Shown: piece by piece, positions 1 through 36,529 of the stretch
Position numbering within the stretch: the stretch's first letter is position 1
How the letters are laid out: each line of letters begins with the position of its first letter
From: a virus
Lineage: Duplodnaviria > Caudoviricetes
Direction: 5' to 3' (one strand)
DNA length: 36,529 nucleotides
Virus record (IMG/VR): IMGVR_UViG_3300020045_004911
Location: 1-36,529 of that record
Made by a program: the position numbers and the translations under genes
The notes under the pieces: model-generated
The model's database searches: none
What the model was told of the DNA's origin: nothing
What the model saw: only the letters and a program-made list of their open reading frames with translations

Positions 1-121
1 GTACTTCAATACTTTTTGGCCGCTGGGTGCTTCTGGTATTAATGGAGCTACTCCAACAGTCCAATTTTCAGCTCAACGAGTAAATCTCCCAGCTAACGAA
101 ACAGCACAGTGTATGGTGGAA
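1..121 (+). repeat. Exact 121-bp copy of 9506-9626; probable chimeric contig end
   Basis: Identical to 9506-9626. The copies diverge after GGTGGAA (CCATC here, GTAGG there). Confidence 0.95.
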
Positions 122-279
122 CCATCAAGGCTAAGACTTCTGCTACTGGTACTGCTATTTCAGGCACCACTCTTACCAACACACAAGGCACCGCAGTTGT
201 TGGTGACTACATCACACTTTTGTGCGATGGTACCAACTGGGTTGCGATTGCTCAATCTGGCATCTTCGCGGCTGCATAG
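121..279 (+). CDS. C-terminal fragment of a virion structural protein (5' truncated)
   Basis: Frame 1 reads TIKAKTSATGTAISGTTLTNTQGTAVVGDYITLLCDGTNWVAIAQSGIFAAA*. The DGTNW ending is typical of phage structural proteins. TAG lies 1 nt before the next ATG. Not in the ORF track. Confidence 0.75.
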   Translation, partial: TIKAKTSATGTAISGTTLTNTQGTAVVGDYITLLCDGTNWVAIAQSGIFAAA

Positions 280-280
280 T

Positions 281-454
281 ATGGGGAAGGTAACTGAGGC
301 TGTAAAAAAGGCAGTAACGAAGAAGCCTAAAGCTGTAAAGGAAGAAGAAATCGTAGAGGTTTCTGTACCAACTAAATGTACAGAATGTAACGGACGCGGC
401 CTCCTTGATGCAGACGACCTATGTGTAGTCTGTGACGGGTCAGGTCAAGTCTAA
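281..454 (+). CDS. 57-aa protein with DnaJ-type Zn-finger repeats
   Basis: MGKVTEAVKK...CTECNGRG...CVVCDGSG has two CxxCxGxG motifs. ATG 281 directly follows the upstream stop. Confidence 0.7.
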   Translation: MGKVTEAVKKAVTKKPKAVKEEEIVEVSVPTKCTECNGRGLLDADDLCVVCDGSGQV

Positions 455-461
455 TAAGACG

Positions 462-507
462 CCTAGTATGTGAGGGCTTATACTTCGGGATAAGCCACAC
501 AGCTAGG
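462..507 (+). promoter_or_regulatory. Intergenic stem-loop with cUUCGg loop (processing or stabiliser site)
   Basis: Pairings CCTAG/CTAGG, TGTG/CACA and GGCTTAT/ATAAGCC, with loop CTTCGG and no U tract. Confidence 0.6.
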
Positions 508-538
508 GAATTAAAAAAAATTAAAGTTAAAAACAAAT

Positions 539-1309
539 ATGTCTAGAATTACACAGAAAGGAGCAACTGGCCCACTATCACTAGTGGCTAACGGTGCTTT
601 CCAAACATCAACTGACGCGTCTCTCATTACTCTTATCGGTACTCGATGGGACTTGTCAGATGGTCGTGAAGTAATGCTCGTTCGAGCCGGTGACGCTGTA
701 GCAGCTGGTAAGCTCTACGGAGACGCAGCTATCGTTGCGAACCACCAAAACCTTGCTGTTACTGCGTACACTGCGTACTCAAACAACGGTAATGTCCCTG
801 CAAAAGTAACAGTAACTCTTGGAGCTACTGCTGCTACTGCTAACCAATACGCTGGAGGATTTGTAGTTGTAAACGACAACAACGGTGAAGGTCAAACTCT
901 CCGTATTGCTTCACACCCTGCAGCTGACTCGTCTGGGTCACTTGCTATTACTCTTGAAGAAGGAGCAACTGTAGCAATTACCACAGCGTCAGAAGTATGT
1001 CTTATTGCCCCACATGGTAAGGATGTAATTATCTCAGCCGCTACTACAAAGACATCAGTATCTACAGGTATTGGTCTTTACACTATTGCAGCAGCTTCAT
1101 ACGGTTTCCTTGTTACTAAGGGTATCGTGTCTGCACTTTGTGACAGTACAAACGCTGCTATCGGTACGGCTATCACAGCCTCAGTAAACACTGCTGGTGC
1201 TATCGGTGCTGTTCCTTACGCAGGAAACATTGTTACGGGTGAAGTCATCGGTAATGCAATCCAGACTGGAGTTTCAACTGAGTACCGAGCGGTATTCGTT
1301 AATCTTTAG
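539..1309 (+). CDS. Putative capsid decoration/cement protein
   Basis: 256 aa, Ala/Thr/Gly-rich. N-terminal LIGTRWDLSDGREVMLVRAG resembles post-capsid accessory proteins. Located in the head module. Confidence 0.5.
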   Translation: MSRITQKGATGPLSLVANGAFQTSTDASLITLIGTRWDLSDGREVMLVRAGDAVAAGKLYGDAAIVANHQNLAVTAYTAYSNNGNVPAKVTVTLGATAATANQYAGGFVVVNDNNGEGQTLRIASHPAADSSGSLAITLEEGATVAITTASEVCLIAPHGKDVIISAATTKTSVSTGIGLYTIAAASYGFLVTKGIVSALCDSTNAAIGTAITASVNTAGAIGAVPYAGNIVTGEVIGNAIQTGVSTEYRAVFVNL

Positions 1310-1314
1310 TTAGT

Positions 1315-1349
1315 CCGTACTACTCCTTGTGGAAGGGGAGTAGTATCGG
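1315..1349 (+). promoter_or_regulatory. Intergenic stem-loop
   Basis: CCG-TACTACTCC pairs with GGAGTAGTA-t-CGG right after the stop codon. Confidence 0.55.
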
Positions 1350-1407
1350 GTTCGCTAGAACTCGGAACTTAGTTAATAAGTAATCAGCCTGTTAAAGGCA
1401 CAACAAT

Positions 1408-1929
1408 ATGCAAGACGATAAATCAATCATGAAGTACGAATCAGTTCTCCCCGAGAACTTCAATGGTACTTTCAAATTCAGTAACTGGTCAGAAGAAGAC
1501 TTTATTGGTAAGTGGAACAGTAAGGAATATCATTTCCCGGCTGGCACTACCGTACCAATGGTTATGCCGGAACATTCACCACTTGAAATCCAGCACATCC
1601 GTAAGAAGTTTGCTAAAGACCTCGCAGAACGTGAATTCTTCAAGACAAGTAAATACGAGACATTCCGTAGTCGTGAAGGCGCAAAAGACGAGATGGGTAT
1701 GATTCAGCCTAGAGGAAACGGTATGTCACACGCTGGTCAATACACTATCGAAGACCTCACTCCGTTCATTAAGAAGGGACTCGAACCGCTACCAGACGCT
1801 ACTCTGACTAGTAAGATGACAGAAAAGACACCACTTGAAGACCTTATTCACCGGGACGATGAGGGAAATCTAACGACTCAAGCTATCGATAAGAAGACGT
1901 CTCTCCGAGACAAAGCCCTAAAGGGATAA
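1408..1929 (+). CDS. Hypothetical phage protein
   Basis: 173-aa ORF in a tightly packed operon. Confidence 0.8.
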   Translation: MQDDKSIMKYESVLPENFNGTFKFSNWSEEDFIGKWNSKEYHFPAGTTVPMVMPEHSPLEIQHIRKKFAKDLAEREFFKTSKYETFRSREGAKDEMGMIQPRGNGMSHAGQYTIEDLTPFIKKGLEPLPDATLTSKMTEKTPLEDLIHRDDEGNLTTQAIDKKTSLRDKALKG

Positions 1930-1930
1930 C

Positions 1931-2635
1931 ATGAAACTACTAGCAAAATCAGATATACATCAAAAAAAGGCTGCTGAACAAAAGCAGACTATTGATGAGG
2001 GTAAGAAACTTGCTAGTACAATCGACCGGTTGCGGGAGGTGGCAGCTCAGGAGGAGACTTCACTAGAAAAGTTTCGCAGTGAAACTTTAGAGCAAATCCA
2101 CAAAGAGACTACCGAAGCTGCTACCAAACGTGACGCTTTACTAGGCGAGGTAAAGGAATTAGAGTCCGCCAAACGTGAAGCCCTACAACCCCTCACACGG
2201 GAGCTAGAACTCATAGACGAAGCAAGGGAAGAGTTAGCCCAGAAAGCGGCTTACAATGCCACACAAGCCCTCACAATCGAAGATAGAGAACAGTCTATAT
2301 CAGCCAAAGAGAAAGAAATAGACCAAACCCTGTTAAGGGTACAAACGAAAGAAGAAGCTGTCACTAGGAAACTAGCTGACATTATTCATACAGAGGAAGA
2401 AACAAACCAACTCAATAGCGAAGCTCGACACCTTATGGAAGAGGCAAATGACATTCGAACGAGACTTAATAATGAACTTGTACACAGGGAGCAGGTGTGT
2501 GCAAATGCAGAAAACAGTATTATAATACGAGAACAACAACTGGAAGCTGACAAATCTGCGATGAGGAAAGAATGGCGTTTACTCGAAGACCGTAAAGCGG
2601 CATTCGAACGAAGCTTTAACAGATTAAAGAAATAA
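1931..2635 (+). CDS. Coiled-coil hypothetical protein
   Basis: 234 aa, E/K/L/A-rich heptad pattern. Confidence 0.8.
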   Translation: MKLLAKSDIHQKKAAEQKQTIDEGKKLASTIDRLREVAAQEETSLEKFRSETLEQIHKETTEAATKRDALLGEVKELESAKREALQPLTRELELIDEAREELAQKAAYNATQALTIEDREQSISAKEKEIDQTLLRVQTKEEAVTRKLADIIHTEEETNQLNSEARHLMEEANDIRTRLNNELVHREQVCANAENSIIIREQQLEADKSAMRKEWRLLEDRKAAFERSFNRLKK

Positions 2636-2637
2636 CC

Positions 2638-2937
2638 ATGTCATACCCTAACGGCCCAGTTACAGCAGCAGTCACCTCCAAACCACTCGCTAAAACATAC
2701 GATGCTACGATTTCATCGACAACTGCTATCACCCTTAACGGAGCTACTACTGGCATTGAAGTAACGGCTATAGATAAGGCTATCTTCCTCAAGTGGGACG
2801 CTACAGCCTCGTCTTCTGCCTTTGACGGCGTTATTCCACCAAACTCCACTAAGATATTCATGGTTCCAACTGGAACAGTGACGGCTAACTTTATTGAAGA
2901 AGCAGCTACTGCAAAACTAATTTGTGTAGAATTTTAG
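2638..2937 (+). CDS. Small beta-rich putative virion protein
   Basis: 99 aa, T/A-rich, 1-2 nt gaps to neighbouring genes. Confidence 0.65.
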   Translation: MSYPNGPVTAAVTSKPLAKTYDATISSTTAITLNGATTGIEVTAIDKAIFLKWDATASSSAFDGVIPPNSTKIFMVPTGTVTANFIEEAATAKLICVEF

Positions 2938-2938
2938 T

Positions 2939-3217
2939 ATGTCTGAAAACGCACTACGAGATCAGAACTTTGTTACCGGGAAACTAGCCGTTCTTAATAC
3001 GGACTCTGTTCAAGGTACGAATCTCGTGCGTATTCAGTGCGACCAGACAAATTTTAATGCCATTCGAGTGAATGAGTCAGCCACTATCAGTTTCACTATG
3101 AGTCCAATTGACCCCCGTGACCAAAACTACGTTGGGTGTGCTACTTTTATGGGGAGTGATGGACACGTTTATCCGTGGGTAGCCACTTCAAGTGGTGAAG
3201 TCTTAATATCAACATAA
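2939..3217 (+). CDS. Small virion protein of two RDxN[FY]V modules (possible fibre adaptor)
   Basis: RDQNFV and RDQNYV...GSDGHVYP match the N-terminus of the next gene. Confidence 0.6.
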   Translation: MSENALRDQNFVTGKLAVLNTDSVQGTNLVRIQCDQTNFNAIRVNESATISFTMSPIDPRDQNYVGCATFMGSDGHVYPWVATSSGEVLIST

Positions 3218-3219
3218 TT

Positions 3220-4959
3220 ATGCAAGCTCCAAGAGATGAAAACTTTGTACCGTCCCTACTCTTCGTTGGAAGTGACGGTGAAACGTATCCAGTAGAAGGT
3301 GACGAAGTTACCGGTCGTATTTACGTAGATGTTCCCGGAGGAGGTTCAGGAACCGTCACCAGCGTCTCCGTAGTGTCCGCTAACGGCCTCGCAGGTACGG
3401 TTGCGACCGCTACTACCACTCCAGCAATTACTCTCTCAACCACTATCACGGGTATCTTAAAAGGGAATGGAACCGCTATCTCGGCAGTCACTATCGGGTC
3501 AGGCCTTTCTTTTGATGGTACTACGCTATCAGCTACTGGAGGAGCCGGTACACCCGGGGGGGCAGATACACAGGTACAATACAATAATGCAGGAGCTTTT
3601 GGAGGTATTACTGGCGCGACCACTAACGGTACCACCCTGACACTAGTGGCTCCTATTCTTGGAACCCCCACTAGTGTTACGCTAACCAATGCTACTGGTC
3701 TTCCAATTTCAACCGGACTTACTGGCGCTGGTACTGGCGTATTAACAGCTCTTGGAGTGAATGTGGGTACGGCCGGAGCTTTTGTTGTAAACGGCGGCAC
3801 CCTCGGCACACCATCTTCTGGTACGGTCACAAACCTAACAGGAACAGCTTCAATCAACATCAATGGTACTGTCGGTGCGACTACTCCAACAACTGCGACA
3901 TTCACGACAGCTACAATTAACACTGGTCTTGTTCCAGATGCAAACGATGGGGCATATCTGGGACAATCAGGGACAGCCTTCTCAGACTTGTTTCTTGCTT
4001 CTGGTGGTGTAATCGACTGGGCAGCTGGTAATATGACTCTTACTCAGAGTGCTGGGATACTCACACTCTCAAATCTAGCAACTGGTGCTACTGGCCCTAT
4101 ACTTGAAATCTATCAAGATTCGAGTTCACCCGCTGCCAGTGACATTAATGGATTGATTTATTTTTACGGGAAAGATTCTGCAGGAAACAAACAGTTGTAT
4201 TCGGCTATTACGTCTGTAATTCTAGACCCAGTATCAACTTCGGAAGATGGGAAGTTGGTGTTCTCGGTAGCTTTTGCTGGCGCAACAGCAGATGAACTTG
4301 AACTTGATTCAACAGCTCTTTACCCAACTACTAATGATGGGCTTGCTTTAGGCAAAGCTACACTTTCATATTCTGATCTCTTTTTAGCAGAAGGAGGAGT
4401 AATCAACTGGGACAATGGTGACGCTACCTTTACTCAGGCTGGAAATGTAGTGACACTCGCTGGCGCTGACCTTACAGTACCAAACATAACCGTTGGAGCT
4501 GCAGGAAATGTAATACTCTCCGAGAACGCTTCTATCGCTCTTGACCCAGCTGGTTCTGCGGACGGAAAATACTCAGGAATCACAGTCACAGCAACAGCTG
4601 GATATACACAAGCTTTTGGTGACTTGGTATATCTTGACCCTACCGACTCGCGGTGGGAAGCGGCTGACGCCAATGCTGCATCGGGAGCAGATGGGGACTC
4701 TCGCGGCCTTCTAGGTATGGTAGTAGTAGCCGGAACAGATGGTAACGCTTGTACCATTCTCCTTAATGGAGTGATTCGTGCAGATGCAAAGTTCCCAACT
4801 TTCACGGTAAATAATCCAATTTACGTCTCAGAAACCGCTGGTTCAGTCACCCAAACCCAACCGACTACTACTGACGTGGTCATTCGAGTAGTGGGGGCAG
4901 CTCTGACCGCAGACGAGATGTACTTTAACCCTGACTTCTTCTATATAACACACACATAA
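3220..4959 (+). CDS. Tail fibre-like protein
   Basis: 579 aa, G/T-rich. Contains GSGTVTSVSV and PGGADTQVQYNNAGAFGG fibre-type motifs, an internal SDLFLAxGGVIxW duplication and a C-terminal GDLVY...IYVSETAG domain. Confidence 0.8.
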   Translation: MQAPRDENFVPSLLFVGSDGETYPVEGDEVTGRIYVDVPGGGSGTVTSVSVVSANGLAGTVATATTTPAITLSTTITGILKGNGTAISAVTIGSGLSFDGTTLSATGGAGTPGGADTQVQYNNAGAFGGITGATTNGTTLTLVAPILGTPTSVTLTNATGLPISTGLTGAGTGVLTALGVNVGTAGAFVVNGGTLGTPSSGTVTNLTGTASININGTVGATTPTTATFTTATINTGLVPDANDGAYLGQSGTAFSDLFLASGGVIDWAAGNMTLTQSAGILTLSNLATGATGPILEIYQDSSSPAASDINGLIYFYGKDSAGNKQLYSAITSVILDPVSTSEDGKLVFSVAFAGATADELELDSTALYPTTNDGLALGKATLSYSDLFLAEGGVINWDNGDATFTQAGNVVTLAGADLTVPNITVGAAGNVILSENASIALDPAGSADGKYSGITVTATAGYTQAFGDLVYLDPTDSRWEAADANAASGADGDSRGLLGMVVVAGTDGNACTILLNGVIRADAKFPTFTVNNPIYVSETAGSVTQTQPTTTDVVIRVVGAALTADEMYFNPDFFYITHT

Positions 4960-4960
4960 T

Positions 4961-5746
4961 ATGTCAATTTTAACCTTAAATGACTACATCGGTTCCACCA
5001 AACAAGTAGTGACTTGGAACAAAACTGCATCGCGCACAGCCGTAGCGGCTACTCCTTTCTCAGTCTTTGACTTAGCGGGGAATCCCGGTGCTGGAACATT
5101 AGCAGTCGGTAACACCACCAACGGAGTAGTTCGTACTGACGCTACTGCCGGTTTTCCTTTACTAAACGCAGTAACCGGTGAAGCAAGCCTCACTAAGGTA
5201 TCAGCTTATTCACCTGTGGCTACTCGTTTATCAATTTATGATCAGGTCTTTAGTGCTGGAGCCTACGCATTTAATGCGGATACCACACTCACTTCACAGC
5301 CTTCGTTTTCAGCTAGAATTCCCGCTACTGACTACAAAGGATTAGAACTCTGGATTGAAGCTGTGACAGCGTTCACAGGAACACCTTCGTTTCAAATTAA
5401 CTACTTAGACCAAGACGGTAACGCGGTAGATACCGGAGTTATTTCAGCTGGCGCTGTTCTTATTCAAGGCAGAATGATGCGAATGCCACTAGCAGCCGGT
5501 GACTCCGGTGTCTCTCAGATTACCCGTGTGAGAGGTTCGGTAGCAACCGTTGGTACCTTTAACGTCCACGTCATGCGAAAGCTATTTGAATGCCGGGTTC
5601 CGGTTGCTAACGGTGGAGATGTGTACAATATCTACAAGACAGGAAAGCCTATTGTTTATGGAGATTCTGCCTTGTTTGTGGTAGTCACACCAGACAGTAC
5701 CGCAACAAGTTTACCAACCGTAGATATGGAGCTTTCACAAGCTTAG
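4961..5746 (+). CDS. Putative virion structural protein
   Basis: 261 aa, beta-rich, in the fibre cluster. Confidence 0.6.
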   Translation: MSILTLNDYIGSTKQVVTWNKTASRTAVAATPFSVFDLAGNPGAGTLAVGNTTNGVVRTDATAGFPLLNAVTGEASLTKVSAYSPVATRLSIYDQVFSAGAYAFNADTTLTSQPSFSARIPATDYKGLELWIEAVTAFTGTPSFQINYLDQDGNAVDTGVISAGAVLIQGRMMRMPLAAGDSGVSQITRVRGSVATVGTFNVHVMRKLFECRVPVANGGDVYNIYKTGKPIVYGDSALFVVVTPDSTATSLPTVDMELSQA

Positions 5747-5749
5747 ACT

Positions 5750-6193
5750 ATGAATGACATCCTTATTACAGATGGAGATATGGATGGAATGACCGTAGGA
5801 AATCCTATGGAAGAAAACGGTCTTAAAACTATGCGTAACCTTACAGAACGTGCCTATCTTGGAGAAGGGTATATTCATCAGTTTATTAACGACACAACGC
5901 AAGAGGTACTCTATCTACCTTGTCCACAAGCGGAATATGAAAGTATGGGAGGAGTCGGTGGTGCCGCCAATAACCCCACTCTGGGCGGCCATACCTGGCA
6001 AGTCTCTATTGGAGGCACTATAAAAGTAGACACACCTAATACCCTATTAGGTGAAGATGAATTTTGTAAAAAGGGAGCAGAAGTAGTGGCAGTTCTCTCT
6101 GGTGTCAAAGATGTGTATACCTACCAAACCTTTCCAGAAACAGATATCGAAACAGACGGAAAATTAGATGAATCAAAAATCAAATATGAATAG
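5750..6193 (+). CDS. Hypothetical protein (acidic)
   Basis: 147-aa ORF; its stop overlaps the next start. Confidence 0.7.
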   Translation: MNDILITDGDMDGMTVGNPMEENGLKTMRNLTERAYLGEGYIHQFINDTTQEVLYLPCPQAEYESMGGVGGAANNPTLGGHTWQVSIGGTIKVDTPNTLLGEDEFCKKGAEVVAVLSGVKDVYTYQTFPETDIETDGKLDESKIKYE

Positions 6194-7298
6194 ACTACGC
6201 TTTATTTTAGGAAAACTCCTCGCAATCGTAACTCGACACGATAGGTATTTCCCTGATATTGAGTGGTCAAAGGGAACTTGTTATACACATGATGTTTTTC
6301 GTGCGTACGAGTACCTATTTGGTCGGAGGTTTGGAATCCGTCCTGAATCAAGTGTCCAGGTAAATCAATTAGAAGATGGAACGGTAGAGTTGTATCGTAA
6401 GTTTTTTACAGTTGAAGCCTTCTTAAGCCATGTTGAATTTGTTGTCCGTCAAAATTTACCAAAGAAACCAAAGATTGAAATCAACCCTGTTTTCAGTAGT
6501 GTCATTTTAGACCTTTTTGGGTTTCAACGAAGGTTTGTTGGTAATAACGGATTGATTGACAACTTAGGATACCGGTTTGCTATTGCGTTTGACGCAGCAC
6601 AGGAAGATAAAGTGGCATCGGGTGCCTCATCGTTGACTTATGCGGCTACTTGTACCGGTTCTGACCGGTGGCTTTACGTAGCAGTAACCACAATTTCTGA
6701 TGCTACGCATAGCGTAACGGGGTTTACTTACAACGCCGTATCGATGACAACTGTAGTTGCTAACCGTTTAGTTTACGCGGGAACAAGTTGGTATCACCAT
6801 TCTTATCACCTTCCAGCCCCAGCCTCAGGTTCAAATAACGTTGTTATTACAAAGAGCAACGCTGATGGGTCTATTCGCTCTGGGTGTGTCTCATATTCAG
6901 GAGTAGACCAAACAACTCCTGTGAGTACTAGTGCCGCCAACAATGGTACTAATACCCCGGCAACTGTATCGTTGACTACGTCTGCCACAGCATGGTGGCT
7001 ATTCTCAGGAGCCAACATTGACGCCGCTTTTGCAGGGAGTACGAATACAGACACGCTTCGGGTTTCTTACGGTGGTCTTTGTGATATTTGTGACTCGGGG
7101 AATGATATTTCTCCTCAAACAGGTAATGCTACAATGACATTTGCGGGTACCCGTGAATGGGGTGGTATCGCTCTAGCCTTTATTCCATCAGGAGCATCCT
7201 CAGCAGTAAAGACTGCGGAAGGACTGGCGATAGCCTCAGTAAAGACTGGATTAGGATTAGCTACCGCTTCAGTTAAAAATTGGCAAGGATTAGCATAA
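6186..7298 (+). CDS. Putative virion/fibre protein with 131-aa N-terminal extension
   Basis: ATG 6186 overlaps the upstream gene end. An AIAFDAA beta-rich domain starts at 6579. C-terminus has three VK[TN]xxGLA repeats. Confidence 0.65.
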   Translation: MNRLRFILGKLLAIVTRHDRYFPDIEWSKGTCYTHDVFRAYEYLFGRRFGIRPESSVQVNQLEDGTVELYRKFFTVEAFLSHVEFVVRQNLPKKPKIEINPVFSSVILDLFGFQRRFVGNNGLIDNLGYRFAIAFDAAQEDKVASGASSLTYAATCTGSDRWLYVAVTTISDATHSVTGFTYNAVSMTTVVANRLVYAGTSWYHHSYHLPAPASGSNNVVITKSNADGSIRSGCVSYSGVDQTTPVSTSAANNGTNTPATVSLTTSATAWWLFSGANIDAAFAGSTNTDTLRVSYGGLCDICDSGNDISPQTGNATMTFAGTREWGGIALAFIPSGASSAVKTAEGLAIASVKTGLGLATASVKNWQGLA

Positions 7299-7300
7299 GT

Positions 7301-7567
7301 ATGACACAAGACAACTTTTCATTAAAAGAATCAATCATCGAACTGCGTGACGAACAGAAGATTAGTAACGTTGCTCATATTAAAATGGCAGTGACTCTTG
7401 AGAATGTTGAAATCTTGTTGAAAAAAATTGGAGTTACTATTGATGATCATGAAACAAGACTGCAAAAACAGGAAGGATTTCAGGGGAAAGTGCTGATGGT
7501 GTGGACATTCATCATCTTTTTATTAACTACTGTTGCCAATAAGGTACTGGCTAATATAAACTTATAA
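7301..7567 (+). CDS. Small coiled-coil protein with one C-terminal TM helix (holin/XhlA-like)
   Basis: ATG 7301 is 2 nt after the upstream stop. DDHETRLQKQE is followed by VLMVWTFIIFLLTTVA. Confidence 0.55.
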   Translation: MTQDNFSLKESIIELRDEQKISNVAHIKMAVTLENVEILLKKIGVTIDDHETRLQKQEGFQGKVLMVWTFIIFLLTTVANKVLANINL

Positions 7568-7568
7568 T

Positions 7569-10514
7569 ATGAGTTGGAGACAAGAAAAGACTAAAACTGG
7601 TTCAGACCTCGTCTATGACGGACTAGAGTTTGGTATTTCTCCGTCTCCCCATAAAGGTACTGCCAACATCCAAAACGCCAATATCTCAACTGAAAGTGGG
7701 GAGGTGCTGGCTTCGTATGGCCGTACTGCACAACAACAAACTGCTCTCACTAATCAGACCCTTACTCCTAACGGAGCTACTAATTTCACAGGGCCGTCTA
7801 CACTAAAGGCAGGGACATGGATTCGTGTATCAGCTTCGACAGTTACTTCTATTTCAGCAGCTACTAGCCCATCTAGTGTAACTGCTGACTATTTAGTTGT
7901 GGCTGGAGGTGGAGGAGGTGGAGTAGCTAAAGAAGCTAACTACGCTGGAGCTGGCGGTGGTGGAGCGGGAGCAGTCCGAACAGGGACAAATGCTTTTGCG
8001 GTAGGCTCTACATTAATTACCATTGGAGACGGTGGAGCTGGTGCAGTATCTTTTGGTGACAGAGGTGCTAACGGTGAAAATTCTGTATTAGGCTCTATCG
8101 TTACTGCTACAGGAGGTGGAGGAGGAGGAAGCGCGTATGATGGAGTTGCTCTTAGTGACGGCCTAAACGGAGGCTCAGGAGGAGGTGGTGGTGGAGAAAC
8201 TGGTGGTGTTGCTGGTACTGCGGGTACTGGTACTACTGGAGGTAACAACGGTGGCGCAGGAAGAGTAACTGCTAACGCAGCAGGCGGTGGTGGAGGAGGA
8301 GCAGGTGCTGTTGGTGGTGCAGCAACATCAGGTGTTGGTGGAAATGGAGGAGCAGGTACAGCTTCCTCTATCACAGGGACTTCGGTAACCTATGGAGGAG
8401 GTGGAGGAGGTGGAGGAGGAACAACACCAGGTACAGGAGGTTCAGGAGGAGGAGGTAATGGAGGTAGTGACTCTGCTGGATCAGACGGAACAGCAAATAC
8501 AGGAGGAGGAGGAGGCGGTGGTGGTGACACTTCTGATGTCCAGCGTGACGGTGGAGATGGTGGATCTGGTATTGCTGTTATTTCATACACAACAGGTTCA
8601 ATGGTTGCTACAGGAGGAACAGTTACCTATGCAGCAGGGAAAACCATACATACCTTTACTTCAGATGGAGTCTTTACTGTTATTTCAATCGCTACAGGAG
8701 GGTTGTATTATGTGTCGTATGCGTCAGGTACTACCTTTAAGCTCTCGGCTAACTTTGACCCTACTGGAGCGAATGCTGTCACACACGGAACAACGGGTAG
8801 TATTACCTTTAGTACTGTAGCTGCACCTAATCAAATGGTAGCTAAGGCAACTGAAAAATACACTAATGCTACTACCACTGAATACCGTTACTATATGCTT
8901 GATGTGAACAGTCGAGTATGGATGTGGGACTCTTATATTTACGAAACATACGGAACAATGTGGATGCTTCCTGATCCAAATGATTACTCAACCCTTAAAT
9001 GGACAGGTATGGCCGTCCTTAACGGCTGGCTTCTGACGGTAGGAAATGCCGCTATTTACGGACACCCTACCGTCAATCTGGGTACAGTAGCTGTTTTGTT
9101 AGACAATGCTTTCTTGAACGAACCATTTCCCACCCATAAAAACTTTGCTTTCACCGGGAAACAAGGAAAGATGTACTACTGTGATGGAAACTATATTGGA
9201 GAACTGTTTGCGACAACTTCTCTGATTACTTCCATTGCTAATATCCAATCGTATTGTTCATACACATCCTCTACAACTACCGGTACAGTATCCGCTGTTA
9301 TCGCCGGCTCCCTACCATATTCCCCTGACGGAACTCGTATACCTGCGGTATTCTTTACCGACATTTATGGTACTCAACCAACTAACCTAGCTAATAACAC
9401 GATTTACTACATTCAAGTAAATATCCAAGCTGGAACATTTGGTGTGTACTCCGCTATTACCGGAGGTTCAGCAATCAATATTGCTACTGGAGCAGCCGGT
9501 AACCAGTACTTCAATACTTTTTGGCCGCTGGGTGCTTCTGGTATTAATGGAGCTACTCCAACAGTCCAATTTTCAGCTCAACGAGTAAATCTCCCAGCTA
9601 ACGAAACAGCACAGTGTATGGTGGAAGTAGGAAATACCGTTATTATTGGCGGCAATACCACTACTCTATATCCTTGGAATCAAATTGATGCTACTCCGTC
9701 AGACTTCATCGAACTACCAGAAGCAGATGTAAAGACTATGATCAACGTCAATAACATGGCCTATGTGTTTGCAGGTAATAAAGGCAACGTATATATCACC
9801 AACAATTCAGTAGCTTCGCTAGCCCTAAAGGTACCAGACTACTGTGCCGGTGTTCCGGGAACGCCTTTGACCTACATTGAACCTCAATTTACTTGGGGTG
9901 ACGCCGACTATGTGCGTGGTCGGGTTTATTTCTCTATCCTAGACCAAACGGCAACCAAGGCAGGGAATTGTGGTGGTATCTGGTCGTTTGTTCCTACTCA
10001 AAACATCGACCCGTCACAAGAGATTGGTATGGCACTACGCCTAGAAAACCAACAGTCTTACGGTGACTATGATGGGTACGCTACTATCATTCTGCCTAAC
10101 CAAGAACAGACAGTAACCTCTCCCCAATACTGGACTGCATGGCAAGACAGTTACTCAACTGGTACTTCAAATTTTGGTATTGATGGAACGGGAACCACAC
10201 CAGTAACTACTTACGTAGTAGAAACAGACTTACTACCTTCCGGTACTTTCCTAGAAAAGGGAACCTTCCAACAACTAGAATATAAGCTAACTACCGCTCT
10301 AACTTCTGGAGACTCGGTACAACTTTATTACCGTACTAACTCTACCGATGCGTGGACTTCTTGTGGTACAGTAAAAGAAGAGACAAATAAAATCTCTGGT
10401 TACTTCAATCAGGTATTTCAGAAAACCCAGTATCTCCAATTCAGGATTGTAGTTACGACAGGCGGCACAACAGCTTCATCCTTTGCCCGATTTAAGCAGC
10501 TTATGTTAAGGTAA
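7569..10514 (+). CDS. Large tail/head-stabilisation protein (tail tube/P22 gp10-like position) with Gly-rich insertion
   Basis: 981 aa. Gly-rich domain runs YLVVAGGGGGG...TIHTFTSDG. C-terminus is YVVETD...YLQFRIVV. Lies upstream of the ejection proteins. Confidence 0.65.
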   Translation: MSWRQEKTKTGSDLVYDGLEFGISPSPHKGTANIQNANISTESGEVLASYGRTAQQQTALTNQTLTPNGATNFTGPSTLKAGTWIRVSASTVTSISAATSPSSVTADYLVVAGGGGGGVAKEANYAGAGGGGAGAVRTGTNAFAVGSTLITIGDGGAGAVSFGDRGANGENSVLGSIVTATGGGGGGSAYDGVALSDGLNGGSGGGGGGETGGVAGTAGTGTTGGNNGGAGRVTANAAGGGGGGAGAVGGAATSGVGGNGGAGTASSITGTSVTYGGGGGGGGGTTPGTGGSGGGGNGGSDSAGSDGTANTGGGGGGGGDTSDVQRDGGDGGSGIAVISYTTGSMVATGGTVTYAAGKTIHTFTSDGVFTVISIATGGLYYVSYASGTTFKLSANFDPTGANAVTHGTTGSITFSTVAAPNQMVAKATEKYTNATTTEYRYYMLDVNSRVWMWDSYIYETYGTMWMLPDPNDYSTLKWTGMAVLNGWLLTVGNAAIYGHPTVNLGTVAVLLDNAFLNEPFPTHKNFAFTGKQGKMYYCDGNYIGELFATTSLITSIANIQSYCSYTSSTTTGTVSAVIAGSLPYSPDGTRIPAVFFTDIYGTQPTNLANNTIYYIQVNIQAGTFGVYSAITGGSAINIATGAAGNQYFNTFWPLGASGINGATPTVQFSAQRVNLPANETAQCMVEVGNTVIIGGNTTTLYPWNQIDATPSDFIELPEADVKTMINVNNMAYVFAGNKGNVYITNNSVASLALKVPDYCAGVPGTPLTYIEPQFTWGDADYVRGRVYFSILDQTATKAGNCGGIWSFVPTQNIDPSQEIGMALRLENQQSYGDYDGYATIILPNQEQTVTSPQYWTAWQDSYSTGTSNFGIDGTGTTPVTTYVVETDLLPSGTFLEKGTFQQLEYKLTTALTSGDSVQLYYRTNSTDAWTSCGTVKEETNKISGYFNQVFQKTQYLQFRIVVTTGGTTASSFARFKQLMLR

Positions 10515-10515
10515 T

Positions 10516-11127
10516 ATGCAATTTACTGAACAAAATATAAGAAAAATGATGCGTGAAGAAATTGCTAGAAGCAATGCTTCTTCTCGGTTCCAACTTAATA
10601 CTGTCCCACAGCATGTGCATAACGGTATAGATAGCCCACTCCTTAAGGAGGAGAATATTATTCCTAGTGTCTCCGTCTCTGGCAATATCAGCTTTGCGGC
10701 TTCAGATACCTACACCATTTACCTAAGTTCCAGTTTCACTCCTCGAAGTATCACTGCTTATGGGAATATAACCGGCAGCGGAGCAGAACTTTACATGTCT
10801 ATTGGTACAGCCAATCTTACTCCTAGTTTCTATTTACAACCAGATACTACGCGTACTGTGGTAACAGGGTCTATACAGTACCCTTTTATAGACCCAAACC
10901 TTGACGTTACTGTCCCATTACAATCTTCTTGTTATATAGGGGCAGAAAATACTAGTACAGGAAGCAATATGCATTCCTTATCCAGTGAAGGACATATTGT
11001 GAATGTGTTTTACGGAAATGACATCAAGGCGAGAGCTACAATTACCGAGTTCACAAAGAGTTTTATCAAAATACAGACAACCATTGACTCTGGCTGGGAG
11101 ATGAATATTAACTATGTAATTACATAA
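10516..11127 (+). CDS. Putative tail protein
   Basis: 203 aa with an HVHNGIDSP motif seen in phage tail proteins. Confidence 0.55.
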   Translation: MQFTEQNIRKMMREEIARSNASSRFQLNTVPQHVHNGIDSPLLKEENIIPSVSVSGNISFAASDTYTIYLSSSFTPRSITAYGNITGSGAELYMSIGTANLTPSFYLQPDTTRTVVTGSIQYPFIDPNLDVTVPLQSSCYIGAENTSTGSNMHSLSSEGHIVNVFYGNDIKARATITEFTKSFIKIQTTIDSGWEMNINYVIT

Positions 11128-11128
11128 T

Positions 11129-12244
11129 ATGAAAACGTTTACTACATTAAAGAATCTTGCTACTAACCTTAGCAATAACTCTTCTACCGACAATGACACC
11201 CTCATGGGACAGCTTATTTCTGACCGTCACCGCTATCTAATCCAAAAGTGGTTTGATAACGAAAGAACATACACTACGCTCACTATTGGTGCTGAGGACT
11301 TAGTAATGACAGCGGTTCGCGCAGCGGGTGACACTTCTGCTACCCTGACCACTACGTGGACTGATATTTCCTGCCAACAGTTGGTTAATTTCTCAGGTGG
11401 TGAACAACGCAACGTCCGCTTTACTCAAGGCTCCACCGCTATCTCTTGGCAACCTGCCCTTACAGAATCGGCTACAGTAGATATCACAACAGTAGGTGTA
11501 CAAGCCTACCCTATCCCAGCTCACGTTTCTAAGATTAAGAACAACACTATCACGGTAGGCCAGTTGCAATACACCCCAGCTCCGATTCAGTCAATCCAAG
11601 AATGGACAATGCTTAATGCTCTTCCATACACCTCAGACATTCCTAATTACTTTTATATCTACAATAATCAGGTGTTGTTCTGGCCGATTCCTAGTACTTC
11701 AGGCAATGTTATTTCCTTTAACTATAAAGGTCGAGTACCGGACCTTTCTTTTGCGGATTATTCAACTGGTACCCTCTCTAGTATTGCCGTGGGTGACAAT
11801 CAAATCAGTGGTTCTTCTACTTCATGGAATACCACAGCGGGGTATCCGCTGAATACGGACCTAACTTTCTTCAATCTATTCCTACGGATTACCCCTCCTA
11901 GTGGGGATGGTATCTGGTACCCCATCCAAAAGTTTACTTCTGACACAGAGGTTATTTTGGCTAGTCCAATTCAAAATGCTCCGTCCGCAACAGGTAGTTC
12001 GTATACCATCGGTCAAATGCCCCTCTTGCAGGAAGACTTCCACGACATGCTCGTCTATGGAGCATTGAAGATATACTTTTCCTCAATAGTAAAAGACGCA
12101 AATCTATTTGAACAGTATAATACTCTGGAAGCAGAACGACTGGAAATGTTGAAAGATTATGCGGGTTCAAAGTCAGTAAATGTTGATTTAGGTTCCCAAC
12201 CTATCCCGTCAAATCCCAACCTTTACATTTATGGTCAAAGTTAA
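11129..12244 (+). CDS. Putative head-tail adaptor / tail tubular protein
   Basis: 371 aa. Motifs Y.IP..VSKI, LFWPIP and P.LQEDFHDMLVYGAL are typical of podoviral adaptor proteins. Confidence 0.6.
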   Translation: MKTFTTLKNLATNLSNNSSTDNDTLMGQLISDRHRYLIQKWFDNERTYTTLTIGAEDLVMTAVRAAGDTSATLTTTWTDISCQQLVNFSGGEQRNVRFTQGSTAISWQPALTESATVDITTVGVQAYPIPAHVSKIKNNTITVGQLQYTPAPIQSIQEWTMLNALPYTSDIPNYFYIYNNQVLFWPIPSTSGNVISFNYKGRVPDLSFADYSTGTLSSIAVGDNQISGSSTSWNTTAGYPLNTDLTFFNLFLRITPPSGDGIWYPIQKFTSDTEVILASPIQNAPSATGSSYTIGQMPLLQEDFHDMLVYGALKIYFSSIVKDANLFEQYNTLEAERLEMLKDYAGSKSVNVDLGSQPIPSNPNLYIYGQS

Positions 12245-12254
12245 TTATTAATAT

Positions 12255-13841
12255 ATGGCATACATCAACAACACGTACAAACCCAACACCAGTCGATTCT
12301 CTCGGTCTTTTACTCCAGCTCTGACTAACATTCGCTCTACACCGTCAAAGACACCTACTGCTTCTTCCAAACTCAATCCGGGTAGTTTAGGAATGAATAC
12401 TTTCAACCTGTCACAACCGTCTCAAGGATGGAAAGATGCCTTTAAAGGCAAGCCTATCCCCGGTACGATGGGGCCAATTCGACCGACTACGGGACTCGTA
12501 ACAAACAAAGCACCGGCTAATCAACAGACTGCCACTCCTCCAGTAACCAGTCCGCAACCAGAGGTAGGTACTACCACAACAGTGGGTTCTGTGCCGGCCA
12601 CAAACCAGACAAATATGATTAAACAAGGCGGGAAAACAGGTTTGGTAAAGCCGCCAACTTCTGCTTTTGGAGGCATTGTACAGGGTTTACAAGACCGGTC
12701 TAAGACGTCAGGTGACCAAAGGCGTCTCTTGAAGAGATTGGAACAAGAAGCACAGGCCAACAAATCGATTGGTGAAAATGCCCGTCAAATCTCTGAAGAC
12801 TACGGAAAAGAAATTGCCCAAGTGGGTAAACTTGGTGCTGGTGCGGTGGCAGGGAACCTTTCTACCGGTTCGAATGTTGTCGGGTCTGGTAACGCTAACT
12901 TAGCCTCACAAGCAGCGTCTGCTCGCATGTCAGCCCTTTCACAAGGACAAGAGGCCGCTCTTCGTGGTACTGGGCAGCAATTAAGTGCTACAGGTCAACT
13001 CACAAATGCCCTGACATCTGGTCTGGGAGCGCAGCAAGCGCAGCAAGCTGCGGGTATTCAAGGCTTGAGTTCAGCTGGACAACTAGCGCAGCCTAATCCT
13101 GCCGCTTACGGACAGACAGTCTTTGACCCGACTACCGGCGAATACACCAACAACAATATGGATCCACAACAACAAGCTGGTAACCTAGCCCAACAGGTGA
13201 TGTCTGGAGCTATGACCTATGACCAAGCTCTCGCTTCTATTGGCTACGCTGGTGCGGCTGGTTCTAACTTCCTCAATAACGCCATCACCGGAGCCGGGGG
13301 CAATCCACTACAACTTCAAGCTTCTGGCTCTGCTCAACAAGCCAACATTACCGGTTCTGAAACTGCAGGAACTGACATCGCTCGAGCCGGTTTGATGGAC
13401 GCAACGCAACAGTACGTCCAAATGAATACTGCCGCCAATACAGCCCACCAACAGTCACAGGCTCTCCTTAATATCATGAGTACGGCTGACATTAACGGCC
13501 AACCACTTATTCGAGTAAATAAGGCTTGGAACCAAATCCTAGAGGAGACTTCTGACCCTAATATTGCTTCTTACTTTGCAGCTCTCGAGGAAGCTCGCGG
13601 CTTCTACAGTGCGCTTCTTTCAACTGGTGGTTCTGCCCCAACTGAGAACGACCGCAAGTCTATCGGGATTCTTAATGGTAACTCTACCCCACAAGCGACC
13701 GCTGCGGCTATTCAAGAATTGGAAAACGCAGTGGCTCGACGACTTGGTTCACAGTACCAAGCTATGCAGCAATACAACCAGAATCTTGGTGATACGGGTA
13801 CAGGCTCTTACGGTGGTGGAGGTTTTGCAGAGGCTTGGTAA
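12255..13841 (+). CDS. Putative internal virion (DNA ejection) protein
   Basis: 528 aa, Q/A/G/N-rich low-complexity helical sequence, located after the tail genes. Confidence 0.6.
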   Translation: MAYINNTYKPNTSRFSRSFTPALTNIRSTPSKTPTASSKLNPGSLGMNTFNLSQPSQGWKDAFKGKPIPGTMGPIRPTTGLVTNKAPANQQTATPPVTSPQPEVGTTTTVGSVPATNQTNMIKQGGKTGLVKPPTSAFGGIVQGLQDRSKTSGDQRRLLKRLEQEAQANKSIGENARQISEDYGKEIAQVGKLGAGAVAGNLSTGSNVVGSGNANLASQAASARMSALSQGQEAALRGTGQQLSATGQLTNALTSGLGAQQAQQAAGIQGLSSAGQLAQPNPAAYGQTVFDPTTGEYTNNNMDPQQQAGNLAQQVMSGAMTYDQALASIGYAGAAGSNFLNNAITGAGGNPLQLQASGSAQQANITGSETAGTDIARAGLMDATQQYVQMNTAANTAHQQSQALLNIMSTADINGQPLIRVNKAWNQILEETSDPNIASYFAALEEARGFYSALLSTGGSAPTENDRKSIGILNGNSTPQATAAAIQELENAVARRLGSQYQAMQQYNQNLGDTGTGSYGGGGFAEAW

Positions 13842-13853
13842 TCATAAATATAT

Positions 13854-15626
13854 ATGCCACAAGATATTGACCCTAAAGTTAAAAAGCTGGTGTCAGCTAT
13901 TGCTCAAACTGAGACTGGACAAGCTAGTCCTGACGCGTACCGTAAACGTGGTGCTTCTGGTGAATATGGTCGGTACCAATTCATGCCGGACACTTGGAGA
14001 AGTTACGCTAGTCAGGCCGGTATTAATAAACCCTTAGAGGAATCTACGATTGAGGATCAGAACAAGGTTGCCTACCACAAGATCAAGTCCTTGAAGGATA
14101 AGGGTTATACTCCAGCTCAAATTGCTTCTATGTGGAACGCTGGAGAAGGTGAACCAGATGCGTACAAGGGTACTTTTTCTTCTGGCAAACCCTCTAAAGG
14201 AGTAAACGCTAAGGGCGTCCAGTTTGATGTACCCGGTTATGCCCAGAAGGTGTCGGCAGCCTACCAAAACCAACAAGGAGGCACTTACTTACCTCCAGCT
14301 CCACCGGCCGGTGCATTTACCCCCGCTGAAGGTTCAGGAGTACAGAACGTACAGAATCAACTAGGTATCAAACCAGAAGGTTTCTTAAATCAATTGGGAC
14401 AAAATGTCACCCAAGCTGGTCAAGGAATCGAGAAGGCCGTCCAAGATACCAAAACAGGTGCAATCAATCCGGCTTCTGGGGTCCTTCAAGGTGTCGGTGC
14501 TGGTGCTGGACTTGTCGGTACAACGGTAGACACCGCCTTGTCTAATCTTCCTCTAGGCGTAGGAAAAGCCTACCAATGGGGTAGTGAGAAGCTAGGACAA
14601 GCGATTGGGGGTGCTGCCGAAGCGACTGGTGCTGCCGATGCTTTCCGCAATCTTTCACCAGAGACACAAGGTAATATTGGGGCTGCAGGAAACATCGCAA
14701 GCGTAGTACCCCTATTCAAGGCTCTCGGAACTGGCAAGCGCGGCTTTGCAGATGCGATGACAGGAATCAAAAAAGGTTCTATCAAAAAAGAAGCGGTTGG
14801 TGAACTGGAGCAAAAGTTGGGTAATAGCCAACTGGCGACACGGCTGGCTGATGATGGTGCAGTCAAACGTTTAGTGGACAAAGACATTCTTCCTGATGTT
14901 GTGGAAACAGGTAAGGACGTGTTTACCTACAATGTCGATGACGCCATGTCTAAGATTGACAAGGAAATGAAGGCCGTCATTAAGAAGCAAGATGACGTTG
15001 CTAGTAAACAAACTGCTACCTATAAGCAAGGGGAACTTGGTGGGTATTCAAAATTAGACAAGGACACAAAAATCAGTACTCCTGTTCAAGACTCTCTTGA
15101 GAACCTAAAGAAGCACTTTGAAAGTACTTACGACCAACAGGGTCAACTCTGGTGGAAGCAAATGGAAACCAAACTTAAAGGCGATCAAATTACGGTTCAA
15201 GACATGAATGATATCGCTCGTGAGCTGACAAAGGCAAAGAATAGCTATCTTGCGTCTGGTGACCTATCTTCTTCAATTCCTAAGCAAGCGTGGGAGAACC
15301 TGCGCCGTGATTTAAAAGATGCTATTGCTAATCGTGATGCTACCGGAGAAATGAGGAAACTAGATAAGGACTATTCCCAAATGGTGAACGAGAAAAAAGC
15401 CCTCATTAAACTAAAGGGCAAACGGGTGCGCCAAAAGAAAGAAGGCTTTGTTAAAGGTCTTCTTCGAGAGGTTCCGGGAGCTGGTCTCGTATTGCCAAAA
15501 ACAACATCAACAGCCACGATGCGACTAAGACGTAAACGTCCACTACGAGAAACAGCACGAAAAGGCCTAATGCAAGTGGGAGTAGGACAGGGATTAGCAA
15601 ACCAACAAGGGCAAGGAAAGCGGTAA
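13854..15626 (+). CDS. Ejection protein with N-terminal lysozyme-like (lytic transglycosylase) domain
   Basis: AIAQTETG (candidate catalytic Glu), GEYGRYQFMPDTW and ASMWNAG match SLT/goose-lysozyme motifs. Confidence 0.75.
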   Translation: MPQDIDPKVKKLVSAIAQTETGQASPDAYRKRGASGEYGRYQFMPDTWRSYASQAGINKPLEESTIEDQNKVAYHKIKSLKDKGYTPAQIASMWNAGEGEPDAYKGTFSSGKPSKGVNAKGVQFDVPGYAQKVSAAYQNQQGGTYLPPAPPAGAFTPAEGSGVQNVQNQLGIKPEGFLNQLGQNVTQAGQGIEKAVQDTKTGAINPASGVLQGVGAGAGLVGTTVDTALSNLPLGVGKAYQWGSEKLGQAIGGAAEATGAADAFRNLSPETQGNIGAAGNIASVVPLFKALGTGKRGFADAMTGIKKGSIKKEAVGELEQKLGNSQLATRLADDGAVKRLVDKDILPDVVETGKDVFTYNVDDAMSKIDKEMKAVIKKQDDVASKQTATYKQGELGGYSKLDKDTKISTPVQDSLENLKKHFESTYDQQGQLWWKQMETKLKGDQITVQDMNDIARELTKAKNSYLASGDLSSSIPKQAWENLRRDLKDAIANRDATGEMRKLDKDYSQMVNEKKALIKLKGKRVRQKKEGFVKGLLREVPGAGLVLPKTTSTATMRLRRKRPLRETARKGLMQVGVGQGLANQQGQGKR

Positions 15627-15642
15627 CTTCATATCGTTTCAT
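15451..15642 (-). CDS. 63-aa antisense membrane protein, probably leaderless
   Basis: About 45 hydrophobic residues. Promoter TTGACT-17-TATCGT ends 7 nt before the ATG. Confidence 0.55.
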   Translation of the reverse strand: MKRYEVTAFLALVGLLIPVLLPLALGLFVLFLVVDVYVLVASWLLMLFLAIRDQLPEPLEEDL

Positions 15643-15649
15643 ATATAAA

Positions 15650-15705
15650 ACGATACCTCGTTATCAACAGATAGTCAACACTTATCCACAGAAAAGTTTT
15701 ATAGT
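15650..15705. promoter_or_regulatory. Divergent promoter region with DnaA-box-like sites
   Basis: Minus strand: TTGACT (15678-15673), 17 nt, TATCGT (15655-15650). Plus strand: TATAGT 15700-15705, 6 nt before ATG 15712. Boxes TTATCCACA 15682-15690 and TTATCAACA 15661-15669. Confidence 0.6.
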
Positions 15706-15711
15706 GAAACT

Positions 15712-16206
15712 ATGGCAAAAAAGCCCACAGACGCTCAACTTAGGGCAAGAATAGCAGAACTACGTTTACTCATAGCAAACCTCCTTAAAAGGCCTCCTGT
15801 GACCTTACAGCCCCTAGTTAGACGGCAGTCCGAGAAGGTCATAGCAGATATGGAGAAGTTCGGCTATAAAGTGATGGTCTATCAAGGTTTCCGTTCCAAA
15901 GCTGAACAGGACTACTTATACGCACAAGGACGGACACGAGCAGGAGCTATCGTCACCAACGCTAAAGGTGGCTATTCTCTGCACAACTATGGCTGTGCGG
16001 TAGATATAGTCTTTATTGAAAATGGTCGCCCTTCATGGGCTGAATATCACCCGTGGACGGTATTGGGTCACACCCTTGAAAAGCATGGGTTCGAGTGGGG
16101 TGGAACATGGACTTCGTTTCCTGATCGTCCGCATGGCCAAATTACTTTTGGCTATACCCTGTATGACTTCTTATCAAATAAAGTAGATTACAAAAAATAT
16201 GTTTAA
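15712..16206 (+). CDS. Endolysin, peptidase M15 family (L-Ala-D-Glu peptidase-like)
   Basis: Motifs GFRSKAEQDYLYAQGRT, SLHNYGCAVD (Zn ligands H, D), EWGGTW and DRPH. Confidence 0.92.
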   Translation: MAKKPTDAQLRARIAELRLLIANLLKRPPVTLQPLVRRQSEKVIADMEKFGYKVMVYQGFRSKAEQDYLYAQGRTRAGAIVTNAKGGYSLHNYGCAVDIVFIENGRPSWAEYHPWTVLGHTLEKHGFEWGGTWTSFPDRPHGQITFGYTLYDFLSNKVDYKKYV

Positions 16207-16459
16207 AATAACCTTAGGGGATTTATTCAGAGGCTTGGTGATGGCTATTATTGCCCCAGTAACGATTGCTATCTTGGGAGTGTTTAGTAGTGTGATTACC
16301 TCAGACTTTGATGTCTTTTCACTGGACTTTATTAAACTCTTCAAAGAACTCACCAACGTCTTTATCATTGCCTCATACTCAGCTGGCTCTAGTTACATTT
16401 TGAAGAACTTGTTGACAACTGACGATGGGAATTTCTTAGGTATTGATGTAAAATCATAA
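16199..16459 (+). CDS. Putative holin
   Basis: 86 aa with two hydrophobic segments, overlapping the endolysin stop. Confidence 0.7.
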   Translation: MFKITLGDLFRGLVMAIIAPVTIAILGVFSSVITSDFDVFSLDFIKLFKELTNVFIIASYSAGSSYILKNLLTTDDGNFLGIDVKS

Positions 16460-16504
16460 GGTAAGGAGCGAACACCTTACACTCTCGTCAATCCTTTGGA
16501 TTGT

Positions 16505-16540
16505 ACACAAAGACCGACACGCGACTGTCGGTCTTTGTGT
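16505..16540 (+). terminator. Intrinsic terminator of the late/lysis operon
   Basis: Perfect 15-bp stem ACACAAAGACCGACA / TGTCGGTCTTTGTGT. Confidence 0.8.
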
Positions 16541-16626
16541 TATATTAAATGTAATCTTCTACGAATGGGGTAGTAAGTGTTCTTCTTCAGAGGCTACAAT
16601 TAAATAATGTTCATACCCACCCAATA

Positions 16627-16651
16627 GAAAAGCCCCCATCCGGGGCTTTTC
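16627..16651. terminator. Bidirectional intrinsic terminator
   Basis: GAAAAGCCCC-CATCC-GGGGCTTTTC, directly after the stop of the minus-strand gene. Confidence 0.8.
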
Positions 16652-16653
16652 AC

Positions 16654-17142
16654 TTATAGGTATTTTTTATGTTTTCCTTCTCGATACGCTGACCATTGGT
16701 TGAAGTTCTTTCCCGTATGATCATAGATGTATTTTGCCATTCTGATACAACTGGCAGGGTTGGTTTTGTAATCTCCGTAACCTAAGTTCTTTGCTTTCTT
16801 ATCCCAAGACGGTGCGTGGATTTGAAATGCACAGAAGCTAGGCTCCCTGACTCCATTTCTATAGAAGTCACTTTGTCGTTCTTTGACTAAACCTCCTTCA
16901 GCCTTTGCCACAGCCACAGCGGTGTTCGGTATCTCGTGGAACACTGTTCTAATTTCTTTTTCAATTCTCCTCGGTGTCCAATCTACTACTACCTCCAATT
17001 TTACTTCTTTGGGTTCCTCTTTAAAAGTCGCAGCTTCTGCTTTATGCACAATTAATGGTTGCATGAGTATATCTCCAATGATTCCTGTTATAACTCCAAC
17101 CAGTACTGAACCTACTATGAGGTTATTCCAATTTTTTAAAAT
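16654..17142 (-). CDS. Lysozyme-like/lytic transglycosylase with probable N-terminal membrane anchor; start uncertain (ATG 17064 or non-canonical ATT 17142)
   Basis: Motifs AVAVAKAEGG, CAFQIH, NPASCIRMAKYIY and NQWSAY. The frame stays open to 17160 and encodes LIVGSVLVGVITGIIGDIL. Confidence 0.65.
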   Translation of the reverse strand: MLKNWNNLIVGSVLVGVITGIIGDILMQPLIVHKAEAATFKEEPKEVKLEVVVDWTPRRIEKEIRTVFHEIPNTAVAVAKAEGGLVKERQSDFYRNGVREPSFCAFQIHAPSWDKKAKNLGYGDYKTNPASCIRMAKYIYDHTGKNFNQWSAYREGKHKKYL

Positions 17143-17166
17143 AAGCGGGTGTCTTAAATATTAATC

Positions 17167-17264
17167 GGGGGAGGACAAAGGCCGGCACCACACCGGCCTC
17201 CCTATCTCCCCCACTCCTTAAGTTTAGCATGTAAAACCCCTCTGAATATGAAAACTGGGGATAA
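17167..17264 (-). promoter_or_regulatory. Promoter (extended -10) and GC-rich leader hairpin
   Basis: TGcTAAACT at 17229-17221 and TTATCCCCAG at 17264-17255. Hairpin GGGGGAG..AGGCCGGT/GCCGGCCT..CTCCCCC spans 17212-17167. Confidence 0.55.
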
Positions 17265-17291
17265 AAATACCCATATTTCTACGGGTATTTT
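17263..17291 (-). terminator. Terminator of the leftward accessory operon
   Basis: AAAATACCCGTA-GAAA-TATGGGTATTTTT on the minus strand. Confidence 0.8.
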
Positions 17292-17339
17292 AGTTTGTAA
17301 TCGGACTCTAGCGGCCCCGTTTGATTGGACCACCTCCCT

Positions 17340-17426
17340 TCAGAAGTAAATATGTTGTTCATCAAGCCACAGAACACCTATGATGGTGAGCGTGACCCCT
17401 ACGGCGAAGCCAATTAAGTACTTCAT
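17340..17426 (-). CDS. 28-aa single-TM peptide
   Basis: MKYLIGFAVGVTLTIIGVLWLDEQHIYF, with SD AGGGAG 7 nt upstream. Confidence 0.6.
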   Translation of the reverse strand: MKYLIGFAVGVTLTIIGVLWLDEQHIYF

Positions 17427-17430
17427 AGTC

Positions 17431-17589
17431 TTACTCCCTACATTCAGGACAGACACGGATTCCTCCGATACAGAAGCAACGAACTGGTGACGACCGAGTG
17501 GCTTGCACACTCTCGAAGGCTGTATCCTTAGCCGCCTTACGGGGTTCCTTTTTGGGGAACCGTAGATGTAGTTGCCGTTCATTTGGCAT
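17431..17589 (-). CDS. 52-aa Cys-motif protein (not in ORF track)
   Basis: MPNERQLHLRFPKKEPRKAAKDTAFESVQATRSSPVRCFCIGGIRVCPECRE, with SD GAGGAG 7 nt upstream. Confidence 0.6.
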   Translation of the reverse strand: MPNERQLHLRFPKKEPRKAAKDTAFESVQATRSSPVRCFCIGGIRVCPECRE

Positions 17590-17770
17590 CTTTTTTCTCC
17601 TCAAGTAAAATTGTCATTTGCAGGGCTGGGAGAATCATCTTTACGATGGCCCCACAACTTCCACATTCATAAATCCTAATGCGGTGAATGAAAACTTCTG
17701 TCGGTGATACCCGTTCCACTTCGGTAATATCGGAATGGAAGGTAACGTGTGAGCAGCGGATACAGTGCAT
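17579..17770 (-). CDS. 63-aa Zn-ribbon protein
   Basis: CIRC...YECGSCG, with SD AGGAGG 6 nt upstream. Confidence 0.7.
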   Translation of the reverse strand: MHCIRCSHVTFHSDITEVERVSPTEVFIHRIRIYECGSCGAIVKMILPALQMTILLEEKKDAK

Positions 17771-17791
17771 TGCCTTCCTCCTAATGTGCTT

Positions 17792-17971
17792 CTACTTTGA
17801 TTTTAGCACTTTAGTACGTATCCGCTTGGGTGGAGGTGGACAACTTATGTGCCACTCATACCCTCCACCTCCCACTGAATTATAATGCGACCCCAACGTT
17901 ATCTCTTCCTTGCAAGTAAGACACTTCATAGGAGCAAACATTGGCGATCTACGGAGTCTTACTTTTGGCAT
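17792..17971 (-). CDS. Small Zn-binding hypothetical protein
   Basis: MPKVRL...CLTC...WHISC. Start moved to ATG 17971 to avoid overlap. Confidence 0.5.
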   Translation of the reverse strand: MPKVRLRRSPMFAPMKCLTCKEEITLGSHYNSVGGGGYEWHISCPPPPKRIRTKVLKSK

Positions 17972-17988
17972 AAAAGTGTTCTCATCTA

Positions 17989-18309
17989 TTACTCTGATAA
18001 ATCTACACCGTACGTCTTCGTCACTCCTGTAATCCAATCGGTACGAACATATGGGTCTCCGTTTGTCTCAGTGGTTTTGTAGCTAAGTATTGTCCTCACC
18101 ATCTCCCCCTTCTCCTTCTCATACTCGTCGGCTTGGGATTGGAGGATACTTTGAAACTCTTTTACAATTAAATCTTTTCGGACCTGTACAGTATCAGCGT
18201 ATAGCGACTGCTTGAGCCAGTTATCTTTTTCGTGCTTACCTGTAAACCTGTCGAGAAAAGCGTCAAACGCCTCTATAATACCTTCTATATCTGGGGTGTG
18301 TTTGTTCAT
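17989..18309 (-). CDS. Hypothetical phage protein
   Basis: 106 aa with ATGA overlap to the upstream gene. Confidence 0.7.
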   Translation of the reverse strand: MNKHTPDIEGIIEAFDAFLDRFTGKHEKDNWLKQSLYADTVQVRKDLIVKEFQSILQSQADEYEKEKGEMVRTILSYKTTETNGDPYVRTDWITGVTKTYGVDLSE

Positions 18310-18575
18310 AGATTTCCATTATCCTCTCCTAGTAATACCTTCTGAGCGTCTGTGAGGGCGTCTGTGTGACCCATCTCGTATTCACATGGTGGATGGCCAC
18401 AGCAATAACATTCCTCGGTACAGATGTGTTTCATCCCCTCCAAAGCCTCAGCCGCTTGTTTGAGGGTGTTGGCGATGAGGGTGTTAAGTTTCTCAGCGTC
18501 AACACTTGTGTGGTTGTCTGTCATAAAGTATTCCCTCGCTTCACGTTGTAGTTTGGTGAGTAGTGTTTCTTTCAT
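18306..18575 (-). CDS. Hypothetical phage protein
   Basis: 89 aa with a Cys cluster and a GHTDALTDA motif. Confidence 0.7.
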   Translation of the reverse strand: MKETLLTKLQREAREYFMTDNHTSVDAEKLNTLIANTLKQAAEALEGMKHICTEECYCCGHPPCEYEMGHTDALTDAQKVLLGEDNGNL

Positions 18576-18577
18576 GT

Positions 18578-18850
18578 TTAGTTAGGGACCTTGTTACCCT
18601 CTAAATAAAAATTGCAATGTTTGCTGTGGTCGTAATCTTGCACTTCATTTCTGATAAAGCGAATAAACTCTTTACTAATTGTTTCTTCTGGAATGGTCAC
18701 TACCTTTACAGGTAGCTCCCCTGCTTCGCCAACTAACTTTTCTCCGTTTTCCACTTTAGCAATTAAATCTGATACTTCTTGTCCATAATAAGTATTCTCA
18801 AAATCTGTTGCTTCGTAATCGTTGTGGTGTTCTATTAGTAGTATTTTCAT
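18578..18850 (-). CDS. Hypothetical phage protein
   Basis: 90 aa in a packed operon. Confidence 0.7.
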   Translation of the reverse strand: MKILLIEHHNDYEATDFENTYYGQEVSDLIAKVENGEKLVGEAGELPVKVVTIPEETISKEFIRFIRNEVQDYDHSKHCNFYLEGNKVPN

Positions 18851-18858
18851 AACTCATT

Positions 18859-19176
18859 TTATAGTGAAACTTCCTTGTCTAGGGTGCTGATAATATCTTT
18901 GATAGCCTCTTTATATCCGTAAGTATTTTCATCATTCCAGTTGTCGTCTGCAACTTTTGCAAAGTGTCCCTGTCTTATTCTTTCAATACATCTTTCTCTC
19001 CCCACTTCAACTCCCTTGTTGTAGGCGGTGGTGAGGGCTTCTCGAAGAAACCACTTTAATAGTTCGCGCTCCATTCCGGGCATACTACCTTTTGGTGGCT
19101 TCATTTTCAGCTCGTCAAACTGTACCCCAAAGTTTTCTACAACTGTATCTATTTCATTTTGGTTATTTTTTAACAT
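18859..19176 (-). CDS. Hypothetical phage protein
   Basis: 105 aa with AYNKG and GYKEAIKDI motifs. Confidence 0.7.
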   Translation of the reverse strand: MLKNNQNEIDTVVENFGVQFDELKMKPPKGSMPGMERELLKWFLREALTTAYNKGVEVGRERCIERIRQGHFAKVADDNWNDENTYGYKEAIKDIISTLDKEVSL

Positions 19177-19322
19177 GTACAGAGATGTGTTCCGCTAATA
19201 AGTTGGTTCTCCCAGAATAGTTGCTTTGCTATTTCACTGTTGCCATGAACCGGACAGTCGTTGTCTTTTTCTTCCTCTACAGTATCTTTAGGCATCTCGT
19301 TGTGTTGGTTGTTTTGGGTCAT
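19170..19322 (-). CDS. 50-aa hypothetical protein (not in ORF track)
   Basis: MTQNNQ...DCPVHG...LCTC. Fills the gap and overlaps both neighbours. Confidence 0.5.
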   Translation of the reverse strand: MTQNNQHNEMPKDTVEEEKDNDCPVHGNSEIAKQLFWENQLISGTHLCTC

Positions 19323-19698
19323 AGGGTTGTTTTAATAACTCATAAGCTCCTTGGTATAGGCCACAGATTTGGCAAGAGACTTGGCCTCGGTTCTTTTTGG
19401 TGAACTGGTGTTCGTGCATTGTGAGCAGTTCGGTGAAATCCTTTGGTTCGTACTCTTTTTCAATTATTACCTCTACTTCTCGTTCTATAACGGTTGGTAG
19501 TTTTGGTTTGGGCGGTACGGTTTTTGGGTAAGACATACTGTGTACGTTTATTCCCGAAAAGGCATCACTACTACTAGGGCAGTAAAAACTTCTTCCGTCA
19601 TCTCTCCTTCTTTCAAGGAACGAAGAGGGGAGCATGAATTGAAATCCACATTTCGCACACGAAGTTAATTCAAATTCAATGTTTATATTTTCTTTCAT
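19288..19698 (-). CDS. Zn-binding hypothetical protein
   Basis: CAKCG...FYCP...H and HEH...CQICG motifs. Confidence 0.7.
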   Translation of the reverse strand: MKENINIEFELTSCAKCGFQFMLPSSFLERRRDDGRSFYCPSSSDAFSGINVHSMSYPKTVPPKPKLPTVIEREVEVIIEKEYEPKDFTELLTMHEHQFTKKNRGQVSCQICGLYQGAYELLKQPYDPKQPTQRDA

Positions 19699-19701
19699 AT
19701 T

Positions 19702-19935
19702 TTAATCACTTATCTCACTAGTACGGTGGGTGGGGAGGGTTATTGGGATAAGATACTCCATCCTTGCAAAGGAATGTTCACTCATATACCTGTCGGCTAT
19801 TTCTTTAGAGTGTTCTTCATTATCCGCTTGTATAGTAACTACTTTCCATAGACGCGTAATCTCAGGCATCCTACCACTTAAATGCCAAAAAGGTGTGTAA
19901 TCGGGAGCGTAGTTAAAACGTAAATGCCAAATCAT
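19702..19935 (-). CDS. Hypothetical phage protein
   Basis: 77 aa in a packed operon. Confidence 0.6.
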   Translation of the reverse strand: MIWHLRFNYAPDYTPFWHLSGRMPEITRLWKVVTIQADNEEHSKEIADRYMSEHSFARMEYLIPITLPTHRTSEISD

Positions 19936-19955
19936 ACAAGTCTTCTTTTACAAAC

Positions 19956-20234
19956 CTAGGGTGTTTTCTCATAGTTTAATTTTTGAAGTAGTACTGTCCT
20001 CAATTCTTCACCGCCCCGTTCTCTCAGGCGAGCGTTTGGACCTTGATATACTGGAGTGGTTACTTCGATTTGATGTGCCATTTGCTGTTCAATACGACTA
20101 ACTAAAGAGGCAAGTATAATCTCGACGGTTGCAAGTTCTTCATTTGGTAGGTCAAGTGCATTATGAAGTCCTGCAACAGCCTCGGTTATATGTTGGTATT
20201 TATTATAGTCATACGAAGTTCCTCGTGATTCCAT
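19956..20234 (-). CDS. Hypothetical phage protein
   Basis: 92 aa in a packed operon. Confidence 0.65.
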   Translation of the reverse strand: MESRGTSYDYNKYQHITEAVAGLHNALDLPNEELATVEIILASLVSRIEQQMAHQIEVTTPVYQGPNARLRERGGEELRTVLLQKLNYEKTP

Positions 20235-20235
20235 A

Positions 20236-20637
20236 CTATTTCATCTTAATAAAGCCATTTTTAATCAACCAATGCAACATTAATCCACGAGCTTCTACCT
20301 CAAAATGCCAGCTTGTAGTATGCAACCACTCATTATTACTTGATTTGTATGTAATACTCCATTGTTTTTCTGATGGATGAGTAATTTCTAACTCGTACAC
20401 TTTGAATCCGACTGAGCACATTCTTGGAAGACGATAACCAATTTCGTCAGTAGTGAAAGCATTTGCTGTTTCAGTAAAATCATAAATGTGCTCCGATAAC
20501 AACTTTGAACCATTAGATAAAATGGATTCATTTCCATCTTTTGATGTATACCATTTCCATATTGCATCTTGTTTCACCCCCAATTCTTTCAACTTTTTTG
20601 ATAAATCATGGCTTGTAACCTGTTCTTCAAGTTTCAT
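20236..20637 (-). CDS. Conserved-type phage hypothetical protein
   Basis: MKLEEQVTSHDLSKKLKELGVKQ...AFTTDEIG..LP...EARGLML, a pattern I recognise from phage accessory regions. Confidence 0.75.
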   Translation of the reverse strand: MKLEEQVTSHDLSKKLKELGVKQDAIWKWYTSKDGNESILSNGSKLLSEHIYDFTETANAFTTDEIGYRLPRMCSVGFKVYELEITHPSEKQWSITYKSSNNEWLHTTSWHFEVEARGLMLHWLIKNGFIKMK

Positions 20638-20653
20638 ATATATCTAATTTACA

Positions 20654-20809
20654 TTATCCCCCTCTGGGCTTCCTTGGCTTGTCCGTTATAGGAATCGGGA
20701 GTGCTACCTCTTTCTTTTTGGAAGCTACGGGGGTCGGTTTTACTAAACGTCCTCTACATCCGCCAGCACCACACACAATGTCATGCTCTGGCCTTATTCC
20801 GTAACTCAT
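20654..20809 (-). CDS. 51-aa basic hypothetical protein (not in ORF track)
   Basis: MSYGIRPEHDIVCGAGGCRG..., with ATGA overlap to the upstream stop. Confidence 0.5.
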   Translation of the reverse strand: MSYGIRPEHDIVCGAGGCRGRLVKPTPVASKKKEVALPIPITDKPRKPRGG

Positions 20810-21099
20810 ACCCCATCCCCCTCTACGGGTGCTTCTAGGTCTTTGAGGAGGTCGTCTAAGGCGTTGTCGTAGCCTTCCATATAGCCCATACGTCCTAAGT
20901 AATTTTGTGGTCGAAGCTTTTTTACCCTCTCCCTTACAGACTGGATGGTTTGGGTGTGGGTGTGTTCGATGAGTTTCATTATTTCATCGACTGCGCTTGT
21001 AACTGACTGCTCCTCCCTCCATGCTTTTACGACAAGCAATCGCACTTCTTCCTTTAGTTCATCCCTTGCCTCAGTCTTCAAGCGTTCAAGTGTGTTCAT
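20806..21099 (-). CDS. Hypothetical phage protein
   Basis: 97 aa with a GYDNALDDL motif. Confidence 0.7.
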   Translation of the reverse strand: MNTLERLKTEARDELKEEVRLLVVKAWREEQSVTSAVDEIMKLIEHTHTQTIQSVRERVKKLRPQNYLGRMGYMEGYDNALDDLLKDLEAPVEGDGV

Positions 21100-21112
21100 A
21101 CATTAAAGATTA

Positions 21113-21193
21113 AGTAGTAAGTGGCTCGTGGGGAGGTGGGGTCGTTCGCACCCGAGTTTAAGCTAGCTCCCGCTCCCCCAAGAACCACCTACT
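21113..21193 (-). ncRNA. Structured intergenic RNA (three-way junction)
   Basis: Minus strand pairs GTAG/CTAC, GTGGTTC/GAGCCAC and GGGGAG/CTCCCC enclose GAG..CTC and GGGT..ACCC hairpins. Confidence 0.5.
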
Positions 21194-21200
21194 GTTTTGA

Positions 21201-21293
21201 TTAGAAGATTACGTTAGTAATTGTGAGGGCTAGTCCTGCTCCGATAGCTAGGATGATGGAGACTATGATTGCATCGAAGATTGTGTCTTTCAT
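21201..21293 (-). CDS. 30-aa single-TM peptide (not in ORF track)
   Basis: MKDTIFDAIIVSIILAIGAGLALTITNVIF, starting 6 nt after the SSB stop. Confidence 0.6.
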   Translation of the reverse strand: MKDTIFDAIIVSIILAIGAGLALTITNVIF

Positions 21294-21299
21294 AAGCCG

Positions 21300-21851
21300 T
21301 TAAAAAGGAATATCCTCTGGTCGGATTTCTTCTTCTGGGTAATCTGGTGCTTTAGTTTCGTTTCGCGGTGAAACTTTTTCTTTGAACTTCTCAATCATTT
21401 CTTCTGGTGTTGGCTTCTTCTTTAGTTCTTCAAGAATTGCTTCTGGGATAGCAGTTTGCTTTGGTGATGGTTGTACTGTGTACTCTACTTCCTTACTACC
21501 GGCATTCTTAGCGTTAACTGTAATAGGGTGTAGGAAAGGAAACTCGAAGCTCCAATCTGGGTCTTCTGATAGAGCTGCAATTGCTTTGACTACTGTGTAA
21601 GGTAGTTTGGCTAGTTTGATTACATTGTCTTGTAGTACCCACCCTACGCCTTTGATACTTACGTTGGTATCTCCTTCTACTGCTGGTCGGTACTTCTTAG
21701 TTGAAGGGTCAAATACCTGTGCTAGTGGAGGTAGGTGTGTGAGTAGTACAAATCGGTTAGCTCCCTCTACAATGTTGAAGTAATCCTTACCTTGTTCTTC
21801 TTGTTTCTTTGCTTCAAGATCCTTTACCCAATCCATTTTATTTTCTGACAT
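21300..21851 (-). CDS. Single-stranded DNA-binding protein (phage type)
   Basis: 183 aa, beta-rich core, acidic tail ending EEEIRPEDIPF like the SSB DDDIPF tail. Confidence 0.7.
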   Translation of the reverse strand: MSENKMDWVKDLEAKKQEEQGKDYFNIVEGANRFVLLTHLPPLAQVFDPSTKKYRPAVEGDTNVSIKGVGWVLQDNVIKLAKLPYTVVKAIAALSEDPDWSFEFPFLHPITVNAKNAGSKEVEYTVQPSPKQTAIPEAILEELKKKPTPEEMIEKFKEKVSPRNETKAPDYPEEEIRPEDIPF

Positions 21852-21854
21852 AAT

Positions 21855-22130
21855 TTATTCTTTAGTTAAACTTCTAATACCTAATTTTAATTCGTTTATG
21901 AACCACCGTTGCGCTCCATTCATTTGCTCAATTAGCTCTGGGTTACACTCTCCGTTTGTGAGCATGTCTTTCCTTACTTTAGTCCACTCTCGTGGTAGTA
22001 AGCCAGTGCCTCCTTTGTGTAATGAAAGTAGTCGGTTGTGATCCATAAACGCTTCTTCAACTGAATCGTATTCGAGATTTAACTCGATGTACGCGTAATT
22101 TTCAGTTGGTATGCGTTGTATTACTTGCAT
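21855..22130 (-). CDS. Hypothetical phage protein
   Basis: ATG 22130 preferred because GTG 22190 abuts the -10 box. Confidence 0.65.
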   Translation of the reverse strand: MQVIQRIPTENYAYIELNLEYDSVEEAFMDHNRLLSLHKGGTGLLPREWTKVRKDMLTNGECNPELIEQMNGAQRWFINELKLGIRSLTKE

Positions 22131-22190
22131 TGGCCTTAACTTTTTACAGGCTGATAATGTAGTCTTGGATGTAATCCGCTGACTACCCAC

Positions 22191-22237
22191 ATTATAGCTC
22201 TATACGCAAATGCGTGCAACGTGCTATACTGGGGATA
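22191..22237. promoter_or_regulatory. Divergent early promoters
   Basis: Minus strand: TTGCAC (22219-22214), 17 nt, TATAAT (22196-22191). Plus strand: extended -10 TGcTATACT (22222-22230), 6 nt before ATG 22237. Confidence 0.8.
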
Positions 22238-22356
22238 TGAAAGAAACAACAAATGTAAGGGTGTTAAAGACCTCGTGGAAACGTTTTAAATTAAAGGCCG
22301 TAAGAGAAGGAAAGACATTATTGGCCTATATGGAGGAGTTAAGTAAAAAGGTATGA
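22237..22356 (+). CDS. 39-aa ribbon-helix-helix-like regulator, leaderless (not in ORF track)
   Basis: MKETTNVRVLKTSWKRFKLKAVREGKTLLAYMEELSKKV shows a strand-helix-G-helix pattern. It is the first gene after the divergent promoter and has ATGA overlap with the next gene. Confidence 0.65.
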   Translation: MKETTNVRVLKTSWKRFKLKAVREGKTLLAYMEELSKKV

Positions 22357-22547
22357 ACTGGAATAAAAACGTTGTTGATACAACTCAAAAAATATGTGAT
22401 GGTTTTGTCTTTAAAGAGTTTACTAAAACTTTTAATCAATCCGAGGCTACAGCTTTTCATGTCATGAAAGGTAATTTTGCAAAAGATGAAAACGGGAACC
22501 CAATTACTCGAACCGAAGAAGAAATGGATAACTGTGAAGATGTATGA
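22353..22547 (+). CDS. Hypothetical protein
   Basis: 64 aa with ATGA overlaps on both sides. Confidence 0.65.
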   Translation: MNWNKNVVDTTQKICDGFVFKEFTKTFNQSEATAFHVMKGNFAKDENGNPITRTEEEMDNCEDV

Positions 22548-23434
22548 TGTACGCTAATGAAATAGGAACTACTGATGTAATTTCTACTGGTCTTTTTATT
22601 GACAAATTAACGGGTATCAATGGAATTCCTAGAGGGGTTATTACAGAAATCTTTGGAGATGAATCGATTGGTAAATCTTCCCTCTGTTTGCAGTTAATAG
22701 CTAAAGCACAAGAGCAGGGTTTGAATTGTCTGTTTGCGGATATTGAATGGTCTTACAGTACTTTGTACGCTGAGACTTTGGGGGTAGACAATAAAAAGCT
22801 GGGCTTGATCCGTGAACGGTTTGCAGAAGACTCACTAGACGCCATAGAAGCCGCCGTAGAGAGTGGTAAATGGGACTTGGTGGTATTGGACTCAATTGGA
22901 GGTATTTTACCTCGTGCTGAGGCGGAGAAGGACGCTGGTGGCAAAACCATCGGAGGCCAAGCAGGACTCATTGCTAAGTTCTGTCGAAAAATTGTACCGT
23001 TGCTAAAAATCCACAATGTTGCCTTAGTAGTAATCAATCACTCGTTTGTGGATATTATGTCCGGCAAGATAATGACTTCTGGGGGTAAAAAACTTGCCTA
23101 CCATAAAGCCATTAGTATCAGACTCAAGCAAAAGTTTGGTGTGACTATTAAACAAGGTGATCGAAAGGTTGGGAAAGTGGTGGTCGGTGAGGTGAAGAAA
23201 AACAAAGAGGCGGCCACTGAAGGTCTTGAACTTGATGGTCAGCTTATCTTTGGTGTCGGGTTTTCTGCTTCGGCAGATGTACTCAATGACGCGATTGATA
23301 AAAAGATTATTACTAAGAAAGGAAACACCTTTTATTTTGGAGAAGAAAAACTTGGGATTGGACTTAATAAAGTTCGTACCCTTTTACAAGAAGATGAAGA
23401 ACTTCTGACTAGAATTAAAAATGCAATGTCCTAA
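22544..23434 (+). CDS. recA: RecA-family recombinase
   Basis: Motifs ISTG..ID, GIPRGVITEIFG, Walker A GDESIGKS, FADIE, VVLDS and TSGGKKL. Confidence 0.92.
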   Translation: MMYANEIGTTDVISTGLFIDKLTGINGIPRGVITEIFGDESIGKSSLCLQLIAKAQEQGLNCLFADIEWSYSTLYAETLGVDNKKLGLIRERFAEDSLDAIEAAVESGKWDLVVLDSIGGILPRAEAEKDAGGKTIGGQAGLIAKFCRKIVPLLKIHNVALVVINHSFVDIMSGKIMTSGGKKLAYHKAISIRLKQKFGVTIKQGDRKVGKVVVGEVKKNKEAATEGLELDGQLIFGVGFSASADVLNDAIDKKIITKKGNTFYFGEEKLGIGLNKVRTLLQEDEELLTRIKNAMS

Positions 23435-23624
23435 TTGTGACCATAAAATGTGGAATTTGAAGTATAATGGAAAAGGGGTCTGGGAGTATGATGGCCCTAG
23501 TGAATGGGTATGTGTTTGTGGACAAAGGCTGGGTTACTTCTGCAACCAGCCTCTGGGGGTAGATGAGGTGGAGAAGGTTAATTGTGAAGGTTGTAAATAT
23601 CACCCACGGCATGTCGAACTATGA
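23421..23624 (+). CDS. Cys-rich Zn-binding protein
   Basis: CPNC, CVCG and CEGC motifs. Confidence 0.6.
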   Translation: MQCPNCDHKMWNLKYNGKGVWEYDGPSEWVCVCGQRLGYFCNQPLGVDEVEKVNCEGCKYHPRHVEL

Positions 23625-23778
23625 ACCCCAAAAGGAACCGAGAGATTGGAAGTATTGCTCGGTGTGTGATAGCCGGTATACTTTCATTGATTGCAGGGTT
23701 ACCTCTAAGGGGGTGAATCGGTGCCTTAAATGCCATATTGAGCATAAGAAGAAGTTGTCCACAGTATCCCCAGTTTAG
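23611..23778 (+). CDS. Small Zn-finger protein
   Basis: MSNYEPQ...CSVC...CLKC. Confidence 0.55.
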   Translation: MSNYEPQKEPRDWKYCSVCDSRYTFIDCRVTSKGVNRCLKCHIEHKKKLSTVSPV

Positions 23779-23792
23779 TTTCACCGTAAAAC
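23765..23792 (+). repeat. Inverted repeat copy 1 (partner 30688-30716)
   Basis: TATCCCCAGTTTAGTTTCACCGTAAAAC. Confidence 0.9.
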
Positions 23793-23793
23793 T

Positions 23794-23940
23794 TGGTATT
23801 ATATTCGCACTGGAGATTGCGGCCAGTACAAATTTATGTTAAAAAGTGTGTGCACATTATTAATACGTCTATTTCTGAACCGAGTCGGGTTTGCACACTA
23901 CCCACTGCAATCTCGGTTCGGAAATAGGCGTTTTATTATT
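23794..23940 (+). promoter_or_regulatory. Promoter and attenuator-like leader of the replication operon
   Basis: TGgTATTAT at 23794-23802. A 20-bp stem 23865-23884/23912-23931 ends in a U-rich run, and competing pairings are present. Confidence 0.7.
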
Positions 23941-23944
23941 ACTT

Positions 23945-24646
23945 ATGAAGTATAAAAAGGGTGAGTTCATCACGATTCCAAATGTAAATCAACTGAACTC
24001 TATCTCTGCTACAGCACAGGCTCTATTTCTGTGGCTTTGTAATTACGCAGACGAAGAAGGGGTTTGCTTTCCAAGTAGGACAACCTTATCAAATAACTTG
24101 AATTGTTCCGTAAGGACAGTAGACAGCCATCTGACGGAGTTGGTCAAAGCTGGTTTCCTCCAAAAAGAAGAACGGTACTTTGACAACAAACAGACCAGTA
24201 ACAAATACCAGATTCTTTTGATGGAGGGGTGCAAAAAACAGCACTCCCCCCGTGCAGAATTTGCACCCACCCCCGTGCAAAAAACAGCACACAGAACTAA
24301 ACCCATATTAACTAAACCCACTTACTTGTCCGCTAAAGCGGAAAGTGAGTACGTTATCACTTCTGACCTTGAGGAGAAACCTAAAAGGATTCGTAAGGTC
24401 ACTCCTGACATGGAGGCTGTATTCAACCTGTTCAACAACCCCGCTAAGGCAGCGTGGAAACTCCGCGAAGTAGAGCGAATTGCAGCCCAAGCGCTTTTCG
24501 ATACTCACGGCCTAGAAACGCTTAGCAAGCGCTTAGCGAGAATAGCCGTAGAAAAGAAAAAAGGTGACCCTTACTTCCCCGAGGTAAATACTCCCTCCCA
24601 ATTACTAGACAAAATGCCTAACATCGAGCGTTACTTAAGTGTATGA
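23945..24646 (+). CDS. Replication initiator protein (N-terminal winged HTH, lambda O-like organisation)
   Basis: LFLWLCNYADEEGVCFPSRTTLS...SVRTV...L..LVKAGF...SNKY. Contains internal iterons and is followed by the helicase. Confidence 0.85.
   Translation: MKYKKGEFITIPNVNQLNSISATAQALFLWLCNYADEEGVCFPSRTTLSNNLNCSVRTVDSHLTELVKAGFLQKEERYFDNKQTSNKYQILLMEGCKKQHSPRAEFAPTPVQKTAHRTKPILTKPTYLSAKAESEYVITSDLEEKPKRIRKVTPDMEAVFNLFNNPAKAAWKLREVERIAAQALFDTHGLETLSKRLARIAVEKKKGDPYFPEVNTPSQLLDKMPNIERYLSV
24229..24320 (+). repeat. Iterons / probable replication origin
   Basis: GTGCAAAAAACAGCAC (24229, 24275) and GTGCAGAATTTGCAC (24252) at exact 23-bp spacing, then AACTAAACCCA at 24295 and 24310. Confidence 0.8.
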
Positions 24647-25464
24647 GTGAAATAGACAAAGCCCTACAGGAGCTAGATGCTCTAAAGGAAGTGCGGATCG
24701 TAACCCTAGCTGAAGGCGCTGCACTGATGGCACAAGACACCTCAGCCAAAATAGAATCAGGGTTCCGCTTGGTAGACGAGTGTATGGATGGAGGATTCAG
24801 AGAGGGAGACTTCACCATCGTCTCCGGGATTCCCGGCGAAGGTAAGACCACTTTCTGCCGGATGCTCACCTTGAACATGGCCGAAGCCAACATTCCCACT
24901 TTATGGTTCTCCCACGAAATGACCATTAGTGAACTCTGGGAGAGTTTCAAGAAGATGGGAGCCAAACCAGAACTTATCTCATACGCCCCAGTGGAACTAA
25001 ACGATGACATTGACTGGATGTTCGCCCGGATAGACCAAGCCATCGAACAGTTTGGAGTAAAGGCAGTGTTTATCGATACGCTTGGAGATATTGTAAAAAG
25101 CGTAAAACGACAGCAGGACTTAGGGAACTACGCTACCTACCTCGCCCAAATCTGTAAAGACCTGCGGCACTACGCTATCCAAAAGAACATTATGATCTTC
25201 GCCGTAGCCCACGCAGTAAAAAACACCCGAAGCAAAACTAACGAAACTGACAACGCTGACATTGCTAACTCTAACGGCATCGCCGCCGCTGCCACCAACA
25301 TCTTCCATGTCTGGAGAGAGGAGGAGGGTACAACAATGGTCAAGGTAGGTAAGTCACGCCGTGACGGAACAAAGAAGGGCTGGCGAATCAAATTCAACTT
25401 CAAGGATAGCCGATTAGTACCAGTAAGTTCCGGGAGTCCCGCCGACAAGGACACAGAATGGTAA
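24643..25464 (+). CDS. DnaB-like (SF4) helicase ATPase domain
   Basis: SGF..VD...GGFREGD, Walker A GIPGEGKT, FSHEM, Walker B VFID, AVAH and KSRRDG. Confidence 0.8.
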   Translation: MSEIDKALQELDALKEVRIVTLAEGAALMAQDTSAKIESGFRLVDECMDGGFREGDFTIVSGIPGEGKTTFCRMLTLNMAEANIPTLWFSHEMTISELWESFKKMGAKPELISYAPVELNDDIDWMFARIDQAIEQFGVKAVFIDTLGDIVKSVKRQQDLGNYATYLAQICKDLRHYAIQKNIMIFAVAHAVKNTRSKTNETDNADIANSNGIAAAATNIFHVWREEEGTTMVKVGKSRRDGTKKGWRIKFNFKDSRLVPVSSGSPADKDTEW

Positions 25465-26018
25465 CCGACCAAGCGAGGTGGGTTCTCGGGAGAACTAAAA
25501 TTGACCCTCTAAAGGTAGCCAAAGCATGGCAAATCACGGAAGAAGAGTGCTGGGAGTATTTGAACGACCTGACCGCAGCTCTGAATGCCGCTGAGAAGGC
25601 CTACAATGCCCCAGAAACGCAAAAAGAGCTTCGAGAGTGGATAAGTACCATTCCAGATAAAAATGAGGTCAGACGGGCAGTTTTAACCGAACAACTAAAC
25701 AAAGCCAAGAAGTATCCCAACCGCTACGATGTCCCTCGACTACTAAGGGAAGTAAAACTACTGACGGGCAAGCTAGAAGACCTGTCACCAGAAAGCATTG
25801 CTATCGCCAAAGACTACCCTATCGCCCAGCTCCTAAATGTAACCAGAAAGGGGAATATTTCCTGCCCTTTCCACAAAGACAAAACACCGTCATTCCAAAT
25901 TACTAAGAGAAACACCTTCACCTGTTACTCTTGCGGAGAATACGGAGATGTCATCGACCTCTACCAGAAACTCCACCACTCTTCCTTCCTTGAGGCCGTA
26001 AAAGCCCTCGGTGGATAA
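25458..26018 (+). CDS. CHC2 zinc-finger (primase ZBD) protein without TOPRIM domain
   Basis: CPFHKDKTPSF...FTCYSCGEYGDVIDL...FLEAVKAL at the C-terminus. Confidence 0.85.
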   Translation: MVTDQARWVLGRTKIDPLKVAKAWQITEEECWEYLNDLTAALNAAEKAYNAPETQKELREWISTIPDKNEVRRAVLTEQLNKAKKYPNRYDVPRLLREVKLLTGKLEDLSPESIAIAKDYPIAQLLNVTRKGNISCPFHKDKTPSFQITKRNTFTCYSCGEYGDVIDLYQKLHHSSFLEAVKALGG

Positions 26019-26057
26019 CTACCCTTTTACAAGTAAAACAAGTTATAATGTCATTGT

Positions 26058-26240
26058 ATGAAAGCAAAGGTTTGGCAATATCCAGCACCAGATAAACGAA
26101 CAGTTTATTTTAGGGGGTATGTAGCTGAGTATAACGAAAACGTCATTACAAACCATCCTTGTCCTGAAGTTCGTCAAAACAAATGGCAAGCGAAAGAGGA
26201 CGCAGCAAAGTTATTAAAGAAATTAAAGAAAGCAGCATGA
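26058..26240 (+). CDS. Hypothetical protein (near-leaderless)
   Basis: 60 aa. TATAAT at 26044-26049 lies 8 nt before the ATG. Confidence 0.6.
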   Translation: MKAKVWQYPAPDKRTVYFRGYVAEYNENVITNHPCPEVRQNKWQAKEDAAKLLKKLKKAA

Positions 26241-26371
26241 AATACATTATTACAGTAACACTGGACGAAATAAAAGAAGAAGACAATCAGAAAAACATCC
26301 TAGACCTAGCTATTGAGGCTTTACAAAAAAGAGCAGGAAAGGGATTTACTATCAGTACTAAAATTATTTAA
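26237..26371 (+). CDS. 44-aa hypothetical protein
   Basis: MKYIITVTLDE..., with ATGA overlap. Confidence 0.55.
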   Translation: MKYIITVTLDEIKEEDNQKNILDLAIEALQKRAGKGFTISTKII

Positions 26372-26375
26372 TAGC

Positions 26376-26840
26376 ATGTCAGAAATCAAACCAAATGAGT
26401 TCGTTAGAGAAACCGTAGAATTAGTTAAAAGTATTGAAACACGTTTTTTGGAACTAGGAGCACGTTTATATAAAATCCGAGAAGAACGATTGTGGGTAGG
26501 AAGCTACTACTCTTTTAATGAGTTTCTCTGTGACTTGAAACTTACACCCGGCAACGCTTCAATCCTAGCCTCAGTCCATAAAAACTATGTCCTTGACGGA
26601 GGATTGGAAGTACAAGCATTAGCAGGTATTTCATACTCAAATCTCTATGAAGCCATTCCCTTAATTGAAAAGGAAGGAGTAACAAGTGCTGCAGTAAAAG
26701 CAGAAACCCTAACCCGAGCAGAAATCAAAGAAGAAGTCCAAGAGAAAAAGCTCGGAGTAGAACACACTCATGAAATCGGAGAGGAACGCTGGGGAGTTTG
26801 TCCTTGTGGTAAGTTCATTAAAATCCATGAAAACAATTAA
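26376..26840 (+). CDS. Hypothetical phage protein (possible DNA-binding)
   Basis: FLELGARLYKIREERLW..YYSFNEFL. ATG 26376 preferred. Confidence 0.65.
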   Translation: MSEIKPNEFVRETVELVKSIETRFLELGARLYKIREERLWVGSYYSFNEFLCDLKLTPGNASILASVHKNYVLDGGLEVQALAGISYSNLYEAIPLIEKEGVTSAAVKAETLTRAEIKEEVQEKKLGVEHTHEIGEERWGVCPCGKFIKIHENN

Positions 26841-26845
26841 ATGCC

Positions 26846-27313
26846 ATGCTTGCTCGCAAGACCTCACTAAAAAGATCCAAGTCTACACTAAAGAGAAAAC
26901 CATTCTCTGTGAAAACTGCAACTGGCGGAAAGGTAAAGAAGATAAAGAAAACAAGCGTTAAAAAAGCTGACACCGCTTTTTCTAAGTGGATACGAGAACG
27001 TGATGGTAAGTGTGTCCGTTGTGGTAAAACAGAACACCTACAATGCTCCCATTTCTGGCCCAGAATGGCGTCTCACACAAGATTTGACCCAGAGAACTGC
27101 GATACTCTTTGTTACGGGTGTCACTACGGTGACCGTTATCATGGCTGGGAATATTCAAAACAAGGAGAGTATCGTGAATTTAAAATAAAACAGCTAGGGG
27201 AAGAAGCGTATAAAAAGCTAGAGGAACGGTACAACACTTTCATGCCTCAGCGTGAGGCTATCGATGTAGTTATGAACATGCTATCTATTGAAAATGATAA
27301 AAATGTGGTTTAA
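26846..27313 (+). CDS. NinG/Rap-like HNH endonuclease
   Basis: ADTAFSKWIRERDGKCVRCG, QCSHF and RFDPENCDTLCYGCH. Confidence 0.85.
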   Translation: MLARKTSLKRSKSTLKRKPFSVKTATGGKVKKIKKTSVKKADTAFSKWIRERDGKCVRCGKTEHLQCSHFWPRMASHTRFDPENCDTLCYGCHYGDRYHGWEYSKQGEYREFKIKQLGEEAYKKLEERYNTFMPQREAIDVVMNMLSIENDKNVV

Positions 27314-27322
27314 TTAAAAACA

Positions 27323-27574
27323 ATGGAAGTTTCAGAATATCTCAAGACCATCATCACTCCAATGCTTAAGCATAGTGATTCAATAACTATTACTGAAACA
27401 CAAGACGCAATGGGAGTATTGCTTTCTGTTAATGTTCACAAAGAAGATATGGGGCTAGTACTTGGTCGTAAGGGTGAAACCGCTACTGCATTTCGTCATC
27501 TCGTGCGAGTGTACGGACGTGCCAAAGACGCACGTGTAAGTGTAAAGATAAATGAGCCTGTAAATACAGGTTAA
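27323..27574 (+). CDS. khpA: KH-domain RNA-binding protein, KhpA/YlqC-like
   Basis: 83 aa: EYLKTIITPM..H.D.I, V.VHKEDMGLVLGRKGETATAFR (GxxG loop), RVSVKI. Confidence 0.85.
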   Translation: MEVSEYLKTIITPMLKHSDSITITETQDAMGVLLSVNVHKEDMGLVLGRKGETATAFRHLVRVYGRAKDARVSVKINEPVNTG

Positions 27575-27602
27575 GAGTTTAATAAAAATAAATGATTTAC
27601 TT

Positions 27603-27812
27603 ATGTCAGAAGAACAGAAAACACCAGAAGAACGGGGACAGGCATTCTTTGCCGAGTACAAGGAGTTAGTGGCAAAACATCAGGTAGATACTGTGTTCTT
27701 TCCTGTGTACGAACAACAAAAGGACGGTACATTTGTAACGAGGCTCAAGCCCCAGTTGGCTGATTTGTCGAACCAGCCAGTCCCCTCAAACTTCGTAGAA
27801 GAAGAAAAATAG
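27603..27812 (+). CDS. Hypothetical protein
   Basis: 69-aa ORF. Confidence 0.65.
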   Translation: MSEEQKTPEERGQAFFAEYKELVAKHQVDTVFFPVYEQQKDGTFVTRLKPQLADLSNQPVPSNFVEEEK

Positions 27813-27815
27813 CCC

Positions 27816-27968
27816 ATGAACCTTATTGAACGAGTTTTTGAATCGGTCACTAAAAAAATAGAAAAGGAGGAGGCTCCGAAGTTTTACAGTGAAACTGACA
27901 AGCCTAAAGGACAAGCCACTATTGTCCAAGACGAACCATTACAAGACTTATTTGAAGAACATGATTAA
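27816..27968 (+). CDS. 50-aa hypothetical protein (not in ORF track)
   Basis: MNLIERVFESVTKK...LFEEHD, overlapping the GroES start. Confidence 0.55.
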   Translation: MNLIERVFESVTKKIEKEEAPKFYSETDKPKGQATIVQDEPLQDLFEEHD

Positions 27969-28266
27969 ACCCGTAAATGGTCACCTCTTGATTGAACCAC
28001 TACCACAAGAGTCTTTTATCTCCTCAGACCGAGAAACATACCAAGAGATTGGTGTAGTCATCGACTATGATGCTGACTTCGATGATGACACTACTGTGTG
28101 GACAGGAGCAACTCTAAGTCAGTTGCCAAAACTAATTAGTAAAGGAGACAAAGTCTACTTCGACTCTTGGCTTGCTGCCAAGTTTCCAAAAGATAAAGAT
28201 TCTTACTACTGGTTAGTAAAATGGGAAGATGTAAGAGGTGTAGATTATGCGGAGGTATCAGAATAG
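27961..28266 (+). CDS. groES: Co-chaperonin GroES-like
   Basis: MIKPVNGHLLIEP, G.V.., KGDKVYF and LVKWEDVRGV. Lies upstream of GroEL. Confidence 0.8.
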   Translation: MIKPVNGHLLIEPLPQESFISSDRETYQEIGVVIDYDADFDDDTTVWTGATLSQLPKLISKGDKVYFDSWLAAKFPKDKDSYYWLVKWEDVRGVDYAEVSE

Positions 28267-28468
28267 TGTCTGTAAGGCGAATTTCTTACACGACTTCCGA
28301 CAAATAGACCAAACCAGTCAAGGCTACTTAGAACGATGTACGAGATGTGGTAAACAAATGCACTTCCCTTACGAGATTCCGAACGTTGTGTATCTTAGCT
28401 ACCATATCCGGTCAGCTCTATCAGCCAATGACGTCCTTTATAAACGAGAATATCCAAATTCAAAATGA
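28247..28468 (+). CDS. Small Zn-binding protein between GroES and GroEL
   Basis: C....LHDF...ERCTRCG; overlaps both neighbours. Confidence 0.65.
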   Translation: MRRYQNSVCKANFLHDFRQIDQTSQGYLERCTRCGKQMHFPYEIPNVVYLSYHIRSALSANDVLYKREYPNSK

Positions 28469-30048
28469 AAGATACTTTACACTTTTCAGCACAAGACAAA
28501 CTAAAAGCGGGGATTGATAAAGTCGCACGCGCCGTAGGTCAAACTATGGGAACCGGAGGGAGCAACGTCATTATTGAAGCACTGGAGCTACCCGGCTATT
28601 TGGCGACCAACGATGGTTACTCTGTGGCGAATGCCGTACACCTTGCCGACCCCATCGAGAACCTCGGAAAACAAATGCTCCTAGAGAGTATTAATCGAGC
28701 CAACAAGTCATCAGGTGACGGTTCTTCTACTACCTGTGTACTAACAGCAGCGATTATTGAGGAGGGTATGAAACATACTGCAGAAGCTCACCCAATGGAC
28801 ATCAAGCGTAGCTTAGAGGCCTGTCTACCACTTATCGAGGAGAGCCTAAATACCCAGACCCAGCACCTAGTAGCAGAAGATGGAACGTTTGACATCGAAC
28901 GCCTAAAGCAAGTGGCTACTATCTCAGCCGAGGACGAGACTATCGGTAACACTATTGCGGACATTTACGGACAAATCGGACAAAAAGGTATCATTTACTG
29001 GGATGTGTCTAAGACAACCGAGGACTCGTACACTATCGGCTCAGGTATTACCGTAGAGGGAGCCACCTATGCTTCGCCATACATGTGTGACGCTACTGAA
29101 GCCGGACAGAATACTAACGCTATCCGTATCAAGAACCCACATATCCTCCTTACTAAACAAAAGATTGCCAGCTCGTCTGACTTTAATGCAGTTGCCCAGA
29201 AGCTATTTGAAAAGGATGTAAAAGACATTGTGGTCTTTGCGGATGACTTTGAGCCACTAATCATTAATGACTTGATCCTCACCAGAGCTAAAAAGGGCTT
29301 TAGAATTGTCCTTGTAAAAATGCCTGTCCTTTGGAAGGATGTGTGGTTTGAAGACTTAGCCAAAGCTACCGGAGCAAAGATTGTAGATGCTACTGCTGGC
29401 TTTCCTCTAAAGGACTTAACTCTTGAGGACTTAGGAACAGTAAAGAACATCATCATCGACAAACAAGACACCTTCCTAGACGGCATACAAGACGTCACAG
29501 AGCACGTTAAAGTCCTAGAGGAGGAAGACACAGACGAATCAAACCTACGAGCAGCAAGACTGAACACTAAGACCGCAAGGTACTTCGTAGGAGCACAGTC
29601 AGAGTCAGCCCTCTCGTATCGCCGACTAAAGGTAGAGGACGCTATTTCAGCCGCTTTTCAGGCTTTGAATGGAGGGATTGTAGCTGGTGGAGGTATTGCG
29701 TTACTTAATGCGTCTGTAGATGTATCAAGTGGTGAGATTGGCAACCAAATCCTTATTAAAGCGTTGCGTGCTCCTCTGACGCAGATTGTACACAACTCAG
29801 GTAAAGAGTTGCCATCCAATTTCCACGTAGATGGAGTTCTTATTGGAGGAGAAATGGGCTTTAATTCAAAAACAGGAAAGGCTATCAACATGTTCGAAGC
29901 GGGGATAGTCGATCCAAAAAATGTCGTTCTTAATGCAGTTAAAAATGCAATTAGTGTGGCAGCCACAGTCCTAACGGCTCCAACTATCGTATTACTCCCC
30001 CGAATGGAACAGCCACAACCAGAACACCCAAGTCTTATCCAAAACTAA
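28465..30048 (+). CDS. groEL: Chaperonin GroEL-like
   Basis: TNDGYSVA, GDGSSTT, QVATISA, G..SPY, VEDAISA, GIVAGGGIALL, GIVDP..V...A..NA.SVA. Confidence 0.95.
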   Translation: MKDTLHFSAQDKLKAGIDKVARAVGQTMGTGGSNVIIEALELPGYLATNDGYSVANAVHLADPIENLGKQMLLESINRANKSSGDGSSTTCVLTAAIIEEGMKHTAEAHPMDIKRSLEACLPLIEESLNTQTQHLVAEDGTFDIERLKQVATISAEDETIGNTIADIYGQIGQKGIIYWDVSKTTEDSYTIGSGITVEGATYASPYMCDATEAGQNTNAIRIKNPHILLTKQKIASSSDFNAVAQKLFEKDVKDIVVFADDFEPLIINDLILTRAKKGFRIVLVKMPVLWKDVWFEDLAKATGAKIVDATAGFPLKDLTLEDLGTVKNIIIDKQDTFLDGIQDVTEHVKVLEEEDTDESNLRAARLNTKTARYFVGAQSESALSYRRLKVEDAISAAFQALNGGIVAGGGIALLNASVDVSSGEIGNQILIKALRAPLTQIVHNSGKELPSNFHVDGVLIGGEMGFNSKTGKAINMFEAGIVDPKNVVLNAVKNAISVAATVLTAPTIVLLPRMEQPQPEHPSLIQN

Positions 30049-30049
30049 A

Positions 30050-30220
30050 ATGAAAGCCACACCATCACAACCTGAATGTCATGGTAAGAAAAGGTACACA
30101 AAGAATGAAGTTTATCGAGCTAGAAAGTACGTAGGCAAAGCCCGGGACAAAGACATGAGAATATACGAATGTCCCGATTGCTTTGGTTACCACATCACTA
30201 AAAAAGGAACCTATGAATAA
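30050..30220 (+). CDS. 56-aa Zn-finger phage protein (not in ORF track)
   Basis: C.GKKRY...RIYECPDCFGYHITK. Confidence 0.7.
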   Translation: MKATPSQPECHGKKRYTKNEVYRARKYVGKARDKDMRIYECPDCFGYHITKKGTYE

Positions 30221-30368
30221 AAGATTTAGATATTTACGTTCAAGAGTTGGTTGGTGGTTTTCTGTCCAGCACACACGTAATTCACATTATCCATACAACA
30301 GGCGTTACAAATTATATGGTCGCCTAGTAAGATTTTGGGTGAAAAGAGGTTGGCTTAATTGGAAATAA
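30213..30368 (+). CDS. Basic/aromatic 51-aa hypothetical protein
   Basis: MNKRFRYLRSRVGWW..., overlapping the upstream gene end. Confidence 0.5.
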   Translation: MNKRFRYLRSRVGWWFSVQHTRNSHYPYNRRYKLYGRLVRFWVKRGWLNWK

Positions 30369-30372
30369 ATCT

Positions 30373-30531
30373 ATGAATAACTTTAAACTAATAGGAAAGT
30401 GTCACGGATGCAGAAAACAGAAGTGGTTTGTTCGTACAAGAAAGATAAGGCTACCAATTGGTGCATTAGCAGTCAGTAAAGACCTAATGTGCAACAAGTG
30501 TTATAAAGCAATAATAAAAGAAATATGTTAG
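30373..30531 (+). CDS. 52-aa Zn-finger protein (not in ORF track)
   Basis: CHGC...CNKC. Confidence 0.6.
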   Translation: MNNFKLIGKCHGCRKQKWFVRTRKIRLPIGALAVSKDLMCNKCYKAIIKEIC

Positions 30532-30683
30532 AACATGATCCAGAGAAAAACCACAAAGCTATCTCAATCATTGAGCAAGAAGACGGTAATTGGAAAGGGT
30601 GGATGTGGAAGCATGGTAAGGTGGTAGAAGTCCGTCAGGTAGATCCTTTGACGGTACTAAGCCTTCTTTTAACCCACGAATAG
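30525..30683 (+). CDS. 52-aa hypothetical protein (not in ORF track)
   Basis: MLEHDPEKNHKAISIIEQEDGNWKG...LLTHE. Confidence 0.6.
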   Translation: MLEHDPEKNHKAISIIEQEDGNWKGWMWKHGKVVEVRQVDPLTVLSLLLTHE

Positions 30684-30687
30684 GGCC

Positions 30688-30716
30688 GTTTTACGGTGAA
30701 ACTAAAGCTGGGGATA
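30688..30716 (-). repeat. Inverted repeat copy 2 (partner 23765-23792)
   Basis: Reverse complement is TATCCCCAGcTTTAGTTTCACCGTAAAAC, with one extra C. Confidence 0.9.
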
Positions 30717-30733
30717 ACTCGGCTTTTGTTGAT

Positions 30734-30792
30734 TTGACATCGAAAGCGCTTTGGTATACTATATAGGAAGTAAGGAGCTAACCACCTTACAC
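30734..30792 (+). promoter_or_regulatory. Sigma70-type promoter with 5' leader hairpin
   Basis: TTGACA (30734-30739), 17 nt, TACTAT (30757-30762). Hairpin GTAAGG-AGCTAACCA-CCTTAC at 30770-30790. Confidence 0.7.
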
Positions 30793-30800
30793 CCATAAGT

Positions 30801-31010
30801 ATGAGTTACTCACACCAAGAAGCACAACTAGAGCGAGACGAAGCAATCTTCAACGCCCTAGACACAAGAGACAGCGAAGCACTTTACCAACTAGCAGGAA
30901 TCCTCAAGGAAGAAGGAGACGATGAACAGGCCGCTCACCTCCTAAAGGTAGCTCGCCGAATCGACGACGAAGACCAAGCATTTGATCAGGAACGCGATAA
31001 CCAAAACTAA
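30801..31010 (+). CDS. Acidic helical hypothetical protein
   Basis: 69 aa, first gene after the promoter. Confidence 0.7.
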   Translation: MSYSHQEAQLERDEAIFNALDTRDSEALYQLAGILKEEGDDEQAAHLLKVARRIDDEDQAFDQERDNQN

Positions 31011-31012
31011 AT

Positions 31013-31186
31013 ATGAAAATTGTACACAAAGAAACTGGCGAAGACTTCACAAGCCTTATCTATCGCCAAATGAAAGGTGAACTAACCAGAGAAGAAGTAA
31101 TCAAACTAGCGGGACTTGACCCAATAGAAGAAGAAAAGCACTACCAAGAACGTCTACAAGCCAATAAGAATCCCCTTTATGTTTAA
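31013..31186 (+). CDS. 57-aa hypothetical protein (not in ORF track)
   Basis: MKIVHKETGEDFT...NPLYV. Confidence 0.6.
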   Translation: MKIVHKETGEDFTSLIYRQMKGELTREEVIKLAGLDPIEEEKHYQERLQANKNPLYV

Positions 31187-31316
31187 CTATGAACTTCTCC
31201 CAAAACTCACTCATTTAACCCTTACCGGTGTAGATGACGAAGGCAGCCTAGAGTTTATCGGAACTAACGATCAATGGTTACAAGCTAACAAGATGGAAGA
31301 AGAAATGTATGGCTAA
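31179..31316 (+). CDS. 45-aa hypothetical protein (not in ORF track)
   Basis: MFNYELLPKL...GVDDEGSLEFIGT...EEMYG, overlapping both neighbours. Confidence 0.55.
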   Translation: MFNYELLPKLTHLTLTGVDDEGSLEFIGTNDQWLQANKMEEEMYG

Positions 31317-31500
31317 AAAGTACCCATTACTGGACACAGAAAATTACTACAAAGAATTAGATGCATTTATGAAAGAAAAGAACCCAGCAGCAGTAGCTTT
31401 AGGCCGCCTTGGAGGCTTGAAAGGAGGCAAATCAACCAGCGAAGCCAAGAAAGCAGCAGCTAGACGTAACGGCCTTAAAAATAAAAAGAAAACATTATGA
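31309..31500 (+). CDS. Small basic KGG-motif-like protein
   Basis: KNPAAVALGRLGGLKGGKSTSEAKKAAARRNG. Confidence 0.65.
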   Translation: MAKKYPLLDTENYYKELDAFMKEKNPAAVALGRLGGLKGGKSTSEAKKAAARRNGLKNKKKTL

Positions 31501-31673
31501 AAATAATTATAGCAATCCTAGCCTTATGGCTAGTAACCGGAGCGGTCTACTCGACAATGATAGTAAACGAATTACAGTCAGAACTAAGAGTAGAAAAAGA
31601 AATAACCAAAATCTGCACCGGAGAGTTACTTTGGAGAGAAATGCAAATCAACGACTTAAAAGTTTCACAGTAA
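31497..31673 (+). CDS. 58-aa protein with N-terminal TM/signal segment (not in ORF track)
   Basis: MKIIIAILALWLVTGAVYSTM..., with ATGA overlap. Confidence 0.6.
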   Translation: MKIIIAILALWLVTGAVYSTMIVNELQSELRVEKEITKICTGELLWREMQINDLKVSQ

Positions 31674-31689
31674 AACTCACACCTATACA

Positions 31690-31840
31690 TGGGGAGTGGC
31701 GGAATAGGTAGACGCAGAGTTGCTCACTAGCAGTGAGACAAAGGTATAGACCGAGCTACAAAAGTGGTTAATCAGACCAGATACTAGTCACTCTGGCGGC
31801 AGAAAGTGACCATGTAAGGTGCAAATCCTTACCTCCCCAT
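31690..31840 (+). ncRNA. tRNA-like RNA with expanded core
   Basis: Acceptor TGGGGAG/CTCCCCA, Leu-type D arm TGGCGGAATAGGTAGACGC, T-arm-like GTAAGG-TGCAAAT-CCTTAC, and 98 nt between the arms. Confidence 0.7.
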
Positions 31841-31892
31841 AACCACATCTATACACTAGATACATCACATGGTCTGGTGTATTATTGTGTAT

Positions 31893-33050
31893 ATGCACAT
31901 TCAGCCATACGCAGACAATGCGAAGAAGCACCCAAAGTCGCAAATAGAACAAATAGCCAAGTCAATCGAACGCTTTGGAATGAACCAACCTATTGTTATA
32001 GATAACAAAGGCATTATTATTGTCGGTCATGGCCGTTATCAAGCCCTCCAACACTTAGGCTGGGAAATAAAAGACGAATATATAAAACAACTAGACAATC
32101 TAACCCCTCAAGAGGTAAACGCCTACCGCCTAGCGGATAACAAACTAAACGAATCAGACTGGGAGATGGACTTGGTAATAGAAGAACTTCGAAGCCTAGA
32201 CGACCCTGAACTACAACTCCTCACCGGCTTTGACATGGACTTACTCCTGGAACCAGAAGAAGCTGATGACGCTGTACCTGACACCCCAGAGGAACCAAAA
32301 TCAAAGCTAGGAGACCTATACCAACTCGGACCACACCGAGTCCTTTGTGGTGATAGTACCAAGCTAGAGGATGTAGAACGGCTTATGGATGGGAAGAAGG
32401 CTGACATGGTATTCACCGACCCTCCTTATGGTATGTCTGTGGTCAAAAACAATAAGGTTGGGGCAGATTTTGGAGTTGCTAAAAAGGGTAGTTATTCAGA
32501 AGTTATTGGTGATGACACTTTGGAAGTAGCAGAAGATTTTTACAATTTATGTGTATCTTTAGATTACAAAAGATATATAATATGGGGTGGTAACTACTTT
32601 ATGAAGTTTCTACCTCTGTCTACTGGTTGGATTATTTGGGATAAAAGGGGCGATACAGGCATTCGAAACACTTTCGCTGATGGTGAAATGGCTTGGACTA
32701 ATTTTCAAAAACAAGTTCGTATCTATAAACAACTGTGGAATGGCATGATTAGGGAAGGAGAGAAAGACAAACGACTTCACCCTACCCAAAAGCCAATCAA
32801 GATACTCAGTGACATTTTACTGGAATATACAACTAACACAGAAGTTATTTTGGATGCCTTTCTCGGTTCAGGCTCTACCTTAATAGCTTGTGAAAAAACA
32901 GGTCGTACCTGTTACGGATTAGAGTTAGACCCAAAGTACGTAGATGTAATAGTACAAAGATACGTTGACTACGTAGACAACCCTATGGTAGTTTTAGATG
33001 GTAAAGATGTAACATCACTATGGACAAAAACAATGTCGAAAACAAAGTAA
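31893..33050 (+). CDS. ParB-like N-terminal domain fused to N6/N4 DNA methyltransferase
   Basis: PYADNAKKH, IIVGHGR, YRLADNK; DPPY, HPTQKP, DAFLGSGSTLIA, ELDPKY. TAGATA-17-TATTAT ends 7 nt before ATG 31893. Confidence 0.92.
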   Translation: MHIQPYADNAKKHPKSQIEQIAKSIERFGMNQPIVIDNKGIIIVGHGRYQALQHLGWEIKDEYIKQLDNLTPQEVNAYRLADNKLNESDWEMDLVIEELRSLDDPELQLLTGFDMDLLLEPEEADDAVPDTPEEPKSKLGDLYQLGPHRVLCGDSTKLEDVERLMDGKKADMVFTDPPYGMSVVKNNKVGADFGVAKKGSYSEVIGDDTLEVAEDFYNLCVSLDYKRYIIWGGNYFMKFLPLSTGWIIWDKRGDTGIRNTFADGEMAWTNFQKQVRIYKQLWNGMIREGEKDKRLHPTQKPIKILSDILLEYTTNTEVILDAFLGSGSTLIACEKTGRTCYGLELDPKYVDVIVQRYVDYVDNPMVVLDGKDVTSLWTKTMSKTK

Positions 33051-33370
33051 GACCACAGAATAAGCACCTCAAGCCTTTACAGAAAGGAGAGACAGCTAAT
33101 CCTAATGGCAGACCGCTAGGTCAACGTAACTACGCTACTATTTACCGTGATGCTTTAATAAAGATAGCCGCGTCACAAAACAAGACTCCAGAAGAAATAG
33201 AAACTCTAATGTTAGAAGCAGGTATTAAACATTCTATTAAAGGTAACCAGAAGTTCCATGCCTATATGATGGACAAGATACACGGCAAGACCCCAGAGAA
33301 GCACGAAGTGTCCCTTACTGTAGAACCTAATCAACGTCTAAAAGACTTAACCAAGAAACTCAATGGATGA
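33020..33370 (+). CDS. terS: Terminase small subunit (putative)
   Basis: KGETANPNGRP motif, directly upstream of TerL. Confidence 0.7.
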   Translation: MDKNNVENKVRPQNKHLKPLQKGETANPNGRPLGQRNYATIYRDALIKIAASQNKTPEEIETLMLEAGIKHSIKGNQKFHAYMMDKIHGKTPEKHEVSLTVEPNQRLKDLTKKLNG

Positions 33371-35081
33371 AACCTACACCATTGATGGAGAAGAATACAC
33401 AGCCGCTGAGTTAGTGGAAGCAGCTAACTTAATGCCATATACATGGACTCTGCAAAACGAGATAAAGAACGAAGTAGGCCTACCATTAGACTTTGATAAG
33501 AGACCATGGCTAGTATCTATCTACAACGACCTAAGCCCCCGCCAAGCCTTCTTAAAGCCACCTCAAATTGGTGCTACCGTAATGAATACCCTTAAATCCC
33601 TATGGGTAGCTAAAAACCTCCGTAGACAGATAATCTATACTCTACCTACTCAAGGAGACGTACAAGACATGGTAGGTGGTTCGTTCAACCGTATCATTGC
33701 TCAAAACCCTATACTAATGGACTGGGTCCGTGACCATGACACGGTAGAGCAAAAGAGTGTAGGCGAATCAATGATATTCTACCGAGGTACGTTTACCTCC
33801 AAGCAAGCCATGATGATTCCCTCCGGGCTTAATATCCACGATGAGGTAGACGCATCTGATCCTAACGTTATTGTGCAGTATGAGAACCGCCTCCAAGCCC
33901 AAGAAGATGGTGGCTGGCGGTGGTACTTTAGTCACCCCAGCCTATCAGGCCATGGGGTAGACGTATACTGGCAGCAGTCAGATAAGAAAGAGTGGCATAT
34001 CACCTGTTCTAAGTGTGATACAGAACAAGTAATGCAATGGCCCCAAAACGTAGATATTGAAGGCCAACGGTTTATCTGTAGCCACTGTAAACAAACATTG
34101 AGTGAAGAGGATAGAGCCTTTAAAGGCAGGTGGAAGAACCAAGACGGGGTAGTCTGGACAGGTGAAATAGACGGAGACTATGAGTTTTCAGGCTGGCACG
34201 TCTCCCAGCTAATGCTCTACAACAAGACAGCTATCCAGATAATCAATGCCTACCAAGACCCCCTAAAGGACAAACAGTACTTTTATAACTACGTACTAGG
34301 ACTTCCTTACGTAGACTCAGATGACCGAATTGACCCAGCAGTGGTGCTCCGTAACTGTGTAGATATAGTAAATGACCAGACAGACAGAATAGTTATCGGA
34401 GCCGACACCGGGCATGGTATCCATTTCGTGTGTATGAATAAACAAGGAGTATTCTACTACGAGCATGACCATGAAATAACTGCTTCTCGCACCCCCTATG
34501 ACCGTGTTAAAGAACTACTAAAGCGTTGGCCTAAGTCAGTAGCGGTCTTTGACCAAGGGGGTGACCTTATTGGTGTACGACAGCTCCAGACAGAGTACCC
34601 GGGTAGAGTATTCCTATGCTTCTACAACAAGGACAGAAAGAGTATTGAACCTATAGAGTGGGGCAGTAACGATGAGTACTGGAAGGTACGAGTAGATCGT
34701 AACCGTATGATGACCCTGTGTGTGGAACAATTACGAGACACCGGCCGGATTATCCTTAATGGTACGAAAGACGAGTGGTCAGAGTTTGCAGCTATGTTTG
34801 GCAATATGTACCGTGAGAAGATAGTAGCCAAAGAACAAAAGGGAAAAGATGACCGGACACTCTATGGCTCTGAGTATGTGTGGAAGCGCAACGGCCCTGA
34901 CCACTTCGCCCACGCTTTCTTATACGCAATGGTAGGTATGCAACGGTTTGGTGGCGGTGAAGCTAAAGTACTAGGTGACAATGTCTACACTGGTATGCAG
35001 TCGGGGAGAATTGTAGAAGCACAAGTTATCAACAGTTTTGCTCCCGGTTCTTTTACAAAAGATAATCAAGTGTTATTATAA
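33363..35081 (+). CDS. terL: Terminase large subunit (lambda gpA-like)
   Basis: KPPQIGAT (Walker A variant), IHDEVD, SHPS, CSKC/CSHC Zn ribbon, FYNYVLGLPY, IGADTG and DHFAHA. Confidence 0.9.
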   Translation: MDETYTIDGEEYTAAELVEAANLMPYTWTLQNEIKNEVGLPLDFDKRPWLVSIYNDLSPRQAFLKPPQIGATVMNTLKSLWVAKNLRRQIIYTLPTQGDVQDMVGGSFNRIIAQNPILMDWVRDHDTVEQKSVGESMIFYRGTFTSKQAMMIPSGLNIHDEVDASDPNVIVQYENRLQAQEDGGWRWYFSHPSLSGHGVDVYWQQSDKKEWHITCSKCDTEQVMQWPQNVDIEGQRFICSHCKQTLSEEDRAFKGRWKNQDGVVWTGEIDGDYEFSGWHVSQLMLYNKTAIQIINAYQDPLKDKQYFYNYVLGLPYVDSDDRIDPAVVLRNCVDIVNDQTDRIVIGADTGHGIHFVCMNKQGVFYYEHDHEITASRTPYDRVKELLKRWPKSVAVFDQGGDLIGVRQLQTEYPGRVFLCFYNKDRKSIEPIEWGSNDEYWKVRVDRNRMMTLCVEQLRDTGRIILNGTKDEWSEFAAMFGNMYREKIVAKEQKGKDDRTLYGSEYVWKRNGPDHFAHAFLYAMVGMQRFGGGEAKVLGDNVYTGMQSGRIVEAQVINSFAPGSFTKDNQVLL

Positions 35082-35124
35082 AAACAATTTCCGGCATTCA
35101 GCTTAATAAATATATTTAGCATAC

Positions 35125-36529
35125 ATGGCTGATGAGACTAACCCATTCTCCTTAAATGTGAGAGGGGTGACAGACTTGGTGGAAAACCAAACTAATAAAA
35201 CCCCTGCTGGGAGTGGTGATTCTGTTGAAGGTGCGACAGGAGAAAAGTATGACGCTTTAGATATATCAATGTCTGATGACGAATTGTTGAGACTCCGTAA
35301 AGATATTGAAGATAGATATGCAACCTATGAAGTAAAGTTCCAACAATGGTCGAAGCGAAACCTTGAGAGTTACTTGGGCAAGAAGAAGGACGGCCAGTGG
35401 TTGGTAGAGGGTGGCCCAATTGCAGCGAACCTTCAGTTTGAGGCTGAAGAAACATTCTTATCAGCAGCCCTAGCCAAGAACCCAGAGCCGGTAGTGTGGA
35501 GTGATAACACAGAAGAGGGTAATGCTCTAGCTACTTCTGTTAAAACAATGCTGGCCTTTCATAGTGACCAGCTTGTTTTAAAAAGGAAACTAGCAATGGT
35601 GGTGCGCCAGTGGTCTATCTACCACTTGGGTGTACTTAAATACGGCTGGAATACCATCCCCACCCCAGACGGTAGAGACTTAGGTGACGTAGATATTGCT
35701 AACCGCCGTATACAAAACTTTGTCTTTGACCCTGAAGGGTACGTAGATGCTTACGGAGACTTTATTGGAACGCTTGGTGAACGAGTGGAAGTAACTGCCG
35801 ACAAGTTGATTGAGATGTTCCCGAAGCATAAGGAATATATTATTCTCCAAACAGACGGAAAGCTCGGAACAAAGGTGACATATACGGAGTGGTGGTCGGC
35901 TGATGGTACGTTCACCTTCTGTACCTTTAAAGACAAAGTTCTAGATAAACACAAGAACCAGTACTTCAAGTATGAGGAGCCTGAGGTTAATGTCTTAACA
36001 GGAGAGCCAGTGATTGGTGATGACGGCCAACCAGTAATGAAGCAAAACCTAAACCACTTTGCGGCCCCCAAGAAAACATACACATTCTACTCGGTATTCT
36101 CCCTTCAAGAACAGCCCCATGACATTACTGGCTTGATTGAGCAGAACATTGCTAACCAGAACAAGATAGCTAACCGATCCGAACAGATTGATTACAACGT
36201 CTCAGCGTCAAATAACGGTTACGCCTACTCAGAGGACAATTTCAATCAAGAAACAGCTAAGCAAGCTAGTGCTGCGAGACGTAAAGGTAACCCTATCCTT
36301 GTACCATCAGGTGGTCCAATTGACCGCGCTATTCTACCCCTACCGGCCCAAGACCTTCCAGCCGCCATCTTTAATGAGGTAGAAATAACTAAGAACGACC
36401 TCCGTCAATCGTGGGGTATTCAGGGTATCACCGCCCAGCAACCAGACGAAGACCAAACCGCTAGAGGCATGATTATCAACCAATCAAGCGACACCTCACG
36501 TATTGGTGGTGGGATTGGTGACTCTCTAG
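35125..36529 (+). CDS. Portal protein (P22-like), 3' truncated; not in ORF track
   Basis: Frame 1 is open from MADETNPFS to the window end, with NPEP, GVLKYGW, FVFDP, Q..I and TARGM motifs. Follows TerL. Confidence 0.85.
   Translation, partial: MADETNPFSLNVRGVTDLVENQTNKTPAGSGDSVEGATGEKYDALDISMSDDELLRLRKDIEDRYATYEVKFQQWSKRNLESYLGKKKDGQWLVEGGPIAANLQFEAEETFLSAALAKNPEPVVWSDNTEEGNALATSVKTMLAFHSDQLVLKRKLAMVVRQWSIYHLGVLKYGWNTIPTPDGRDLGDVDIANRRIQNFVFDPEGYVDAYGDFIGTLGERVEVTADKLIEMFPKHKEYIILQTDGKLGTKVTYTEWWSADGTFTFCTFKDKVLDKHKNQYFKYEEPEVNVLTGEPVIGDDGQPVMKQNLNHFAAPKKTYTFYSVFSLQEQPHDITGLIEQNIANQNKIANRSEQIDYNVSASNNGYAYSEDNFNQETAKQASAARRKGNPILVPSGGPIDRAILPLPAQDLPAAIFNEVEITKNDLRQSWGIQGITAQQPDEDQTARGMIINQSSDTSRIGGGIGDSL

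Follow-up and report, generated by a model that had tools for sequence, protein, structure and literature searches.

Several bacterial RNAs are known to carry an extended complement of the 16S rRNA 3' tail in front of a weak start codon or of no canonical start at all. According to the account in PMC5711450, rreB has a 17-nt complement, binds the 30S subunit tightly, is translated weakly, and is turned over in a start-codon-dependent manner; 20-fold overexpression left growth unchanged, with ribosomes in large excess. As these alphaproteobacterial RNAs (rreB/rreR) are described there, the complement of 16 to 17 nt is followed by a weak start 7 nt after the core Shine-Dalgarno (SD) sequence and by a short frame, with a predicted hairpin over the site. 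Members have a complement of 16 nt or more to the 16S 3' end, a GUG (or AUG) start that overlaps the end of the complement, and a conserved protein of 14 to 18 aa, and they are stand-alone chromosomal mRNAs with their own promoter. The Rfam family CC2171 (RF01867) has a 5' end of the same kind. STAB-SD of Bacillus thuringiensis cryIIIA, as presented in PMC3997798, is a strong SD without a canonical start that lies in a 5' leader, protects the coding region behind it, and needs a 5'-to-3' exonuclease. In Staphylococcus aureus infC, cvfC1, and ccpN, an extended SD directs low initiation toward a weak AUU or AUA start of real, conserved proteins, and AUC is absent from the main text of that report (PMC13009471). 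The actinobacterial family Ms_IGR-5 (RF02471) combines an extended complement with AUC or AUU, a short frame ending in GR-stop, and a second SD before the stop. A double-SD RNA that we encountered in Actinobacteria and Gemmatimonadota (L135, L147, L205, and about 45 further loci) matches this family. Listed as an sRNA, Ms_IGR-5 is probably a mini-mRNA, because a frame of 12 to 19 codons from AUC or AUG is kept. To our knowledge, the extended-SD mini-mRNAs rreB, CC2171, and Ms_IGR-5 have no known function.

The window analyzed here, 36,529 nt long, is a whole linear virus record (90% complete) with phage genes for terminase, tail, endolysin, RecA (22544-23434), helicase, KhpA (an RNA-binding protein; 27323-27574), GroES-like (27889-28266), and GroEL (28465-30048) proteins. 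On its minus strand, an extended SD at 17326..17341 could form 16 contiguous pairs, two of them G-U, with the 16S tail. The initial annotation had proposed 15 contiguous pairs for the 15-mer at 17326-17340, which is present as a single copy in the record. This proposal holds and can be extended, as the G of the adjoining TGA pairs too against a Patescibacteria 16S tail (the 16S end was read from Patescibacteria genomes, with 16S ends making up 19 of the 30 loci fetched). It had also placed the complement across the last stop codon and about 35 nt before a terminator, which the sequence confirms: the first A of the 15-mer is the final base of the TGA (17342-17340) closing a 28-aa open reading frame (ORF), and the terminator stem begins at 17291, 35 nt past the 15-mer. 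The last pairs of the 16-pair duplex would need the base of helix 45 to be opened. For this reason, and because the helix in the crystal structure cited by the rreB paper (PMC5711450) has 12 bp, 16 pairs is an upper bound.

Among 500 shuffled genomes, 9 reached 16 pairs and 21 reached 15, and the match alone is only modestly beyond chance; we judge the element real because it is conserved, not because of its length. It forms the best 16S-tail duplex in the window (-26.8 kcal/mol, against -25.3 kcal/mol for the next, a margin of 1.5), and in naked RNA most of it is predicted to be base-paired. The second-best duplex maps to 30947-30925 on the minus strand, in an ORF-poor 1.8-kb region (30049-31868) without any ORF of at least 70 aa. 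Within the window, no Rfam family reached its gathering score, with weak matches only, and no tRNA was found. Two other identities were rejected: an antisense fragment of a 16S rRNA gene, given that real 16S ends continue differently and that there was no Rfam rRNA match, and a plus-strand mimic of the anti-SD, because changes are tolerated solely as G-U pairs on the minus strand.

The element resembles rreB/rreR in its 16 pairs (including the two G-U), in the weak start 7 nt after the core SD, in its short frame, and in the hairpin predicted over the site. Unlike those RNAs, it has AUC in place of GUG or AUG, a frame of 1 or 5 codons with no conserved peptide, and a position at the end of a predicted phage operon, where it overlaps a stop codon. 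In our analysis it would work like rreB, yet it is not a member of rre. It has no sequence homology to CC2171 (21.5 bits against a cutoff of 75) and was not recovered by a search with that model. Ms_IGR-5 shares the extended complement, the AUC, and the GR-stop ending, but the element lacks the stand-alone chromosomal setting, the second SD, and the longer kept frame of that family, and it has no match to the Ms_IGR-5 model. Like STAB-SD, it is a strong SD without ATG, GTG, or TTG, although a conserved AUC stands at initiation spacing. Past the element, the message has no coding region, only about 85 nt and a terminator, so that it does not qualify as a classical STAB-SD.

The element terminates a minus-strand cassette, a predicted operon of 550 nt, with three small SD-led ORFs of 63, 52, and 28 aa. 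The predicted promoter near 17800 and its leader (17782..17808) consist of an extended -10-like hexamer at 17808-17800 and a leader at 17797-17782; a similar leader stands ahead of the cassette in the related locus L116. This putative promoter was not among the matches of a sigma-70 scan, and no promoter-like site occurs just upstream of the element. ORF1 (17579..17770; SD of -10.2 kcal/mol) encodes four Cys in two CxxC pairs and has three full-length small homologs (78, 50, and 36%). ORF2 (17431..17589; SD of -8.3) has a C-terminal Cys cluster, and a similar Cys tail closes the ORF ahead of the element in L116 and L227 (a weak match, E 7e-4). ORF3 (17340..17426; SD of -7.1) encodes the 28-aa hydrophobic peptide whose TGA is overlapped by the element, and an 80-aa frame from 17582 shares its stop. 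None of the cassette proteins reaches a family cutoff, and the cassette DNA has no match among annotated phages. One DNA sequencing run contained a small share of the window, and its single contig (17346-17496) ends before the element; among the runs listed for the window, there was no RNA run.

Past the element follow the AUC with its 5-codon micro-frame (IKRGR, UAG; 17308..17325), a small hairpin, P1 (17302..17319), that forms in folding when the element is held single-stranded, an A-rich linker, and an intrinsic-terminator-like stem with a U-run (17260..17291), all on the minus strand. The terminator, which was not caught by a simple terminator scan, is possibly bidirectional, judging from an A-run on its other side. 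An antiterminator switch was rejected, as the terminator still forms with the element blocked in all four members folded. The next minus-strand unit (16654..17233), with a promoter-like site at 17233-17221, a leader hairpin, and a transglycosylase-like gene, is probably separate from the cassette.

That relatives conserve the element is borne out by two loci, yet most related phages are without it. A search with the downstream gene gave 16 related loci, 15 of which included upstream sequence, and the module was kept in 1 of these 15, the closest (L116, 68%), where a perfect complement follows different small Cys-rich ORFs. The whole module is also kept in L543 (on the same contig as L287), found by a pattern scan in a 51-kb phage that has only four detectable genes in common with the window; the first cassette ORF there is 54% identical to that of L116. 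Across these three full homologs, all changes in the complement are A/G opposite an rRNA U, with duplex energies of -29.5 to -30.4. The 7-nt loop of P1 is invariant and the A-rich linker is kept, and both sides change in 2 of the 5 pairs of P1 and in 4 of the 10 pairs of the terminator stem. Overall, 44 of 45 cells are paired and 6 of 15 pairs are compensatory, in three related sequences from which the structure itself was drawn. The homologs scored 97 to 110 bits with the covariance model, a range that includes the training set.

The micro-frame varies more, reading IKRGR in the window, IKQGR in L116, and AUC followed by UAA in L543 and L544. In L543, the second small ORF runs through the complement and stops at the UAA right behind the AUC, so that a ribosome translating this ORF would reach its stop with the AUC positioned in the P site and the SD helix free to form. 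One extra U behind the AUC of L543 (G333) sets a KQGR-stop frame at +1 past the AUC-UAA, a geometry that we take, from this single instance, to be reminiscent of the SD-stimulated +1 frameshifting at the prfB stop codon. Looser versions of the layout (SD-led small ORF, stop, complement, AUC, and hairpin), chosen by eye, occur in L544, L113, L421, and L227, whose phages are also SD-poor (1/24, 1/41, 3/41, and 0/26 genes, respectively). The hairpin loops differ in L227 and in L544, which like L116 has 16 Watson-Crick pairs with the tail, although both keep the layout; L227 is weak support because it comes from a Gracilibacteria bin in which TGA may not be a stop (TGAs occur inside khpA). The perfect 12-mer was present in 1 of 22 records reached via KhpA or the neighbor gene, and in none of the 7 near-complete ones. 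The element is accessory.

The initial annotation described the complement as start-less. It is accurate that no ATG, GTG, or TTG follows at SD distance, but a conserved ATC does, beginning at 17325, 7 nt after GGAGG (a GTG lies inside the element), and the description is not supported, since AUC at initiation distance belongs to the motif and sets the frame in a related RNA family. We scanned viral contigs for a perfect 14-nt complement and sampled 120 of about 920 loci, 106 after dereplication; a further sample comprised 120 of about 600 stretches. The 46 of 106 loci inside open frames are probably chance. Within four bases behind the complement, ATCT occurred 25 times against 1.4 expected, ATC 29 times against 6.7, and ATG 18 times against 7.7, and AUC is both enriched and conserved at a spacing of 6 to 10 nt. 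The most enriched triplet is TCT (34 against 4.9), so the P-site codon could be mis-assigned. A U follows AUC in 30 of 36 loci and does not follow NTG starts in this way; it is absent in the window, which reads AUC-AAA, as does L116. The CC2171 consensus has GUG-UCU where AUC-U sits, and the frame may therefore be mis-assigned in some members. A stop directly behind AUC was enriched overall (12/86, P value = 0.0007) but not once the following U was allowed for (12/59, P value = 0.43).

Two further observations bear on this codon. In the double-SD RNA family, whose retrieval pattern required an ATC but left its phase free, the AUC shares the frame of the conserved end in 43 of 47 distinct sequences, spanning six lengths, and the other four have an in-frame ATG. 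In the neighboring gene family, to which the transglycosylase-like gene belongs, 13 of 17 sequences (about eight distinct groups) apparently start at ATC or ATT. Together with the enrichment, the in-frame AUC of the double-SD family and the ATC/ATT starts of the neighbor suggest that AUC is the likely P-site codon. Initiation at AUC has been put at 1 to 2% of that at AUG in Escherichia coli.

The motif recurs outside rRNA genes, as had been anticipated, but the expected position at operon ends applies only to a minority. The ATCT class lies on a stop closing at least 25 codons in 8 of 30 cases (background, 9.6%; P value = 0.006), before a terminator in 6 of 30 (4.2%; P value = 0.001), and on both in 2 of 30; the corresponding counts in a sample selected for ATC are 16, 8, and 6 of 61. 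Ordinary NTG-started sites lie on upstream stops as frequently (12/34). In PH15, a cultured phage of Streptococcus gordonii, the layout lies on the stop codon of the minor head gene, between the minor head and scaffold genes, which makes it a tractable test case; 88 annotated Streptococcus phage records match part of a related stretch, and 24 match most of it. The same putative docking logic at operon-end stop codons of phages from several phyla points to a general RNA signal to which gene callers are blind.

Among 301 Patescibacteria genomes, 12 contain the complement with ATC (control, 1), and 9 of these 12 cases are outside open frames. The exact module was not found in 141 Patescibacteria genomes, and the covariance model gave 10 terminator-only matches in 7 of them. 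An exact 18-mer scan of viral contigs returned one match, inside a coding region, and a first 16-mer scan returned 87, mostly coding as inspected by eye. Of 1,137 literature matches for the motif, the 25 listed were only 16S primers, and our searches, confined to the open-access literature, brought up no description of a phage element in which an extended SD is fused to a stop codon and followed by AUC.

The host is probably a member of the Patescibacteria, as judged from KhpA: the phage protein scored up to 65 bits (45% identity) in 151 Patescibacteria genomes, and the control genomes gave 34 bits in one Bacillota, 26 bits in one Actinomycetota, and nothing in two others. Because this control is thin, we infer the host rather than assign it. 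Related KhpA genes occur in 25 viral loci. The 16S tail of Bacteroidota differs at one position, and that group was set aside for this reason and because the KhpA query was without a match in the one such genome tried. A 12-nt anti-SD pattern is held by 186 of 301 Patescibacteria genomes, and the 16S genes of this group often retain the anti-SD; for Parcubacteria, the anti-SD is given as present in only 48% of 16S genes (PMC9297842). RNase J was found in 59 of 61 Patescibacteria genomes (above the TIGR00649 cutoff). An SD precedes the first ATG of 31 of 191 ORFs in candidate hosts, compared with 15 of 191 in the control, a rough measure. The initial annotation had envisaged a phage whose own genes are SD-free or leaderless; the main genes here do lack SD sites (1 of 37 hand-picked ORFs reaches -6 kcal/mol against the core anti-SD), but the three cassette ORFs do not. 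Most Patescibacteria genes seem to be SD independent, and half of the Parcubacteria may lose the anti-SD; the element would mark those hosts that still expose the 16S tail.

We favor, with a probability only just above one-half, the reading that the conserved complement holds a 30S subunit that rarely initiates at AUC, much as in rreB, and acts on its own message. The subunit would bind the site tightly, AUC would occupy the P site, and initiation would be slow. With the G and A of the stop codon inside the SD helix, a parked 30S would obstruct ribosomes finishing the last small gene, and this obstruction would dampen output from the cassette whenever free 30S subunits are plentiful; the same position points to an effect in cis. 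RNase J would likewise be halted by the parked subunit, which would leave a stable fragment of about 85 nt that ends in the terminator. The micro-peptide itself is probably irrelevant. In E. coli, ribosomes left at stop codons are reported to block upstream ribosomes, and the same source holds that terminating ribosomes contribute little through re-initiation, which makes loading from free 30S more likely. Assembly-defective 30S subunits are reported to relax start-codon checking, and the element might accordingly sense IF3 or immature subunits. Further sources were drawn on (10.1101/063800, 10.1101/2022.01.24.477521, PMC7538156, and PMC6868393), and PMC10783764 contained no CPR terms. Of the 30S tethering suggested in the initial annotation, what is supported is that the site is conserved and fitted to pairing with the 16S tail; of its proposed forms, the classical STAB-SD does not apply and the sponge fits poorly.

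As a sponge, the accumulating 3' fragment would act in trans, sequestering 30S tails and shifting translation toward the SD-less phage genes at the expense of host genes with an SD and of the cassette as well. The low SD usage of the main phage genes is in line with this shift, protection of the fragment at both ends is plausible given RNase J, and small hosts may have few ribosomes. However, candidate hosts use SD little, the anti-SD is lost in about half of the Parcubacteria, most related phages do without the element, and the layout also occurs in Streptococcus phages that are rich in SD. A 30S subunit retained on RNA may, moreover, be out of reach for SD-less messages as well. We regard the sponge as unlikely, chiefly because each of the three genes that share the element's message has an SD and because rreB overexpression did not slow growth; the idea that the element disfavors SD-dependent translation is weakly supported.

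We consider it about equally unlikely that the element is purely a stabilizer, in which 30S binds without initiation and the protected 3' RNA acts otherwise, through its conserved loop. Such a role is consistent with a 7-nt loop that is identical, and an A-rich linker that is kept, in all three sequences, with the unconserved peptide (I, IKRGR, or IKQGR), and with the RNase J of the likely host group, but it leaves aside an AUC that is conserved, enriched at initiation spacing, and frame setting in the related family, and L544 and L227 keep the layout with other hairpin loops.

More speculatively, and with as little likelihood, the mobile 3' module might serve as a timer whose stable RNA would clamp onto the entire 16S tail, as far as the base of helix 45: SD-led accessory genes would be translated first, and the end of the message would then remove anti-SD-competent or immature 30S subunits. 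If so, it would favor the SD-less genes of the phage and belong to a class of ribosome traps, spanning phyla and so far undescribed, in which an extended SD with AUC is fused to a stop codon.

A somewhat lower likelihood attaches to AUC(U) being a structural or protein-binding tag, for example, one that folds back on AGGU and makes the element a switchable ribosome standby site. The U behind AUC, the folding of GGAGGUG onto a later YAUCUCC in many members, and the GUG-UCU of CC2171 at the same place would be explained by such a tag, but not the AUC-AAA of the window and L116 or the ATCT flanks, which show little hairpin-extending bias (next base C/T in 17/36). That the element is an ordinary strong ribosome binding site for a functional micro-peptide is very improbable: the spacing is canonical, the second codon is Lys, and the frame ends in GR like the actinobacterial family, but the stop stands right behind AUC in one of the three full homologs, the peptide has five residues only, and AUC is, on the E. 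coli figures cited, a weak start. A chance match, or the decayed binding site of a lost gene whose ATG mutated to ATC, is just as improbable and already largely refuted, for although about 2 to 4% of shuffled genomes contain such a run and its occurrence among relatives is patchy, it is kept with AUC while upstream genes are replaced and shows pairing-preserving changes and compensatory pairs, and AUC(U) is enriched across unrelated phages.

Other features of the neighborhood were noted in passing. The transglycosylase-like gene (17142-16654, minus strand), two distant homologs of which carry PF01464, has no ATG ahead of its membrane anchor, and its start is likely the ATT at 17142. In 13 of 17 sequences (17157-17142 in the window; L115, L116, and L120-L129), an ATC or ATT in frame with the gene is preceded, at 8 to 9 nt, by a TTAAGAC motif, and this ATC/ATT aligns with the Met of ATG-started homologs. 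The motif is a candidate non-SD initiation signal; TTAAGAC-ATC was not enriched over control in 121 Patescibacteria genomes. The long G/C-rich leader hairpin of this unit (17212-17165, minus strand) is identical in L116 despite differing flanks. Another minus-strand hairpin (17873-17828), in which an SD-like arm is paired with an anti-SD-like one, lies between a TATAAT and the predicted cassette promoter, just upstream of the latter, and is absent from that place in L116. Elsewhere, tiny phage peptides rich in Lys and Gly, about 14 to 18 aa long and with ATG or GTG starts, follow perfect complements in L447, L464, and L481.

What the first reader, a model, noticed from the sequence alone, without database searches (positions are those of the whole stretch)
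17340..17782. Three-gene SD-led micro-operon inside an otherwise SD-free genome
Seen: three consecutive tiny genes (63-aa Zn ribbon, 52-aa CxC/CxxC protein, 28-aa TM peptide) each have a strong SD at 6-7 nt (AGGAGG, GAGGAG, AGGGAG), followed by the extended anti-16S element. Nearly all other starts I inspected have AT-rich contexts (AATATG, TTATG) with no SD. The ORF track has the middle gene in the wrong frame. Inference: a cassette under a separate translation regime, either recently imported or read by a different ribosome pool or state. If the host is an episymbiotic CPR bacterium, the reader could even be the partner cell. Together with the 16S-complementary tail this is my best candidate for an undescribed system.
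Basis: partly seen in the sequence, partly recalled or inferred. Interest (0 to 1): 0.7.

Follow-up and report, generated by a model that had tools for sequence, protein, structure and literature searches.

The report
Phage mini-operon with ribosome-docking tail
A phage whose other genes lack ribosome-binding (Shine-Dalgarno) sites carries a three-gene unit that has them and ends in a 17-base match to the ribosome's 16S RNA tail with no normal start codon; the same tail recurs in two other phages and likely parks the host's own ribosomes on this RNA.

Summary
Confirmed and extended. The three minus-strand ORFs have real SD sites (-10.2, -8.6, -7.4 kcal/mol). Only 2 of 57 other starts reach -7, which is background level. 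The 52-aa frame is backed by a homologue. The unit is wider than reported (17262-17808): an extended -10 promoter, three overlapping SD-led genes, a 17-nt complement of the 16S 3' end, a small hairpin and a terminator-like hairpin. It is not a one-off import. SD-led small-gene chains occur in 5 of 17 related SD-free phage records, with shuffled cargo, and the tail is conserved in 3 of 17 behind different last genes. The tail has the geometry of the published rreB ribosome-binding site, but has AUC where rreB has its GUG start, and no conserved peptide follows. Best reading: a moron-like accessory operon read by the host's own ribosome, ending in a start-less 30S docking site that likely protects or tunes the RNA. 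The host is probably CPR, but this is unproven. Translation by the partner cell is unsupported and not needed. Protein functions are unresolved. New variant of a known kind; I did not find it in print.

The parts
17800..17808 (-). Extended -10 promoter-like element (TGnTAAAAT), 29 nt before the gene 1 ATG; activity inferred
   Evidence: such a site 18-45 nt before an SD-led ATG occurs 4 times in 17 records against 0.02 in shuffles (3 of the 4 records were picked for likeness to the cassette). Not listed by the -35/-10 scanner.
17777..17782 (-). SD of gene 1 (AGGAGG, 6 nt from ATG)
   Evidence: -10.2 kcal/mol; same SD and spacing before the homologue in L001
17579..17770 (-). Gene 1: 63-aa protein, CxxC-(29)-CxxC, predicted zinc ribbon, no named family
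   Evidence: four Cys invariant in 5 of 5; 3 further distant members; no significant family hit
17597..17602 (-). SD of gene 2 (GAGGAG, 7 nt from ATG), inside the last codons of gene 1
   Evidence: -8.6 kcal/mol
17431..17589 (-). Gene 2: 52-aa protein ending in a Cys cluster (FCIG...CxxC)
   Evidence: C-terminus homologous to L023 gene 2 in this frame
17434..17439 (-). SD of gene 3 (AGGGAG, 7 nt from ATG), inside the last codons of gene 2
   Evidence: -7.4 kcal/mol
17340..17426 (-). Gene 3: 28-aa predicted single-pass membrane peptide (38 aa if GTG 17456 is used); absent from the L023 and G009 cassettes
   Evidence: Hydropathy 2.16; one low-depth contig of run X1 matches 17346-17496 with no differences; no family over cut-off
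17323..17339 (-). 17-nt complement of the 16S rRNA 3' end directly after the gene 3 stop; no ATG/GTG/TTG 3-20 nt behind its GGAGG; ATC (17325-17323) at the position where rreB has its start codon
   Evidence: conserved in L023 and G009/L078
17302..17319 (-). Predicted 5-bp hairpin with invariant CGCUAGA loop; holds the UAG that closes the 5-codon frame from AUC
   Evidence: 15 of 15 cells pair, one compensatory change, not significant with 3 sequences (179 of 500 shuffles); in the MFE of L023 and L078 but not of the window
17262..17291 (-). 12-bp terminator-like hairpin with U-run, A-run on its 5' side
   Evidence: a hairpin of different sequence at the same place in L023 and L078; not listed by the simple scanner

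Best explanation
This is a three-gene unit of Shine-Dalgarno-led small genes in an otherwise SD-free phage, likely transcribed from its own promoter and read by the host's own ribosomes, and ending in a conserved 17-base 16S-complementary site without a normal start codon that likely parks a small ribosomal subunit on the RNA's 3' end. Shown: the ORFs and SDs; the SD-free background; the overlap of each SD with the end of the previous gene; the conservation of the tail behind three different last genes; the lack of a canonical start or conserved peptide behind it; and the exchange of cargo genes between phages. Inferred, step by step: (1) host RNA polymerase transcribes from the extended -10 to the terminator, giving about 530 nt. 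(2) Ribosomes with an accessible anti-SD initiate on gene 1 and re-initiate on genes 2 and 3 by termination-coupled re-initiation. (3) The 30S that ends the last gene, or a free one, pairs over 12-17 bp with the tail and places AUC in the P site, as rreB places GUG. Initiation there is very weak, giving at most a 5-codon or start-stop product. (4) The parked 30S shields the RNA end or a short 3' fragment from decay, as the start-less rreB mutant and STAB-SD elements do, so the amount of this RNA and of its small Cys-rich or membrane proteins follows the supply of anti-SD-competent ribosomes. The proteins are probably interchangeable host-modulating accessory factors; their targets are unknown. 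Odds: unit real 0.9; tail a selected RNA element 0.9; it binds 30S 0.7; read in the phage's own host 0.85; stabilisation is the main purpose 0.4.
For: SD energies against background. Long genes with SD <= -7: 10 of 337 in 17 related records, equal to background. Head-to-tail SD-SD ORF pairs in the gaps: 13 against 2.6 +- 1.7, 0 of 100 shuffles. L001 keeps gene 1 with the same SD and an extended -10, followed by a different SD-led HNH-like gene. L023, found by RecA alone, keeps the gene 2 family and the tail but has a different gene 1 and no gene 3. G009 has the L023 gene 1 family, a 15-aa gene and the tail. L025 has a promoter, four SD-led small genes and a terminator. Five of 6 members of the L023 gene 1 family end in EEGG(A/T), the codons that spell the next SD in L023 (their DNA not seen). 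The tail pairs at -30.5, -31.4 and -31.1; ATC stands at +7 in 3 of 3, and a 1-nt indel in G009 breaks any shared peptide. rreB: 17-nt complement, 7 nt between SD and start, tight 30S binding, weak translation, half-life 10 to 37 min when the start is replaced by a stop (PMC5711450). An SD without a start codon stabilises RNA in Bacilli (PMC3997798).
Against: There are no expression, ribosome or host data. Three of the 17 records were selected for likeness to the cassette; among the 14 picked by RecA alone, 2 have a plausible SD chain and 1 has the tail, so the unit is patchy. Seven pairs remain without the selected records, four of which look like chance; the null was not recomputed for that subset. 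The tail family has only 3 members and its covariation is not significant; the model found no fourth member in 143 sources. The small hairpin is not in the window's MFE. Four of the 17 pairs fall on the 3' strand of the terminal 16S hairpin and may not form. Pairing was computed with E. coli 16S or a generic anti-SD, not the host's. G009 has a stronger site that is plain Gly-rich coding sequence, and 77 of 87 distinct viral contexts of the 15-mer lie in long open frames, so such matches do arise by chance. In G009 the motif is inside the last gene's final codons, not after the stop. rreB overexpression did not slow growth, which argues against a bulk ribosome sink.
Confidence: 0.5

Rival explanations
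1. Ribosome-state switch: the host's normal ribosomes are SD-blind (anti-SD sequestered, as in Bacteroidia). The unit is translated only by a sub-pool with a freed anti-SD, such as bS21-free ribosomes, and the long tail is the selector or trap for that pool.
For: In F. johnsoniae only an extended SD of 9-13 bp (-14 to -21 kcal/mol) recruits bS21-free ribosomes (PMC9976891; PMC13000457). The tail gives 12 bp at -20.6 against the free 13 nt. The background is SD-free.
Against: The three genes have ordinary 6-nt SDs, while McNutt et al. say an extended SD is needed; the extended site here leads no real gene. No bS21 gene was detected in the window. Host unknown.
Confidence: 0.17
2. The tail is simply a fourth, rreB-like gene: an extended SD with an AUC start that makes a basic micro-peptide or a start-stop minigene product.
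For: ATC at the rreB start position in 3 of 3. The window and L023 give IKRGR* and IKQGR*, with the UAG in an invariant loop.
Against: G009 gives I* because of a 1-nt insertion, yet keeps the loop. AUC is a very poor start codon (my knowledge).
Confidence: 0.12
3. Type I toxin-antitoxin-like module: gene 3 is a membrane toxin, and the tail is RNA control (an anti-SD-bearing antisense RNA or fold-back).
For: 28-aa hydrophobic peptide with an SD; L025's unit also ends in a membrane peptide. A + strand promoter-like site at 17583-17611.
Against: L023 and G009 have the tail without any membrane peptide. No type I toxin family hit at E <= 1. The antisense promoter count is at chance level (4 against 3.4).
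Confidence: 0.08
4. The unit is expressed in the partner (basibiont) cell of an episymbiotic CPR host, whose SD-using ribosomes read it.
For: The SDs and tail match a canonical 16S. About half of Parcubacteria lack the anti-SD. There are CPR hints for the host.
Against: The same promoter type stands before SD-less genes. The other half of Parcubacteria keep the anti-SD. No transfer route was seen.
Confidence: 0.06
5. Neutral relic: genes imported from SD-using donors keep their SDs passively, and the tail is a decayed gene start or a chance match.
For: Slightly higher GC and GC3 (0.474 and 0.471 against 0.414 and 0.372). A codon model trained on long genes missed genes 1 and 2. The single-window P is only 0.016.
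Against: The tail is conserved while the genes in front of it change. The SD is kept at 65-69% protein identity. No donor was found in GTDB genomes, INPHARED or PLSDB (limited sensitivity).
Confidence: 0.07

Closest known systems
rreB / rreR small mRNAs of Alphaproteobacteria (Hahn et al., PMC5711450)
   Same: 16-17 nt complementarity to the 16S 3' end; 7 nt between the SD core and the P-site codon; short structured RNA ending in a terminator
   Different: rreB is a stand-alone mRNA with a GUG start and a conserved 14-aa peptide. Here the site lies at the 3' end of an operon, has AUC, encodes no conserved peptide, and sits in a phage with SD-free genes. It also has fewer paired bases 5' of the SD, the part rreB needs for tight binding.
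STAB-SD of B. thuringiensis cryIIIA (as reviewed in PMC3997798)
   Same: Strong SD without a start codon, proposed to hold a 30S subunit and shield the RNA behind it
   Different: STAB-SD is in a 5' leader and protects a gene. Here only about 60 nt of structured RNA lie behind the site.
Extended SD of rpsU (bS21) in Bacteroidia (PMC9976891, PMC13000457)
   Same: Very long SD in an SD-free background, with similar pairing energy over the free 16S tail
   Different: The rpsU site leads a real AUG gene in an autoregulatory loop. No bS21 gene was detected here, and the cargo genes have ordinary SDs.
Morons: autonomous extra transcription units of phages (from my own knowledge)
   Same: Own promoter and terminator, variable cargo, patchy among relatives
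   Different: Here the unit is polycistronic and differs from its genome in initiation signal. In the window it is co-oriented with, and at the end of, the early small-gene block.
Rfam CC2171 (RF01867), Caulobacter sRNA
   Same: Its consensus has the same extended SD stretch (E 0.055)
   Different: 21.5 bits against a gathering score of 75; only the SD stretch aligns; not a member

Membership tests
rreB/rre genes | At least 16 nt complementary to the 16S 3' end | tested here: met
   17 bp with 3 G-U to E. coli 16S in the window, 1 G-U in L023; host 16S not available
rreB/rre genes | GTG or ATG start codon 7 nt behind the SD | tested here: not met
   ATC at that position in 3 of 3; no ATG/GTG/TTG at 3-20 nt
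rreB/rre genes | Conserved sORF | tested here: not met
   IKRGR*, IKQGR*, I*
rreB/rre genes | Tight 30S binding, weak translation | not testable with these tools
   Needs gradients or toeprinting
STAB-SD | Strong SD with no start codon | tested here: met
STAB-SD | Located in a 5' leader, upstream of the protected gene | tested here: not met
   Lies after the last stop, before a terminator-like hairpin
STAB-SD | Raises the half-life of downstream RNA | not testable with these tools
   No RNA data
rpsU/bS21 autoregulatory SD | Extended SD leads the bS21 gene | tested here: not met
   No bS21 family hit among 59 window proteins; the site leads no gene
Moron | Own promoter and terminator | tested here: inconclusive
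   Extended -10 and hairpin present and recurrent, but missed by the consensus scanner; activity untested
Moron | Present in some close relatives, absent or different in others | tested here: met
   Different cargo at the same locus in L023; chains in 5 of 17 records, tail in 3 of 17
Type I toxin-antitoxin | Small hydrophobic peptide | tested here: met
   Hydropathy 2.16
Type I toxin-antitoxin | Membership of a known toxin family | tested here: not met
   No toxin model in Pfam at E <= 1; NCBIfam only a daptide model far below cut-off
Type I toxin-antitoxin | Antisense antitoxin RNA | tested here: inconclusive
   One antisense promoter-like site at chance level
Phage of CPR/Patescibacteria | Host link by spacer, prophage or host-derived genes | tested here: inconclusive
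   KhpA's five nearest structural rows are all CPR-dominated clusters, while the feature rows are mixed. One RecA relative is in a Paceibacterota MAG and one in a Gammaproteobacteria MAG. No close prophage in GTDB genomes.

The most novel reading that the evidence does not exclude
Phages of SD-blind, probably CPR, bacteria carry a swappable operon that only a special ribosome state (anti-SD freed) can read. Its start-less 17-nt tail captures those ribosomes and couples expression of phage host-modulating micro-proteins to the host's ribosome composition or stress state. In the boldest form, the operon is read in the partner cell.
Probability: 0.17. Interest if true: 0.8.

Novelty: new variant of a known kind. 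Interest (0 to 1): 0.5.

Why it matters
Why lineages that start almost all genes without an SD keep the anti-SD tail of 16S is an open question, answered so far only for rpsU in Bacteroidia. This unit shows that phages of such a lineage keep a small, swappable set of SD-led genes, and some of them a start-less 17-nt docking site as well. It gives a 90-nt RNA that can be tested at once with E. coli, B. subtilis or F. johnsoniae ribosomes, complete or bS21-free. It also links two patterns noted separately in this scan: SD-led cassettes in CPR genomes, and start-less 16S complements after stop codons in phages. If it only stabilises RNA it is a modest addition. If it selects a ribosome sub-pool, it is a new way for a phage to sense its host's ribosomes.

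Tried and rejected
Rfam gave no hit at gathering level in the window and only tRNAs in 20 related loci; CC2171 matches just the SD stretch. The 19-mer scan of viral contigs gave one hit, L003, antisense to a Clp ATPase gene: chance. The gapped tail pattern gave 17 hits, of which 1 (G009) is real. Gene 1 searches in metagenome and GTDB collections found none of 102 and 74 candidates. L002 (44% over 25 aa) was not inspected further. The plant LRR protein P0134 in the profile search was dropped as spurious. The AlphaFold model of gene 1 is low-confidence (pLDDT 58, pTM 0.32), so no fold search was run; Atlas matches are unnamed small-protein clusters. PHROGs, Pfam, NCBIfam and PADLOC gave no significant family for the three proteins. 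Homologues of the 28-aa peptide could not be sought by the large protein searches (too short). The permutation used a threshold that left out gene 3 and was replaced. The tail region has no meaningful match in INPHARED or PLSDB. The terminase finds only distant (about 26%) SPO1-like phages, with no host information. No RNA holder was listed; run X1 covers only small pieces. No CPR genome could be reached, so the host 16S tail was not examined. The 80-aa reading of the middle frame was rejected because the homology lies in the 52-aa frame. Ten literature searches found no paper on SD-led operons in CPR phages or on a start-less 3' 16S complement in phages; the library lacks most subscription papers.

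Full report
Setting. The window is a 36.5-kb virus record, about 90% complete. It encodes a terminase, GroEL, RecA, a DnaB-like helicase, KhpA and an M15 endolysin. The finding lies at the downstream end of a minus-strand block of small genes (about 22190-16654), next to the lysis genes on the other strand. RecA has 504 hits among 4226 candidates. The best 120 are 68-100% identical, and the longest of their contigs are about 40 kb, so this is a sizeable family of uncultured phages.

Observation. The three ORFs and their SD-like hexamers are as described. With a generic anti-SD probe (recalled, not from a call) they pair at -10.2, -8.6 and -7.4 kcal/mol. The other 57 hand-curated starts have a median of -0.5, and 2 of 57 reach -7, the same rate as 974 non-start ATGs (3.4%). 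A run of three has P = 0.016 given 5 positives in 60 (post hoc threshold). The middle gene's 52-aa frame is right: its C-terminus matches gene 2 of L023 with the same distance to the stop and 5 synonymous changes in 15 codons. The competing 80-aa ORF has an ATGA overlap with gene 1 but no such support. GC is 0.474 and GC3 0.471, against 0.414 and 0.372 for 14 neighbours; single neighbours span 0.34-0.51 and 0.26-0.51, so composition does not show import.

An extended -10 element lies 29 nt before gene 1, and each later SD lies in the last codons of the previous gene. After the last stop come a 17-nt complement of the 16S 3' end, a predicted 5-bp hairpin, an A-rich linker and a 12-bp terminator-like hairpin. 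The simple scanner, which needs a -35 and a G+C stem followed by a T-run, listed neither the promoter nor the terminator; both are inferred.

Recurrence. I examined 17 records: the window, 14 found by RecA alone, L001 (found by gene 1) and G009 (found by the tail). Their long genes are SD-free: 10 of 337 reach -7. In the gaps, head-to-tail pairs of SD-led ORFs number 13 against 2.6 +- 1.7 in shuffles (0 of 100), and an extended -10 followed by an SD-led ATG occurs 4 times against 0.02. Without the three selected records, 7 pairs and 1 promoter case remain; I did not recompute the null for that subset, and four of the 7 look like chance.

Convincing chains occur in 5 of 17 records. L001 has gene 1 with the same SD, then an HNH-like gene. 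L023 has another Cys-rich gene 1, the gene 2 family and the tail, with no membrane peptide. G009 has the L023 gene 1 family (51% identity), a 15-aa gene and the tail. L025 has four SD-led genes, the last a membrane peptide, and no tail. G001 has two SD-led Cys-rich genes behind a TATAAT, and G002, G007 and G008 have single SD-led small genes. The cargo is thus swapped among phages. Gene 1 has 4 hits including itself in the 90% database and 3 more distant ones by profile. The L023 gene 1 family has 6 members, 5 ending in EEGG(A/T), which in L023 spells the next SD. None carries an informative name.

The tail. Against the last 20 nt of E. coli 16S the three copies pair over 17 bp at -30.5, -31.4 and -31.1. 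Twelve pairs are with the free 3' end, and four fall on the 3' strand of the terminal hairpin. In the window and L023 it is the best site in the record, and 0 of 60 shuffles of the window reach it; in G009 one Gly-rich coding site is stronger. No ATG, GTG or TTG follows within 3-20 nt. The codon 7 nt behind GGAGG is ATC in all three, giving IKRGR*, IKQGR* and I*, so no peptide is conserved and the element acts as RNA. The small hairpin pairs in 15 of 15 cells with one compensatory change, which is not significant with three sequences. A covariance model found no fourth member in 44 plus 99 sources.

The 15-mer core alone has 119 listed hits in viral contigs, and the scan stopped at 37 of 64 parts. 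Of 87 distinct contexts, 77 lie in long open frames and 10 do not. Four of those 10 have a terminator-like hairpin behind them, against 5 of 77, which hints at a wider class in unrelated phages.

Host. KhpA's five nearest structural rows are all CPR-dominated clusters, while its feature rows are mixed and score below 0.9. One RecA relative is in a Paceibacterota MAG and one in a Gammaproteobacteria MAG. Four of 25 metagenome RecA loci have '01um' in their contig names. No close prophage was found in GTDB genomes. I put a CPR host at about 0.7. The anti-SD was detected in 48% of Parcubacteria (PMC9297842), so a CPR host can have it. The same extended -10 type stands before SD-less genes in L001 and G009. 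One polymerase and one cell suffice, and the partner-cell idea is not needed, although without the host 16S it cannot be excluded.

Mechanism and comparison. The closest published element is rreB (PMC5711450): a 17-nt 16S complement with 7 nt between SD and a GUG start, tight 30S binding, very weak translation, and a half-life rising from 10 to 37 min when the start is replaced by a stop; overexpression did not slow growth. The tail has that geometry with AUC in the start position and sits at an operon's end. It works like a start-less rreB site or a STAB-SD (PMC3997798), but fails membership of both. I therefore read the unit as a moron-like operon, translated by coupled SD-led initiation in the host, whose tail parks a 30S and likely stabilises or tunes the RNA (0.5). 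The main rival is selection of an anti-SD-freed ribosome pool, as for rpsU (PMC9976891, PMC13000457); the ordinary SDs of the cargo genes argue against it (0.17).

Papers seen. PMC5711450: parts 1-4 of 6 (abstract to discussion, no figures or supplement). PMC9976891: passages and section 32. PMC13000457: abstract and two passages. PMC9297842 and PMC3997798: passages. PMC10783764: one reference-list passage. All others: search listings only. Supplements were not read; the rreB alignments and the CPR 16S tables could bear on whether AUC variants are already known and on which lineages keep the anti-SD. 'Moron', 'helix 45' as a name for the terminal hairpin, and the weakness of AUC starts are from my own knowledge. 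Earlier AI notes of this scan describe SD-led cassettes in CPR chromosomes and start-less 16S complements after stop codons in other phages. They agree with this reading but are not independent support.

Verdict. The unit is real and recurrent, and built from known kinds of parts in an arrangement I did not find in print: a new variant of a known kind, interest 0.5.

Noticed in passing
window 16654-17160 (-); L023 about 2360-2870 (-): The lysozyme-like gene (SLT_3, E 0.016) has an in-frame conserved membrane segment upstream of its first ATG, with no ATG/GTG/TTG back to the previous stop in either phage. It probably starts at a non-canonical codon such as ATT.
   Followed up: partly
window 17163-17229 (-); L023 2870-2940 (-): A second extended -10 element is followed by a G+C-rich hairpin (z -4.0) that is identical over 58 nt in both phages: a conserved structured leader or small RNA before the lysozyme-like gene. 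A 35-codon ORF spans it in both.
   Followed up: partly
window about 31693-31822 (+): tRNA-like sequence with tRNA-type ends around a long insert; missed by ARAGORN and Rfam.
   Followed up: no
window 27323-30048 (+): Phage-borne KhpA KH-domain protein and GroES-like/GroEL genes; KhpA in 4 and GroEL (56-68%) in 5 of the related records. An RNA-binding protein in a phage with two translation signals may be worth testing on the tail.
   Followed up: partly
L071, L088, L112, L153 (motif at about 2060-2515), L114, L168: In unrelated phages the same 15-mer lies shortly after a stop codon and before hairpins or a terminator, for example after spanin-like lysis genes and before the small terminase.
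   Followed up: partly
L069, L085, L086, L092, L101, L113, L117, L150 and kin: A family of phage ORFs of roughly 130-260 aa repeatedly carries the perfect 16S complement in frame (codons for EVIQS) with a purine run before it; possibly an internal pause or frameshift signal.
   Followed up: no
L063-L066/G008 18818 (-), G007 711 (+), L038 1325 (-): Single SD-led small genes that look related to one another by eye; the G008 copy has an extended -10 element 24 nt upstream.
   Followed up: no
window 17792-17929 (-): A fourth small Cys/His ORF (45-59 aa) just upstream has no SD. Its Gly4 and Pro4 codons form an inverted repeat in front of the cassette promoter, which might insulate it.
   Followed up: no
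G009/L078 118-2291 (-): A cluster of seven tRNA genes lies directly downstream of the G009 cassette.
   Followed up: no
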